Below are positions 1 through 64,000 of a stretch of DNA of 64,000 nucleotides, in pieces. The DNA lies in NCBI GenBank assembly GCA_951406725.2, contig OX597823.1, positions 11,532,001 to 11,596,000 of the forward strand. The letters are read 5' to 3'. Below the pieces are notes generated by a model. The model did not search any database, was not told the origin of the DNA, and worked only from the letters and a program-made list of their open reading frames with translations. This DNA is from Octopus vulgaris. Its lineage: Eukaryota. The position numbers and the translations under genes are program-made. Position 1 is the first letter of the stretch. Each line of letters opens with the position of its first letter.

Positions 1-1180
1 TAGGCTCCCTTGTTAGCTCATCAAGGATTATTTATTAGAATATCAGTGCAGAGCTCTGGATACTTTTGAATCAAAACCACATTTGGATACTTTCAAAGAA
101 ATCGGATCTCCCTCTTCAGTGTTGAAGCTTAACTACTTCACTTAATAGTCCCTTTACTCCACACCTTAGTGTGTTGTTTATACAGCTTAATAATACAGCT
201 AAGTATTACTAGATTAAACTATTGTTAAAGATATGTTCTCAGCTCAGCTCCAATCATTTGGCAAATCATATCTTAAGCTCAAATCATATTAGGATAAAAA
301 GCTTGGTCTTCTGTATCTACATTCAGTCCCTTAACCCAGCACTTAAGGCAAGTTTCTTCTACCATAGATTCCTGGTTGACTAATACCCAGTGAGTGAAGT
401 TAGACATATATTGTGCAGGTGTCCATCAGGCAGACTGTACCTGTTTTTAGGAAGTAGGCTCACTCTCCGTCTGGTTTTAACACCAGCTGATCTTTGGATA
501 CCTTTAGTCCACTATATTAGAGTCAAACCAGGATTCTGCACTGAGGATGACTCAAAATTTTGATGAGCTACTGTCTATTGCATCCTATGAATAGTGGTTC
601 TTCTTTAACCCCTCTTTAGCAGTCTCAGAAACTTTGCCAAAACTTAAGAACTTTCCTTCTTTCTCTGACTAAACCATAAAAAAAAATTAAGAAAAAAATG
701 TGTTACATTTTTTTCTTATTAACTGACAAGTACTTAGAATTAATTATGAAATCATCTACTGATTAATTACTTCTCTTAAATATAGCAATTAAGCAAATTT
801 TTGCAGAACAATAATCCAATAGCTTATTACAATGATTGAGTTTAATACAAATGTTATTCTGGAAGTGAATGGAAATTGAGATGCTGTTTTCTTCCTGAAA
901 TTGTATCGAAGAATGTGTGTGTGTCTGTGAAAGTTAAAGTAATGGTGGAATAGAATAAAAATACTAAACAAAACACTTAAAATGTAGAAATGTTGTGTGG
1001 AATACTGGATTTTAGGTTTTATCACAATATTTCTCTATACAATTAAATTGATTGCCATATGTGAATGTATATCATAGACTAAAAAAGAAAAAAAAAACAA
1101 AAAAAAAAACAAAAGTGGTTTGTCTTTTTTTTTTTTAATGAAGTTTATTCCTAATTAGAATTTTCTTCTTCTACCTACAG

Positions 1181-1210
1181 AAATAAATCATTGGAAATTT
1201 ATGTATGAAG
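1181..1210 (+). CDS. Candidate 30-nt microexon in the Ig1-Ig2 intron, (E)INHWKFMYE
   Basis: Branch-like CCTAAT at 1150-55; ttttcttcttctacctacAG acceptor; donor AAG|GTAAAA. Only the phase-1 frame is free of stops, and phase 1 is what the downstream LAR exon needs. Confidence 0.5.
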
Positions 1211-1329
1211 GTAAAATTTATTATAGTAAAAGTAGATGCAACTAATTAACAAATCATTTAATAAATTATTTAAATATGATGCATTTTAAAGATAATTCCT
1301 AATTTGGGGATAGTTGTTCTTTCTACTAG

Positions 1330-1341
1330 AAAATCTTATAG
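1330..1341 (+). CDS. Candidate 12-nt microexon, (E)NLI
   Basis: ttgttctttctactAG|AAAATCTTATAG|GTTGTT; open in phase 1-1; weak donor. Confidence 0.2.
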   Translation, partial: KIL

Positions 1342-1486
1342 GTTGTTGTCAGCTTTTTATGTGTGACCCCTTACAGTATTTTAGGGGGAGGCTGGTTAGG
1401 TTGCAACCTATAATCACTACTGTTTTAGAAAATGATGCTGTAATTTCATCATATATATTACATGTACGTGTGTGTGTATATATATT

Positions 1487-1535
<49 letters not shown>

Positions 1536-1701
1536 TTATATATATACATATATATTCACAGCCAGTAATGTGTAACTTATTAAACTGTCTTAAATCAATG
1601 TCATATATCTTATATTAAATCATACATATATATATATATCAGTAAATACAGAGTGTCTACCTGCAACCTATCAGCCTTTTCTTCCTACCTGCCTGTTGCA
1701 G

Positions 1702-1730
1702 CATTTCAATGTGAATTCTGTGCTAGTGTT
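1702..1730 (+). CDS. Candidate 29-nt exon, (A)FQCEFCASV, phase 1 to 0
   Basis: ccttttcttcctacctgcctgttgcAG acceptor with two UGC; donor GTT|GTACGT. Keeps frame only if followed by a phase 0-1 exon such as 21070-21079. Confidence 0.2.
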
Positions 1731-2715
1731 GTACGTTTCAGTTTTATTGGTCTTCATTTAGTGTGTTCACTGTGTTCGGTATTTCTTAATCAATGCACTT
1801 TTATATATAGTAGCACTATTTTCATACTGTACACTCAGATTATTTGAATTATATTCCCTCTCAGTCTCTCACTCTCTTATTGCTCTGTCTGTCTATCTAT
1901 CTATCTATCTCTCTATCATATATATATAAACATGTCTCTCTCTCTCTCTTTGTCTCCCTCTCTCTCTTTCTCTTTCACTTTCACTTTCTCTCTCTAATCC
2001 CTCTTAAGCTCTTTGTAAGTAATTATTTGAAGTATATACAGCAAAAAATGTTTTTACTGAATACTTTGGGAATTGTGATGAATTCATTAACCTTGCACTG
2101 ATAAATAGAAATATGTTTGGGGATATACACAGACATACAGTTATATATATATATGTGTATCATATATCTCTATATATGTTCCACATATGATTGATGTATG
2201 TGTGTGTCTATATCTATATGTCTGTATACACTTACGTGTGTGTTTGTGTGCGCATATTAATATATACATGCACTCACATGTGCATGTATATATGTGTCTA
2301 ATCTCTATGCTTAAATGTGTGTGTGTGTGTATGTATGTATGTATATATGTATATATATACACACACACATATGTACTCGTTATATGTATATATTTCTGCA
2401 TAGGTATGTGTGCTTATGTATATGTAAAGCTGGTACCTGAAAATAAACGCATCAAGCTCACTATGAATTGGTTAGCGTTGTTAGGAAAGGCATTGCAGCC
2501 ATAGAAACCACGATAGAAATAACACATAGTAGCAACATGTCCTTCAAACTTTTGAGTTCTGTTGATCCATCCGACCCATGCCAGAATGGAAAAAAAAAAA
2601 CAGACTTAAAATGAAATAATGATGTGTTTGTGTGTGTGTGTGTGTGTAATATCAAATATCTGCTTACATTTGGATATTACGTTTTTGTATGTGTGTACAT
2701 ACAAATTTCATTTAT

Positions 2716-3200
2716 ACATCATCATCATCATCATCATTTAGCGTCCGCTTTCAATGCTAGCATGGGTTGGACGGTTCAATTGGGGTCTGTGAAGCCAGAT
2801 GGCTGCATCAGGCCCAGTCTGATCTGGCAGTGTTTCTACGGCTGGATGCCCTTCCTAACGCCAACCACTCCGTGAGTGTAGTGAGTGCTTTTTACGTGCC
2901 ACCTGCACAGGTGCCAGGCGAGGCTGGCATCGGCCACGGTCGGATTGGTAAAAAAGCACCTATTACACTCTTAGAGTGTTTGGCGTTAGGAAGGGCATCC
3001 AGTCATAGAAAACCATGCCAAATCAGACTGGGGTCTGGCACAACTTACTAGTGGGTGCTTTTTACGTGCCACCCGCACAGGTGCCAGACGGAGCTGGCAA
3101 ACGGCCACGGACGGATGGTGCTTTTTACATGCCACCGGCATGGGGGCTAGGCGAGGCTGGCAACGGCCACGATCGAATGGTGCTTTTTACATGCCACCGG
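2716..3200 (-). mobile_element. SINE-like family A ((GAT)n tail, GGCGTTAGGAAGGGCATCCAGC core) with an inverted internal insert
   Basis: Near-identical to the many other family A copies in the window; starts with (CAT)n on the + strand. Confidence 0.85.
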
Positions 3201-3700
3201 CATATCTATATATGTTTGTGTGCATATCTGAATATACATGTATGTATATATACACACAATCACACATATGGCATATAGTATACATGCATATATATAGAGA
3301 GAATATTTATCATATGCATACATCATATACATTCATGCTCACACACACACACACATATAATAATCTACCTTTGTCCCTTCTTGTATTAAGTGTTTGTAAA
3401 TGGTCTTGGTCTTCTTAAATACGATTTGTAAACCACTTACTGCATTGCATTTATAAATGTGTGTGCGTGTGTATAAGAGAACTATGTACTCCTATCCCTA
3501 TATATGGGTATACATACCTGTGTGTGTGTGTGGCAATGTCATTAGAAGTTTGCTTCCCAACCACATGGTTCTGGGTTCAGTCCTACTGCATGGCATCATA
3601 GGAAAGCATCTTTTGCTATAAGCCTTAGGGCAACCAAAGCTTTGTGAGTGGATTTGGTAGATAGAAAGAAAGAAACTGAGACTCTGATGTCTTTATGTGT

Positions 3701-3746
<46 letters not shown>

Positions 3747-3751
<5 letters not shown>

Positions 3752-3911
3752 CACCTATTACACTCTTAGAGTGTTTGGCATTAGGAAGGGCATCCAGTCA
3801 TAGAAAACCATGCCAAATCAGACTGGGGTCTGGTGCAACTTACTAGCCCTGGTCAAACCGTTCAACCCATGCTAGCATGGGCAATGAATGTTAAATGATG
3901 ATGATGATGAT
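3747..3911 (+). mobile_element. Family A partial copy inside an older family C element (about 3525-4150)
   Basis: Core motif plus (GAT)n tail, flanked by (TA)n. Confidence 0.75.
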
Positions 3912-3916
3912 TTGTG

Positions 3917-3957
<41 letters not shown>

Positions 3958-4537
3958 GCACACATACTTAAACACACACATGTGTGTTTGTGTGTGTGTT
4001 TCCTACCACCATTGTGTGACTACTGGTGTTGATGTATTTATGATCTTGTAACCTAGAGGTTCAGTAAAATAAGCCTGAAGCTTCAATAAAAAATAAATGT
4101 ATAAGTATTGGTGTCTGGTTGTCAGACTAGAATTCTTCAGGCCAATGCCCTAGCAGGGGCACAGCCTAGTAGGTGAAACAAGTAAAAGATATATATACGT
4201 ATCACTGTGTTTTCCATTATCTTGATATCATATGTTGATTGTAAATGAGCACCACTGTCATACAAGTGGTGCTGAGTATTTATTGTCATCGATAGTGATA
4301 TATGTTTCTTTGCTTGGAAACAAGTGAGGATTGGCAGCTGGAAGAGCATCCAGCTAGTTAAAATCAACCTCAAAAAGTATGGAAAATTAAGCAATGATGA
4401 TATGTGTGTTTCTGTATGTGTGTACATGTACATACACTTACACAACTACTGTGTATATATATATATATATATATATATGTCAAACCATCCATCACATGCC
4501 AACATGGATAGAGGATGTTAAAGGATGATAACAATAT

Positions 4538-4680
4538 ATCATCATCATCATCATCATCATTTAGCGTCCGTTTTCCATGCTAGCATGGGTTGGACGGTTT
4601 AACTGGGGTCTGTGAAGCCGGAAGGCTTCATCAGGCCCAGTCAGATTTGGCAGTGTTTCTACGGCTGGATGCCCTTCCTA
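4538..4680 (-). mobile_element. Family A, truncated copy
   Basis: (CAT)n followed by ttagcgtccg...ggatgcccttccta. Confidence 0.8.
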
Positions 4681-5061
4681 ATATATATATATTTTACAGA
4701 AAGGTTGACTAACTCTCCCTTGTTGTGTAGAGTTGCACTTATCTATGATTTCTAGCTTCAACAAAAACAAAATGTGTCTAGATATAGGTGTGCCAGTGTA
4801 TAGATATGTGTGTATGTATGTATATATATATATACATATATATATATATGCATGCATGTGTGTTTTTAGTTGAATATGTGTGTATATATCATATATCCTT
4901 AAAATCCTTAAATCCTTAAAAATGTTTTAGCCCGAAGGCCGCGGCCATGCTGGGGCACCACATATATATATATATTTGTGTGTGTGTATATGTATATATA
5001 TATATATGTGTATATGTATGTGCATGTATATATATGTATCTATATGTATATCTATATTGCT

Positions 5062-5092
<31 letters not shown>

Positions 5093-5559
5093 TTATATAT
5101 ATGTATGTGTGTGTATATGTACATATATATATATATGTGTGTGTGTTTATATATACATGTGTGTGTGTGTGTGCATATATACATATATGTTTGTGTGTAT
5201 GTATACATATGCATATATCATCACCATATTCATTTAGTGCCTGCTTTCCATACAGGCATGGTTTGGTTGGTTTGACAAGAGCTGACTAACTGGAGTGCTG
5301 CCCATGATCCATGTCTGCTTTGGCATGGTTCCTATGGCTGGATACGCTTCCTAATGCCCAACACCTGATTTTACTGGATGACCTTATGCAACACCGGCAT
5401 GGGTGCATTTATGTGGTACCAGTCCCCATGAGCCTGCACTATAAGGAATTCTCAGCTGGATAGCGATTTAGGAAACAAACCTGTATGCAAGGACAACCAT
5501 GCTTTTACTTAGGTTGATGTGTCTTTTCAAGCACAGCAAGCCACCAGGAGTCTCTGTCA

Positions 5560-6545
5560 TCCCCTCTGTGAGTCCCAAAATCTGTAGATCCTTTCTCAGC
5601 GCTTTGTCCTACATCATCCTGAGTCTACCCTTTCCACATGTTCCCTCTACTATTAGAGATCAGCGTTGTTTTCATTCATATGCATTACATGCCAGTCTTC
5701 TCTCTTGCACACCACATCTGATGCCATGCATACCCAGCTTTTCTCTCAAATCACAATCTGTTGTACATCCACACTAAAATTACCCCTCCAGTGGAGCACA
5801 CTGGCTATATTTCTTTCAAGCCTTCACATATTCCCAGTAGTTGCAGCCTATGTCTCTCTGCCATGTAGCATAATTTTTCATACACAAGCACCATGCAATC
5901 TGCCTTTCACTCTGAAGGAGCAGCCCTTTGTAACTAACAGAGGTAGTAGCTCTCTGAATTCCCCCCAACTTCTAGCAACTATGCTTTCGGAACAACCTCT
6001 CCAACTACTAACTTGGTCACCTTATTAACAGAAACTGTCTGCTACTTCCAAGGCTCCTCCCTGACATTTCAGGAAGTCTATTTTTTCTGCATTCCTAGTG
6101 CTTAATGTACTTGCACGCCTGCCACGTGTAAAGACTACATTCACTGTTAGTCTTCCACTGATACAATGCACCTCTTCTGTATCCACAGCTTGCACTGTAT
6201 CCATAGCTTATGGAGTTTCTCCCGACACCTCTTCTAGATATCAAGCAGAGCCATCTTCCTGTTTTCCTACTTGTCAAAACTTTGGTCTTTGCTAACTTAA
6301 CTATAAGGCCCTTTGATTCCAATCTGTGCTTCCATACCTAAAATTTCTTCTCTACTTCTGGTAGGGATTTAGCAGTAAGAACATGGTCATCAGTGTAGAG
6401 AGTTCCCAAGGGCAGCTAGTCTTAATGAAGGACCGTGATAAACTAGATGGGGCTAAAAACTGATCCATAGGGGACTCCTGTTTGTGCACTAAACTCCTTG
6501 CTGTACTCATTAGCAATTCTCACATTACTGACAGCATCCCTGTAC
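5560..6545 (-). mobile_element. Decayed LINE reverse transcriptase fragment (RTE-like)
   Basis: Minus-strand remnants GVPYGSVFSP, LPWE-LYTDD (YADD motif) and LESKGLIVKLAKTKVL, with stops and frameshifts. Confidence 0.75.
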
Positions 6546-6597
6546 ATAGCTTCTACTTACGTATATCTATATATGTATATACGCACATATATATGCA

Positions 6598-6669
<72 letters not shown>

Positions 6670-6675
6670 AAATAT

Positions 6676-6963
6676 TAGGGAATAAATCCAAACTTACAGG
6701 GAAAAATCAGATTTAGGATTGAATCCAATTTTATAGTAAAATATTATATTATATTAAATTACAGACAAAACCACTATTAGGCAAATCATACAATGAAAAA
6801 CTTAAGCCAATACATAAGATTAATTAATTTATATTATTTGAATATATATCAAAATTATTAAAAAAGATAATTAGTATTAAATAATATAAATTAATTAATC
6901 TTATGTATTGGCTTAAGTTTTTCATTGTATGATTTGCCTAATAGTGGTTTTATCTCTAATTTA

Positions 6964-6972
<9 letters not shown>
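6676..6972. repeat. (TA)n-embedded repeat with an internal fold-back of about 94 bp; second copy at 47958-48258
   Basis: 6746-6839 is the reverse complement of 6879-6972. The same head, ttagggaataaatccaaacttacagggaaaaat, recurs at 47958. Confidence 0.85.
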
Positions 6973-7009
<37 letters not shown>

Positions 7010-7199
7010 CATATTTATATACATGTATATATTTAGCAAGTTGGGCCTCATTTCAGTGAGGGAAGCTGATACACAATGATGCTGTTGTGAGGAGGGCCCT
7101 GAAATGGCATACGTTCTGTCCTGATGACCCCATAAACTTGGTAGAATCTAGCATGTGGAGCTTTCAACTGGTAGCACTTGCATTAGCATATTGTTTGCA

Positions 7200-7750
7200 A
7201 AGAAAATGTAAATATATATGTGTATATATGCATGTGCACATGTGTGCACATGTGTGTATATATGTGTATATATACATTTGTTCATATATAAGTGTATGCA
7301 TATATATATATATATATGTTCATATATATGTGTATGTATAATATATTTACATGTGAATATATAAATGCGTGTGAGTATATATATATGCATATATGTGTAT
7401 ATATGTATATATATGTGTGTGTGTGTGTGCATATATATATATATGTTCATATATATGTGTATGTATAATATATTTACATGTGAATATATAAATGCGTGTG
7501 AGTATATATATATGCATATATGTGTATATATGTATATATATGTGTGTGTGTGTGTGCATATATATATATATATGCCTATATATATGTATGTATATATATA
7601 TATACATATGTATATGTGCATATATATATGTATGTATATATATATATACATATGTATATGTGCATATATATATGTATGTATATATATATATACATATGTA
7701 TATGTGCATATATATATGCATGTATATATATATATATATATATATATGAA
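7200..7750. repeat. Compound (TA)/(TG) microsatellite with a tandem duplication of about 132 bp
   Basis: The block ataatatatttacatgtgaatatataaatgcgtgtgag occurs twice, at about 7338 and 7466. Confidence 0.8.
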
Positions 7751-8878
7751 TATATCCTACATTATCAGCACCACGCAGTGATTAGACATATACGACTTTT
7801 AAGCTAATTAAAACATTTGTGACATTTTAACTTCTACAAGCAAATTCACTCCAGTTACTGTGGAAAAAGAAGTTTCCCTTAAATAAATCACATTTTAACT
7901 TATATATAAAACCCTCTCAGAGTGAGATATACTAAAAACTTGCTCATGACATGAGTACATGTATATATAAGTGTGTAGATATATATGCCTATATATAGTA
8001 TATATATATATATGCAGATGTATTCCTTGTGTGAAGGAATCAAACAATCGGACAGCCAATTGGGGAAATTTGATTTGACCAATAGACATAAAGGGAGAGA
8101 GAACCAGTCTTTTTGTTAATTATTGGCATAATGACCCAATTTGCAAGATAACGTATATACATAAGATCGGGACGTAACTGTAGATTTGGTTCTCAACATT
8201 ACTTTAGCATTGCATTCTGAATGTTGTAATCTTTACATGTGTTTCTCCAGCTTATAGTTTTATGTAACAATTGTTACAAAGACAGTTGAATAATCACCTT
8301 ATAATATCAGGTCATCAGAAACAAATAAATTCACGTCATTGTGTAGCACTCCTTCTGATAATTACCACTTAATATACTAGAATACGCTGGTGAAACACAT
8401 GTAAAGATTATGTAATTTATAGTGTAATAATTTAAAAAATTTTTATTTCTGAAACTACAATTGTATGTTGATTTTAGATTTACAACATGTTATTTATTGA
8501 AACGATAATTGCAATAGAAATTATAACCCTTTTCTTATCAAACCACTTCAAAATTCACCTGTTTCTTTAATAAAAAGTTCTTGTTTTAAAGTTATCCAAA
8601 TTAAAATATTCCATCAAAATTTCCTGTAAATTTATGTTCTAAACATTCAGCTTAATAATGCTTATTTTATTAAATTTTTAATTATTTTCAAAACTGATTG
8701 AAATAAAGACCATGTATTGCCATAGAAATAAGGTAACAAAAAGGTTTAATATTTGACGGAAAGTTGGATTTCTATTTACATCAAGTTCTAAGGAAATGTT
8801 AACTGCTATGCTACCTCATTTGAAATGCTAACTTTTCAATATGTGTGTGTGTTTTTGTTATGTATATGTGTATGTAAT

Positions 8879-8910
<32 letters not shown>

Positions 8911-9631
8911 ATAAATATTTACATACATGCATAAATATGTATATGATATATATGTATAAATACATGTGTGTGTATATATATTTATGCATATATACATCGT
9001 TTTCTGTATATGTACCTATTATATTTACACACGTGTTATATAGATGTGTGTGTATATTTATCTATATATGTATAAATATGTATACATATATCTATATGTA
9101 GATAAAGGTATGTATATATGAAAATGCATATATGCGTGTATATATACATATGTATAATCATATCAGACTATGGATGACTAAATTACAACAGGTATATAAC
9201 ATATGTGTGTGTGTGTGTGTTTTACTGTGTATTAGGATATATATTTTTTTAAATGTATGGGCATATATGTATATCATGTATATATGTACAGGTGCAAGTA
9301 TGACCATGTAGTTAAATATGTTTCATGAGCACCTCATCCCAGGTCCAGATTCAATCCCATTGTTTGACACCTTGGGTGTGTGCCTTTTACTATAAACCAT
9401 GGGTCAACCAAAACCTTGTGATTGGGTTTGGTATACTTACTCTCTAACAAGAATAGTATTGACAGTGATTCAAGGTTTTGGCTAGCTAACTCATCTTGAG
9501 ACTTTGCTGCATGAAATTAATCTTGTCTTTATATAGTTTCTGTTGAGATGAAATTTTTCTGGTGTATGTGGCATTCAGTTGAATGGCAACTAGGTTGTAG
9601 GTTATGTTGCGATGGAGTGTTGTGGATAGTT

Positions 9632-9852
9632 TTTATTGATTTAATTTGGGGTTTTCTTATTGTTCAAAATTTATTAATGCATGTAGAACTTTGTAAACAG
9701 GTGTGTATATTTAGGTGTGTCAGCTGTAGGTCATGCGAAAACAATCCTATGACCTGAAGGTGATGCACCTAAATATACACACCTCTTTACAACGTTCTAC
9801 ATGCACAAATAAATTTTGAACAATAACATAACCCCAAATTTGATTAATAAAA
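9632..9852. repeat. Imperfect fold-back (MITE-like) of about 220 bp
   Basis: Arms 9632-9734 and 9749-9852 are reverse complements with scattered mismatches; 14-nt loop. Confidence 0.8.
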
Positions 9853-10285
9853 ATTTCTTCAAAACACATCTTTCATACTTCTTGTCAGTGGTTACTTGTT
9901 TGTTTACGTTCCTGTAACTTTTAGTGGTTCAGTCAAAACGGCCAGTAGAGTAAGTACCAGGCTTCAAAAAATGGCTATAGTCCAGTGACTGAAGATGTGT
10001 ATGTCTATATATACACACACACGCACACACACACACGCACACACACACATAGATAGTATATTGTTTTTGAATTAAAACGGAAGTGGTGATTTTGTCTTAT
10101 GACTCATGTTTCATACCACGGATATCTCCTGGCAAAATGGCTCACAGTAGCATGAAACATGAAACACAAAACATCAGCTTTAATATCCTCTGTAAAATGT
10201 ATGGGCATACCCTTCTCATTCGACATGAAGCAACATATGAATGTATGTTATATATATATATATACATATATATACATATATATAC

Positions 10286-10347
<62 letters not shown>

Positions 10348-10610
10348 TTTATAATTAGGGTTCAGCAAAGATTTGCTTTATTACATACCGGAGTTTAGAA
10401 ATAGCAGCCAAAAAACCTTATCTATTTCCTCTACTTTAAAAAGGGACTCCCAGAAAAACAAAATACTTGAAAACAATCCACGCAGTGTTTTTGCAAATAT
10501 CACCCCTGCTGAGTAAAAGTTCAACAAATGCAGTATTAGATTAAAATAGCCATCTACGTAGGAAACTTAATGTAAATGAATTGTTGAAAAGCATATTTAC
10601 TTTGGAATTT

Positions 10611-11078
<468 letters not shown>

Positions 11079-11428
11079 TGTCCAAAGATAATAAATATAT
11101 CTCATGGATGTGGTGGGTTGCTGTTTGCAATACCAGTGAATAATTATTCACTGTTTATCTTAATACCAATGGCAACAAATTTCATTGAATGTGTAGATAG
11201 TGATATCTTTACTCTCTTAACTGATTGAATACTATACTACTTGTGTGTATGTGTATATATATATATATGTATGTATCAATGTATCAGCCAAACTATTGGA
11301 TGTTGTTATGCATCACTGGTCACAATATCCCTCCTTGGTTGTGCCCTTTTTTCCATCTTGGCTGAAATCATTTAATTACATTGTCTTGGAAGGCTTCTGA
11401 ATGGCTTTTTCTGATCTCTTGGATACCC

Positions 11429-11660
11429 ATTTCTTTATTACCCACAAGGGGCTAAACATAGAGGGGACAAACAAGGACAGACATAGGTATTAAGTCGATT
11501 ACATCGACCCCAGTGCGTAACTGGTACTTAATTTATCGACCCCGAAAGGATGAAAGGCAAAGTCGACCTCAGCGGAATTTGAATCACAACGTTGCGCCAG
11601 ACGAAATACCGCTAAGCATTTCGCCCGGCACGCTAACGTTTCTGCCAGCTCGCCACCTTT
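11429..11660 (-). mobile_element. tRNA-derived SINE family B with target-site duplication
   Basis: GTCGACTTTGCCTTTCATCCTTTCGGGGTCGAT core on the minus strand; atctcttggatacc repeated at 11414 and 11669. Confidence 0.9.
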
Positions 11661-11849
11661 TATGTGGTATCTCTTGGATACCACTTGGCAACTGCATGGG
11701 TACACCTGTTGTCTGTGACCCTTGCTATATGTTCAGCCTAGCTGAACTTATGCTTTTGGTATTCTATGACCATGTCCATTCAGTCTACTCCATTCCCAAA
11801 TTACCTCATTTCAGATATGCCTTCTAAGTGATATTCCAAATATGGATCG

Positions 11850-12140
11850 TTCCACGACCCTTTGCACCAGAGCCAATTAATGTTCTCTCTTCATAGTAGA
11901 CCTTAAAGTGAATCACTTGGAAACAAAATACATGCAGTCTGAAGGCCAAATAGAAGTGGGGAGTGATGAAATTGAGGAGGTATTGGAATATGCCTAATTA
12001 GGGCATGCAACAATAATTATGCTGAATCTCAGGGAGAAAAAAAGCAGGATGGATGGCATTTACCTCATTAAAAACTAAACTGAAGAAGGCCATATCTATC
12101 AGTCTCTTCAACAGCACTACCCTACCTGTGTTCATGTATG
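11850..12140 (+). mobile_element. Decayed RTE-like LINE fragment (RT C-terminal region)
   Basis: Translates to LKVNHLETKYM...IEEVLEYA*LG...KAGWMAF. Confidence 0.55.
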
Positions 12141-12170
12141 TGTGTGTGTGTGTATGTATATATAAGTATA

Positions 12171-12567
12171 CTAGCAGTATTGCCCGGCGTTGCTTGGGTT
12201 TGTAAGGGAAATAACTATATAAGCACTTTTAGAGATGTAAAGTATAATAGCCATCTCAATATGGCTAACCACAAAGCGGGGGTGTTACTGTAGCTTTTTA
12301 CGTTCTGAGATTTAATAATACATTTTTAGAGAGTTACTTCCCTTATATAATAGCAAAAAAAATGCATTAAAAATGGGAAAAAATTATGGTAAATTTTTTT
12401 TTAAATCGTAGACTCATCGTAGACGCGCGCTAATACCCAGAAGGGCTCAATATGAATCACGACTATAAGATACCCACTTTTGGTTACACTGCACCGCAAA
12501 ATGTGGGAGTAGTTAGGAATCTAAATCGTAGGAGGCAGACACACAACTTCACTTTTATATATAAAGA
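12171..12567 (-). mobile_element. Non-autonomous Helitron, copy 1
   Basis: On the minus strand: 5' TC start, subterminal hairpin CCC.AGCAACGCCGGG, CTAG 3' end, inserted at A|T with no TSD. Confidence 0.85.
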
Positions 12568-12748
12568 TATACATTTTTTTTAAAAGTTAAAACATGAAGC
12601 TGGGAGTTTGTTTTGCACCTTGAGTTTCATGCCACTGCAATCTTCAGGTGAAACCTTTCAGAGTCATAACTTTTCTGAAGATTCTGTGCACCCAGAAATA
12701 CTCCTCTTTTTTTCTGACAGTGAACACTAAATAGGTATTTTTTTTTTT

Positions 12749-13137
12749 TGGAAGCACTCCGTCGGTTACGATGATGAGGGTTCCGGTTGATCCGAATCAA
12801 CGGAACAGCCTGCTCGTGAAATTAACGTGTAAGTGGCTGAGCACTCCACAGACACGTGCACCCTTAACGTAGTTCTCGGGGATATTCAGCGTGACACAGA
12901 GAGTGACAAGGCCGGCCCTTTGAAATACAAACACAACAGAAACAGGAAGTAAGAGTGAGAGAAAGTTGTGGTGAAAGAGTACAGCAGGGATCACCACCAT
13001 CCCCTGCCAGAGTCTCGTGGAGCTTTTTTTAGGTGTTTTCGCTCAATAAACACTCACAACGCCCGGTCTTACTATCGAAACCGCGATCCTATGACCGCGA
13101 GTCCGCTGCCCTAACCACTGGGCCATTGCGCCTCCAC
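12749..13137 (-). mobile_element. tRNA-derived SINE family D with TSD
   Basis: Head GGCGCAATGGCCCAGTGGTTAGGGCAGCGGACTCGCGG on the minus strand; aaataggtat at 12729 and 13138. Confidence 0.88.
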
Positions 13138-13462
13138 AAATAGGTATATACATTAAAACACACACCTATACATATGATTTTATAATGCATCTTACATGTG
13201 AATCTGCATTAATGTTGATGGCCCTTAGTTTTATTCAAACAAAAATTGAATGTTTATCTGACCAGTTGCTCAGTGCACTAATATATCCCTCACTTGTAAA
13301 ACAGGTAAAGAGTAGCAAGAGAAATTGCATCTAGCTGTAAAAGCTTATCTCAATAACCTACCTGTCCAATTCATAGTAGCTTTGGAAAATAAACATTATA
13401 TGAGGTAGCAGTATATAAATATATGTGAGTGTGTGTGTGTGTATGCATATGTATAATGTATA

Positions 13463-13517
<55 letters not shown>

Positions 13518-13935
13518 AAGTGTGCATATGCATATATGTGTATAAATGTATAGTCCCACCCATGGCAGCATGGAGGGCAGACATTAATGATGATATGCAT
13601 ATATGTGGGTGTATATATATGTTTGCATATATATATATATGTGTGTATATATATGCACAGTCATACATATGTATACATATTTGAATATATATTTGTATGA
13701 TACACATTTTATGTTACTCCATTTGTTGTGACCTGAATTGAATACCAGTGGGGTCATAGTGTAACCCTCTTTCCTCTCAGCTGTTGTATCTCAGATGTGT
13801 TTGAAAAATAGGTGTGGGGCCAAGATTATGTACCTTCTGGTTTTTGATTATGTTGGCACCTAAAAGAACTTGTGAAAATTTGGTACATCCTACCAATTGT
13901 ACTTGCCTGCACTTGTTTTCACTTTCATATCTATC

Positions 13936-13975
<40 letters not shown>

Positions 13976-14241
13976 TATGTACATTTCATGTAAATTCACT
14001 TTTTCACCCCTATTTATTGGCATAAACCTCTTCATGTTTCTTTATATTAATTCCATTTAATTATAAATGGTCATTTGTATCCTATGTAATTTAATTAAAT
14101 ATGAAATTTGTATGGAATTGAAATAATTTATTTGATTTAAATGAAAAAAAAGAATGAAAAATATTTGAAGTTTTGATGAAGATGTTTTAATATTGTGCAT
14201 TATTAAATCTCAGAATGAGATTGAAACAGTAATCGCTCGAT

Positions 14242-14381
14242 AATGTAAAGTATAGAAGCCATCTTAATATGGCTAACCACATAGGGGAGGGGTTGTTACT
14301 GTAGCTGGGGCTGTATAGCTACAGTAACACCCCCTCCCCTATGTGGTTAGCCATATTAAGTTGGCTTCTATACTTTACATT
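14242..14381. repeat. Hairpin with 65-bp arms made from a Helitron internal segment
   Basis: 14242-14306 pairs with 14317-14381 with 2 mismatches and a 10-nt loop; the sequence resembles 12234-12295. Confidence 0.9.
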
Positions 14382-14617
14382 TTAATATTGTATTATTCTT
14401 AAATATGATTGATGATAAATTGTGTTATTTAATTCAAAAATGAAAAAGGAATAACCTGTAAAATAGGAATGATTTCTTGAATAGCTTGCAACTACCAAGT
14501 TGTATCAGCAGAATCCCAATTGCAAATCTACAAAAGCTACTAGGGTTAGAAACAGTTAATGACAAAATAAATATAAATCCCAACTTTACAAGTAGGAATT
14601 TTCCTTTTTAAATCATA

Positions 14618-15108
14618 TCTTTATATATAAAAGTGAGGTTGTGTGCTGTCTGTCTCCTACGATTTAGATTCCTAACTACTCCCACATTTTGCGGTGCAGT
14701 GTAACCAAAACCGGGTATCTTATAGTTGTGATTCATATCGAGCCCTTCTGGGTATTAGCGCGCGTCTACGATGAGTCTACGATTTAAAAAAAAATATACC
14801 ATCATTTTTTCCATTTTAATGCATTTTTTTGCTATTATATAAGGGAAGTAACTCTCTAAAAATGTCTATGATGAGTCAACGATTTTTAAAATATTTACCA
14901 TCAATTTTTCCCATTTTTAATGCATTTTTGGCATATATAAGGGAAGTAACTCTCTAAAAATTTATTAAATCTCAGAACGTAAAAAGCTACAGTAACCCCA
15001 TCCTTTGTGGTTAGCCATATTGAGATGGCTATTATACTTTACATCTCTAAAAATGCTTATATAGTTATTTCCCTTACAAACCTGAGCAACGCTGGGCGAT
15101 ACTGCTAG
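14618..15108 (+). mobile_element. Non-autonomous Helitron, copy 2 (internal duplication of about 95 bp)
   Basis: a|TCTTTATATATAAAAG ... cctgagcaacgctgggcgatactgCTAG|t. Confidence 0.87.
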
Positions 15109-15576
15109 TCAAAATATAAATCTCAAGGTAGGTGCATGACTGTGTTGTTCAGAAGTGCACACTGCAAACCTGTGGTTCGTAATACAATTTCACTGCAGCG
15201 CCCATTGCCTTGCAAACGGAATTTGTCTGGAAACTATAGAAGCTAGTTGGTGGTGTATGCATGTCTATATTTATGGTTGTATTAAATGTATTTGATGGTG
15301 AAAACTAGTGTTGCATGCTTCTTACCATTTATAGTATCATGGTCTTTTGATCGATAGTGACATGAAATATTACAAGACTAAATCGTATACTTGGGTTAAT
15401 ATGAATAACATTGCTATTGATATTTTGAGGATGATGATCATGCGTGTGTGTATGTGTATATACTTGCTGGCATATGCTTGGTTCCAGGTTAAGTCCCACT
15501 AAAAGACACTTTGGTCTGTTACTATTGTCTCAGGATGACCTTGTAAGTGGATTTGGTAGACGGAAACTGAAAGAAA

Positions 15577-15807
15577 GGCGGCGAGCTGGCAGAATCGTTA
15601 GCACGCCGGGCAAAATGCTTAGCAGTATTTCGTCTGCCGCAACATTCTGAGTTCAAATTCCACCGAGGTCGACTTTCCTTTCATCCTTTCGGGGTCGATT
15701 AAATAAGTACCAGTAATGCACTGGGGTTGATATAATCGACTTGATCTGTCTGTCTGTCCTTGTTTGTCCCCTCTGTGTTTAGCCCCTTGTAGGTTGTAAA
15801 GAAATAG
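15577..15807 (+). mobile_element. SINE family B nested in an old family C element
   Basis: aactgaaagaa is duplicated on both sides. Confidence 0.85.
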
Positions 15808-16708
15808 GAACTGAAAGAAGCCGCCTGCCTAAGAAAGTAAAACATGCCTATGACATCCCTCCCCATAATTTCCTTTCAAAAGCTTGCGAATAGATCTACT
15901 TACCCACTCTCTCCAATTACAGTCCACTTCACTATATATATATCTTGTAACTTGAGTGTATGGCTCTTGCCGATTGTCTGTTACATCTTCAGCATCTTTC
16001 TCTCATCTCTTTACTTTCCTTCTGAGGAAGCCATGTTTCTCTTTTAATGCTAGACCTAATTCTGTCCCTCAATACTGCTCCTCTCAGTTGAGGGGTCTTG
16101 TCCTGCAAGTTGCTTGGGGACCGCACTAATACTGGTGCCACATAAAAAAGCACCCTGTACACTCTGTAAATTGGTTGGCATTAGGAAGGGCATCCAACTG
16201 TAGAAACCATGCCAAAACAAACAGCAGAGCTTGGTGTAATCATCTGACTTGCCTCTTCCTGCCAAACCATCCTACCACCCGTGCCAGCATGGAAAACAGT
16301 TAAATGATGATATGTGTGTGTGTGTGTCTGTGTTTATCCCCCACAATTGCTTGATAAGCTGTGTAGTTATGTTTACATTGTGATTCAGCAAAAAGACCTG
16401 ATAGAATGTGTGCGAAGTTGAAGAAAATGTAGTACTGGGGTTGATTCGGTTGGTTTGTAATGTGTAAGGAAGAATAGTGCAGCAGTATGGACATATGTAG
16501 GTGAGGACAGCCACACAAAAAGTGCTGATCACTTCATATGGATGGAGTTTGCAGAAGAAGGAGATCCCAGAAGACATGAGATGATGTCATGAAGGCTGAT
16601 CTCTGAGACCTTGAACCACTTGAAGGAGCTGATAAAAGACCAAAATGACTGGTGATATTCAGTTCTTCATAAGACCTGCCCATGTTGGTGAAACTGATAT
16701 ATAAACAA

Positions 16709-17109
16709 CTAGCAGTATTGCCCGGCGTTGCTCGGGTTTGTAAGGGAAATAACTATGTAAGCAATTTTAGAGATGTAAAGTATAATAGCCATCTCAGTAT
16801 GGTTAATCACAAAGGGGGGGGGGCGTACTGTAGCTTTTTACGTTCTGAGATTTAATAATACATTTTTAGAGAGTTACTTCCCTTATATAATAGCAAAAAA
16901 ATGCATTAAAAATGGGAAAAAATGATGGTAAATTTTTTTTTAAATCATAGACTCATTGTAGATGTGCGCTAATACCCAGAAGGGCTCGATATGTATCACG
17001 ACTATAAGATACCTGGTTTTGGTTAAACTGCACCGCAAAATGTGGGAGTAGTTAGGAATCTAAATGGTAGGAGACAGACAGCACACAACCTCACTTTTAT
17101 ATATAAAGA
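16709..17109 (-). mobile_element. Non-autonomous Helitron, copy 3
   Basis: Same termini and body as copies 1 and 2. Confidence 0.87.
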
Positions 17110-17978
17110 TATAAAGATTAAACTTGTTGCCTAATTCCTTCCTCAGAATATCACTATCACTCAATATCTCTCACTGCAGCATTCTGTTATTGTAATTATA
17201 TGAGAACAGGACACTTTACTTACTGTTCTGCTACCACTTACAATTCTCAATTCATGGAAACATTTCATTGTTAATACTGTCCTCTCCACCAACATTTTAC
17301 ATTGATTACTCTCCTGAGTCACAAAATTATCTTTACTTTCCTACACTGTAGATATCTCACTCTCTACCTTCTTACACTCTTACAACCTACCCAAACACAC
17401 ATTATCTGACTATCTATCTTTCTCTGAAAGACTCTCTCTCATTCTTCCTCTGTTAGTCATCTCTTTTCAGCTTCTTTGCCTCAGCTTATGTGTCATTGGC
17501 TACACCCCAACCTCATGTCTGCCATTCACTATATTCACCTCTCAACCCTCCTCAGTTGCTATAGCTGTCACCCTGTGTATCATCCCCTCAACCCTTGCTT
17601 ATTTTATAAACCACGTGACTCATTTCCCATGTCTAACCTCTCACTCACCCATATACTCTTGTAGCTTTGACCTACCCACAAACCCTGCTTTCATGTGGCC
17701 CCTCAATTCTACTTACATAATATTTTAAGGGTCCTCTCTCACACTTCAAAGACACCATTTTATCTCTTTCCAGTTCCACTCTGGTAGCTACTCTATAGCT
17801 ACACACTTATTCTTGCCCCTCCTCTTATACTTTACCCTTTATCTGGTGTGAAGCCATGTATGTGATGATAGTAGTCCCAGATGTGTGATCATGTGTAGAA
17901 CCAACAAGGTCTGCCATTGCTTTCCATTGCTGGTTGGGCCTGTACCAGCCCATCTGCATCCTTCAGGGTTGTGAAATA

Positions 17979-18328
17979 TCTTTATATATAAAAGTGAGGT
18001 TGTGTGCTGTCTGTCTCCTACGATTTAGATTCCTAACTACTCCCACATTTTGCGGCGCAGTTTAACCAAAACCGGGTATCTTATAGTCGTGATTCATATC
18101 GAGCCCTTCTGGGTATTAGCGCGCGTCTACGATGAGTCTACGATTTAAAAAAAAATTTACCATCAATTTTCCCCATTTTTAATGCATTTTTGGCATATAT
18201 AAGGGAAGTAACTCTCTAAAAATGTATTATTAAATCTCAGAACGTAAAAAGCTACAGTAACACTCTCTAAAAATGCTTATATAGTTATTTCCCTTACAAA
18301 CCTGAGCAACGCCGGGCGATACTGCTAG
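17979..18328 (+). mobile_element. Non-autonomous Helitron, copy 4 (internal deletion)
   Basis: TC...CTAG termini at A|T. Confidence 0.87.
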
Positions 18329-18484
18329 TGACTAATAATATTTTATCATATAATATATACATGTGTGAAATATGCCAGGTAGTCATTTACTATAGGTGTA
18401 AAATGTGGCTTTGTGAAGTATTGGTGGTGATAGGTATGTCATATATTATAATTGTAAAGCAGCAATGGTAATGTGTTATATGCT

Positions 18485-18700
18485 TTAACCCTTTAGCATT
18501 TAAACCAGCCATATCCAGCCCAAATATCCTACTTGTTTTTTGTTCAAACTGATCAGATCCAGCCTCTCACACCTACCCAACAATGTCATTCTAAAGATAG
18601 GCAATCACATCATGAAGATCTTGAATCTATGAGATGTTCATGTTTAATTTAAAACAATGTAAATTAATAAGCATTAGTTTGGCAGAATGCTAAACGGTTG
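18485..18700. mobile_element. piggyBac-like MITE, degenerate
   Basis: TTAA-CCCTTTAGCATT at the left end and AATGCTAAACGGTT at the right end. Confidence 0.6.
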
Positions 18701-18708
18701 AGATGAAA

Positions 18709-18940
18709 GGGTGGTGAGCTGGCAGAAACGTTAGCACGCCGGGCGAAATGCGTAGCCGTATTTCGTCTGCCGTTATGTTCTGAGTTCAAATTCCGCCAAG
18801 GTCGACTTTGCCTTTCATCCTTTGGGGGTCGATAAATTAAGTACCAGTTAAGCACTGGGGTCGATGTAATCGACTTAATCCATTTGTCTGTCCTTGTTTG
18901 TCTTCTCTGTGTTTAGCCCCTTGTGGGTAGTAAAGAAATA
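18709..18940 (+). mobile_element. SINE family B with 15-bp TSD
   Basis: ggttgagatgaaagg at 18697 and 18941. Confidence 0.9.
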
Positions 18941-19784
18941 GGTTGAGATGAAAGGTAGCTATTGGTACTTGTCATAGTTTTGTTGTGAAATTCAGTTGGT
19001 GGTAGATAATTCGTACAGCATTGACACTAAATTTATTAGTTGTTGGTGATTTGTATGTATTGTCTCTGGTTGTAGCTGTATTTTTCTACAATGCTGTGAA
19101 ATGTAGCTATGATTAAATGAATCATATGATAAAGGTGTTAATTATTGCTGGTGGTATGGTACAAGTGTAAAATATAGCTGGTGGAATACATTTTATATGT
19201 ATTGTAGTTATTGAACATATTCTATACTTAACATGTTGATGTGGTGGTTATCATGATGTTGTAATGTTATGTAACAGGCTAACCTAGAAGAATGGGAAAT
19301 GAAAATATAGTAATATACTGATGGAGTGAAGTTAGACATATGGAATCATGGCAAGAAATAGAAGTAGGGAAGGGATTCAGATGAATGAAGAACTAAAATC
19401 AAGAGTAAATGGCCAGAAACAATTTTTGTGGCCCATTTAAAATGTAGAGATGAGGGTATTGTGTGTTAACTCCTTTCCTACTGTCATAAATAAAATTACT
19501 ATTGACTATTGTACCACAAATTTTGGTTAGAACATCTAGGTATGGAAAAATAGTTATTATTAACATTACAAAACTGATAATTATTATTTGGCAGGATTAT
19601 TAATAACTTCAGACAAAATGGTTTTTGGTATTTCTTCCTGTTTTTTACATTCTGAATTCAAATCTTTTCAAGGTCAACTTTGATGTTTAATCTTTTTAGA
19701 TTGATAAGATAAAGTAATGCTTCTTCTGCCAAATTTCTAGCCTTGTGCCTATGTAAGAAATTGTTATTACTATTACTAAGCTAC

Positions 19785-20181
19785 TCTCTTTTACTTGTTT
19801 CAGTCATTTGACTGCGGCCATGCTGGAGCACCGCCTTTAGTCGAGCAAATCGACCCCGGGACTTATTCTTTTGTAAGCCCAGTACTTATTCTATCGGTCT
19901 CTTTTGCCGAACCACTAAGTAACGGGGACGTAAACACACCAGCATCGGTTGTCAAGCAATGCTAGGGGGACAAACACAGACACACAAACACACACATACA
20001 TATATATATATATATACATATATACAACAGGCTTCTTTCAGTTTCCGTCTACCAAATCCACTCACAAGGCATTGGTTGGCCCGGGGCTATAGCAGAAGAC
20101 ACTTGCCCAAGATGCCACGCAGTGGGACTGAACCCGGAACCATGTGGTTGGTTAGCAAGCTACTTACCACACAGCCACTCC
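19785..20181 (-). mobile_element. SINE family C
   Basis: Near-identical to 10611-11078. Confidence 0.88.
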
Positions 20182-20777
20182 TACACCTAGTGTACCTTTT
20201 TCTTGCAAAATGGGTTTGTTCCACTTAAAATTGGTGGCAGTGTTGGGACTATACTTTCATATGATATTTGGTTCTTACTCCTCTACATTTTGAAGTGGTG
20301 TGAAACCGTTACTTCTATTGATTCTGTCACATCAACTTTGCAGAGTTGATGTGGCAAAATACCAGGCATATAGTGTTGTGGATTGACGTATCTTCAGTTT
20401 ATAAAAAAAATCAAAATTCCTCATCATTTCTGTTTGTTGCTACATTCTAAATTCAAATTCTGCCAAGGTTGACTTTTGCTTTTCATCCTTTCAGAGTCGA
20501 TAAAATAAGTACCAGTTGAACACTGGGGTTGATGTAATCTACTTAACCCCTTTCCCAAAATCATCGCCCTTGTGCCAAAATTTGAAACCATTATTATATT
20601 TCAAAAATTTAAATCTTTCTCTAGAATTATATTATAGAAAATTTAATTTACTTCGAATGTATTATCACTTCAATCACTGTCTTCAAATATAAATTAAAAT
20701 AGGGGTATTTTTTTTTTATTGTTTTCTCCCATAAATTAATTGTTTTGTCTTCCCTTTTTTGTTTTCTGCATTATCAG

Positions 20778-20797
20778 AAAATCCTTCATCAAGCATA
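20778..20797 (+). CDS. Candidate 20-nt microexon, (E)NPSSSI, phase 1 to 0
   Basis: About 73 nt AG-free and pyrimidine-rich, ending ttttcTGCattatcAG; donor ATA|GTTAGC. Confidence 0.45.
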
Positions 20798-21069
20798 GTT
20801 AGCTGAAATGTTTAACAAAATTTGTAAAATAAGTTATGTTTGTTCTCTGTGAGGAAAAGGCAGGTTTGAGCTGAAAAATGCCGTTCAAGGCACTGCCCGA
20901 AACGTCAGAGCCTGCAGCTCTTAAACAACACACAAACTTCTGTTATTTTATAAATTTTATCAACTGTATTTTGCTAAATGCCCATACTAGCTTCCTCTAA
21001 TTCTACTTTTTATTTTTTTATTTTTTTTATTTATCTTTTGCAATTTTTCTTTCCTCTAATGCGTAATAG

Positions 21070-21079
21070 TTGTTAAGTG
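21070..21079 (+). CDS. Candidate 10-nt microexon, LLS(G), phase 0 to 1
   Basis: About 77 nt AG-free U-rich tract ending ctctaaTGCgtaatAG; donor GTG|GTAAAC. Together with 20778-20797 it totals 30 nt in frame. Confidence 0.45.
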
Positions 21080-21465
21080 GTAAACATCAGCTTTTTAATT
21101 AATATTCTAAAAGTGAGCTTGGCCTCTGTTAAGAGCCTAACCTTCGTATCAAAGTTAGCTGTTTTTAATAAACTCATTCACATAACAACCAGCAGATTGA
21201 AACCCTGTTTATTTTATATTCTTTCTGTTTTGTTGAACAAAATGATAGAATATTGTATTGTTTTTTAAAAACATTCATTAATCTGTATTCCATTACTCTT
21301 CAACAATGTTACTGCTTCAGTTGCCTTACTTCAAGAACTTGTCAAACTGAGATAACAAACACTAAACAACTTTCCAATTAAAATCTTATGCAGGCAATTT
21401 TCAAAACCTGTTTATTGCCAAAATAAATATTTTACAATGAAGCTGTGTATTATTAAGGATATTTA

Positions 21466-21511
<46 letters not shown>

Positions 21512-21532
21512 GTTATTATTATTGTTATTATT
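21466..21532. repeat. (ATT)n microsatellite
   Basis: Visible directly in the sequence. Confidence 0.95.
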
Positions 21533-22455
21533 TTAATTTGTTTTGTTCATTTTTTTTTTTTTTACTTGAATCTTCATCTTTAGAATGTCATTTATTAAAG
21601 TTACATTTTGGATTTTTGCATATTAAGACTGTTCTAATATGAACGCAATTCGTTGCTGATCTAATAATTCCTAATTTAATTTAATCTTAAAATTCCTATT
21701 GGGAGAAATTGGGGTTGGGGTGGATTTTTTTAGTTTTGGCTTGTGTGTTTGTAATTCCTTACTTTGTACTGTCACCAAGTCTATATCTCTGAAGATTTTT
21801 ACTATTCATAAGTTAGTTACAAATCTATATTTCAATTGTTCAGGATAAATATTAGTTTCCGTTAAGATTTATTCTCTCAGAAGTGACTTAACGACCTTGC
21901 TTTATTACTAATTGCATAGGTACAAATTCTTACCTTACCTCAGCCTTGATGCTGTTTCTTCTTTTGTTAGCATCCTTTTTGTCTCGGGAGACAATAGAGT
22001 TGCACATAAAATAGTCTAGTCCGGCTTTTTCTTCTAAACTACACATTATTCAACCTCTTTCAGTTTGTCCATGAAACAGTACTTACTTCAGAACTTGAAT
22101 TACTAGCTGTAAATTTATCTTTGTTTTACCTATTTAATTGTAAAATTCCTACCTTGTATGGAAGGCACAATTCTTGTGCAGTACTTAGTTATAGAATTGG
22201 GATACTACACATAATTTCTCTGTATCTTGTGTATCAGTTTCTGGTGAACATCATAAAGGTTCGAAATTGTTTACATATCTTTTTACATCTTTTCATGCTG
22301 AGTATAGTTTAGAGCATTTTACTCTTACATGTTATATGTGTATGTGTAAGCATGTATATGTACATACATATATATATATATATGTGTACTATACACATAT
22401 CGTGGAGAGGTATTTAAATGTGTGTGGATGAATGTATTTAAATATGCATATATAT

Positions 22456-22835
22456 CATCATCATCATCATCATAATCATCGTTTAACGTCCGTTCTCCAT
22501 GCTAGCATGGGTTGGACGGTTCGACTGGGGATCTGGGAAGCCAGAAGGCTGCACCAGGCTCCAGTCTTTTCTGGCAATGTTTCTACAGCTGGATGCCCTT
22601 CCTAACGCCAACCACTCTGTGAGTGTAGTGGGTGCTTTTTACGTGCCACCCGCACAGGTGCCAGGCGAGGCTGGCAACGGCCACGGTCAGATTGGTGCAT
22701 TTTACGTGCCACCGGCACAAAAGCCAGTCGAGGTGGCACTGGCTTCGGCCACGATTTGGATGGTGCTTTTTACGTGCCACCGGCACGGAAGCCAGTCAAG
22801 GTGGCACTGACTTCGGCCCAACACTGGCTTCGGCC
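22456..22835 (-). mobile_element. SINE-like family A with internal repeats
   Basis: (CAT)n start, family core, and three GGTGCTTTTTACGTGCCAC-type units. Confidence 0.85.
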
Positions 22836-23009
22836 TATCTGTACATATATATGTATAAATAGGTATACATAGGTATATATTTTGAAATCATTTAATATAA
22901 CCATTTCAAATTAATTTCCTATTATCTGTTGCACAGTAATCTGAAACCAATAGTAATTAAATGCTTTCTCATTATTATACAGTGTGAAGAAATTGAAAGG
23001 CAGTTTCTG

Positions 23010-23500
23010 GTAGGATACAAAGTAAATCAGGAGATAAATGAGGTCTCTGGCAGAAAGTCAGGATGCTCAAACTCTGGGTGTATCAGAGCAAAGATTAGGA
23101 CCATACTGGTTGAGAAGATTGATATTTTAAATTGATAGACTGAGTATATAGGGGATTTATACCATAATGTGAGTGTAATGTTGTTTAGTTTTCCTGACTC
23201 TAAGGAGGGTCCAAAGATCCTGCCATCATCAAAATGGTGAGGAAAAACAAATCTGTCGGACCAGATAGAATTGTCATTGAGATGATAAAAGCATTAGAAG
23301 AATATGGAATTAGAAAACTGACAAATGTAATGAACAAGATTTATGATGAAAGAAAATTTCCTGAGGATCTGAGTAAATCCATTTTTATTGCACTCCAAAG
23401 AAATGAGAAGTGGGGAGTGTGAACAACATCACATGATTAGTCTCATAAGTCATGTTACAAAGATCATTCTGAGGATGTTACTCTTGCAGAGAAGGAGAAG
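23010..23500 (+). mobile_element. RTE-clade LINE ORF2 fragment (RT N-terminus), pseudogenised
   Basis: KSVGPDRIVIEMIKALEEYGIRKLTNVMNKIYD..KFPEDLSKSIFIAL, then a frameshift to CEQHHMISLISHVTKIILRML. Confidence 0.85.
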
Positions 23501-23949
23501 AGTCTTAGGACAGGAAGCAGAAACATCACAACCATAATTTCTATGCTTTTGATGTGAAGAAAAAGAAGTTGGGGAGTCTCTTGGTGGACCTTTGTTGATT
23601 GCTTTTCAGAAATGCACCTGGTTTCCTTCCTCGGTCAATCTCATAATATATTCAAATGCCATATAAGGCACACATCAGTTAAGCTACCACCATGGTGGAT
23701 CTAATTTCTTGTTATTCAGGGAGATAGAAATTGATAGGAGGGTAGAATAGAGGTTTGGGCCAGCTTTTCTTTGTGTTCTTTCTCATTACATAAGTAGTAT
23801 GGTATAGTGAAAAGGAAATGTGGTGAGTGATATATAGGCAGGATTTGGATGAAATAGACAAGAGGGGCTGAAGATGAATACTTGGGTATAAAATAGGGAA
23901 AGACATGAGTATAGATATTAATTATACATCTCAGCATCCACCATTACTT

Positions 23950-25857
23950 CATCATTATCAATACATTTGGTATGCAGTCCAGGTGGTTATGTCTTCTCCA
24001 GTATTGCAATCTCCACTACTTTGTCATCTGCCTACCTCAAAATCTCCTTTCTACAGGTTCTGTCAGCCCTTAACACTTCTTTATACAGCTGTTGTCATCC
24101 ATATCACATCACATGTGCAGTCTTCTCTCTTGCACACTACATCTGATTTTTTTAGCTCCATTTGTATTTTGTCATTCATTCACAATAATGTCATACAACC
24201 AACAACACATGCTCACTTTATTTATTTCTGGTCTTCAGCAATCCTCTACACTCATAACCCACATCTCACTGACGTACAACATCACACTTCATATATATAA
24301 AGATATCACTCACTCTACTTTTTGTTCTAAAAGATATGTTATTTGTCACATGCAGAAGTAATAGCACTCTGAACTTGTTTCAACCCCTTCCAATTCTAGC
24401 TATTATTTGCCACTATATTTTCAGGACACCCACCCTGTTGTTAATTAGGTCATGTACATAAAACTATGCTATCGTCTATTTCTAAGGAGCCTTCTGGGCA
24501 TTTTAAGATAATTATTTATGCATGTACTCTAAGTGTTTTTTGCTCAACTCCTGCCATATAGAAATTATACCTTTTCTTTTAGCTTGGCTGTATCTCTCTT
24601 GACCTTGTCTGTAGTTTACATAGGGTACACTTATGATATTTTTACCTAGTCCTCCGCTGTCTTCTTCCCTAGATTTTATTCGGTGGCACGTAAAAAGCAC
24701 CATCCGTTCGTGGCCGTTTGCCAGCTCCGTCTGGCACCTGTGCGGGTGGCACGTAAAAAGCACCCACTACACTCACGGAGTGGTTGGCCTTTAAGAAGGG
24801 CATCCAGCCGTAGAAACACTGCCAGATCAGACTGGGCCTGATGCAGCCTTCTGGCTTCACAGACCCCAGTTGAACTGTCCAACCCATGCTAGCATGGAAA
24901 GCGGACGCTAAATGATGATGATGATGATGATGATCTCTTGGTAATTTTTTTTTTATGTCATCATCCATGTGCATTGCATATCCATACCAACATGTTTGTG
25001 TCTCATGCACACTGCATCAGATTATTCTCAACTCCTCTGCTTCGTTGTTCATGCACACTAATGTTAAGATATTCATCTGACCAAGCTTGTTTTTATTTCT
25101 CTCCCACTTTTGAAAAAACCTCTGCATTCTGTACCTACATGTTACTGTCATGCAGTGTTACATGAAAGGGAATCTTTTAGTTAGATGATGTAATGGTTCA
25201 CCGAGTTTCATCCAGCTTGGTCTTCTTTTGGCCACTATACTTTGAAAACATGCTCCTTGAGTTGCTTACTCAGGTAGCTTAAATTTTCTAGCAACATCTA
25301 TGGCACTTTTCAAGTATTGGAAAGGGTAGACTTTACTCGTACTCTATTAATTATGTGCATTGTGACATATAAAATGCTTATTCATTGTCAGCCTTCCTAT
25401 AATAATCCTTGTACATCTTGTGCATGCACACACCTCTTCAAGAACATTATATGGAACTTCTGCCTTTTTTCTTCTCTATATTATGCATGGCTATTTCCCT
25501 GGTGGTCCTGTCCTACCCTCATACCTCTTAATTCTAGGTTATGCTTCTTCTAAAATTTCTTGTATATCTCTCACAATATCCCTGATGAGTACTAGACCAC
25601 CAGTATATAGAAGTTCCCATGGACAGCTTGTTTTAAAATCTTCTCTCTTTACTCTTTTTACTCTTTTACTTGTTTCAGTCATATGACTGCGGCCATGCTG
25701 GAGCACCGCCTTTAATTGAGCAACTCGACCCCAGGACTTATTCTTTTGTAAGCCCAGTGCTTATTCTATCGGTCTCTTTTGCCGAACCGCTAAGTGACGG
25801 GGACATAAACACACCAGCATCGGTTGTCAAGCAATGCTAGGTGGACAAACACAGACA

Positions 25858-25903
<46 letters not shown>

Positions 25904-26620
25904 CATACATATATACGACAGACTTCTTTCAGTTTCCGTCTACCAAATCCACTCACAAGGCTTTGGGGTCGGCCCGAGGCTATAGCAGAAGACACTTGCC
26001 CAAGGTGCCACGCAGTGGGACTGAACCCAGAACCGTGTGGTTGGTAAACAAGCTACTTACCACACAGCCACTCCTGCGCCTGTTTCAATGATAAATAGAA
26101 GAGAACTGAGCTTGGATGAATTCCTACCTGCACACAACATTCCTTACTGAACCCATTGTCAGTTCTCACATGGCTGACTGCTTCTCAGTACATATTGCGC
26201 AATGCTCTCATAAGCCAGTATTTCCAGTGAATACTTCGAGACCATTAGGCTACAGCTTGTGGTATCCTTGTCAAATACCTTCTCGTTATCAACAGATTTT
26301 TGGAGAAATGTATTCTGAACTATATAATTCTCTTGTAGTTGTCTCACTAGGTAGAAAAACATCAGTAGCCCCTCAAGCTGCATCTAATCTAAGCTGATTG
26401 TCTTCCTAATCTGGTGTGCTATGTAATTTTCTGTTATTTTTATAACTTGGTAACCAGTTTGATAGACCAAGGTTCTTTCTAGAGCATCACCTTTGCTTTT
26501 ATAGTAGCTGATGATACAGCTGTCAGATAATGGGTATATCATCTACCTGTATTACATGATTGACTAATTAGCTTGTGTACTACTTCTCTACATCTTTCAC
26601 AAAATTTATCATATGTGTAT
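23950..26620 (-). mobile_element. Decayed RTE-like LINE interrupted by family A (24680-24933, +) and family C (25645-26080, -)
   Basis: On the minus strand VQVGIHPSSVL (about 26100-26150) continues across the SINE into FKTSCPWELLYTGGL (about 25590-25640), resembling GVHQGS...PWELLYADDL. Similar to 5560-6545. Boundaries are approximate. Confidence 0.7.
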
Positions 26621-26940
26621 CTACATAAGCACGTTCATTCGGTTGTTTTGTTTCTTTTATAAACAAAAACATGAATGAGAAATACTGAAATAAATTAAAA
26701 TTTTAGAAAGCCTTTCGATGTGATAATCTATTATACAGTAATGTAAATACATTCCTTCTGCAGTCTTGAAGTGTAAAAGAGAAAGAATGAATTTACTTAA
26801 TTATGTAGTTCAAGCTAAAGGCTTTCTCATATTTAAATGAGAAAAACAGAAGTGTGTGTGTGTGTGCCTACATATATGTATGTATATATATGTGTGTGTA
26901 TTTTGTACTCATTTTAGGCTTTATGTTTTCCTGGGTTTAA

Positions 26941-27160
26941 CCCTTTTGTTACCGTATTTCTGTTGAGACTATGTGTTTCTTTCAATTAATTTTAAATATA
27001 ACAAAGAATTTAGTAAAATAACTTTGTTATCATTAAGCTAGTGTTAGGAACATAAATTGTGACTAAGGTTTGGTGGAAGATTTTAATTCAAAACTTATGA
27101 AAACAAAACATTTGTACTACAGAGCCAGAGGCGATTTCAGCCGGGTTGGTAACAAAAGGG
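26941..27160. mobile_element. Intact piggyBac-type MITE (220 bp)
   Basis: TTAA on both sides; perfect 13-bp TIR CCCTTTTGTTACC/GGTAACAAAAGGG; second copy at 53868. Confidence 0.9.
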
Positions 27161-30100
27161 TTAAAGGTGTTATGCATTCTTTTGAAGAACAATCAGTAGA
27201 TGCAAATTATTCACCCTTTTCCATCTCAGGTGTTAATTTTGGAGATGCTGGATAGCAACAAAGCATTTAGAAAAAAATCGAGATAGAACATAAAAACATT
27301 GTATCAATTTCCATAAGTACACCTATTCAATATAAAATATTCGTTATAATGAGCGAAGGGGAAATAACCCACTGCTTGTATCTAAGAGTTACTGACCTTC
27401 GAAGAAGTTTTGTATTTTTCTTGTCCCATGACAATTTTTTTTACATCCAGTTTTTCTGGATATGTTTAGTTGAAAGCTATTGAAGACCTTGTTTATTTTT
27501 CTTTCCTGTTGTATCGTCCCTGTTTGTAATATTGTTTGCTTCTACTCGTTTGCTACTGCTTCACGTGTTCATAAAATGTTCCACTTTCCCTGTCTCCCTT
27601 CATCCTTAAAAACTTCTTTTTTGTTATTACCTTGTTTGATTTAGTTTATTGAATTCATGTCTTGGAATTTGTAGAAGTAGGTGCTGTGCAATGTAACAGT
27701 TTTTATTCATAATTTTCCCTTGTACAGTCATTCACTGACTCAGCTTCTTTCTCTCTCTTGCCTCTCTCTGTTCTTCTCTTCCTATAAAACAATCGCTCCT
27801 GTGTTACCCAGAAAAAACAGTTTATCTCTGTGTTTGCTTTGTGTTTTGCTCCTTTGCTCTGTCTCTCCTATATCTACAGCCTGCTCCTTAGATTAACCTC
27901 CTGCATGCGCTTGTCTAATCTGAGATATTCAAGCCATTGAAGATTTCTTTTTTGTTTGGTTTGTAGTCAAAACTCTTTCTCTTGTTTTGTGCTTTTGTTC
28001 TGTGATACCTTTGTAAGGCTCCTACTTTTACTATTAAACACTGCTAAACACATTGTGGTCGCTTCTTAAATAGTCAAGACTATATAGTATATTTAGTGGA
28101 GGGCTGATTAAGGATTTGTTCATACTCTGGTGCTTGTGCCACGTAAAAAGCATCCAGTACACTCTGTAAAGTGGTTGGCATTAGGAAGGGCATCCAGCTG
28201 TAGAAACTAAGCCAAAACAAACTATGGAATCTGGTATGGCTCCTGGCCTTGCCTGTTCCAGCCAAGCTGTCCAACCCATGTCAGCAACTAAAATGGACAT
28301 TAAGTGATGGTGATCACACATATACACACACCACGTGTGTGTATATATATATATGTGTGTGTATATGTAAATAAATTAATATATATAATGTTCCCATCTT
28401 TGTCTTTGAAAAGTTTATTTGTTTGTATTTGTTTGTTGCTGCTTCCTATTTAGCTTCTAAGGCCCTGGTGGTGTTTGCCCAAAGTATCAATGTTTGCAAA
28501 GCAAGTGTCTTTACCACCCAGATATGCCTGAAAGCTTGCTATTGGAACTTTCTAGTTTGACTGTGTGGAACCTCCTGAGGTTTGGAAAGTGTCTCTTCTA
28601 TAAGATTTTCAGCCTATAAGATTTATAATCAAAATGGTTTGGGTTTCAAGGGAATAATGATCTATTCTGAAATCTATGACATAGATGTAATGGCATCAAA
28701 TGAAATTTGGTTTGGGTATCTTAGCATCAATAGTTATTCCTTTGAGATTTTTTAATGGTGTTATCTTTTAGAAACCAGAAATAGCTTGTTTTCATAACCA
28801 CACATCTTGTTATTGCTTTTACATATTCATTCCAGTTCATTTTGTGAGCACAGAATGAAAAGATGAATTACTGAATACTGTAAAATATATGAAAGTATGG
28901 AATGGTGATGGGCTTTTTTTCTGTCTTTTACTTGTGCTACACTTTAATTAGAACCTTCATTGATCATCTTCAGATACACATATTTTCTTCTATATTATTA
29001 CTGAAGCTAGAACTCGTATGTATATCTGATATCTGTTGTTGATAATGATGATAGCATTCAGTAAAATGGGTAGTCAGAGGGTTATCCAAGAGTGTCTGCA
29101 TTTCATTTACAAGAAACCTTTTACCTCTGTTTTCTACTCCTCTTTTATAATGCTGCTCCTAGATGAAATATGTCCCCATTCAGGCCCTTAGTGGCAGACA
29201 CTGTTCACACAAAGCATAGTTATGTTTCTAATTTTAGGAGTAAAATTATCAAAATATTCTGTAAAAAAAAAATATTTTGGGGACTAAACCATTGAACTGG
29301 CTGTCACTTCTCATGTTTCTGATGTTTTACTCAATCTCAACTATATAGATTTTCTTAATGAAATAGGTATGTATGTTGTTTATGTTAGCCCCTGATGTTC
29401 TGAATTCAAATTTTGCCACAGTCACCTTGGCCTTTCAACTGTTTGTATTTCCAAATCACTAAAGCTTTGTATCCTAAATAAAAACACATTGTAGAAAAAA
29501 GATATTTTTAGTTGGAGGAAACAACTGTGTGATATTATGGACAACTTCTCTGCTTGAAATTTGCTTTCGATGTTATCCCTCCACCTTCCACAGTAATATA
29601 CCCTTGACGCGAGTTCAGCTTTGTAAGTTACCTTTAATCGTTCACTATAATCAGAGTTGCGCTGAAGAGTTATTTCCCCTTTCAGATTTAAAGGTTTTTT
29701 TTATAAGCATTCTCAACCCTCCCAAGCTTCCTTGTAGGTATTTCAATTTTCTGACCTATCTGACTCGGTCTGGCGGAAAGTGTTGCATGTAGTTGTAAAG
29801 TTGAAATTGATATCAAAAGATATAGACTAGACATATGAAGTAACAAGAATGATTATCTAGAGTAAATATGTCATCTGTATCTCATTTACAAAAATTAACT
29901 ATATTGACATAATTAAACATGTAATTAAACATGTACCTGGCTGTGTGTATTTGTGTCGTAAGTGCTTTTTATCCCATCATTTGCATTTATCATTTTCGTA
30001 TTATTCATTAAGTTTTATCTTAAAAGCTTCAAGGGACAGCATTTTAAGCATTTCTCAGATAGTTACTATTAAAATCCTAAGGAACTTGTTCACTACATAC

Positions 30101-30793
30101 AAACTATTTTGCAGTTATATTTAATGCAAATATCTTTCCAACCCCTGTTTTCCAGTTTTTAATTGCAACTCTATGGTAATCACAAATTAACGTTCTTTGT
30201 CTTTATTGCCTTTCATCAATCACTGGGAAGAGAGAAATATGTGCTTGTATGTGGTTGTATATATGTATGTGGTGCTAATTTCTTCTTTTGTCTCTAACCA
30301 GTCATCACTGAATAGACCTAAAGGGAAAGGTGTTCCAACTATGACCAATCTATTTTGTTTGCAGGCAGTAAAACTTACTTCTCCCTATAAAACAGTAGGG
30401 TGTAATTTGTAGGAGCTTTGACTTCTATTTACAGCAGATCAGCCAACCACATTGATACACCTTTATTCTCTTGCTTCTAATTTGTTTCAACTTACTGGTG
30501 AAGTGAGCTATTGATATATTGTCTTTAGAAATATTTCATTATGGAGATTCAGTCAATTGCTTCTCTGATAAACTTGTAGAAATGCTTATTCCAAAGTTAT
30601 CAACTTCGGTTGTTTTTATGTTTCACATATGTCAATTCAGGAAAATGGTCTGCATCAAGTTTGTGATAAAATCAATGTATTTTATCATATCTCCATTGTT
30701 TGGGATTTGAAATGTCTCCATTATTTTAATCTGAAAGTGTGAGAATTATTGCCTAATATTTAATGTTCTGTTTTCTTTTTCTTTTCATTCCAG

Positions 30794-30970
30794 GAATGCC
30801 TGAAGGCTACCCTAGAATTACTGACCACCCATCATTAAAGGCTGTGGAGAAAGATAGGAATACTATCTTACAATGCCATGCAAAAGGGGAGCCAAAGCCT
30901 TCAATAATTTGGTTAAGAGATTTCATCCCAGTTGACCTCAGCAATCCACGTTTAACTTTACTTGAAGGGG
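30794..30970 (+). CDS. Lar: LAR-family receptor PTP exon, N-terminal part of Ig2 (GMPEGYPRITDHPSLKAVEKDRNTILQCHAKGEPKPSIIWLRDFIPVDLSNPRLTLLEG)
   Basis: Pyrimidine tract then CAG (AG 30792-93); donor G|GTGAGT at 30971; 177 nt, phase 1-1. Translation matches the LAR Ig2 pattern P.G(F/Y)P.I...P.LK.VE..R....C.A.G.P.P.I.W.(K/R)DF.PVD. Confidence 0.95.
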
Positions 30971-31649
30971 GTGAGTGCAGTTATTGTTCCCTCATCCTAT
31001 ATTTAGTATTTGTTGTTGTTTTAATGAAGTTTTAAAAAAATGGAAAAACTTAAATGATTTTTATACGTATCTGAGATTCTATCACATTATTGAAGTAAAA
31101 GCATATAGGAAATTTAAAATGTTCAATGTATCGAAATCTTTAACTCCACTTGAAATGTGTGTGTGCGTGATTGTATGTATGTATGTGTGTGAGTGTGTAG
31201 TGCGTGAGTGTATTCTCTGATAAACCTTTTTGCACTTGGTGATAAGATAAATCCCTTGCTTGTGTTGCTTGTATTATTGCCTTGCTTTTCAAATTTATAT
31301 AAGTTGACTTTTGTTAAATCGACAGATCTTAGATATCTAAAACTTTAGACACCCTCACTTTTTCCTTACCAATTATGAAATAATTAATGCTTTTTCTTTT
31401 TTTTGCACATTTTATTCAATTGTTTCAACATCAAAATTCATAATTTTCTTTGTTATAAATTGCTTGCAGTATGGTCACATTACATATTAAATTCATGTTT
31501 TTTTTTAAAATCTATATTTCTGTGAATTTGCACCCAAAACTGTTTATTTCTCACAACTTCTTAGAATTTACAATCTAATTGTAATTAGATTGAATTACAT
31601 TGATTTAAATCTTAATTAGTTTGGTAAGTCTAGTTCATTTCATTTTCAT

Positions 31650-31893
31650 TACGGCCACGTAAAAGCACCATCCGTTCGTGGCCGTTTGCCAGCTCTGTCT
31701 GGCACCTGTGCAGGTGGCACGTAAAAAGCACCCACTACACTCACGGAGTGGTTGGCGTTAGGAAGGGCATCCAGCCGTAGAAACACTGCCAGATCTGACT
31801 GGGCCTGATGAAGCCTTCCAGCTTCACAGACCCCAGTTGAACCGTCCAACCCATGCTAGCATGGAGAACGGACGCTAAATGATGATGATGATG
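31650..31893 (+). mobile_element. SINE-like family A
   Basis: Family core and (GAT)n tail. Confidence 0.88.
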
Positions 31894-32342
31894 ATATATA
31901 AATAACATAGGAAATAAAGCAAGAACAAAATCTTCTCCCATCTAATTTAGATCTTGACTTATATTGTAACATATAGGATAATAAATCCTATAATTATGCA
32001 AATATGTATATTTTCATATTATTTTCGTTTTATTTTTATTGTTGACAACAATACCTATATCTCTAAAATAAGAAAGTTAGTCATGTAAATTTGTTACTTT
32101 TTTAACAATAAAGTCATGACTAAGTTCTGACAAATTATTGTTTATAATTTAGTTATCTAAGGTGACGATATGTCAGAATCGGTAGCATGCTGGGCAAAAT
32201 TGGTTAGCTGCATTTCGTCCGTCTTTATGTTCTGTGTTCAAGTTCCACTGAAGTGAACTTTGCTTTTTTTCCTTTCAGGGTCAATAAAATAAGTAGCAGT
32301 TGAGCGCTGGGGTCGGTACTTAAAAATTTGAGTAAAAGGATA

Positions 32343-32533
32343 TAAAGATAATAAAAAGTAAAATAAAGATAATAAAAAGTAAAATAAAGATAATAAAAAG
32401 TAAAATAAAGATAATAAAAAGTAAAATAAAGATAATAAAAAGTAAAATAAAGATATTAAAAAGTAAAATAAAGATAATAAAAAGTAAAATAAAGATAATA
32501 AAAAGTAAAATAAAGATATTAAAAAGTAAAATA
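32343..32533. repeat. 21-bp minisatellite TAAAGATAATAAAAAGTAAAA, about 9 copies
   Basis: Visible directly; lies between a decayed family B SINE and a family C SINE. Confidence 0.95.
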
Positions 32534-32695
32534 GGCGCAGGAGTGGCTGTGTGGTAAGTAGCTTGCTAACCAACCACATGGTTCCGGGTTCAGTCCCACT
32601 GCGTGGCATCTTGGGCAAGTGTCTTCTACTATAGCCCTGGGCTGACCAATGCCTTGTGAGTGGATTTGGTTGACGGAAACTGAAAGAAGCCTGTC

Positions 32696-32749
<54 letters not shown>

Positions 32750-32947
32750 ATGTGTGTGTTTGTCCCCCTAGCATTGCTTGACAACCGATGCTGGTGTGTT
32801 TACGTCCCTGTCACTTAGTGGTTCGGCAAAAGAGGCCGATAGAATAAGTACTGGGCTTACAAAAGAATAAGACCCGGGGTCGATTTGCTCGACTAAAGGC
32901 AGTGCTCCAGCATGGCCACAGTCAAATGACTGAAACAAGTAAATGAG
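32534..32947 (+). mobile_element. SINE family C, full length
   Basis: GGCGCAGGAGTGGCTGTGTGGTAAG head, internal (TA)n, GACTGAAACAAGTAAA tail. Confidence 0.9.
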
Positions 32948-33426
32948 AGCAAAATAAACTTATTGCTTACATTGCTTCTTACAAAATCATATTTGCTTTG
33001 CTCCCCTGCAACATCATGATGGAGTCATAGAGACTTTGTCATCTTATACAAGTCCTGGGCATTAGTACACCTGGTTGTACCTAATGCTCTCTAGTTATGA
33101 TTGTAGTCTATTCTTTCAGAAAATAAAAATAAAAAGGAAGTTGAGAGCAAGAGGTAAAGGACTCCAGTGCAGAGCTGCTACATTATTTATTGACTCCAAA
33201 ATGATGAAAGGAAATGTTAGCTGTAGTATGGTTTGAACTCAGATTATGAGGCGAGCTAGAATGATCACTGCAGAGTAATCTATTTAACACTCTTCTGATT
33301 GCCAAATGGCTACCTTAAAATTATATTTACTTAATTAATGTTGGAGACACTCTAAATTACACTATTTTATCCAAAATCTTCATGAATACTATTTAATTGA
33401 AAAACTCTTAAACTGAAACTGTAATT

Positions 33427-33812
33427 GGAAGCACTCCGTCGGTTACGACGATGAGGGTTCTAGTTGATCCGAATCAACGGAACAGCCTGCTCGTGAAATT
33501 AACATGTAAGTGGCTGAGCACTCCACAGACACGTGTACCCATAACGTAGTTCTTGGGGATATTCAGCGTGACTCAGAGAGTGACAAGGCCGGCCCTTTGA
33601 AATACAGGTACAACAGAAACAGGAAGAAAGAGTGAGAGAAAGTTGTGGTGAAAGAGTACAGCAGGGATCACCACCATCCCCTGCCGGAGCCTCGTGGAGC
33701 TTTTTTTAGGTGTTTTCACTCAATAAACACTCACAACGCCCGGTCTGGGAATCGAAATCGCGATCCTATGACCGTGAGTCCGCTGCCCTAACCACTGGGC
33801 CATTGCGCCTCC
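33427..33812 (-). mobile_element. SINE family D
   Basis: Near-identical to 12749-13137. Confidence 0.9.
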
Positions 33813-34326
33813 AATGTGAAACTCTAATGTGAAACTCTAATGTGAAGCATAGTAAGGAAAAAAGGGATTAACTTAATGTCACTAGATGTTTAGAATTAAA
33901 TTGTAAAATGCTTAAATAATATAGTTGTAAGGCTGGTACCAGTAAGATATGATGTGTGAAAAGCAATCATAAATTTGCAAATGTTTTAAATTCTCAACTA
34001 GAGTTTTAAAATTATAGTTATAGATTGTTGTAATCATAGTTATAGAAGTGAAATGGTCAATAACATTGCTCACTTTTAACTAGAGGTCCATAATAATTCC
34101 ATCTAGTGAAATTATATCTAAACTTGTGTCTACTTATTTTAGTAATTTAATATCTGTGCTATCTAATATCCATTTATAGCAAATAAAAATAATCACAATG
34201 ACACTTCTGTGATGTTTGAAAAATTTCTTTTTAGGCTAGGAACATTGAAAGCTTTAAAAGCAGCTGTGTTATCATTGTGAAAGGTAGTTTGCTGCTTAAA
34301 ACAGAGCATGGATAATTAGCTTTTAA

Positions 34327-34562
34327 CCCTTTAACTGTGAAAATTACATTTCATTGTCATTTTAGTTATGATGTTAAATGTCTACCTAAAAAATGGAACT
34401 GATATTGTCTGCAAGTAATGTTGCCTTGATAAACTTGACATATCTCAATAATAAATGGTTTCAAACAGGAAACTCAACAAAATATAGATTTGCATATAAA
34501 ACTGCTTCCCGCAGTTTAGGGCAATGAAATTTTGAGAGGATCTGATTTCTGCAGTAAAAGGG
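34327..34562. mobile_element. piggyBac-like MITE of a different family
   Basis: TTAA|CCCTTTAACTG ... CAGTAAAAGGG|TTAA. Confidence 0.7.
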
Positions 34563-34842
34563 TTAATCACTCACATTATCCAATTTCCGATTAAAACCTC
34601 CAGCTTACCCTTATTTTGCATAATTTTCATCACCACTTCATTAACATTTGATTGAAAACAAACAGTTTTTTTTAATCATTTTTGAAACGTCTTCTGTTAT
34701 AATGAGCAAGCAAGTGCATGAATAGTGCGTATTTTTACTGACACTCCATTTTAATCTGTAAATTTATATGATGAGGAGTTAAGATAAATGAATAGGATTT
34801 GTTAAGATATATTGCGAGAACTATCAAAGTTTTGTCCCTTAG

Positions 34843-34848
34843 TAACAG
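34843..34848 (+). CDS. Candidate 6-nt microexon at the meA position, inserts VT
   Basis: ttttgtcccttAG|TAACAG|GTGTTG; phase 1-1; gives LLEG-VT-GELQI. The pyrimidine tract is short. Confidence 0.2.
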
Positions 34849-35195
34849 GTGTTGTCTCCCCTTTTTTTATTTCTGGTGCGGTGGAGGATACACAGGGCAA
34901 TAACTCCTCTTTGATATAATTGCTTGTGGCATTTCTTCAGAAATTGATTGAATTGAAAAACACTTTCAGTTTAGTAATAAGTAAAAAAAAACAAATTCAT
35001 AATAATAATAATAATGATAATTGGCCTGTTTATTAATTAGCATTTTAATATTTATTTAAATTTCCCACAGACTATATTTACTTAATGGTGGAATCCAATA
35101 GGTGTCACATAGTAAATTTCACATTTATCCTCTACAACACACCCCTTTGCTATGTTATGAAATATTGACATTCCAAATTAGAATCTTATGAAACA

Positions 35196-35260
<65 letters not shown>

Positions 35261-36090
35261 TAATTTCAATATTATCAGATTTTATATATACACATACCTG
35301 ATTCTCATCAGCTACTTACTGAAAATTTCCTGAAAAGTGTCTTTTATTATTACAACCGAGTTCTTGCTGTATTATCTCTGTGAAATGTAGTTCTTGTGTA
35401 AAAGCTAAAAAGAAAAAAGAAAAGATTTTTCTGTTAGTTTTTTTTTTTTTTATAAAAATATTTAGTCTATTAAATAAACTCTTTAGATTTCACTGCAAAC
35501 ATATATCACTCTCAACTAATTATTTATTAATTTTGTCTTTTAACTTTTAATGTTTTATTTCTATCCTTATGTTGGTGCCTTTGCAGTGTTTTGTGTTTTT
35601 CTTTTATTGTTGTTTGGAAAAATGAAAACTGGCTCCTACATAGCAAAGAAATAGTAGTACACACACACACACACACAACGATTTTTAATTCTTTTGCTGA
35701 GAAAGAGGGGCAGCATCTGTAGTCATTGCAAACCCTATAACACTGCCAAGGCCTGTATGTTTACTGTTAGTGTCTGTGAGGAATATGAACTTAGAATATG
35801 CAGCTTTCTGCAGTTTTGTTGGTAATGCAACAGAACATATGCTTTTAAGTCACAGTAGTATCTATGTAGGAGAAGAAAGAATTGACCAAAGCGTTTTGAA
35901 GTAAGGACTGCAAAAAAGTAGTGAAGAAGAAATTTTGGGGCATTGTGGTTGGATTAGTAAATTGAGTTAGCTGTATATATACAGCTTCCTAATTGAGAAG
36001 AGCTGGTAACAGGCACTCTTGTGTTGTAGTCATGGTAGAAAAGATACTAAGAAGAAGAAGATTCATAACTTTGAAGTAGTGGTTGTTGTA

Positions 36091-36434
36091 TATTTTTTCT
36101 TTGGCTAGCTTTTGTCATCACACCCAAAGGCTATCCTAGAGTAATACCCTTCATATGAGGTGCAATTGCCTCTTGGTACTTTGACAAATCACCTTTCTGG
36201 GCGACATAGGAGATGTGGTCAGTAATGTTTTTGCAGCTGTGTAGTCCCAAAGGCTATCCTGGAGTAATACCTTTCATATGAGGTGCAATTGCCTCTTGGT
36301 ACTTAGACAAATCACCTTTCTGGGCGACATAGGAGATATTTTTTCTTTGGCTAGCTTTTGTCATCACACCCAAAGGCTATCCTGGAGTAATACCTTTCAT
36401 ATGAGGTGCAATTGCCTCTTGGTACTTAGACAAA
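36091..36434. repeat. 123-bp tandem repeat, about 2.8 copies
   Basis: cccaaaggctatcct recurs at 36123, 36246 and 36369. Confidence 0.92.
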
Positions 36435-36470
36435 CATTTTATTATGATTGGTTGTTATTAATATCTTAAA

Positions 36471-37518
36471 ATAATTGTTGAAATAAGTTTATAAAGAAAT
36501 GTGAATAATATATCTAATACTACAAATTGTTCCGTTATCAATATACTGGTAGGAAATACCATAAAGATACTATTGTCAGTGTTAAATAGTGGTAAATTCA
36601 CTGGGTCCTGAATGGACAAATCAAATTGTATTATATTTATAAGCAGACATTGAAATAAAAGATTATATTTAATGTTGATCTTAATTTTTCTTATGTAAAA
36701 TAAGAAATTGCTGAAGCTGAATTTGAGATTTCCCCCTCTCTCCAACTGTGTTGGACCCTGTGAAAAAAATGTGTTACTTGTTAGATTTAAAACATTTCTT
36801 CTAATAATTATTTATATAGTTTCAGTTAATTTTAAAATTAGAAGTTTCTTGTGAAAATTGTATTTCATAGCAGTTATGTTATAGGTGTGGTTATTTCTAT
36901 AATTGTTGAAATAAGTTTATAAAGAAATGTGAATAATATATCTAATACTACAAATTGTTCCATTATCAATATACTGGTAAGAAATACCATAAAGATACTA
37001 TTGTCAGTGTTAAATAGTGGTAAATTCACTGGGTCCTGAATGGACAAATCAAATTGTATTATATTTATAAGCAGACATTAATAAAAGTTACCACTTTACA
37101 ACTAAATTTTTATCAATAACTGAAATCCTTCATGTTGTAATACAGGAATAAAATAACTTTTCATTCATTCATTTATTAATTTTAAAACATTTCTTTTAAT
37201 AATTATTTATATAGTTTCAGTTAATTTTAAAATTAGAAGTTTCTTGTGAAAATTGTATTTCATAGCAGTTATGTTAGGGGTGTGGTTATTTCTATAATGT
37301 TGGTTTTGATTGTTCTTTAATGGACACTCTATGAAGAATAGTATTCTGTAGTTATTTACTAAGTCCTTTTCTTTAACCCCCAACTGTAACTGTTTTTGAA
37401 AAGGTCTACACAATCAAAGTCTAATTTGGTTGTTACTTTTCATAATAAAAGTTACCACTTTACAACTAAATTTTTATCAATAACTGAAATCCTTCATGTT
37501 GTAATACAGGAATAAAAT
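36471..37518. repeat. Interleaved local direct duplications (A-C-A'-B-C'-B')
   Basis: 36471-36651 matches 36899-37079; 36786-36903 matches 37181-37298; 37080-37154 matches 37443-37518. Confidence 0.9.
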
Positions 37519-37615
37519 GATGTGTTTGTATTTCATTCTGAGGTGAGTAATTTTAAGAAAATTTTTTTCGCTCGAATACAATTCATTTTAATGTTTTCAT
37601 AATTTTTTAAAACAG

Positions 37616-37726
37616 GAGAACTACAAATAGAACGCAGCCAAGAATCTGACGTTGGCAAATATGAATGCGTTGCAGAAAATGAACATGGAGTTGATTATTC
37701 TTACGCGGCTAACTTATATGTTAAAG
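37616..37726 (+). CDS. Lar: LAR exon, C-terminal part of Ig2 ([37 protein letters not shown])
   Basis: Acceptor aaacAG at 37614-15; donor AAG|GTTTGT at 37727; 111 nt, phase 1-1, in frame with both neighbours. Matches G.LQIE.S.ESD.GKYECVA.N..G..YS..ANLYV. Absent from the ORF track because it is too short. Confidence 0.95.
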
Positions 37727-37932
37727 GTTTGTCATTATTTCATAGTAAAACTTGTGTTTATTTACTAACTGTTTATAAGATATTTATCACAATAAAGATA
37801 AACCACTAATATATTAGATTCATACTAATAAATGATGTGTTTGTATTTATTCTGAGGTGAGTAATAATTTTTATTTTCCCCTTTTTTTTTGTTTCTTTTG
37901 ATTGTATTCCATAACATTAATACTTACAACAG

Positions 37933-37967
37933 AACTGGATCAATTTAGTGGTCCTCACAATAAATGA
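37933..37967 (+). CDS. Candidate exon at the meB position: terminal exon ELDQFSGPHNK* or a 15/18-nt mini-exon
   Basis: 69-nt AG-free zone with a strong pyrimidine tract (37868-37910) ending caacAG. In frame after ANLYVK; TGA at 37965-67; AATAAA at 37959, 37979 and about 38086; weak GT donors at 37948 and 37951. Confidence 0.4.
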
Positions 37968-38833
37968 CTGCTTTATGAAATAAACTGGTTTGCAGTAACG
38001 TTTTAGCTTTGTAATTATTTAGAATTGACTTCTTAAAGATGACTAATTATCTGTTTTAATTCTGTGTGAGGGAGAAAGAGACTTGAAATAAACTAAGTCA
38101 TTTGCATTATGACTTTGGCTTAATGATGGTCTCCTAAACCTTTAGTTATTTCTCTGTCTATTAAAATGTCTTAAAATATCTCATGGCATGAACACTAGGA
38201 CTAAGGGGAGTTTTACGGGTGTGTATCACCCAAATCTATGATTGTTCTCAATGTAGGATAGACTTTGCTGTTGATGCTGAACAAGAGACTATATCAGATA
38301 GTATATGTTGGAAACTTCTTCATCATCATAATAGAGGATGAAGTCCACTCAATGACATTGGTGTCACTAACAAAGACAGACAGCATGAAATTAAGGACCT
38401 ATCAAAGCTAATAGGGGACTGAGCTTTCTGATGTGACATTGGGAAGTGCCTCACCTTTGCAACCAACCTGCTGGTCCACAATTTGTCTCTGTTGAAAAGT
38501 AAAGCAACTCTTTACTCTGTCATTCTTGTTGCCTTTTATGAGTATTAAAGTTAACTCACCATTTAGGGAGTTTAACTTTGACCATCAATCTACTTGTTTT
38601 TCTGGAAGTACATCTTATATAGTTACAGTGCTGTATGCTTAAGTAAATATTGTTACTGATATAACTGAACATAGGCTCTTCAGCTGTGTGTGTGTGTGTG
38701 TGTGTGTGTGATTAAGATTGTGTGGCTTGGGGTTTGTTCTTACTGTGGTACTATGGGAACTTCTCTTATAGTTTCAAATTGACCACTTTGTGAGTGTAAA
38801 TGATAGAAAGAAACACTGTACAGAATTTTATAG

Positions 38834-39338
38834 CCTTGCCTGGCCCCCGTGCCGGTGGCACGTAAAAAGCACCATTCAACCGTGGCCGTTTGCCAGCCTC
38901 GCCTGGCCCCCGTGCTGGTGGCACGTAAAAAGCACCATTCGACCGTGGCCGTTTTCCAGCCCCGTCTGGCACGTAAAAAGCACCATTTGACCGTGGCCAT
39001 TTGCCAGCGGCACGTAAAAAGCACCATTCGACCGTGGCCGTTTTCCAGCCCCGTCTGGCACGTAAAAAGCACCATTTGACCGTGGCCATTTGCCAGCGGC
39101 ACGTAAAAAGCACCATTCGACCATGGCCGTTTGCCAGCCCCGTCTGGCACCTGTGCCGGTAGCACGTAAAAAGCACCCACTACACTCACGGAGTGGTTGG
39201 CGTTAGGAAGGGCATCCAGCTGTAGAAACATTGCCAGATCAGACTGGGCCCTGAGGCAGCCTTCTGGCTTCCAAGATCCCAGTTGAACCGTCCAACCCAT
39301 GCTAGCATGGAGAACGGACGTTAAACGATGATGATGAT
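38834..39338 (+). mobile_element. SINE-like family A with an expanded internal tandem array
   Basis: About seven GCACGTAAAAAGCACC units ahead of the core and (GAT)n tail. Confidence 0.88.
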
Positions 39339-40235
39339 GTGTGTGTGTGTGTGTGATGGTGAATTTAAAAAAAAACCTTAGAAAAATCTGCTAGCAGCTT
39401 ACTCTCAAAAATGTCTGTCCATGAAAAAAGGCTATCAGAATTGTTCCAAGGGTGTTATTCATGGAAAAAGTGATACTTGAGCCAATCAGGGGTGAAAATA
39501 CTCCTGATCTCTGCTTCAAGAACAATATGGAGCTCCTCCATTATATGAAGGTAACATCAGTGATTCTCTCAAGCTATAACATAATGGAACGAGCAATGTA
39601 TAGACCAAATGATAGCAAATATATTCTCATCCTACAAGAAGCACACAAATTCTATCTTGCCTGAATTTCTACAAAGCCAACTGGAAACCAGGGAGGAAAT
39701 TATTCTCACAGACAAAATGTGTGCAAACACATTGGGCTTTGACTGATATCACTGGATTGTAGGATGCATGTGTTTCTGTGTTATTGCACTCTGTTAGGTA
39801 CACATACCAAATTCGTCTTTCACTGCCCTATAAAGATGACAGTTCTAATTCATAAGAGCATATGTGTGTGTGTGTGTGTGTCCAACCATGACAGCATGGA
39901 AGATAGACATTAAACGACGATGATATATATGTATATATACCTTGACTAAACTTTACCCTCATCATCAGGCATTCCATATGTTGTTTTAATAAGAATAATT
40001 CTGTTCTTATTGAGCTGCTTATGACAGATTTTGCTTTCATAGCTGGTTAAGTGGAACAATGCAGAAATGCATGCATCCCACGATCCAGTGATGTTATTCC
40101 ACAGCCCCTCCTTTCTCTCAAAAATGTGTTTGCTCATGTCTAAGTGAAGAGTTTTCTCTAGAGACTATTTCCGTGTGAATGATCTTATTACACCTGAAGA
40201 CACTCAGGTGTGTTAAATATAACTTTATATATTTA

Positions 40236-40282
<47 letters not shown>

Positions 40283-40353
40283 AGGTTTGGAGATGATGTA
40301 CAGGTATTATATATTAGAAGAAATGAGGTTATCAGAAGATCTTACCTCATTTC

Positions 40354-40402
<49 letters not shown>

Positions 40403-40419
40403 ATGTATATGTGTGTGTT

Positions 40420-40470
<51 letters not shown>

Positions 40471-41100
40471 GCGCACACATTTTTATATGCACACTCACAC
40501 ACACATATATATGCACACACACGCACGCACACATATATATATAAAATATGCATTTATATTTGTTTGTGGTATGTGTATGTATACCTCTGTTCATATATGT
40601 GTGTGCTTCTATGTGTTTGTTCACACTAGTTGTCTCTACTTTGAAAGATGCAATCTACTAGCTTTGATTTTTTTTTTTTTTTAGTCAGTTCTCTTATCCA
40701 ACAAATTATCCCCTTTTCAGTATTTTTGTTCCCACCCCCACCTACCTCATTTTGAACCATCCTTCACTCACTCAATTCACTCTCTCAACCCCTACCCATC
40801 TACTCCTCTTATTTTTCCTCCAGCTCCCACCTGGCACCTCATCACCATCTTTATCTCTCTTTCTCGCTCCACATCAATTAGTCCTACCCACAATTGCGTA
40901 AATTCAGGTAGCCATATATCTCCTGTTCATCAAGACACCTGTTTAGCCCCTTCATTTATACTTTAGCTTCTCATCATCTCTCACAAAAAACTGCCCCCCC
41001 ACCCCTTTTTTTACTGTTGTCCCCTTCAGTCAAAGGTGGATCTTAGTCTTGCAAACTAGATGATGACCTCACTTGTGCTGGTGCCATAAACAAGCACCCA

Positions 41101-41310
41101 ATCATCATCATCATCATCATCATCATCGTTTAACGTCTGCTTTCCATGCTAGCATGGGTTGGACGGTTCAACTGGGGTCTGTGAAGCCAGAAGGTTGCCC
41201 CAGGCCCAGTCTGATCTGGCAGTGTTTCTACAGCTGGATGCCCTCCCTAACGCCAACCACTCCGTGAGTGTAGTGGGTGCTTTTTACGTGCCACCGACAC
41301 AGGTGCCATA
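41101..41310 (-). mobile_element. SINE-like family A inserted in an older related element
   Basis: (CAT)n start and family core. Confidence 0.85.
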
Positions 41311-41639
41311 CTCTGTAAAATGGTTGACATTAGAAAAGGCATCCAATCATTAAAAAAAATGCCAAAGCAGACCTTGCTACATGACACAGTCATCTGACTG
41401 ATTGGATTTTGTCAGACCATCCAACCCATGCTAGTATGGACAGTGGGCATTAAAAGATGATGCTGTACATATTTATATGAATTGACCACCGATATCTTTA
41501 TGCCCTCACTCTCACACTAGCTGTCACCTCCTTACATACACACTTTTACACCACCTGTCTCATGACTACACTCACACACACAATTGGCATACTCTCCCAC
41601 TGACAAACTCCACTATACTTGCATGCCTTTATACACATA

Positions 41640-42037
41640 CTAGCAGTATCGCCCGGCATTGCTCGGGTTTGTAAGGGAAATAACTATATAAGCATTTTTA
41701 GAGATGTAAAGTATAATAGCCATCTCAATATGGCTAACCACAAAGGGGGGGGGGGTTACTTTAGCTTTTTACGTTCTGAGATTTAATAATAAATTTTTAG
41801 AGAGTTATTTCCCTTATATATGCCAAAAATGCATTAAAAATTAGAAATATTTATGGTAAATTTTTTTTTAAATCGTAGACTCATCATAAACGTGCGCTAA
41901 TACCCAGAAGGGCTCGATATGAATCACGACTATAAGATACCCGGTTTTGGTTAAACTGCACCGCAAATTGTGGGAGTAGTTAGGAATCTAAATTGTAGGA
42001 GACAGACAGCACACAACCTCACTTTTATATATAAAGA
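41640..42037 (-). mobile_element. Non-autonomous Helitron, copy 5
   Basis: Same termini and body as the other copies. Confidence 0.87.
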
Positions 42038-42222
42038 TATGCATCACACTAACACACATCAACACACCGCTTCATCATCCTTATACCTGATTCCATACAA
42101 AAGTACTTTTATACTTGCACCCCTTACACAGGCACCCCTTCTTTCATTCTACCCTTCTTCCCATAGAACAGCATTCATCTGGTTTCTAACTCTTTACCTG
42201 CTTTTGTGTGTGTAATGTATGT

Positions 42223-42489
<267 letters not shown>

Positions 42490-42688
42490 AGTCTTCTTTG
42501 TTCTTGTCTACCAAATCCGCTCACGAATAGAAGTGCCGCACCACATTAAGGACTAAACTCTAAATGATGTGTTCAGGGAGTGGATTTCTCAACCATGCCA
42601 TACACCTTTGCTTGTCCTCATAAAGCAGGGAAGATGAGACTCTGCCAGTGGCTGCATGAAGCTGTAATCGGTAGCCTCACATTAAATA

Positions 42689-42922
42689 TCTATTTCTTCA
42701 CTGCCCACAAGGGGCTAAACACAGAGGGGACAAGCAAGCACAGACAAACGAATTAAGTCGATTATATCGACCCCAGTGCGTAACTGGTACTTATTTAATC
42801 GACCCCCGAAAGGATGAAAGGCAAAGTCGACCTCGGCGGAATTTGAACTCAGAACGTAGCGGCAGACGAAATACGGCTACACATTTCCCCCGGCGTGCTA
42901 ACGTTTCTGCCAGCTCGCCACC
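42689..42922 (-). mobile_element. SINE family B
   Basis: Family core; ttaaatatc on both sides. Confidence 0.88.
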
Positions 42923-43010
42923 TTTAAATATCAAGTCACCACACAACTAAGCTGATACACAACCAACCCATCCATCCATCCATCTTTGCATGTGTGTGTA
43001 CACACATACA

Positions 43011-43552
43011 CATCATCATCATCATCGTTTAGCGTCCACTTTCCATGCTAGCATGGGTTGGACGGTTCAACTGGGGTCTGGGAAGCCAGAAGGCTGCACT
43101 AGGGCCCAGTTTGATCTGGCAGTGTTTCTACGGCTGGATGCCCTTCCTAACGCCAACCACTCCATGAGTGTAGTGGGTGCTTTTTACGTGCCACCGGCAC
43201 GGAGACCAGACGAAGCTGGCAATGGCCACAATCGGATGGTGCTTTTTATGTGCCACCAGCACAGGGGCCAGGCGAGGCTGGCAACGGCCACGATCGGATG
43301 GTGCTTTTTATGTGCCACCGGCACGGGGCCCAGGCGAGGCTGGCAACGGCCACGAACGGATGGTGCATTTTACGTGCCACCGGCACGGGGGCCAGGCGAG
43401 GCTGGCAATGGCCACGAACGGATGGTGCATTTTACGTGCCACCGGCACGGGGCCCAGGCGAGGCTGGCAATGGCCACGAACGGATGGTGCATTTTACGTG
43501 CCACCGGCACGAGGCCAGTCGGGGCGGCGCTGGCAACGGCCACGAACGGATG
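43011..43552 (-). mobile_element. SINE-like family A with a roughly 60-bp tandem array (about 6 units)
   Basis: Repeating ggtgcttttta(c/t)gtgccaccggcacggg..ccaggcgaggctggcaa(c/t)ggccacga. Confidence 0.9.
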
Positions 43553-43799
43553 CACACACGCATATAGTAAATGCTTTTATGTTATAATAAAAAGCAGATT
43601 TTCTATGACCTGTCACCCTTACTTCTGCCAGTGTTCACCTGTATAAAAATGTATATGTGTGTCTGTAAATGTCTGTTTATGTAAGATACATATATTTACT
43701 TATGTATTCAGTTATATGTGTTTGTATGTGTATTATATACATATACATGTGTATAGATGTACATATGTATACATGTGAGTGTATAAAGAAATAAAGAGG

Positions 43800-44330
43800 A
43801 TAATGAGTTGCCAGAATCCGAGCATGACCTGAAGTAGCAGGATCAACCTTAAAATCACTCAATACAATCTAGCAAAACAGAGCCCTTAACAAGAACTTCA
43901 AATTTAAGCTCCAGAAGATGATAGTTCAGCCTGTTACACTGTTTGGATGTGGAAACTCGACCCTTAGTGCAAGCGACACTGCAAAACACTATGCATTCAA
44001 AAGTGGTTTTCTCAAAGGTTACTGAGGAGCAGCTAGACTAACCCTCAAACAGATGAATCAGTACATGAGAAAATGGGAAGAGAAATAGATTTTTTGGTAG
44101 CCGTCAGGAAGAGCATGCTGCAAAATTATGGGCATGTCACTGGGGCTTGATTGTCAGCACCCACTTCTTAGAGAGAAGAGTCTTTGGGAAACAAGAAAGG
44201 TAATCTGAAAAGACAGCATTAAAGCATGGACTGGAAGACTTCTCTCAAAATCCAGAACCATAACCAAATGCAGAAATTGTGGAATGGTCCCTAACCCTCA
44301 GCAGTCAGAATGGGAATAGGCAAGGCAATA
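43800..44330 (+). mobile_element. Decayed RTE-like LINE 3' fragment
   Basis: QNRALNKNFKFKLQKMIVQPVTLFGCGNSTL resembles the LYGCETWTL motif. Confidence 0.55.
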
Positions 44331-44397
44331 CACACATACATACAGGTGTATGTATGTAATTCTGTGTGTGTGTATTTGTGTGTATATATATGTAAAT

Positions 44398-44752
44398 CAT
44401 CATCATCATTTAGCGTCCGTTTTCCATGCTAGCATGGGTTGGATGGTTCGACCGGGGTCTGTGAAGCCAGAAGGCTGCATCAGGCCCAGTCTGATCTTGC
44501 AGTGTTTCTACGGCTGGATGCCCTTCCTAACACCAACCACTCCGTGAGTGTAGTGGTGCTTTTTACGTGCCACCCGCACAGGAGCCAGACGGAGCTGGCA
44601 AACGGCCACGGACGGATGGTGCTTTTTACGTGCCACCGACACGGGGGCCAGGCGAGGCTGGCAATGGCCACGATCGGATGGTGCTTTTACGTGCCACCGG
44701 CACGGGGGCCAGGCGAGGCTGGCAATGGCCACGATCGGATGGTGCTTTTTAT
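44398..44752 (-). mobile_element. SINE-like family A
   Basis: Family core plus internal repeats. Confidence 0.88.
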
Positions 44753-45019
44753 GTATATATTTAGACATATATACATATGTATCTGTGTGTATATATGTAT
44801 ACACACACACACACACACACACTTCTATGTATATAAACACATGTACATTGTATGCTTGTCTTTTTACACACTCTCTAGTGAAGGGTGAGTGTCAAATTGA
44901 AAGAACCGACATCTGTTTACTTAGAATAAAGAACTTGTGGATAAGTTTGAGTATGAATGAACATTGAATCTGTAAGAGTTAGTTGAACGAAATATATTTT
45001 GTCAGACTAACTGTTTAGG

Positions 45020-45076
<57 letters not shown>

Positions 45077-46079
45077 ATTATGCATGCATATGTATCTATA
45101 TGTGTGTATGTATTTGTATGTATGTGCATTTATGTTTATGCACACACACACACATATACTCACATGTATAAGTGTGTGTGTGTGTATGTATATATGTATA
45201 TAAAGATATATATATATATGTATGTATATAAAGATATATATATATATATGTATGTATATAAAGATATATAAATGCATGCATATTTATATGTGTGTTTATA
45301 TCGGTAGATTGACTGAGAAATATGTAGGGTGATTGGCTGCTTGCCTCGCTGATTGATTGAGTGATTGATTTGTTAAATGGGTGATCAATTGATTTATTGA
45401 AGAATGAACATTCAGCCTTGTAATGACTGTTAAACTTTGCATATTCAGTTGGAATGTTAAGCTAAATTCTTAAAAATATATATTTGTATTCTGGTTGTAT
45501 TTGCATATAATTTCATGATAGAAAGAAACTTAGTTAGGAATATAAACTGGTGTAGCTCTTAAATTACTCAGAATAATGTTTATGTCTCAGAATATGTTAA
45601 CACATGCTAATAACTGAGATAGTTTAAACAAGTCATTTATGATCTAGTGTTGCTGCAAAATCCAGATTTTCTTCATTAAGTTTGCTATCTTCCTGTTGAT
45701 TACTATGTTTCTTGTTTGTAATTAAAAAAAAAAAAATGAGTTTTTGGGTATATGATATTTTTACATGTTGTATATTTTACACTAATTTTATGATGAAAGT
45801 CTACCTCGACAGAATTTAGACTAAGACTCTGAAGACCGACAAAATACGGCTAAGTATTTCGCCGGCGTGCTAAAGATCCTACTAGCTCGCTGCCTTGGCA
45901 GTGTAAACATTGAAACAATTTGAAACTAAGAAATAATACTTAATAGTTTATATTTTATTAATTTCTTTTTAAGCCATTTAAAAGTGGAAAAAAACCCTAA
46001 CTATAAGCTGTAACTATATTTTGCTTTTTAAAGTTTTTGTGGATATTATGAATTTAATTGTGATGTCCATTTGCTTCAG

Positions 46080-46349
46080 TTCGCCGTGTTCCACCTCACT
46101 TTACTATGCCACCTGAAAGCGTTGAGGTGCAACCAGCAACAGATGTCAATCTAACCTGTGTGGCTGTTGGTTCCCCTATGCCAGAAGTAAGGTGGCGTCA
46201 GGGTAACCGAGAACTAACCGATGAAAATGAAATCCCAATTGGTCGAAATGTACTGGAATTAAAAAATGTTCTAGAAACCAAAAACTATACCTGTGTCGCA
46301 TCGTCCGACTTAGGAATTATTGAAGAAATAGCCCAAGTGAAAGTAACTG
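46080..46349 (+). CDS. Lar: LAR exon, Ig3 ([42 protein letters not shown]...[23 protein letters not shown])
   Basis: Acceptor ttgcttcAG at 46078-79; donor G|GTGAGT at 46350; 270 nt, phase 1-1. Carries the LAR Ig3 motifs [30 protein letters not shown] and NYTCVA. Confidence 0.96.
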
Positions 46350-47908
46350 GTGAGTACAACTATTGTTTTCCATTATATATATATATATATATATATTTCG
46401 TGTAAGTTTTTAAAATATAGTGATGGTGGTGGTGATGGTCATAGTGGTGGTGGTAGTGATGATTGGCTGGATGTAGTTTCAGTTTTGACAAAATTTTGTT
46501 TTTCTTATTGTACAGTACTAACAATGTTCAGATATAGCTACACTTCATCGCTTATTTAATCATTTAAAAAAAAAAAAAGTCACTTTTATGAATAGTTATA
46601 AAACTTTACTTTTAGGGAGAAAATGATAAAATTCAGCTAAATCTTTGCAAAAGACATTACTATCTGTAATTTAAATTACAAATTTTTATTTTCCACACAC
46701 ACACACACACTCATACACATCCTCAAGTAAACCAGCATATATATATTTAAAATTAAATGATTGTACTATCTTTTAAACTGCCTGATGTCTATATGTGTGT
46801 ATGTATGTATGTGTCTATATATATATATATATATATATGCATATATATGTATATATATATATAAATTTGTTTTAAATTTTTTGTTTCAATTGTTTGTCTT
46901 TCAATGTTAAATTAGTTGTTTTTATTTTTATTTCTTTGAAATTATTCTTTATAAAGCCATATTTCCTAAATTAAGAGATATATAATTATATGTTAGTTCG
47001 TTAGTATGGAGTCAGTTTAATTTCCTACTGTTCCAAATCACTGTAAATAATCTTGATGCAAAATGGTATTTTACATTTAAAGTATTTACATTAATCATTT
47101 TTATATTTTAAACGTTTTTTTTGTTTTTTTTTGCTAAATTAAAGTACAATAGTTTATGAATATCAAATTATTCCAATTTCTCTGTTTTTCATAAGTAGTT
47201 ATGTAATTAAACAATGGAAAACTGTACATGATGGTCACATTTGTAACCGAGTAAATAGCTCTAAGTTGTAGAAGTTTCTCTAATGTCCTATTCCTTAACT
47301 GATCCTGATTTCCTTTTACCTGAATATCATGTAAAGTAATACAGGATTTAAGAGGGGTTCAACATTGGTAAATAATGTTAGCATGGCATGCTGGGTTCAA
47401 ATCATGCATTGTCCTCTTATACAGTTCCATCTTCCAAATGATAAAGCAGTTGCATAAAAAAATTTCAGTTGTGATTCTCAGACATGTGAAAGATGCATAA
47501 TTTGAACACTTGCCTCAGCTAATCAAAATTATCATAAATGTTTCTTTTTATAAGAGCCAAATAGGTAATCATAAAGTTTGTGTGATCAAGTTTCTTTCTT
47601 GGTAGCTAGAAGTCCGGTCCTTGGTAATGAATTAGTTTAAATTTAATAAGCATATGTGTATAAAAAGAGTTAAAATGTTAAATGTTTGAAATATTCGGTA
47701 AATCAATGTTCAATAAATCTGTTATCTAAACTACATGAAACACTTTAATGACAGGAGGTATCTCAGTTGCTTATTGACGCAGATTATTAATTATTTTAAT
47801 AACAAATAAGATTACTCGGACCATTTATTACAATATCAATTAGGGAAGCATCAATTATTGAATTGATAACAAATAGAAATTCTTGAAATAGTAAAAGTAA
47901 AGTATGTG

Positions 47909-47945
<37 letters not shown>

Positions 47946-47957
47946 ATAATAGTAATA

Positions 47958-48248
47958 TTAGGGAATAAATCCAAACTTACAGGGAAAAATTAGATTTAGG
48001 ATTAAATCCAATTTTATAGTATAAATATATTATATTATATTAAATTAGAGATAAAACCACTATTAGGCAAATCAAACAGTGAAAAACATAAGCCAATACA
48101 TAAAATTAATTTAAAAATATAAAAGTTAAAAATTTAAAAATTATTTAAATAATTTAAACTTATAAATTTTAAATATATATATACAAATATATATATATGT
48201 ATGTATGTATATTTTATGTATATTTTTAGTGGTTTTATCTCTAATTTA

Positions 48249-48258
<10 letters not shown>
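47958..48258. repeat. Second copy of the (TA)n-embedded fold-back element
   Basis: Matches 6676-6830; the inverted arm is shorter (48227-48258). Confidence 0.82.
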
Positions 48259-48304
<46 letters not shown>

Positions 48305-49019
48305 AAGTTTATCATAAAATATAGTTTTAAACCATATTAATATAAAAATACATAATGTAATAATACCATTATAATTAATTAAGAAAGAAAAGAAACAGTT
48401 CGTCAATTAAGTAAAAATGTCTTCTGTATTGCTAGATTTAAGGAAAATCTATAAAAATTAAAATGGGTTTAAATAAAAAAAAAAAAATCGTCAGTCCTTA
48501 AGATAAGAATTTTATTTTAATTAAGATTCTTAATTGTTGTTGTTATCTTTTTTTGTTGTTGTTGTTTTTTCTCTGTTAAAATAATATGATTATTTGATTT
48601 AAAATAATTGAAAATTGTAAAACATTCAAATGTTTTTTTGCATGGCTGAATTAAAATAATTAGTTAACAAGTAAAAAAAAAAAAAATTAAAAAAAAGAAA
48701 GGAAAAATGCAAAACAATAATAAAGCAAAAATATCCCCCAAGGGCTCCGTAGAGGAAAAGAGTTGGAAGTGAAGCCAAGATGGCTTTATTGTAGAGGATA
48801 TAAATGAAGATGCAGCAGTTTGTAAAATTGATTTGTAAATAAAGATGATGACAATAACAAACTTTCTGATTTATACTATTGAAATTTAAAGTTTTCAGAT
48901 TTCTCCAAGAAGGGAAACTTTGTAAAACAAAACAAAGAAATATCTGTGGATGGTTCCCGTTTTGCATGATAGAATTTTGTGTGGAGGCAAATGTTTCCAA
49001 ACATACATAGATATATGTT

Positions 49020-49046
49020 GGTGTGTGTTTGTATATATGTATGTGG

Positions 49047-49097
<51 letters not shown>

Positions 49098-49119
49098 TAC
49101 ATATATACATACATACACA

Positions 49120-49150
<31 letters not shown>

Positions 49151-49227
49151 CATACATATATACATACATACACATGCATATATATATATATATATATATT
49201 CATACATATATACATACATACACATGC

Positions 49228-49264
<37 letters not shown>

Positions 49265-49819
49265 TACATATATACATACACATGCATGTATATATATATA
49301 TATATATATTCATACATATATACATACATACACATGCATGTATATATATACATACATACATACACATGCATATATATATACATATATGTAAATATACATA
49401 TATACATACATACACATGCATATATATATACATATACATATATGTAAATATACATATATACATACATACACATGCATATATATATACATATACATATATG
49501 TAAATATACATATATACATATGCATATATATATACGTATATGTAAATATACATATACTCATACATATATATGAATATACATTACTCATACATATATATAA
49601 ATATACATATACTCATACATATAAATAAATATACATATACTCATAAATATATATATACTCATACATATATATATAAATATATATATATACACATTTATAT
49701 ATAGACATATGCATACATGTATATTTATATGTATATACATACACATATATACATACACATATATATATACACACATGTATATATATACACATATATACAA
49801 TCTTACATACACACGTGTG

Positions 49820-49855
<36 letters not shown>

Positions 49856-49878
49856 TATAGATACTTCCATACACACAC

Positions 49879-49915
<37 letters not shown>

Positions 49916-49948
49916 CACACACATATATACATACATACACGTGTCTAT

Positions 49949-49982
<34 letters not shown>

Positions 49983-50075
49983 GTATGTATTTATTTGTAT
50001 ATGTCTATGTATAAGCATTTGTATTCATATGTGTGCTTCTGTCTATCTATCTACACACACACACACACACATGTA
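49020..50075. repeat. Compound TA/CA/TACA microsatellite field of about 1 kb with higher-order units
   Basis: Repeated catacatatatacatacatacacatgca unit separated by (TA)n. Confidence 0.92.
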
Positions 50076-50149
50076 TGTACAGTTTTAAACAGTACATCGA
50101 TATTTAGAGCACCATATTCAAAATAGAATGTATGAGTGAAACATGATTT

Positions 50150-50950
50150 TGATCTATGTCTAATCTTTTTCTCTTAATGAATTATCATATTTCCTTGGTA
50201 GCCTAGTAGCCATCTATGTTTAGCTTGGAGCAGTAACGTTCCTAAAATCCATTAATCTTTCAGGACCTTCTTACTTCAGCATATAAATGATGCTAGTGGT
50301 GCATTCCGTAGTGGGCAGCAAAGGACCATGGAAACAATGTTGTAACTGATAAAACCCTCATTACTAGATTTAGAACTGTTTCCCATTAATTGCTGATAAC
50401 TTTTATAGATTATTCCATATGTGCTTTGTATTTTGCTCTTAGTAAAGATTTTCGAATTAATGTAGTTTTGTTACAATTCAAATGGGATGATGGAGTTTGG
50501 AATGTTTTTTATCCAGTTTGCTTTTCTGTAATGAATGAAGGTGGTGCGTAATGGCTCTTGTAAATGTGTGGCCAACTAATGCAGAAACGCTGTAGATGTC
50601 AAGAAATATACACCTTAAATATTTAGATTAAAATTGGTGTATTACATAGGCGGTTAGAGCTCAGATCTTATGGTTTCCTGTTTCTGAGAAGGGTTATTTT
50701 GTCTAAAATCTGGTGTTTTTGTAATATATTCCAACTATTAGTTTGTGGTTAGGAATGATTCTGATGTTTTAAGATTTATAATGATGTATTTTTCTCATCT
50801 GTAACTAGGCTTCATTTGGTTCTTATAATAAACAACGAATCTTTTTACTGGGTGTTGTCTTTCCCATTAAAGTGATTTAGTTTATTCTTGTAGTGTTCTA
50901 TAGTCTGGTCCATATTTCAGTGTATGTTATGAACTACTTTGCTGCCCACT
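50150..50950 (-). mobile_element. Possible decayed Penelope-like element fragment (linker region)
   Basis: Minus-strand remnants YYKNQMKPSY and LIVGIYYKN resemble the PLE RT-to-GIY-YIG linker; heavily degraded. Confidence 0.45.
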
Positions 50951-51644
50951 ACATAAATGAAAAGCAACTACTGGTTTCATTTAGTTTATATGCTAAGAAG
51001 TTCATGGAACATTAATGTATTGAGTGGTTTTGTCACAAATTACACTTAAAAGGCTAAGAAGGAAATATGAAAGATAATTCCCATTTGTATACAAGAAATA
51101 CTGTTCCTTATGTATGTGTCTACGTGTGTATATATCTAACATGTGCGCAAGTGTATATGATGTATTTGTGTGTATGTATGCCTGTATATTCATGTGTGTA
51201 TATACATATTTGTGCCTGTACATGTCTATATGTTTATATATATATATGTGCAAGCATGTATAAATGTTTGTGTGTATACATATATATGTGTGAATATACA
51301 TAAACATATATATATAAACAATGAATTTGAAAAATGTTTCCACTTTATGTATTGAGTACTGTACCCTAAATTGGTAGCAAATTAAAATAGTAGCATATAA
51401 GGGAGGGGGTTGGGTTAGAAATTTTCATTCAGAAAGAGCACACACACGCACACATACACACACACACACACAATGAAATGTAGAAGGAAGGAAGGCTATA
51501 TTGAATGTCCTTAGTGATTGTGGTAATATTGTACAGTATATTTGACTTATAAACAAATAATAACAGTGAAGCAATTTTATAAATATGCATCTTGTAGAAA
51601 AATAATTTTTCCTGATTATAAATATATACACTTAGAAATACATA

Positions 51645-51877
51645 AGGCGGTGAGCTGGCAGAACCGTTAGCACGCCGGGCGAAATGCGTAGCCGTATTTC
51701 GTCTGCCGTTACGTTCTGAGTTCAAATTCCGCTGAGGTCGACTTTGCCTTTCATCCTTTCGGGGTCGATAAATAAAGTACCAGTTATGCACTGGGGTCGA
51801 TGTAATCGACTTAATCCCTTTGTCTGTCCTTGTTTGTCACCTCTATGTTTAAGCCCCTTGTGGGCAGTAAAGAAACA
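51645..51877 (+). mobile_element. SINE family B with 16-bp TSD
   Basis: tatacacttagaaata on both sides. Confidence 0.9.
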
Positions 51878-52301
51878 TATACACTTAGAAATATATATGG
51901 TTATATTAATATTTTGATAAATGTATGCCAATAATTCACTAATATATGAATTTATATACACTCATATATGAATATGTGCCCATATATGTCTGAATAACTA
52001 TTTTTTTTTATATGTTTGCATCATAAATACTAAAATATATGCAACCAAACACATGCAGAAGGAAAAAGAGTTTAAAGAAATAAAATATATGAATACATAA
52101 AAACACAATATAGAGAGTTGAATGGGTGGTATAAAAACAAGAGCGGGGGGGGGGCGGGGAAATGAGCAAAGCTTTATCAAGAGTACGGAGTCTAACTTTA
52201 TATATTTTTTTTACTGAATGATGTTGATACAAGCAGATGAGTGTTACAAATCGTTAAGTAGTTATTAATATATGTAGTAATCAGTAATATGGTGTTACCT
52301 T

Positions 52302-52332
<31 letters not shown>

Positions 52333-53867
52333 AAAGCATGATAATTAAAAACTTAAAGATGCATAGATAACAAAATACTTACTTGTGTGTGTGTATTTAA
52401 ACATGTGCATCTATTTTCATAGATATGTGTATGCACATATAAGCATATTTACATACACATGTATATATATATATGTGTATATATGCACATGCATAGACAT
52501 ACACACACACACACACATACTTATATAGATTCATATATATATATATATATTAATACATATGCTTGCTCATATACCACCACATATACCCCACACATATACA
52601 TATGTGTAATTACTTATACATGTCCTTGTGTATGACAAATGATAGAGCTGCAAAAGTCATTATTACTAATTTCATTGCAGTTACATCCTGTTAAATGTGT
52701 GAGGTAGTAATGGAACATACAGTAAAATTATATACCTATGTAGATGGGTGTGTGTATGCATGTATATAAATAATGTTTTGGTGAGTGTAGCAGGAAAGCA
52801 AGATATGCTAAAATTTTGGAACCGCCAAATGCACTCTGACTGGGATAGTCAAATGGTGTTTACATCTTGTAGCTGTCATTTTTGAAGAGAGATTGCTTAC
52901 ATAAAGACATCATGCTTAACGAATATGTTTACTACACCTTGTTTAGGTGTGTAGAAGGAGAACGAAACAGTTTTATAAAAATATTTTATTGCAAAATGTG
53001 TGAAATATTCACAGACTGTTTTGATGATGAAAATCTTAGAATGTTATTTGTATGTTTATAACCATCGTTTTATAGGGTTGGTGGGTATTACTGTCATAAG
53101 CCATTCCCTGCTTTGTTGAACATCTTACTTACAAAGCTTATTGTATTTCACAGTGTTTGAGCTGACAACAAGAAATGAACTTAGAGAGAACAAATTACAT
53201 AGAACTTTCAAAGCATTTCAGATCTTGTGTGTCTCTGAAATTAATTTTCTCAGCTGTATGTTTAGTTTGCTTCGTAGCCATGTGATTGCAGGTTCAGTTC
53301 TCCTGCGTGGCACCTGAGGCAAGTGTCTTCTCTTGTAACTCTAGACTGACAAACATTTTGTCAGTGGATATGACAGACAGATACTGAAGAGAAACCTACT
53401 GTATGTGTTTTTCTTTACATCTGTGCTTCTGTGAAAGTTTGGACATTAAGATGATGTTGATGTTGGTATTTTTCCTATCAATAAATTGTCTAATTGCTTC
53501 TTGCTTTTAAAGCCATGTAAGTTTATAGACCCCTCAGTTGAGAGACTAATAAGGAATAGTTAGCATTGAGGTCCTCCGCCTGTAACATGTGTACCTAGTC
53601 TGTGCTAGCTTGGAAAAACAGGTAAAACAAGAAAAAAAAGTTATAGGTGTTGCTTGAGAAAGACCTTGTTTAGAAGAAAATCATTGTCATTGACTAATTT
53701 CACTTTTTTTTTTCTCAAATTTGTTTCACAATATTACTTATATGAATCATAACATCAATTACATGAAATACAAACTGTCCACTTGCAAGTGGTAGTGTGC
53801 TTTGCTTGTTAGAATATTTATATATTTTTGGATAAGCAAATTTATTTGCAAGTGATTTCAAAGTTAA

Positions 53868-54145
53868 CCCTTTCGTTACTGTATTTATTTTGAGATACTC
53901 TGTGGTTCTTTCAATTACTTTAAATATAACAAAGAATTTAGTAAAATTACTTAGTTATCATTAAGCTAGTGTTAGGAACATAAATTGTGACTAAGGTTTG
54001 GTGGAAGATTTTAATTCAAAACTTATGAAAACAATACATTTGTACTACAGAACCAGAGCCTGTTTCAGCCGGGTTGAGACAGCATATGAAATTGTACTAC
54101 AGAACCAGAGCCTGTTTCAGCCGGGTTGAGACAGCATATGAAATT
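53868..54145. mobile_element. piggyBac-type MITE copy with a broken right end and a tandem duplication of about 53 bp
   Basis: Matches 26941-27147, then ttgtactacagaaccagagcc...catatgaaat occurs twice. Confidence 0.85.
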
Positions 54146-55827
54146 TGGACTTGTTAATTTATTGGTTTTGGTTTTAAGTTTATTCTAAAATGAATGAAGA
54201 TGCTGAGAGTAGTATAGTAAGTTTTGAATGAATTTAAAGAAAGTCCACTGACTGATTGTGAACGAAAAATGTTAAACCTTTCATTAAATGATCAGTGGAG
54301 TGACTTCCCTTGTATTGGCGATTAATTTTAATATCATTAGATGAATGTATTGTTCTTTACTGTATATTTTGAGTAATTTAACATATGTTGATCAGAGGTA
54401 TCCTAGTAATAGTTACTTCATCCCCTTGGAACAAAGCTACCATTAAAAGCAAGAGGAAAAAGGGGTAAAAATATTAACTGAAAAAATAATTTGATGAGAA
54501 TGAATTTCTTTTGTAAACAACATCTTTCTCAGACAACACTGGTAATTAATTTTGCTGAAACATATAAACACTGTTGTCACAATTCTGAATATTTCATGAT
54601 TTTCAGAAACTGTTAGTTAAATAAGAAGCCAGAGAATAGTTTATGTAAGTAATGGTTCCTGAGTAAGTGAAGCTTGCAATCACTAGATGATCTGAGAATT
54701 TCTTTTATCAAATGATTATTCCACATCATTTTATGATCTTTTTTCCTAAGCTTTGATCTTACTTTTATATCCCCAGTAAAAGTGTAGTAAATATTTTCAA
54801 GAAGTATAATTACTCTCTGTAAATGAAAGAAAAAGAAAAAAGCCACCCAGAATTTACAATTCCATGAAAGTACAAACTATTTTGCACCCAGACTATCACA
54901 TCCAATACATGTGTGCCTTTTAAAACACTTTTTTTATATGTGCAAATTTTTGCTGTACATTACATTACTGTTCTAAAGATTTGAGAGTAGAAACTGTTGT
55001 AAAATTTGTAATCCTATATAATATAATAATTTATAATATCAACCATATGAATGTAACTGACATACCATGAATGTTCACTGTTCAGTTGCAAAGATTTAGT
55101 TGAAAAAAACAAAGTGCTTACTCAATGTAAATATTTCTGTCTCATGCTTACACACACAAGCATGTATCTGACTCATACATTGTTCGCTTTCCAGACATTT
55201 TTACATTACTGCATGTACTTTATATGCACTTTCTGACAAGTTGTGGTGCACCTGAGCACTGTATACAATAATTTCATTACATTATATATTATACAAACAT
55301 GTAGATATGTATGTGCAAGGGTGTGTGTGTAAAAAAAAAAAACGAAAAGAAAAGAAAATGGTAGTTGTCTCCGTGGTAAAAATATTCAGTGAAGTTCAAG
55401 AATTTGTTTCAAGTTTTATGTGTGCAAAGGTAGAATCAAATGTGTGAAGATGGACATTTTTCACTGTTGGGAAAATTTGTTTCTCTCTCATGATGTTTTG
55501 GCAGAACATCAGATCACTCCTCCATGTGGCATGTGAAATTCACCAAAATCATTACACACACAAAATGAGCATTATAAATAAAGGGCAATTTCTCAGTGTG
55601 CATATTGTCCATCATTTCTCAATTATAACATAGCTTAATTAATAAGTAACATCTGATTTTTTATTTCTAAGTAGTAATATTTTTATCTCATAGGATCAGG
55701 CAAGGGCAAATAATTCTATTGTTTGTTTTTATTATTATTTGTAGTTGAGGGTGAATGGCAGTAGGTAATCTACAAGAACCTCTTTTGTATGTCAGCATAG
55801 AAACATATTAGTTGATATATCTATTTA

Positions 55828-56138
55828 TGTAGAGGTGCAATGGCCCAGTGGTTAGGGCAGCGGACTCGCGGTCGTAGGATCGTGGTTTCGATTCCCAGAC
55901 CGGGCGTTGTGAGTGTTTATTGAGCGAAAACACCTAAAGCTCCATGAGGCTCCGGCAGGGGATGGTGGTGATCCCTGCCGTAATCTTTCGCCGCAACTTT
56001 CTCTCACTCTTTCTTCTGTTGGCCTGCTCGCTTAGCCAGTGGGGTGGCGTCATTTGAAGGCTAAAACAATGCAAAGCGCATTGTGACCAGCGGTGTGTAG
56101 CAACATCTGATAGCCTGGTCGGTCACGCGATCACGTGA
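55828..56138 (+). mobile_element. SINE with a family D head and a different 3' half
   Basis: Shares its first ~190 nt with the family D copies, then diverges. Confidence 0.85.
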
Positions 56139-56677
56139 TATATATTTATATTATTTATGTAAACGTGTGAGTATATTAAACATACATATATGTACGACTG
56201 GGTATGGATATTTTCATGAATGTTGTATGTGTGAATACATCTAGTAATGAATGTATTTTCTGTGTATTTTGCAAAAGCTTTTTTAAACATGCATGTATGT
56301 GTGTGTGTGTGTGTGTGTGTGTATCTGCATGCATATTCATTCATAGATCACACACACACACACATATATTGTGCTTTATGTAAGTGTGTAATCTATGAAT
56401 GAATTTCAAAAATAAGCTAATATAAAACATTATCAGTATGAAATTAACCTACCCTGATTACAAAGTTATTGATTAGTTGACCATATTCCTTGAAGAATAT
56501 TAACTTTAAACACACAAACATAAATATATAAGCCAGAAGCAAATTTCCTCTTTAGTTTAATGCATGTGTACAAATTTCAAGCAACAATATCTTTTGATTT
56601 CACATTTATTTTCCTCTACTCTGATTTGTATGTTTATATCTGACGAGGAGTTTATATATATATATATATATATATAA

Positions 56678-56895
56678 TGCCAGCTCTGTCTGGCACCTGT
56701 GCGGGTGGCACGTAAAAAGCACTCACTACACTCACAGAGTGGTTGGCGTTAGGAAGGGCATCCAGCTGTAGAAGCACTGCCAGACCTGACTGGGCTTGAT
56801 GAAGCCTTCCAGCTTCGCAGACCCCAGTTGAACCGTCCAACCCATGCTAGCATGGAGAACGGACGCTAAATGATGATGATGATGATGATGATGAT
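56678..56895 (+). mobile_element. SINE-like family A
   Basis: Family core and (GAT)n tail. Confidence 0.88.
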
Positions 56896-57804
56896 GCATA
56901 TCCTGAAGATTTTTTTTTTCTAATTAAATGGTAAAATAATATAAATTTTTCTCTATATTATCAATATATTATTTATGTTTCTGACATGCAGTAGTTTTTA
57001 TGTCACCTTCTGAGAACTATTATAATTTTACACTCTGCTGCACACCCATGGTACAACGGTTAGCTATTTTGTCCATGAAAGTATATGTTTCAAAGTAGTT
57101 TATTATTTGAGATATTTTGTGTACTTTCCTGACAACCTGTTATCTCACAAGCACATTGTTATTTCTTTTGATCGTAGTTGTCGAAACTTAAACGTAAACG
57201 AATATTTAGCAGTATTTGTTTAACAAATGAATTTGTTTTGATTCTTAAATCATTTTTGTACATACAAGGGAAATAACTACTTAGCGATCTCGAGTACACG
57301 TTGTTTCATAATTGACGAAAGTTACCTCCCTTGCAACGCAAACGTAATTGCCATATTTTTATATGTGGACGAGAGAGAAGGAGAAAGAGGACGTGGGTGT
57401 GCTTCATTAGGCATTTGTCATTCTTGATAAAGTTTTTCTCTTCTCTTCAAATTTATTTGATTGACATTAAAAGAAAGTATACATGAATTTCCCTAACTTG
57501 ATCATGAGAGGATGACAGGTTTTGCAATTTTAATGTTAGTTAAAAGAAAATGTTTTCTTTTAAAAATTTAAATTGTATTAGCATTCATTGCATATATATC
57601 CCACTCTTGTTTTTTATTTCATAAAAATGGTTTTGTTTGTTCTTTCCTAAGTGTGTGTGTGTGTACATAGAGACATATAGTGAAGTTCTGGGAGTCATAC
57701 AATAAGAAAAATTAAAGTAATGGTGGCAGTAACTCATTAAAAAATAGTTATTATGCTCCATTGTTACATGTGAGAAGTTCTCTCCAGATAACTATCACAG
57801 TACT

Positions 57805-58112
57805 CATCATCATCATCATCATCATCGTTTAGCGTCCGTTTTCCATGCTAGCATGGGTTGGACGGTTCTACTGGGGTCTGTGAAGCCAGAAGGCTTCATC
57901 AGGCCCAGTCAAATCTGGCAGTGTTTCTACGGCTGGATGCCCTTCCTAACGCCAACCACTCCGAGAGTGTAGTGGGTGCTTTTTACGTGCCACCCGCACA
58001 GGTGCCAGACAGAGCTGGCAAACGGCCACGAACGGATTGGTGCTTTTTATGTGCCACCGGCACGAGGGCCAGACGAGGCTGGCAACGGACACGAAACGGG
58101 GCGGTGCTGGCA
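57805..58112 (-). mobile_element. SINE-like family A
   Basis: (CAT)n start and family core. Confidence 0.88.
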
Positions 58113-59008
58113 GTTCTAACACAACATAGACTTTCATGTGGGGTTATAGATATTACTTTTTGGTATTAATGCTGATTTTGTCTCTATTATTAATTTTTAA
58201 TTATCCCACTATCTATTTGCGACACCAGTGCCTGATTAAGCACTGAGATTTTATGTATATCAGTAGTGAAGAGATCACTGCTAGTGCTAGCCTTTGGTCA
58301 TCTACCATTGTCAAGGACAAGGAAGGCCAAAATCACATGATCTGGTTCTCCCAGCAGCTGTAATGGCAGTTGATTTTATTTCCCCACTAGTGATATTAAC
58401 AAGTTCTCACATGGTAACTATCACAGTATTACAACATCCAGTTTTAAATGAGCATAAATATTACCTTTTCATATCTCCTTGTTTATTTATACACTGGTGT
58501 AAGAATTCTTCAACAAAATTTTACAGAAAATTATAGGTTAGTTTTTGTCAGGTGGGATGTGTCTTTTGTAGATGTTTCTTGAAATTCTATAGCTGAGACT
58601 TGCTCACGATGATTGAGATTTTAAGGAACAAATTCCTCATTTTTATGGTTTGAAAGAGGATTGAGTCATTTATTTTGCTTGAAGTTGAAATAAGTCCAGC
58701 TCTTCTGCTTATTAAAATCTTATTGTTTATTTAGTTGCAGTGGATTTTGATATTTTCAACATAAATCTTGCTTCATCTAGTTGCGTGCCATGTTAAAAGC
58801 ACCAGTATACTCTGTGGAGTGGTTATTTGTATAATATGTGTGTGCATTACATGGGTGTATAACTATGTATACATACATATAATATGTACGAGTGTATGTA
58901 TATATAATATACGCATGTATGTATGTAAACATGTATGTCTGATTAGTTAAGAAGCTTGCTTCAAAACCATGTGGTTACAGTTTCATTCTCTCTGTATATA
59001 TATGTGTG

Positions 59009-59051
<43 letters not shown>

Positions 59052-59287
59052 ATGATGATGTATTATTTAGGAAATTAAGTTATGGCCAGCTACAGAGTGA
59101 CTATCGAAGGCATGATGCACCTTCAGTTATTTGCTTCTGGTGAGTTGCCTATACTGCTAAGTGCTTTATAGGTGTGAAGCCAATGGTCGCTCAGTGACAG
59201 GTCATAACAGCTAACTTCTTGAAAGCATATATTACTGCACTAATGCTTTAGAGTGAGCTTTTCTTCTGGATATATGAACTATTGATG

Positions 59288-59329
<42 letters not shown>

Positions 59330-60166
59330 TGTTCTCATAATTGTTTCACTAATCCAATAACAACAATACAAAGTATGTAACCATTAAAATGGTTTTTGTG
59401 CATTTACAGAGAATACCAAGCTATCTTTCGCAGGATCTTGTTTTTTGGAATTCCCAATAAGTTATGAATACCCAAATTGTGAAGTTCGTTATGTAATAAC
59501 ATGAAATTAGTTACCCGATAGTAAGAATTCAAATATAATAGCCCTGAAAAATGCTTTAATGCGTTCCCAGAGTATATAGAACTTAGGAGGAAATGCTAAT
59601 AAGTTATGTGTACTAAAATAGTGAAGCATGTTACATAATAACAGGCCAATCAAAAATGAGATAACAATTCGAAGTAAATAACTCTGAAAGGGGCTTTTGT
59701 GTATTCCCAAAGAACATTACCCTCAGTGGTGCTAGTGTTGGTATATTCACGAATAAGTCACTAACCAAAATAAGTGGATCTATTGTTTATGAAAATACTA
59801 TTTACTTGTTAAAGGGCTGTATTGGATAAAGTGTGAAAATAACTCTAACAGTTCAAATATGAAGAAATAAGCATATTCAATTTGATTTATAACAAATAAT
59901 TTAGGAAAATGAATGGGTTATTTCCCTTGGCTTATATATAAGGTTCCCTTCCAGGGGCGAATGGGTTATTTCCCTAGGTTGTTAAAAGAAAATATATTAG
60001 ATATATATAAGGATCCCTTCCATGGGTCCTATTATCGATTTTTTTTTGTCAACAATCTAAGTGTACCATTAGGTTTCCAGACATGAGTTCTAACTCGCGT
60101 GTCAAGTTTCATTAAAATCGAAAATGATTTAGGAGGAGTTATACATATATATGTGTATATATACAT

Positions 60167-60201
<35 letters not shown>

Positions 60202-60707
60202 CATACATATATACACAACGGCTTAACAGCCTTCACCGTTTCTTTTTTCTGTTTTGTTTTCACTGTCCTGTTTTTGTTATCACTTTCACCCTCCACAAAA
60301 AATCCCAAATTTTATCTAATTTGCTTGGCAGGAAGTACTGTTTTAACGAAGTTGCATATTGCCCTTACCTTCGAAACGCGGAGTAAGATAAAACAGGGGA
60401 CAACTTTATGTTGCATGTCTTGTTTCTTTGTTTTTTTTTTTCATTGTTCGAAAAAAAAAGTTTGGTTTTCTGTTTTTGTTTTTGTTTTTTATGTTTGCAT
60501 TTCTCATTGTGCCTACATTTTTTGATGTCCTGTATCCCATATATGCATGTATATATACATATATAGGTATGTACATACATGTATGTATATATGCATATAT
60601 TTATATATTATTTATATTATTACATATTATTATATATATGTATATACACACACACACATATATATTTACACATATATATACTTGGAAATAGATGCGTGGT
60701 ATTTAAT

Positions 60708-60771
<64 letters not shown>

Positions 60772-61331
60772 AAGATGTATTTCCTTATTATCATCTTCAT
60801 TTCAGTGTCCCCTTTTCCTAGCTAGCTTGTGTCAGACAGAATTAAATAAAGCAGATTTTCTACATTTAGATGGTGTCCATGTTTCCTACCTTCACGTGTG
60901 TCTACATGAGTAATAATGCATTTTTGGCTTGATGCCTCTGTAGAAGCAATATTATTGTTTGTATGATTGTGACACAACCATTCTGTATTGTCAGGACATA
61001 GCTACTCACATACACACACACACACTCACACCACACACTCTCATACAAGTCAGACACTGAGCTTCTTTCAGTTTCTGCCTTCCAGATTTGCTCACTTGAC
61101 TTTGGTGGGAACAAGTTTATAGTAGAAGATACTATCCTAAGGTGCTTTGCTCTGGGACCGAACTTGAAGCCGTCTAGTTAAGACACAAACTACTTTTTGT
61201 CAGTGCCATGTATGTGCTTATTGGCATATAAAAATATACATGTACATATATATGCATAATGTGTTGTTTATATATTCATTAATATTACATGTGTATATAA
61301 ATTTGTATTTTGAGTATATTTGCGTGAGTTA

Positions 61332-61367
<36 letters not shown>

Positions 61368-62149
61368 CATATATACACACACACATTTGCATGTGCTATT
61401 TTAAAACTTAATTTTATGTGTACATGTGCATGTGTGTGTTTCGGGTTGACCAAAACATTATGCATGAATTTTGTGGATGGAAACTGAAAGAAGCCCATTA
61501 TAATGTGTTTGTTATTGTTTCCTAGCTTTGACGTCAGGTGGTAGTGACCATCATACAAGTGGTGTGACCATCATACAAGCTATGTTTTTCATTTCCAGTC
61601 TATTTTGAAAACATGTCTGGTTATGGGGAAATATTAATATACTTTGAAATAGGTAAGGGTTGATGTCAGGAATGGTATCCAGCCATAGAAAACATGTCTC
61701 AACAAATTCTGTTTAACCCATGCAAGCATGGAAAAGCAAACATTAAAGCGATGATGTTGTTTGTCTGTGTGTGTATAGATATGTTTGTAAGTATACACAA
61801 GCTTGTGTGTATATGCATACATTAGTATGAACTTTCATTTGTTCAGCTAAACCGTTTAAGGCTGTGCCCCAGCATGGCTGCAGTCCAATGACTGAAAGAA
61901 GTGAGAAATAACAGGTGTGTGTGTGCATGCACATACACACACACATACCACTTCTCAGCTATGCTGAAAGTCGTATTCAGGTGTGTATATCCGGTTTAAA
62001 ACAGTTGGCAGCATTTTCAATCTAAAATGCCGCAGAACCAATTTTGGAGAGAGTCTCTATTTACAGCCAACTGTACTTTGATAGCACTCTCTATACAGGA
62101 CATCCAAGTATTAGTTGAGTGATTTGCTTGCTAATGAAGAATGTTGCAA

Positions 62150-62620
62150 ACAAGTCAGTGTGTTTTCTATGGGATCCAAGATGCACCCTAGTTATGCTAA
62201 CCTCTTTGTAGCATACAGTGATTGAGCAAACCCTTGCCCAGTTCATGAGACCCATCCCAGCTGTTATATTGATAACTGCAGTTGGGCTGTTGTCCTCACC
62301 AGATAACATCCCTTTCATTAACTTCTTCACCCCCAACTTGAAACTTACTTCTACCATTTCTGATACCTCCGTTAGTTTTCGTGACATCTCATTCACTGGC
62401 AGCTATAACTACCTGCCTCCTCCGTTCACTACAAACTTAATGCTTCCAACGCTTTTATACTCTTCTTCTCATCCCATGTGCAGTTAACTTCCTGTCCCAT
62501 TCTTTCGAATCTTCCAGCTTTGTTGCCTTTGCAGCCTTGATTCAGATTTTGAATCCCAATGTGTGAGTATAGGACGTTTCCTCCTGAATCAAGTGTACCC
62601 TTGATCAGTTATGAACCCTG
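62150..62620 (+). mobile_element. Penelope-like retroelement RT remnant
   Basis: Frameshifted motifs in the right order: SMGSKMHPSYANLFVAY (GxxMG..MGP.YANLF), CYIDNC (YIDD), PNLKLTSTISDTSVSFRDIS, LLYSSSHP, LCSLDSDF. Confidence 0.82.
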
Positions 62621-63185
62621 AACTCTGCTAAACCCAGGACAATGAATGCACAATCACTCAGATGGATCATTACATATTCAGTCAGAGAACCATAGCACCA
62701 ATAGGTTTTTCCTTTCATTCCTTCATTTCCTTGTAGTTCAATAAACCCATTCTTACTCTTCAGTACCTCTCACAGTTCAAATTTTCCTTCCACCTCACCT
62801 CCACTCACTTCATTGGCACATTACATATCTCCTTTCTTCTCCTCCCTCTCTCATCTAGTTTCTCTCTCCTATTACGTCATGTTTATGTATGTTTTGTGTT
62901 CCCCATCAGTTGCAGCCAGTTTCTTATATACAGACAATGTAAAACTGCTGCCTTTCCTTTTTTTTCTCCACCTCCTGTCATTTCATCCCCAAAGAAGGAC
63001 TGTGATTGAAACAATGGATACTCCACTTCCTTGGTCTATATCAATGTACTCTTTCTATTTATTTTTTTGCCAAATTATATGTCAGTGTGTCTACTTACAG
63101 ACACACATACTCACACCTGTAATTAAGCACATACATATAAAACTTATACACACACATATGTATGCGTGTTACATTTATCTGTATA

Positions 63186-63360
63186 GGCAGAGGAGTGGGT
63201 GTGTGGTAAGAAGCTTGCTTCCCAACCACATGGTTTCAGGTTCAGTCCCACTGCATGGCACCTTGGGCAAGTGTCTTCTGCTATAGCCTCGGGCTGACCA
63301 AAGCCTTGTGAGTGGATTTAGTAGACAGAAACAGAAAGAAGCCCATTGTGTGTGTGTGGG

Positions 63361-63391
<31 letters not shown>

Positions 63392-63720
63392 ATGTATGTA
63401 TTTATGTGTCTGTGTTTGTCCCCCTCCCTGTCACTTGACAACTGGTGTTGGTGTGTTTACGTCCTTGGGCTGACCGCAGCCTTCTGAGTGGATTTGGTAG
63501 ATGGAAACTGAAAGAAGCTTGTGTGTGTGTGTATGTATATATATATATAGTGTGTGTGTCTTGACAACTGCTCTTGGTGTGTTTATGTCTCCTTAACTTA
63601 GCGGTTCGGCAAGGCTTGATAAAAACAATTAAGTACTGGGGTCAATTCATTCACCTAAAATTTCTTTAAGGCAGTGCTCCAGCATGGCCACAGTCTAATG
63701 ACTGAAACAGTAAAGGATGA
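63186..63720 (+). mobile_element. SINE family C variant with an internal duplication
   Basis: Family head and tail; the middle segment is repeated at about 63465-63600. Confidence 0.8.
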
Positions 63721-64000
63721 AAGGAGAAAAAATACACGCACATAAATACATATGTGTATATATATATATGTGTGTGTGTATATATATATGTATATATATA
63801 TATATACAACCCATGCTAGCATGGAAAGCGGACGCTAAACGATGATGATGATATATATACTTCCATATATACATCAATACGTATGTGCATACACACACAT
63901 ACATTCATATGAAGTATAAATATACCAATGATACAAATGTTTGTATATGAATATATATCAGTGCATACAAGTGTGTTCATGTATATATATGTATTTATGT

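Follow-up and report, generated by a model that had tools for sequence, protein, structure and literature searches.

In this study, a 30-nt cassette microexon was identified in the Lar gene of Octopus vulgaris, where it adds ten residues (EINHWKFMYE) to the linker between the Ig1 and Ig2 domains. It is located at 1181-1210 on the forward strand of the analysed 64-kb stretch of DNA (hereafter the window), is of phase 1/1, and was recognised through RefSeq isoforms, tblastn and homology. By analogy with vertebrate LAR mini-exons, it most likely represents an ancient molluscan splice switch that adds a binding surface to the receptor. It is of interest as a new LAR splice site that is, unexpectedly, conserved mollusc-wide, and not as any cephalopod novelty. 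As the discovery of an exon it carries lesser weight, because RefSeq already models it.

The splice signals described in the initial annotation are present in the sequence. A branch-point-like CCTAAT (1150-1155, forward strand), whose A lies 26 nt 5' of the acceptor and might serve as branch point, precedes a pyrimidine tract (1161-1177) and a CAG acceptor ending at 1180 (together 1161-1180); the 30 nt end in AAG and are followed by a GTAAAA donor (1211-1216). Acceptor and donor were both recovered by splice-site scoring on the forward strand. The nearest AG 5' of the acceptor ends at 1158, leaving an AG-free zone of about 20 nt. With these CAG/GTAAAA borders and a frame-preserving length of 30 nt, the microexon falls within the limit of 51 nt used for cassette microexons. 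It is also, as annotated, open in phase 1 alone: the phase 0 and phase 2 readings are stopped by TAA and TGA, and phase 1 gives (E)INHWKFMYE, the final G forming a Gly codon with the GA of the exon that starts at 30794. Taken alone, a single open frame is weak evidence, as we estimate roughly even odds of this at the local base composition. When short-exon candidates on both strands of the window were ranked with a simple splice-site scorer of our own, 14 passed on the forward and 4 on the reverse strand. The microexon reached the second-highest summed score on the forward strand and was the best candidate with any open frame; the sole higher-scoring one there (32279-32311) is interrupted by stop codons in every frame. 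Since splice signals and one open frame are insufficient, the proteins of relatives were taken as the decisive external check.

Judged by its sequence, the gene is a LAR-type (type IIa) receptor tyrosine phosphatase. The translation of the exon at 30794-30970 is 100% identical to the RefSeq receptor-type tyrosine-protein phosphatase F/Lar of O. sinensis, which carries Ig, FN3 and PTP Pfam matches, and an identical stretch is found in an O. vulgaris protein (P0016). Its closest relatives of known structure are PTPdelta, PTPsigma, LAR and Dlar, the best PDB matches having E values from 1e-77 to 1e-72. A tblastn search of the window with isoform X1 returned four exons, all on the forward strand: the microexon, with its peptide placed at 1180-1212; its partner across a 29.6-kb intron, encoding the first half of Ig2 (30794-30970); the second half of Ig2 (37616-37726); and Ig3 (46080-46349), the boundaries of the last two being taken from the sequence. 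The same search found no Ig1 exon in the 64-kb window, so Ig1 lies upstream, as had been assumed, and the microexon is located in the Octopus Lar intron separating Ig1 from Ig2. Identity to RefSeq, tblastn and the phase 1/1 of the microexon agree with the earlier assignment to LAR and with the proposed joining to the exon at 30794.

The initial annotation had further proposed that INHWKFMYE be sought in cephalopod Lar isoforms and that its use is optional, and both points are seen in the annotated proteins. RefSeq proteins hold the exact peptide between Ig1 and Ig2; XP_036361663.1 includes the microexon and XP_029640727.1 skips it, and inclusion and skipping both occur among the O. sinensis and O. 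bimaculoides RefSeq Lar models (including XP_052827291.1 and XP_052827290.1). Among the matches listed, six of seven linker-spanning proteins of O. sinensis and four of five of O. bimaculoides carry the insert, with one skip each. The peptide differs by one residue between the two species (EINHWKFMYE and EINEWKFMYE, respectively). The main cephalopod Lar cluster was represented by 15 of its 27 members plus one further protein. Among the matches listed, the insert is found in 10 of the 21 linker-spanning proteins of cephalopods, all ten from Octopus. The 11 skip proteins comprise one each from O. sinensis, O. bimaculoides, O. vulgaris and Argonauta, two from Acanthosepion and five Logan proteins; outside Octopus, the insert was seen in 0/1 Argonauta, 0/2 Acanthosepion and 0/5 Logan proteins. 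No insert is present at the meA or meB positions in the Octopus isoforms compared. The microexon is almost certainly a real alternative exon, and it is already part of the automatic RefSeq annotation.

Octopus Lar varies elsewhere as well. Other optional segments in P0001-P0020, outside the window, include 14 residues after the signal peptide, five residues between Ig3 and FN1 (not found 3' of 46350 in the window) and a stretch between FN1 and FN2 that varies. Isoforms X6 and X11 (P0008 and P0009) have a different N-terminus with an extra FN3-like start and lack all three Ig domains, and a cuttlefish protein (P0006) contains a similar stretch. A 124-residue Octopus Lar fragment (P0031) carries another 10-residue tail after Ig1, which starts with Glu and is unmatched in the window. 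For O. sinensis isoform X9 (P0014), the annotated start is a Met immediately within the exon that begins at 30794 (window position 30796); this implies either a different 5' end of the transcript or an upstream exon that is out of frame.

At the transcript level, the Ig2 exon was present in 19 of 24 sequencing-run rows, in all of them as contigs. Contigs of four of these runs, which are coded and carry no tissue labels, were placed on 29960-32300, and in each of the four a single contig covered 30792-30971 and ended at these limits, as expected of spliced RNA. No contig of the four runs covered the short candidates at 30156-30175 and 30365-30394. The junction 5' of the exon at 30794 was not visible among the contig ends listed, which were dominated by a dispersed repeat near 31650-31900. 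Thousands of contigs in all four runs match this repeat, at 31650-31900 and at 32250-32300; our guess is that it is SINE-like, and related tandem units occur at 38832-39150, 43176-43552 and 44554-44751. Logan proteins with the Octopus insert were not found, the three matches among 22 candidates all being without it. Inclusion and skipping are seen in gene models (RefSeq and GenBank submitter) of 12 species. That the support is annotation, and that the junction was not visible in the contigs of four runs, might suggest a gene-prediction artefact or splicing noise. However, the same motif, position and phase recur in the separately annotated genomes of these 12 species, and we regard an artefact as extremely unlikely.

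The initial annotation had also placed the microexon in alternation with, or in addition to, a Ser-rich pair of 20 and 10 nt. This part was not borne out. The 20-nt candidate (20778-20797) has a non-consensus donor (GTTAGC), and its peptide is found in 0/378 proteins compared; four ten-base candidates downstream passed the filter, and none of the four is Ser-rich. The pair is unsupported rather than excluded, the contig comparison having covered 29960-32300.

Beyond the cephalopods, the linker was compared by the spacing of its flanking Cys residues in 112 of 115 new homologues (one with less than 40% identity and two without a match were dropped); a separate homologue comparison was confined to the 29 matches with at least 42% identity over 170 columns. 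The spacing is 48-54 residues in 88 of the 112 and 58-71 residues in the other 24, which by name are all gastropods or bivalves. An optional insert of 9-12 residues is present at the same linker in LARs of limpet, abalone, snail, scallop, mussel and clam. Comparison of isoforms gave GGNPWVVKYE in three Haliotis species and Patella, GGNPWVVTYK in Pomacea and Littorina, GFSQWVDKQ in Biomphalaria, GINPAWKKIYK in Pecten, GNPNWKKMYK in Mytilus and EGHNPDWKLVYK in Ruditapes and Mercenaria. Include and skip forms were paired within 12 species (two Octopus, three Haliotis, Pomacea, Littorina, Patella caerulea, Biomphalaria, Pecten, Ruditapes and Mercenaria), and the two Mytilus pairs are both cross-species. 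Every insert ends in W-x-x-x-Y-[KE] except that of Biomphalaria, which is without the Tyr. In 14/14 pairs exactly one register is compatible with phase 1/1, under the rule that the insert and the next residue both start with a G codon, as phase 1/1 between G-ending exons demands; from these proteins we infer phase 1/1 for the inserts outside Octopus as well. When all 81,330 stop-free 8-mers from the window's six frames were scored with a profile of the six distinct non-cephalopod inserts, the Octopus exon ranked first; its score was reached by 23 of 100,000 shuffled versions of the Octopus insert. The linker insert was not seen in chiton isoforms (0/8), Lingula proteins (0/5) or Lineus proteins with Ig1 (0/6), nor in Capitella, any arthropod row tabulated or the four vertebrate structures aligned, which show a 10-residue gap there.

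Homology of the Octopus insert with those of gastropods and bivalves is therefore highly probable. A single origin in the common ancestor of cephalopods, gastropods and bivalves would be the simplest reading of these sequences. The three lineages split in the Cambrian. The absence in chitons, Argonauta and decapods may reflect loss or incomplete annotation. The cephalopod splice code proposed in the initial annotation did not hold: matching optional inserts in gastropods and bivalves show that this is not a cephalopod-specific innovation, and among the cephalopod proteins listed it was seen only in Octopus. One might argue that an old and real exon functions away from synapses, in epithelia, muscle or development for instance, or that it does no more than stabilise the protein mildly. 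Bivalve nervous systems are simple, and the insert is also retained in bivalves; it has drifted in Biomphalaria, none was seen in decapods, and the microexon has no eMIC-type UGC motif upstream. However, both isoforms and the motif have been retained in three classes, which implies selection, and we consider such a role very unlikely.

Further inserts were found in LAR ectodomains. Among four Mytilus proteins (P0208, P0210, P0219 and P0221), a further alternative insert of 5 residues occurs in the Ig1-Ig2 linker, with all four combinations across species; among three Mercenaria proteins (P0233, P0372 and P0377), a different 10-residue linker insert and a single extra residue occur, and Mya (P0235) has an unrelated long Ig1-Ig2 linker. 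These sequences make the linker appear to be a hot spot of splicing in bivalves. Optional or extra inserts also occur at the vertebrate meB position, of 8 residues in Haliotis rufescens (P0195) and 20 in Lineus (P0201, P0306, P0307 and P0310), and at the meA position, of 23-33 residues in Lineus and 3-7 in several insects (P0244, P0247 and P0265). These are unlike the vertebrate sequences, and possibly the same sites have been used repeatedly and independently outside vertebrates.

To see how the insert might be accommodated, AlphaFold2 models of Ig1-3 were compared with and without it, the insert being present in one of 14 alignment rows. Mean pLDDT is near 95 in both. In the model with the insert (residues 98-107), strands are predicted at 96-100 and 103-106 after the last strand of Ig1, with block pLDDT values of 93 and 88 over residues 91-110; neither strand has a counterpart in the skip model. 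Superposed on Ig1-2 of human LAR (2yd5), the models give TM 0.93 and rmsd 1.2 A with the insert and 0.92 and 1.3 A without; on Dlar (2yd1), both give TM 0.88 and rmsd 2.2 A. The insert is thus predicted to form a beta-hairpin that extends the last strand of Ig1, with the Ig1-Ig2 V kept, a V that AlphaFold2 may recall from solved structures. Alternatively, the insert might act as a hinge that loosens or opens the V and alters the geometry of existing sites, with no new site formed. The linker belongs to a V-shaped module held by inter-domain contacts (PMC6078854, PMC4239663) and its length is otherwise conserved, the insert varies from 9 to 12 residues, additional inserts of unrelated sequence occur there in Mytilus and Mercenaria, and meB is reported to be partly a spacer (PMC6078854). 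However, the V is kept in both predicted models, and a pure spacer is not expected to keep the Trp and Tyr positions aligned among the three classes, which makes a hinge unlikely.

It seems to us somewhat probable that the insert acts as an additional contact surface while the V stays intact. Splicing would add or remove a small hairpin with aromatic residues where Ig1 meets Ig2, and the conserved Trp and Tyr on this optional protrusion would provide a binding or blocking surface. By analogy with meA and IL1RAPL1, the hairpin might create or block a contact with an extracellular partner, and splicing would then switch the choice of ligand. The predicted edge hairpin might instead support contacts between LAR molecules, with its edge strand driving a cis dimer or homophilic trans binding and thereby tuning phosphatase activity; dimerisation is described as a negative regulator of LAR activity (PMC13486334). 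A homodimer prediction of Ig1-2 with the insert, run with the alignment unused, scored 0.00 and gave no answer. Positive evidence for such contacts was not obtained in this analysis, and heterophilic ligands are the targets of those LAR-RPTP mini-exons that are known; we consider this quite unlikely. Within the reading of an added contact surface, it is tempting, if only tentatively, to picture a LAR splice code of the shelled molluscs' own, at a site unused by vertebrates and insects: the microexon would predate the split of cephalopods, gastropods and bivalves, and its folded Trp/Tyr hairpin would dock a synaptic partner peculiar to molluscs, with a switch that depends on the type of neuron. 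Ten residues long and with two conserved aromatics, the insert offers a handle for fishing new LAR ligands, and a test case in snails with identified neurons, e.g., Lymnaea.

A literature search that included four of the insert peptides returned no publication on an insert in the Ig1-Ig2 linker of mollusc LAR, subscription papers lying mostly outside its coverage; the mollusc-wide conservation of the insert and its W/Y motif were not found in print. The microexon may be listed in the O. bimaculoides exon tables of a recent preprint (bioRxiv 10.64898/2026.09.05.749416). For outgroup species including octopus, the same preprint reports that, of the exons specific to neural tissue, a median of only 3% are conserved in a further species of its sample, which includes one mollusc.

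Compared with known systems, the microexon resembles eMIC/SRRM4 neural microexons in being shorter than 51 nt and frame-preserving, with a CUAAY branch motif and a pyrimidine tract. eMIC-type microexons are described with a UGC close to the 3' splice site and an extended AG exclusion zone (PMC8797185). In contrast, the 100 nt upstream of the Octopus microexon are without UGC (no TGC in 1081-1180) and its AG-free zone is short, so its motifs give no indication of neural regulation. The closer parallel is the LAR-RPTP mini-exons, a textbook synaptic splice code described in vertebrates: meA-meD of PTPRF, PTPRS and PTPRD are likewise short, in-frame, optional ectodomain exons of the same receptor family. 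Vertebrate meA and meB belong to the Ig region and alter the affinity for ligands (PMC6078854, PMC4239663, PMC10883964), and meA directly contacts IL1RAPL1 (PMC6078854). However, meA is located in an Ig2 loop and meB in the Ig2-Ig3 linker (PMC4239663, PMC6078854), whereas the Octopus microexon lies in the Ig1-Ig2 linker, and its peptide is unlike those given for vertebrate meA and meB (PMC6078854). Eight uncharacterised Ptprd exons are mentioned in PMC10883964, one of which could lie in the Ig1-Ig2 linker. A sequence-conserved optional exon at a new site in three mollusc classes suggests that LAR has been placed under splice control more than once.

Follow-up and report, generated by a model that had tools for sequence, protein, structure and literature searches.

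Vertebrate members of the LAR family of receptor phosphatases (PTPRD, PTPRS and PTPRF) carry short optional inserts in their Ig region, encoded by mini-exons that decide which synaptic partners bind (PMC12598525, available sections). In the same sections of that source, meA is placed inside Ig2, meB at the Ig2-Ig3 hinge, meC in FN5 and meD before D1, with none of the four between Ig1 and Ig2. This agrees with an initial annotation of the octopus locus described here, which had stated that the classic vertebrate mini-exons sit elsewhere. The meA element itself is described as two adjacent microexons, meA3 and meA6, each of which keeps the reading frame alone. The Ig1-Ig2 unit of LAR is V-shaped and bears heparan-binding lysines (PMC5645493, available part). 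A second relevant system is the eMIC microexon code (Srrm234 / SRRM3/4); the fly eMIC exons described in the accessible text of PMC8797185 combine weak donors with long AG-free zones and a UGC close to the acceptor. In octopus, splicing is reported to be highest in neural tissue, in a paper whose main text, as far as available, leaves microexons unmentioned (PMC9699675), and the accessible main text of a bioRxiv report that covers O. bimaculoides (10.64898/2026.09.05.749416) makes no mention of PTPR. Our literature search returned neither a LAR linker exon in octopus or molluscs nor a frame-coupled microexon pair, although supplements and subscription papers may hold either.

The stretch of octopus DNA analyzed here, referred to as the window, is 64 kb long (C10, 11532001-11596000). 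Three coding exons in it belong to a LAR-type receptor phosphatase; all are constitutive and on the forward strand. Spliced alignment to the protein P0018 places the first part of Ig2 at 30794..30970 and Ig3 at 46080..46349, and spliced alignment likewise places the second part of Ig2 at 37616..37726. Octopus RefSeq proteins are 100% identical to the Ig2 exon of the window, which also matches the structures of PTPdelta, PTPsigma, LAR and Dlar. After 320 kb of flanking DNA had been added to the window, the gene could be mapped across 285 kb from Ig1 to the stop codon, with 24 of the 28 exon junctions resolved exactly. The exon map, Pfam lists, names of identical proteins and fold match together reveal three Ig domains, FN3 repeats, tandem phosphatase domains and a V-shaped Ig1-Ig2 unit, confirming the earlier assignment to the LAR-type (IIa) class. 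Exon mapping also confirms that the intron of interest divides Ig1 from Ig2. Its length had been given as 30 kb and is in fact about 85.9 kb, the Ig1 exon ending 55 kb upstream of the window.

In this intron, the initial annotation had flagged two microexons of 20 and 10 nt that would keep the reading frame only together. Acceptor A (20703..20777, forward strand) comprises a T-rich AG-free zone of 73 nt, a TGC at 20767-20769 and the AG at 20776-20777; it is followed by the 20-nt candidate exon (20778..20797), whose GT at 20798-99 lies in a very weak donor (ATA/GTTAGC). Acceptor B (20991..21069, same strand) has a T-rich AG-free zone of 77 nt, a TGC at 21060-21062 and the AG at 21068-21069; it precedes the 10-nt candidate exon (21070..21079), with a plausible donor (GTG/GTAAAC) at its GT at 21080-81. 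A gap of 272 nt separates the two candidates. The AG-free zones of more than 70 nt and the GT 20 or 10 nt downstream of the AG are thus as first described. The TGC is likewise present ahead of each AG, ending 6 and 5 nt before it rather than 7-8 nt. CTAAY is absent within 100 nt of acceptor A, which has one CU tetramer, and occurs at -73 and -14 of acceptor B, which has two. The surrounding 801-nt island, originally called repeat-free, is single-copy in the O. vulgaris genome, where its one match is itself. The same island holds a third acceptor-like site with a TGC at 21321-21340, with an AG-free zone of 70 nt and a very poor donor (-4.9). We also considered the pair as a duplicate of the conserved 30-nt exon discussed below and rejected this origin, as the local alignment score of 25 was equalled by 13 of 50 control windows.

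Splice sites were scored with matrices (PWM) built from the 24 resolved junctions of the gene, a small set. Acceptors A and B score 5.0 and 6.8, compared with leave-one-out values of -0.3 to 19.6 and a median of 7.6 for the 24 constitutive acceptors; they are therefore middling and not the strong 3' splice sites initially claimed. The donor of the 20-nt candidate scores -2.5 on the 24-site matrix, at the 40th percentile of the 17,653 GT dinucleotides found across the gene, and ranks below all 29 known donors (24 constitutive at 2.7-11.5, five of annotated microexons at 4.7-10.5). The donor of the 10-nt candidate, at 4.3, falls inside the known range and at the 93rd percentile of the same GT sites. 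The best-scoring GT within 330 nt of acceptor A lies 66 nt past the 20-nt donor (CAG/GTTTGA, 6.2) and would define an 86-nt alternative exon (20778..20863, forward strand) with a stop as its ninth codon.

Virtual splicing bears out the frame relationship that had been proposed. Either exon alone shifts the frame and leads to a stop 132 or 167 nt ahead of the next junction, while joint inclusion leaves the frame open and encodes (E)NPSSSILLS(G). Single inclusion could accordingly be read as the actual function of the sites: one or both acceptors would be real and would produce frameshifting poison exons, either the 10-nt exon alone or the 86-nt exon, reducing full-length LAR through NMD or releasing an Ig1-only fragment. 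The 10-nt site carries a complete set of signals for this (acceptor, CTAAY at -73, TGC and donor), the best donor of acceptor A encloses a stop, and the RefSeq O. sinensis isoform X9 (P0016) begins at the Ig2 Met, the start expected if just the 10-nt or just the 20-nt exon were included. That start, however, fits equally well with a 28-nt exon near Ig1 or with another 5' end, and truncated RefSeq isoforms were set aside as support for the candidates because they do not discriminate between these origins. Comparable single sites are also frequent on either strand, and no such junction occurs in the contigs of the four mapped runs, an insensitive set; we regard poison exons as unlikely.

A further reading makes acceptor A or B the start of an alternative last exon, which would end the transcript after Ig1 and give a short secreted Ig1 protein. 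Read-through from either acceptor stops within 4-9 codons, with AATAAA at 21167 and 21422, although this hexamer is common in DNA of 30% GC. The database protein P0034 does end shortly after Ig1, but from another site, and is a 5'-partial model. We consider an alternative last exon very improbable.

With respect to the eMIC code, both candidates share the long AG exclusion zone, the UGC near the acceptor and the weak donors of fly eMIC microexons, a likeness at the level of motifs, and differ from them in that each breaks the frame singly. Their exclusion zones exceed the constitutive median of 49 nt, and 5 of the 24 constitutive acceptors reach at least 71 nt. UGC near the acceptor is likewise found at 18 antisense decoys. 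Furthermore, none of the five annotated microexons of the LAR gene carries a spaced TGC, which argues that UGC is not a mark of the known microexons of this gene and makes it a weak argument here, where it had been invoked as the mark of neural microexons. An exon-sized Pfam match to SRRM_C (eMIC-type) above the curated cut-off was found at L038:1501-1635 (C25) in the O. vulgaris genome; since the genome encodes such a segment, eMIC-type control is possible in this species.

We assessed the chance expectation of the motif set by scanning the 285 kb at loose thresholds (acceptor score of at least 3, AG-free zone of at least 50 nt, a spaced TGC, and a GT no more than 30 nt away), which returned 23 sense versus 18 antisense sites; at thresholds fitted to the candidates, about 7-8 sense sites remained versus 3 antisense. 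Single motif-set sites do not exceed chance, and those of candidate quality appear on either strand at a rate of roughly one in 12-16 kb. For pairs, the sense sites were placed randomly 5000 times, and pairs within 400 nt that are in frame only together were counted. The probability of such a pair per gene was 0.002 at the thresholds fitted after the fact, and 0.07, 0.12 and, at the loosest, 0.39 at others. Across five threshold sets the candidate pair was the sole sense pair, except in the loosest set, where a second appears, and in the set with the strictest donor requirement, a floor at the weakest constitutive value, where it drops out; antisense pairs of this kind were found at none of the five settings. 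The candidates also form the closest in-frame-only-together pair in the gene. The pair exceeds chance modestly: by the shuffle probabilities it stands out within the gene, yet it would be expected by chance in a genome scan. The original caveat was that short AG..GT pairs arise by chance; in the shuffles such a pair arose in 0.2-39% of cases, depending on the thresholds.

These considerations bear directly on the reading originally put forward, in which an eMIC-type regulator would drive joint inclusion of the 20- and 10-nt exons in neurons, adding an octopus-specific 10-residue insert alone or beside the conserved 30-nt exon. Consistent with it are the paired AG-free zones and spaced TGCs, the fit of these features and of the weak donors to the fly eMIC exons (PMC8797185, accessible text), the single-copy island, the SRRM_C segment, the excess of sense over antisense sites with the low shuffle probability at the fitted thresholds, and the precedent of tandem linker microexons, both in this gene (30 + 6 nt between FN1 and FN2) and in Mytilus (5 + 10 residues between Ig1 and Ig2). 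The joint length also equals that of the conserved 30-nt exon, and every combination with that exon stays open. On the other hand, joint inclusion would depend on the gene's poorest donor despite a far better one close by, the 272-nt spacing offers no evident coupling mechanism, and every tandem microexon recorded here keeps the frame singly, as do meA3 and meA6 in vertebrates, unlike the octopus 20+10 pair. If real, the pair would be an unusual AND-type switch; for now it is a motif-level candidate, and we judge coupled inclusion to be quite unlikely.

Protein and transcript records were examined for both candidate exons, and neither has support of either kind. The candidate peptide, which is low-complexity, Ser-rich and without the conserved W/Y of the insert described below, was found in none of 244 proteins by motif search and in none of the 221 LAR proteins that span the linker, 13 of them from Octopus; these 221 are those in a set of 256 whose sequence extends across both flanking cysteines, and 12 of the 27 proteins in the main octopus cluster fall outside the counts. 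A 50%-representative search, dominated by multi-Ig proteins, contributed 13 LAR-like matches to this comparison, none with the peptide. A metagenome scan with a 22-nt candidate motif gave one match, with unrelated flanks, which we attribute to chance. Gene-annotation pipelines often miss exons as short as 10 nt. As to transcripts, the 24 listed runs were assembled contigs, none recorded as RNA, and four of them, from four studies and three organisms, were aligned to 30640-31120. In all four, the contigs cover the first Ig2 exon exactly and reach a 3' loose end at the start of the second, and one contig per run joins Ig1 directly to Ig2, which demonstrates the form that omits all linker exons. 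The known 30-nt exon is absent from these contigs too; because it was missed in the same four sets, the contig result is insensitive and says nothing against the pair. The pair is thus real as sequence, unproven as exons and not refuted.

The linker does contain an optional exon, located elsewhere in the same intron. At 1181..1210 (forward strand), a 30-nt phase-1 exon encodes the 10 residues EINHWKFMYE, with a donor AAG/GTAAAA and a CTAAT branch-like motif at -30; its splice sites score 7.1 and 6.8 on the 24-junction matrices. It corresponds to the optional 10-residue insert of O. sinensis and O. bimaculoides RefSeq isoforms and is skipped in others. The initial annotation was therefore right that a switch exists in the Ig1-Ig2 linker, in the form of an optional 10-residue insert, and wrong about its source, which is 1181-1210 and not the 20+10 pair. 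Like the pair, this exon lies between Ig1 and Ig2 and hence at none of the positions of meA to meD. With an AG-free zone of only 20 nt and no TGC in 100 nt, it lacks the UGC and long zone of eMIC exons and does not look eMIC-type. Neural bias of its inclusion is putative, though likely. Overall, we favor the view that the flagged sites are probably look-alikes that are not spliced as a pair, and that the real optional exon of the linker is 1181-1210, encoding a predicted beta-hairpin.

Of the 221 linker-spanning proteins, 66, from 16 mollusc species, contain an insert of 10-11 residues whose final motif is W-x-x-x-Y-[E/K]; its Trp and Tyr are invariant in all 66. The carriers include two octopuses, the gastropods Haliotis (3 species), Patella, Littorina, Babylonia, Pomacea and Physella, and the bivalves Pecten, Mizuhopecten, Argopecten and Mytilus (3 species). 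Forms with and without the insert both occur in 11 species by manual tally. These records are database annotations, mostly RefSeq models, and a separate exon is demonstrated in octopus only. Among the proteins examined, none from the chiton (8), Lineus (6), Lingula (5), Capitella, arthropods or sharks (13) showed the insert, nor did those from Argonauta, cuttlefish-type species, oyster, Gigantopelta and Lottia, each represented by few isoforms; Mercenaria and Nymphon have other, longer Ig1-Ig2 linkers. In the Mytilus RefSeq models, two short inserts occur in this same linker, singly or together, so that the M. galloprovincialis linker carries none, 5, 10 or 15 additional residues in four combinations (P0068, P0211, P0213, P0220). 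Each Mytilus insert keeps the frame alone, and the 5-residue one lies upstream of the conserved insert and is unlike the candidate peptide. Judged from these annotations, the 30-nt exon is a mollusc-wide optional insert, already present in RefSeq models, at a hinge where no vertebrate mini-exon is known.

To relate the insert to the receptor fold, we compared AlphaFold2 models of Ig1-Ig2 with and without it, built from a 57-row alignment that contains the insert in only 13 other rows. Mean pLDDT is 96.1 with the insert (92-98 across the insert itself) and 95.4 without. In the longer model, strands at 97-101 and 104-107 flank a turn formed by Asn-His-Trp, at a position that is coil in the short form. 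Foldseek overlays on human LAR Ig1-2 (3pxh and 2yd5) gave an rmsd of 1.3 Å with the insert and 1.2 Å without, and across the LAR, PTPsigma, PTPdelta and Dlar structures (3pxh, 2yd5, 2yd2, 3pxj) the octopus models overlay at 1.2-2.4 Å with or without it. Both domains superimpose on the known Ig1-Ig2 structures, in line with the V shape assumed at the outset. By alignment length, these PDB entries are without a 10-residue insert, and the octopus hairpin is a prediction. The 30-nt exon is thus predicted to add a beta-hairpin while leaving the Ig1-Ig2 V unopened. Because the hairpin sits on an unchanged V, the model of this evidenced insert shows no longer or looser hinge, contrary to the hinge lengthening originally suggested.

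The look-alike reading of the flagged sites, with 1181-1210 as the optional exon, suggests a mechanism in which inclusion would place a beta-hairpin on the unchanged V, the hairpin could add or mask ligand-binding surface, and splicing would thereby select binding partners, much as meA and meB, at positions of their own, do in vertebrates. Given the invariant Trp and Tyr, and by analogy with meA and meB, we infer that the likeliest role of the insert is that of a partner-selecting surface. The insert is kept in cephalopods, gastropods and bivalves, with the predicted hairpin at the receptor tip. A conserved optional insert at a hinge untouched in vertebrates and insects would, by the same analogy, point to a separately evolved molluscan splice code for neural wiring.

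The gene contains further short exons. Annotated microexons of 42 nt before Ig1 (L009:3408-3449), of 15 nt in the Ig3-FN1 linker (L017:6607-6621) and, as a tandem between FN1 and FN2, of 30 and 6 nt (L024:3864-3893 and L024:8647-8652) were located, and O. sinensis models use the FN1-FN2 microexons singly or together. About 1.0 kb after the Ig1 exon, at L009:5957-5980 (C10), we noted a candidate 24-nt in-frame linker exon encoding the eight residues EYRYIDIF; its acceptor is very strong (15.4, AG-free zone of 91 nt), and its donor (TTA/GTGAGT) scores 0.0. Read-through at this site terminates after 10 codons and agrees with the end of P0034 apart from one change, which indicates that the stretch is kept in another octopus. 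The linker could conceivably be a microexon hot spot, combining an old 30-nt hairpin exon, a newer octopus 24-nt exon and an eMIC-driven 20+10 pair acting as an AND gate, in which single inclusion would lead to NMD; such an arrangement would be a mollusc counterpart, at a different hinge, of the vertebrate meA/meB partner code. We hold this composite reading to be quite unlikely.

Other elements of the gene lie outside the Ig1-Ig2 linker. An exon in the Ig3-FN1 intron (L016:5374-5754) encodes a different N-terminus that includes an additional FN3-like domain; the resulting LAR isoforms, annotated in two octopus species (P0010, P0011), lack the Ig domains. Within the intron interrupting Ig2, the window contains a TGC-bearing acceptor (8.3, AG-free zone of 119 nt) followed after 27 nt by a weak donor (31470-31496), at what we take to be the intron position of vertebrate meA; by its frame, inclusion would create a stop at the junction. 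Finally, a 4-nt AG..GT site at 53513-53516 of the window, in the Ig3-FN1 intron, has a TGC and a strong donor (9.2), would shift the frame and probably reflects chance.
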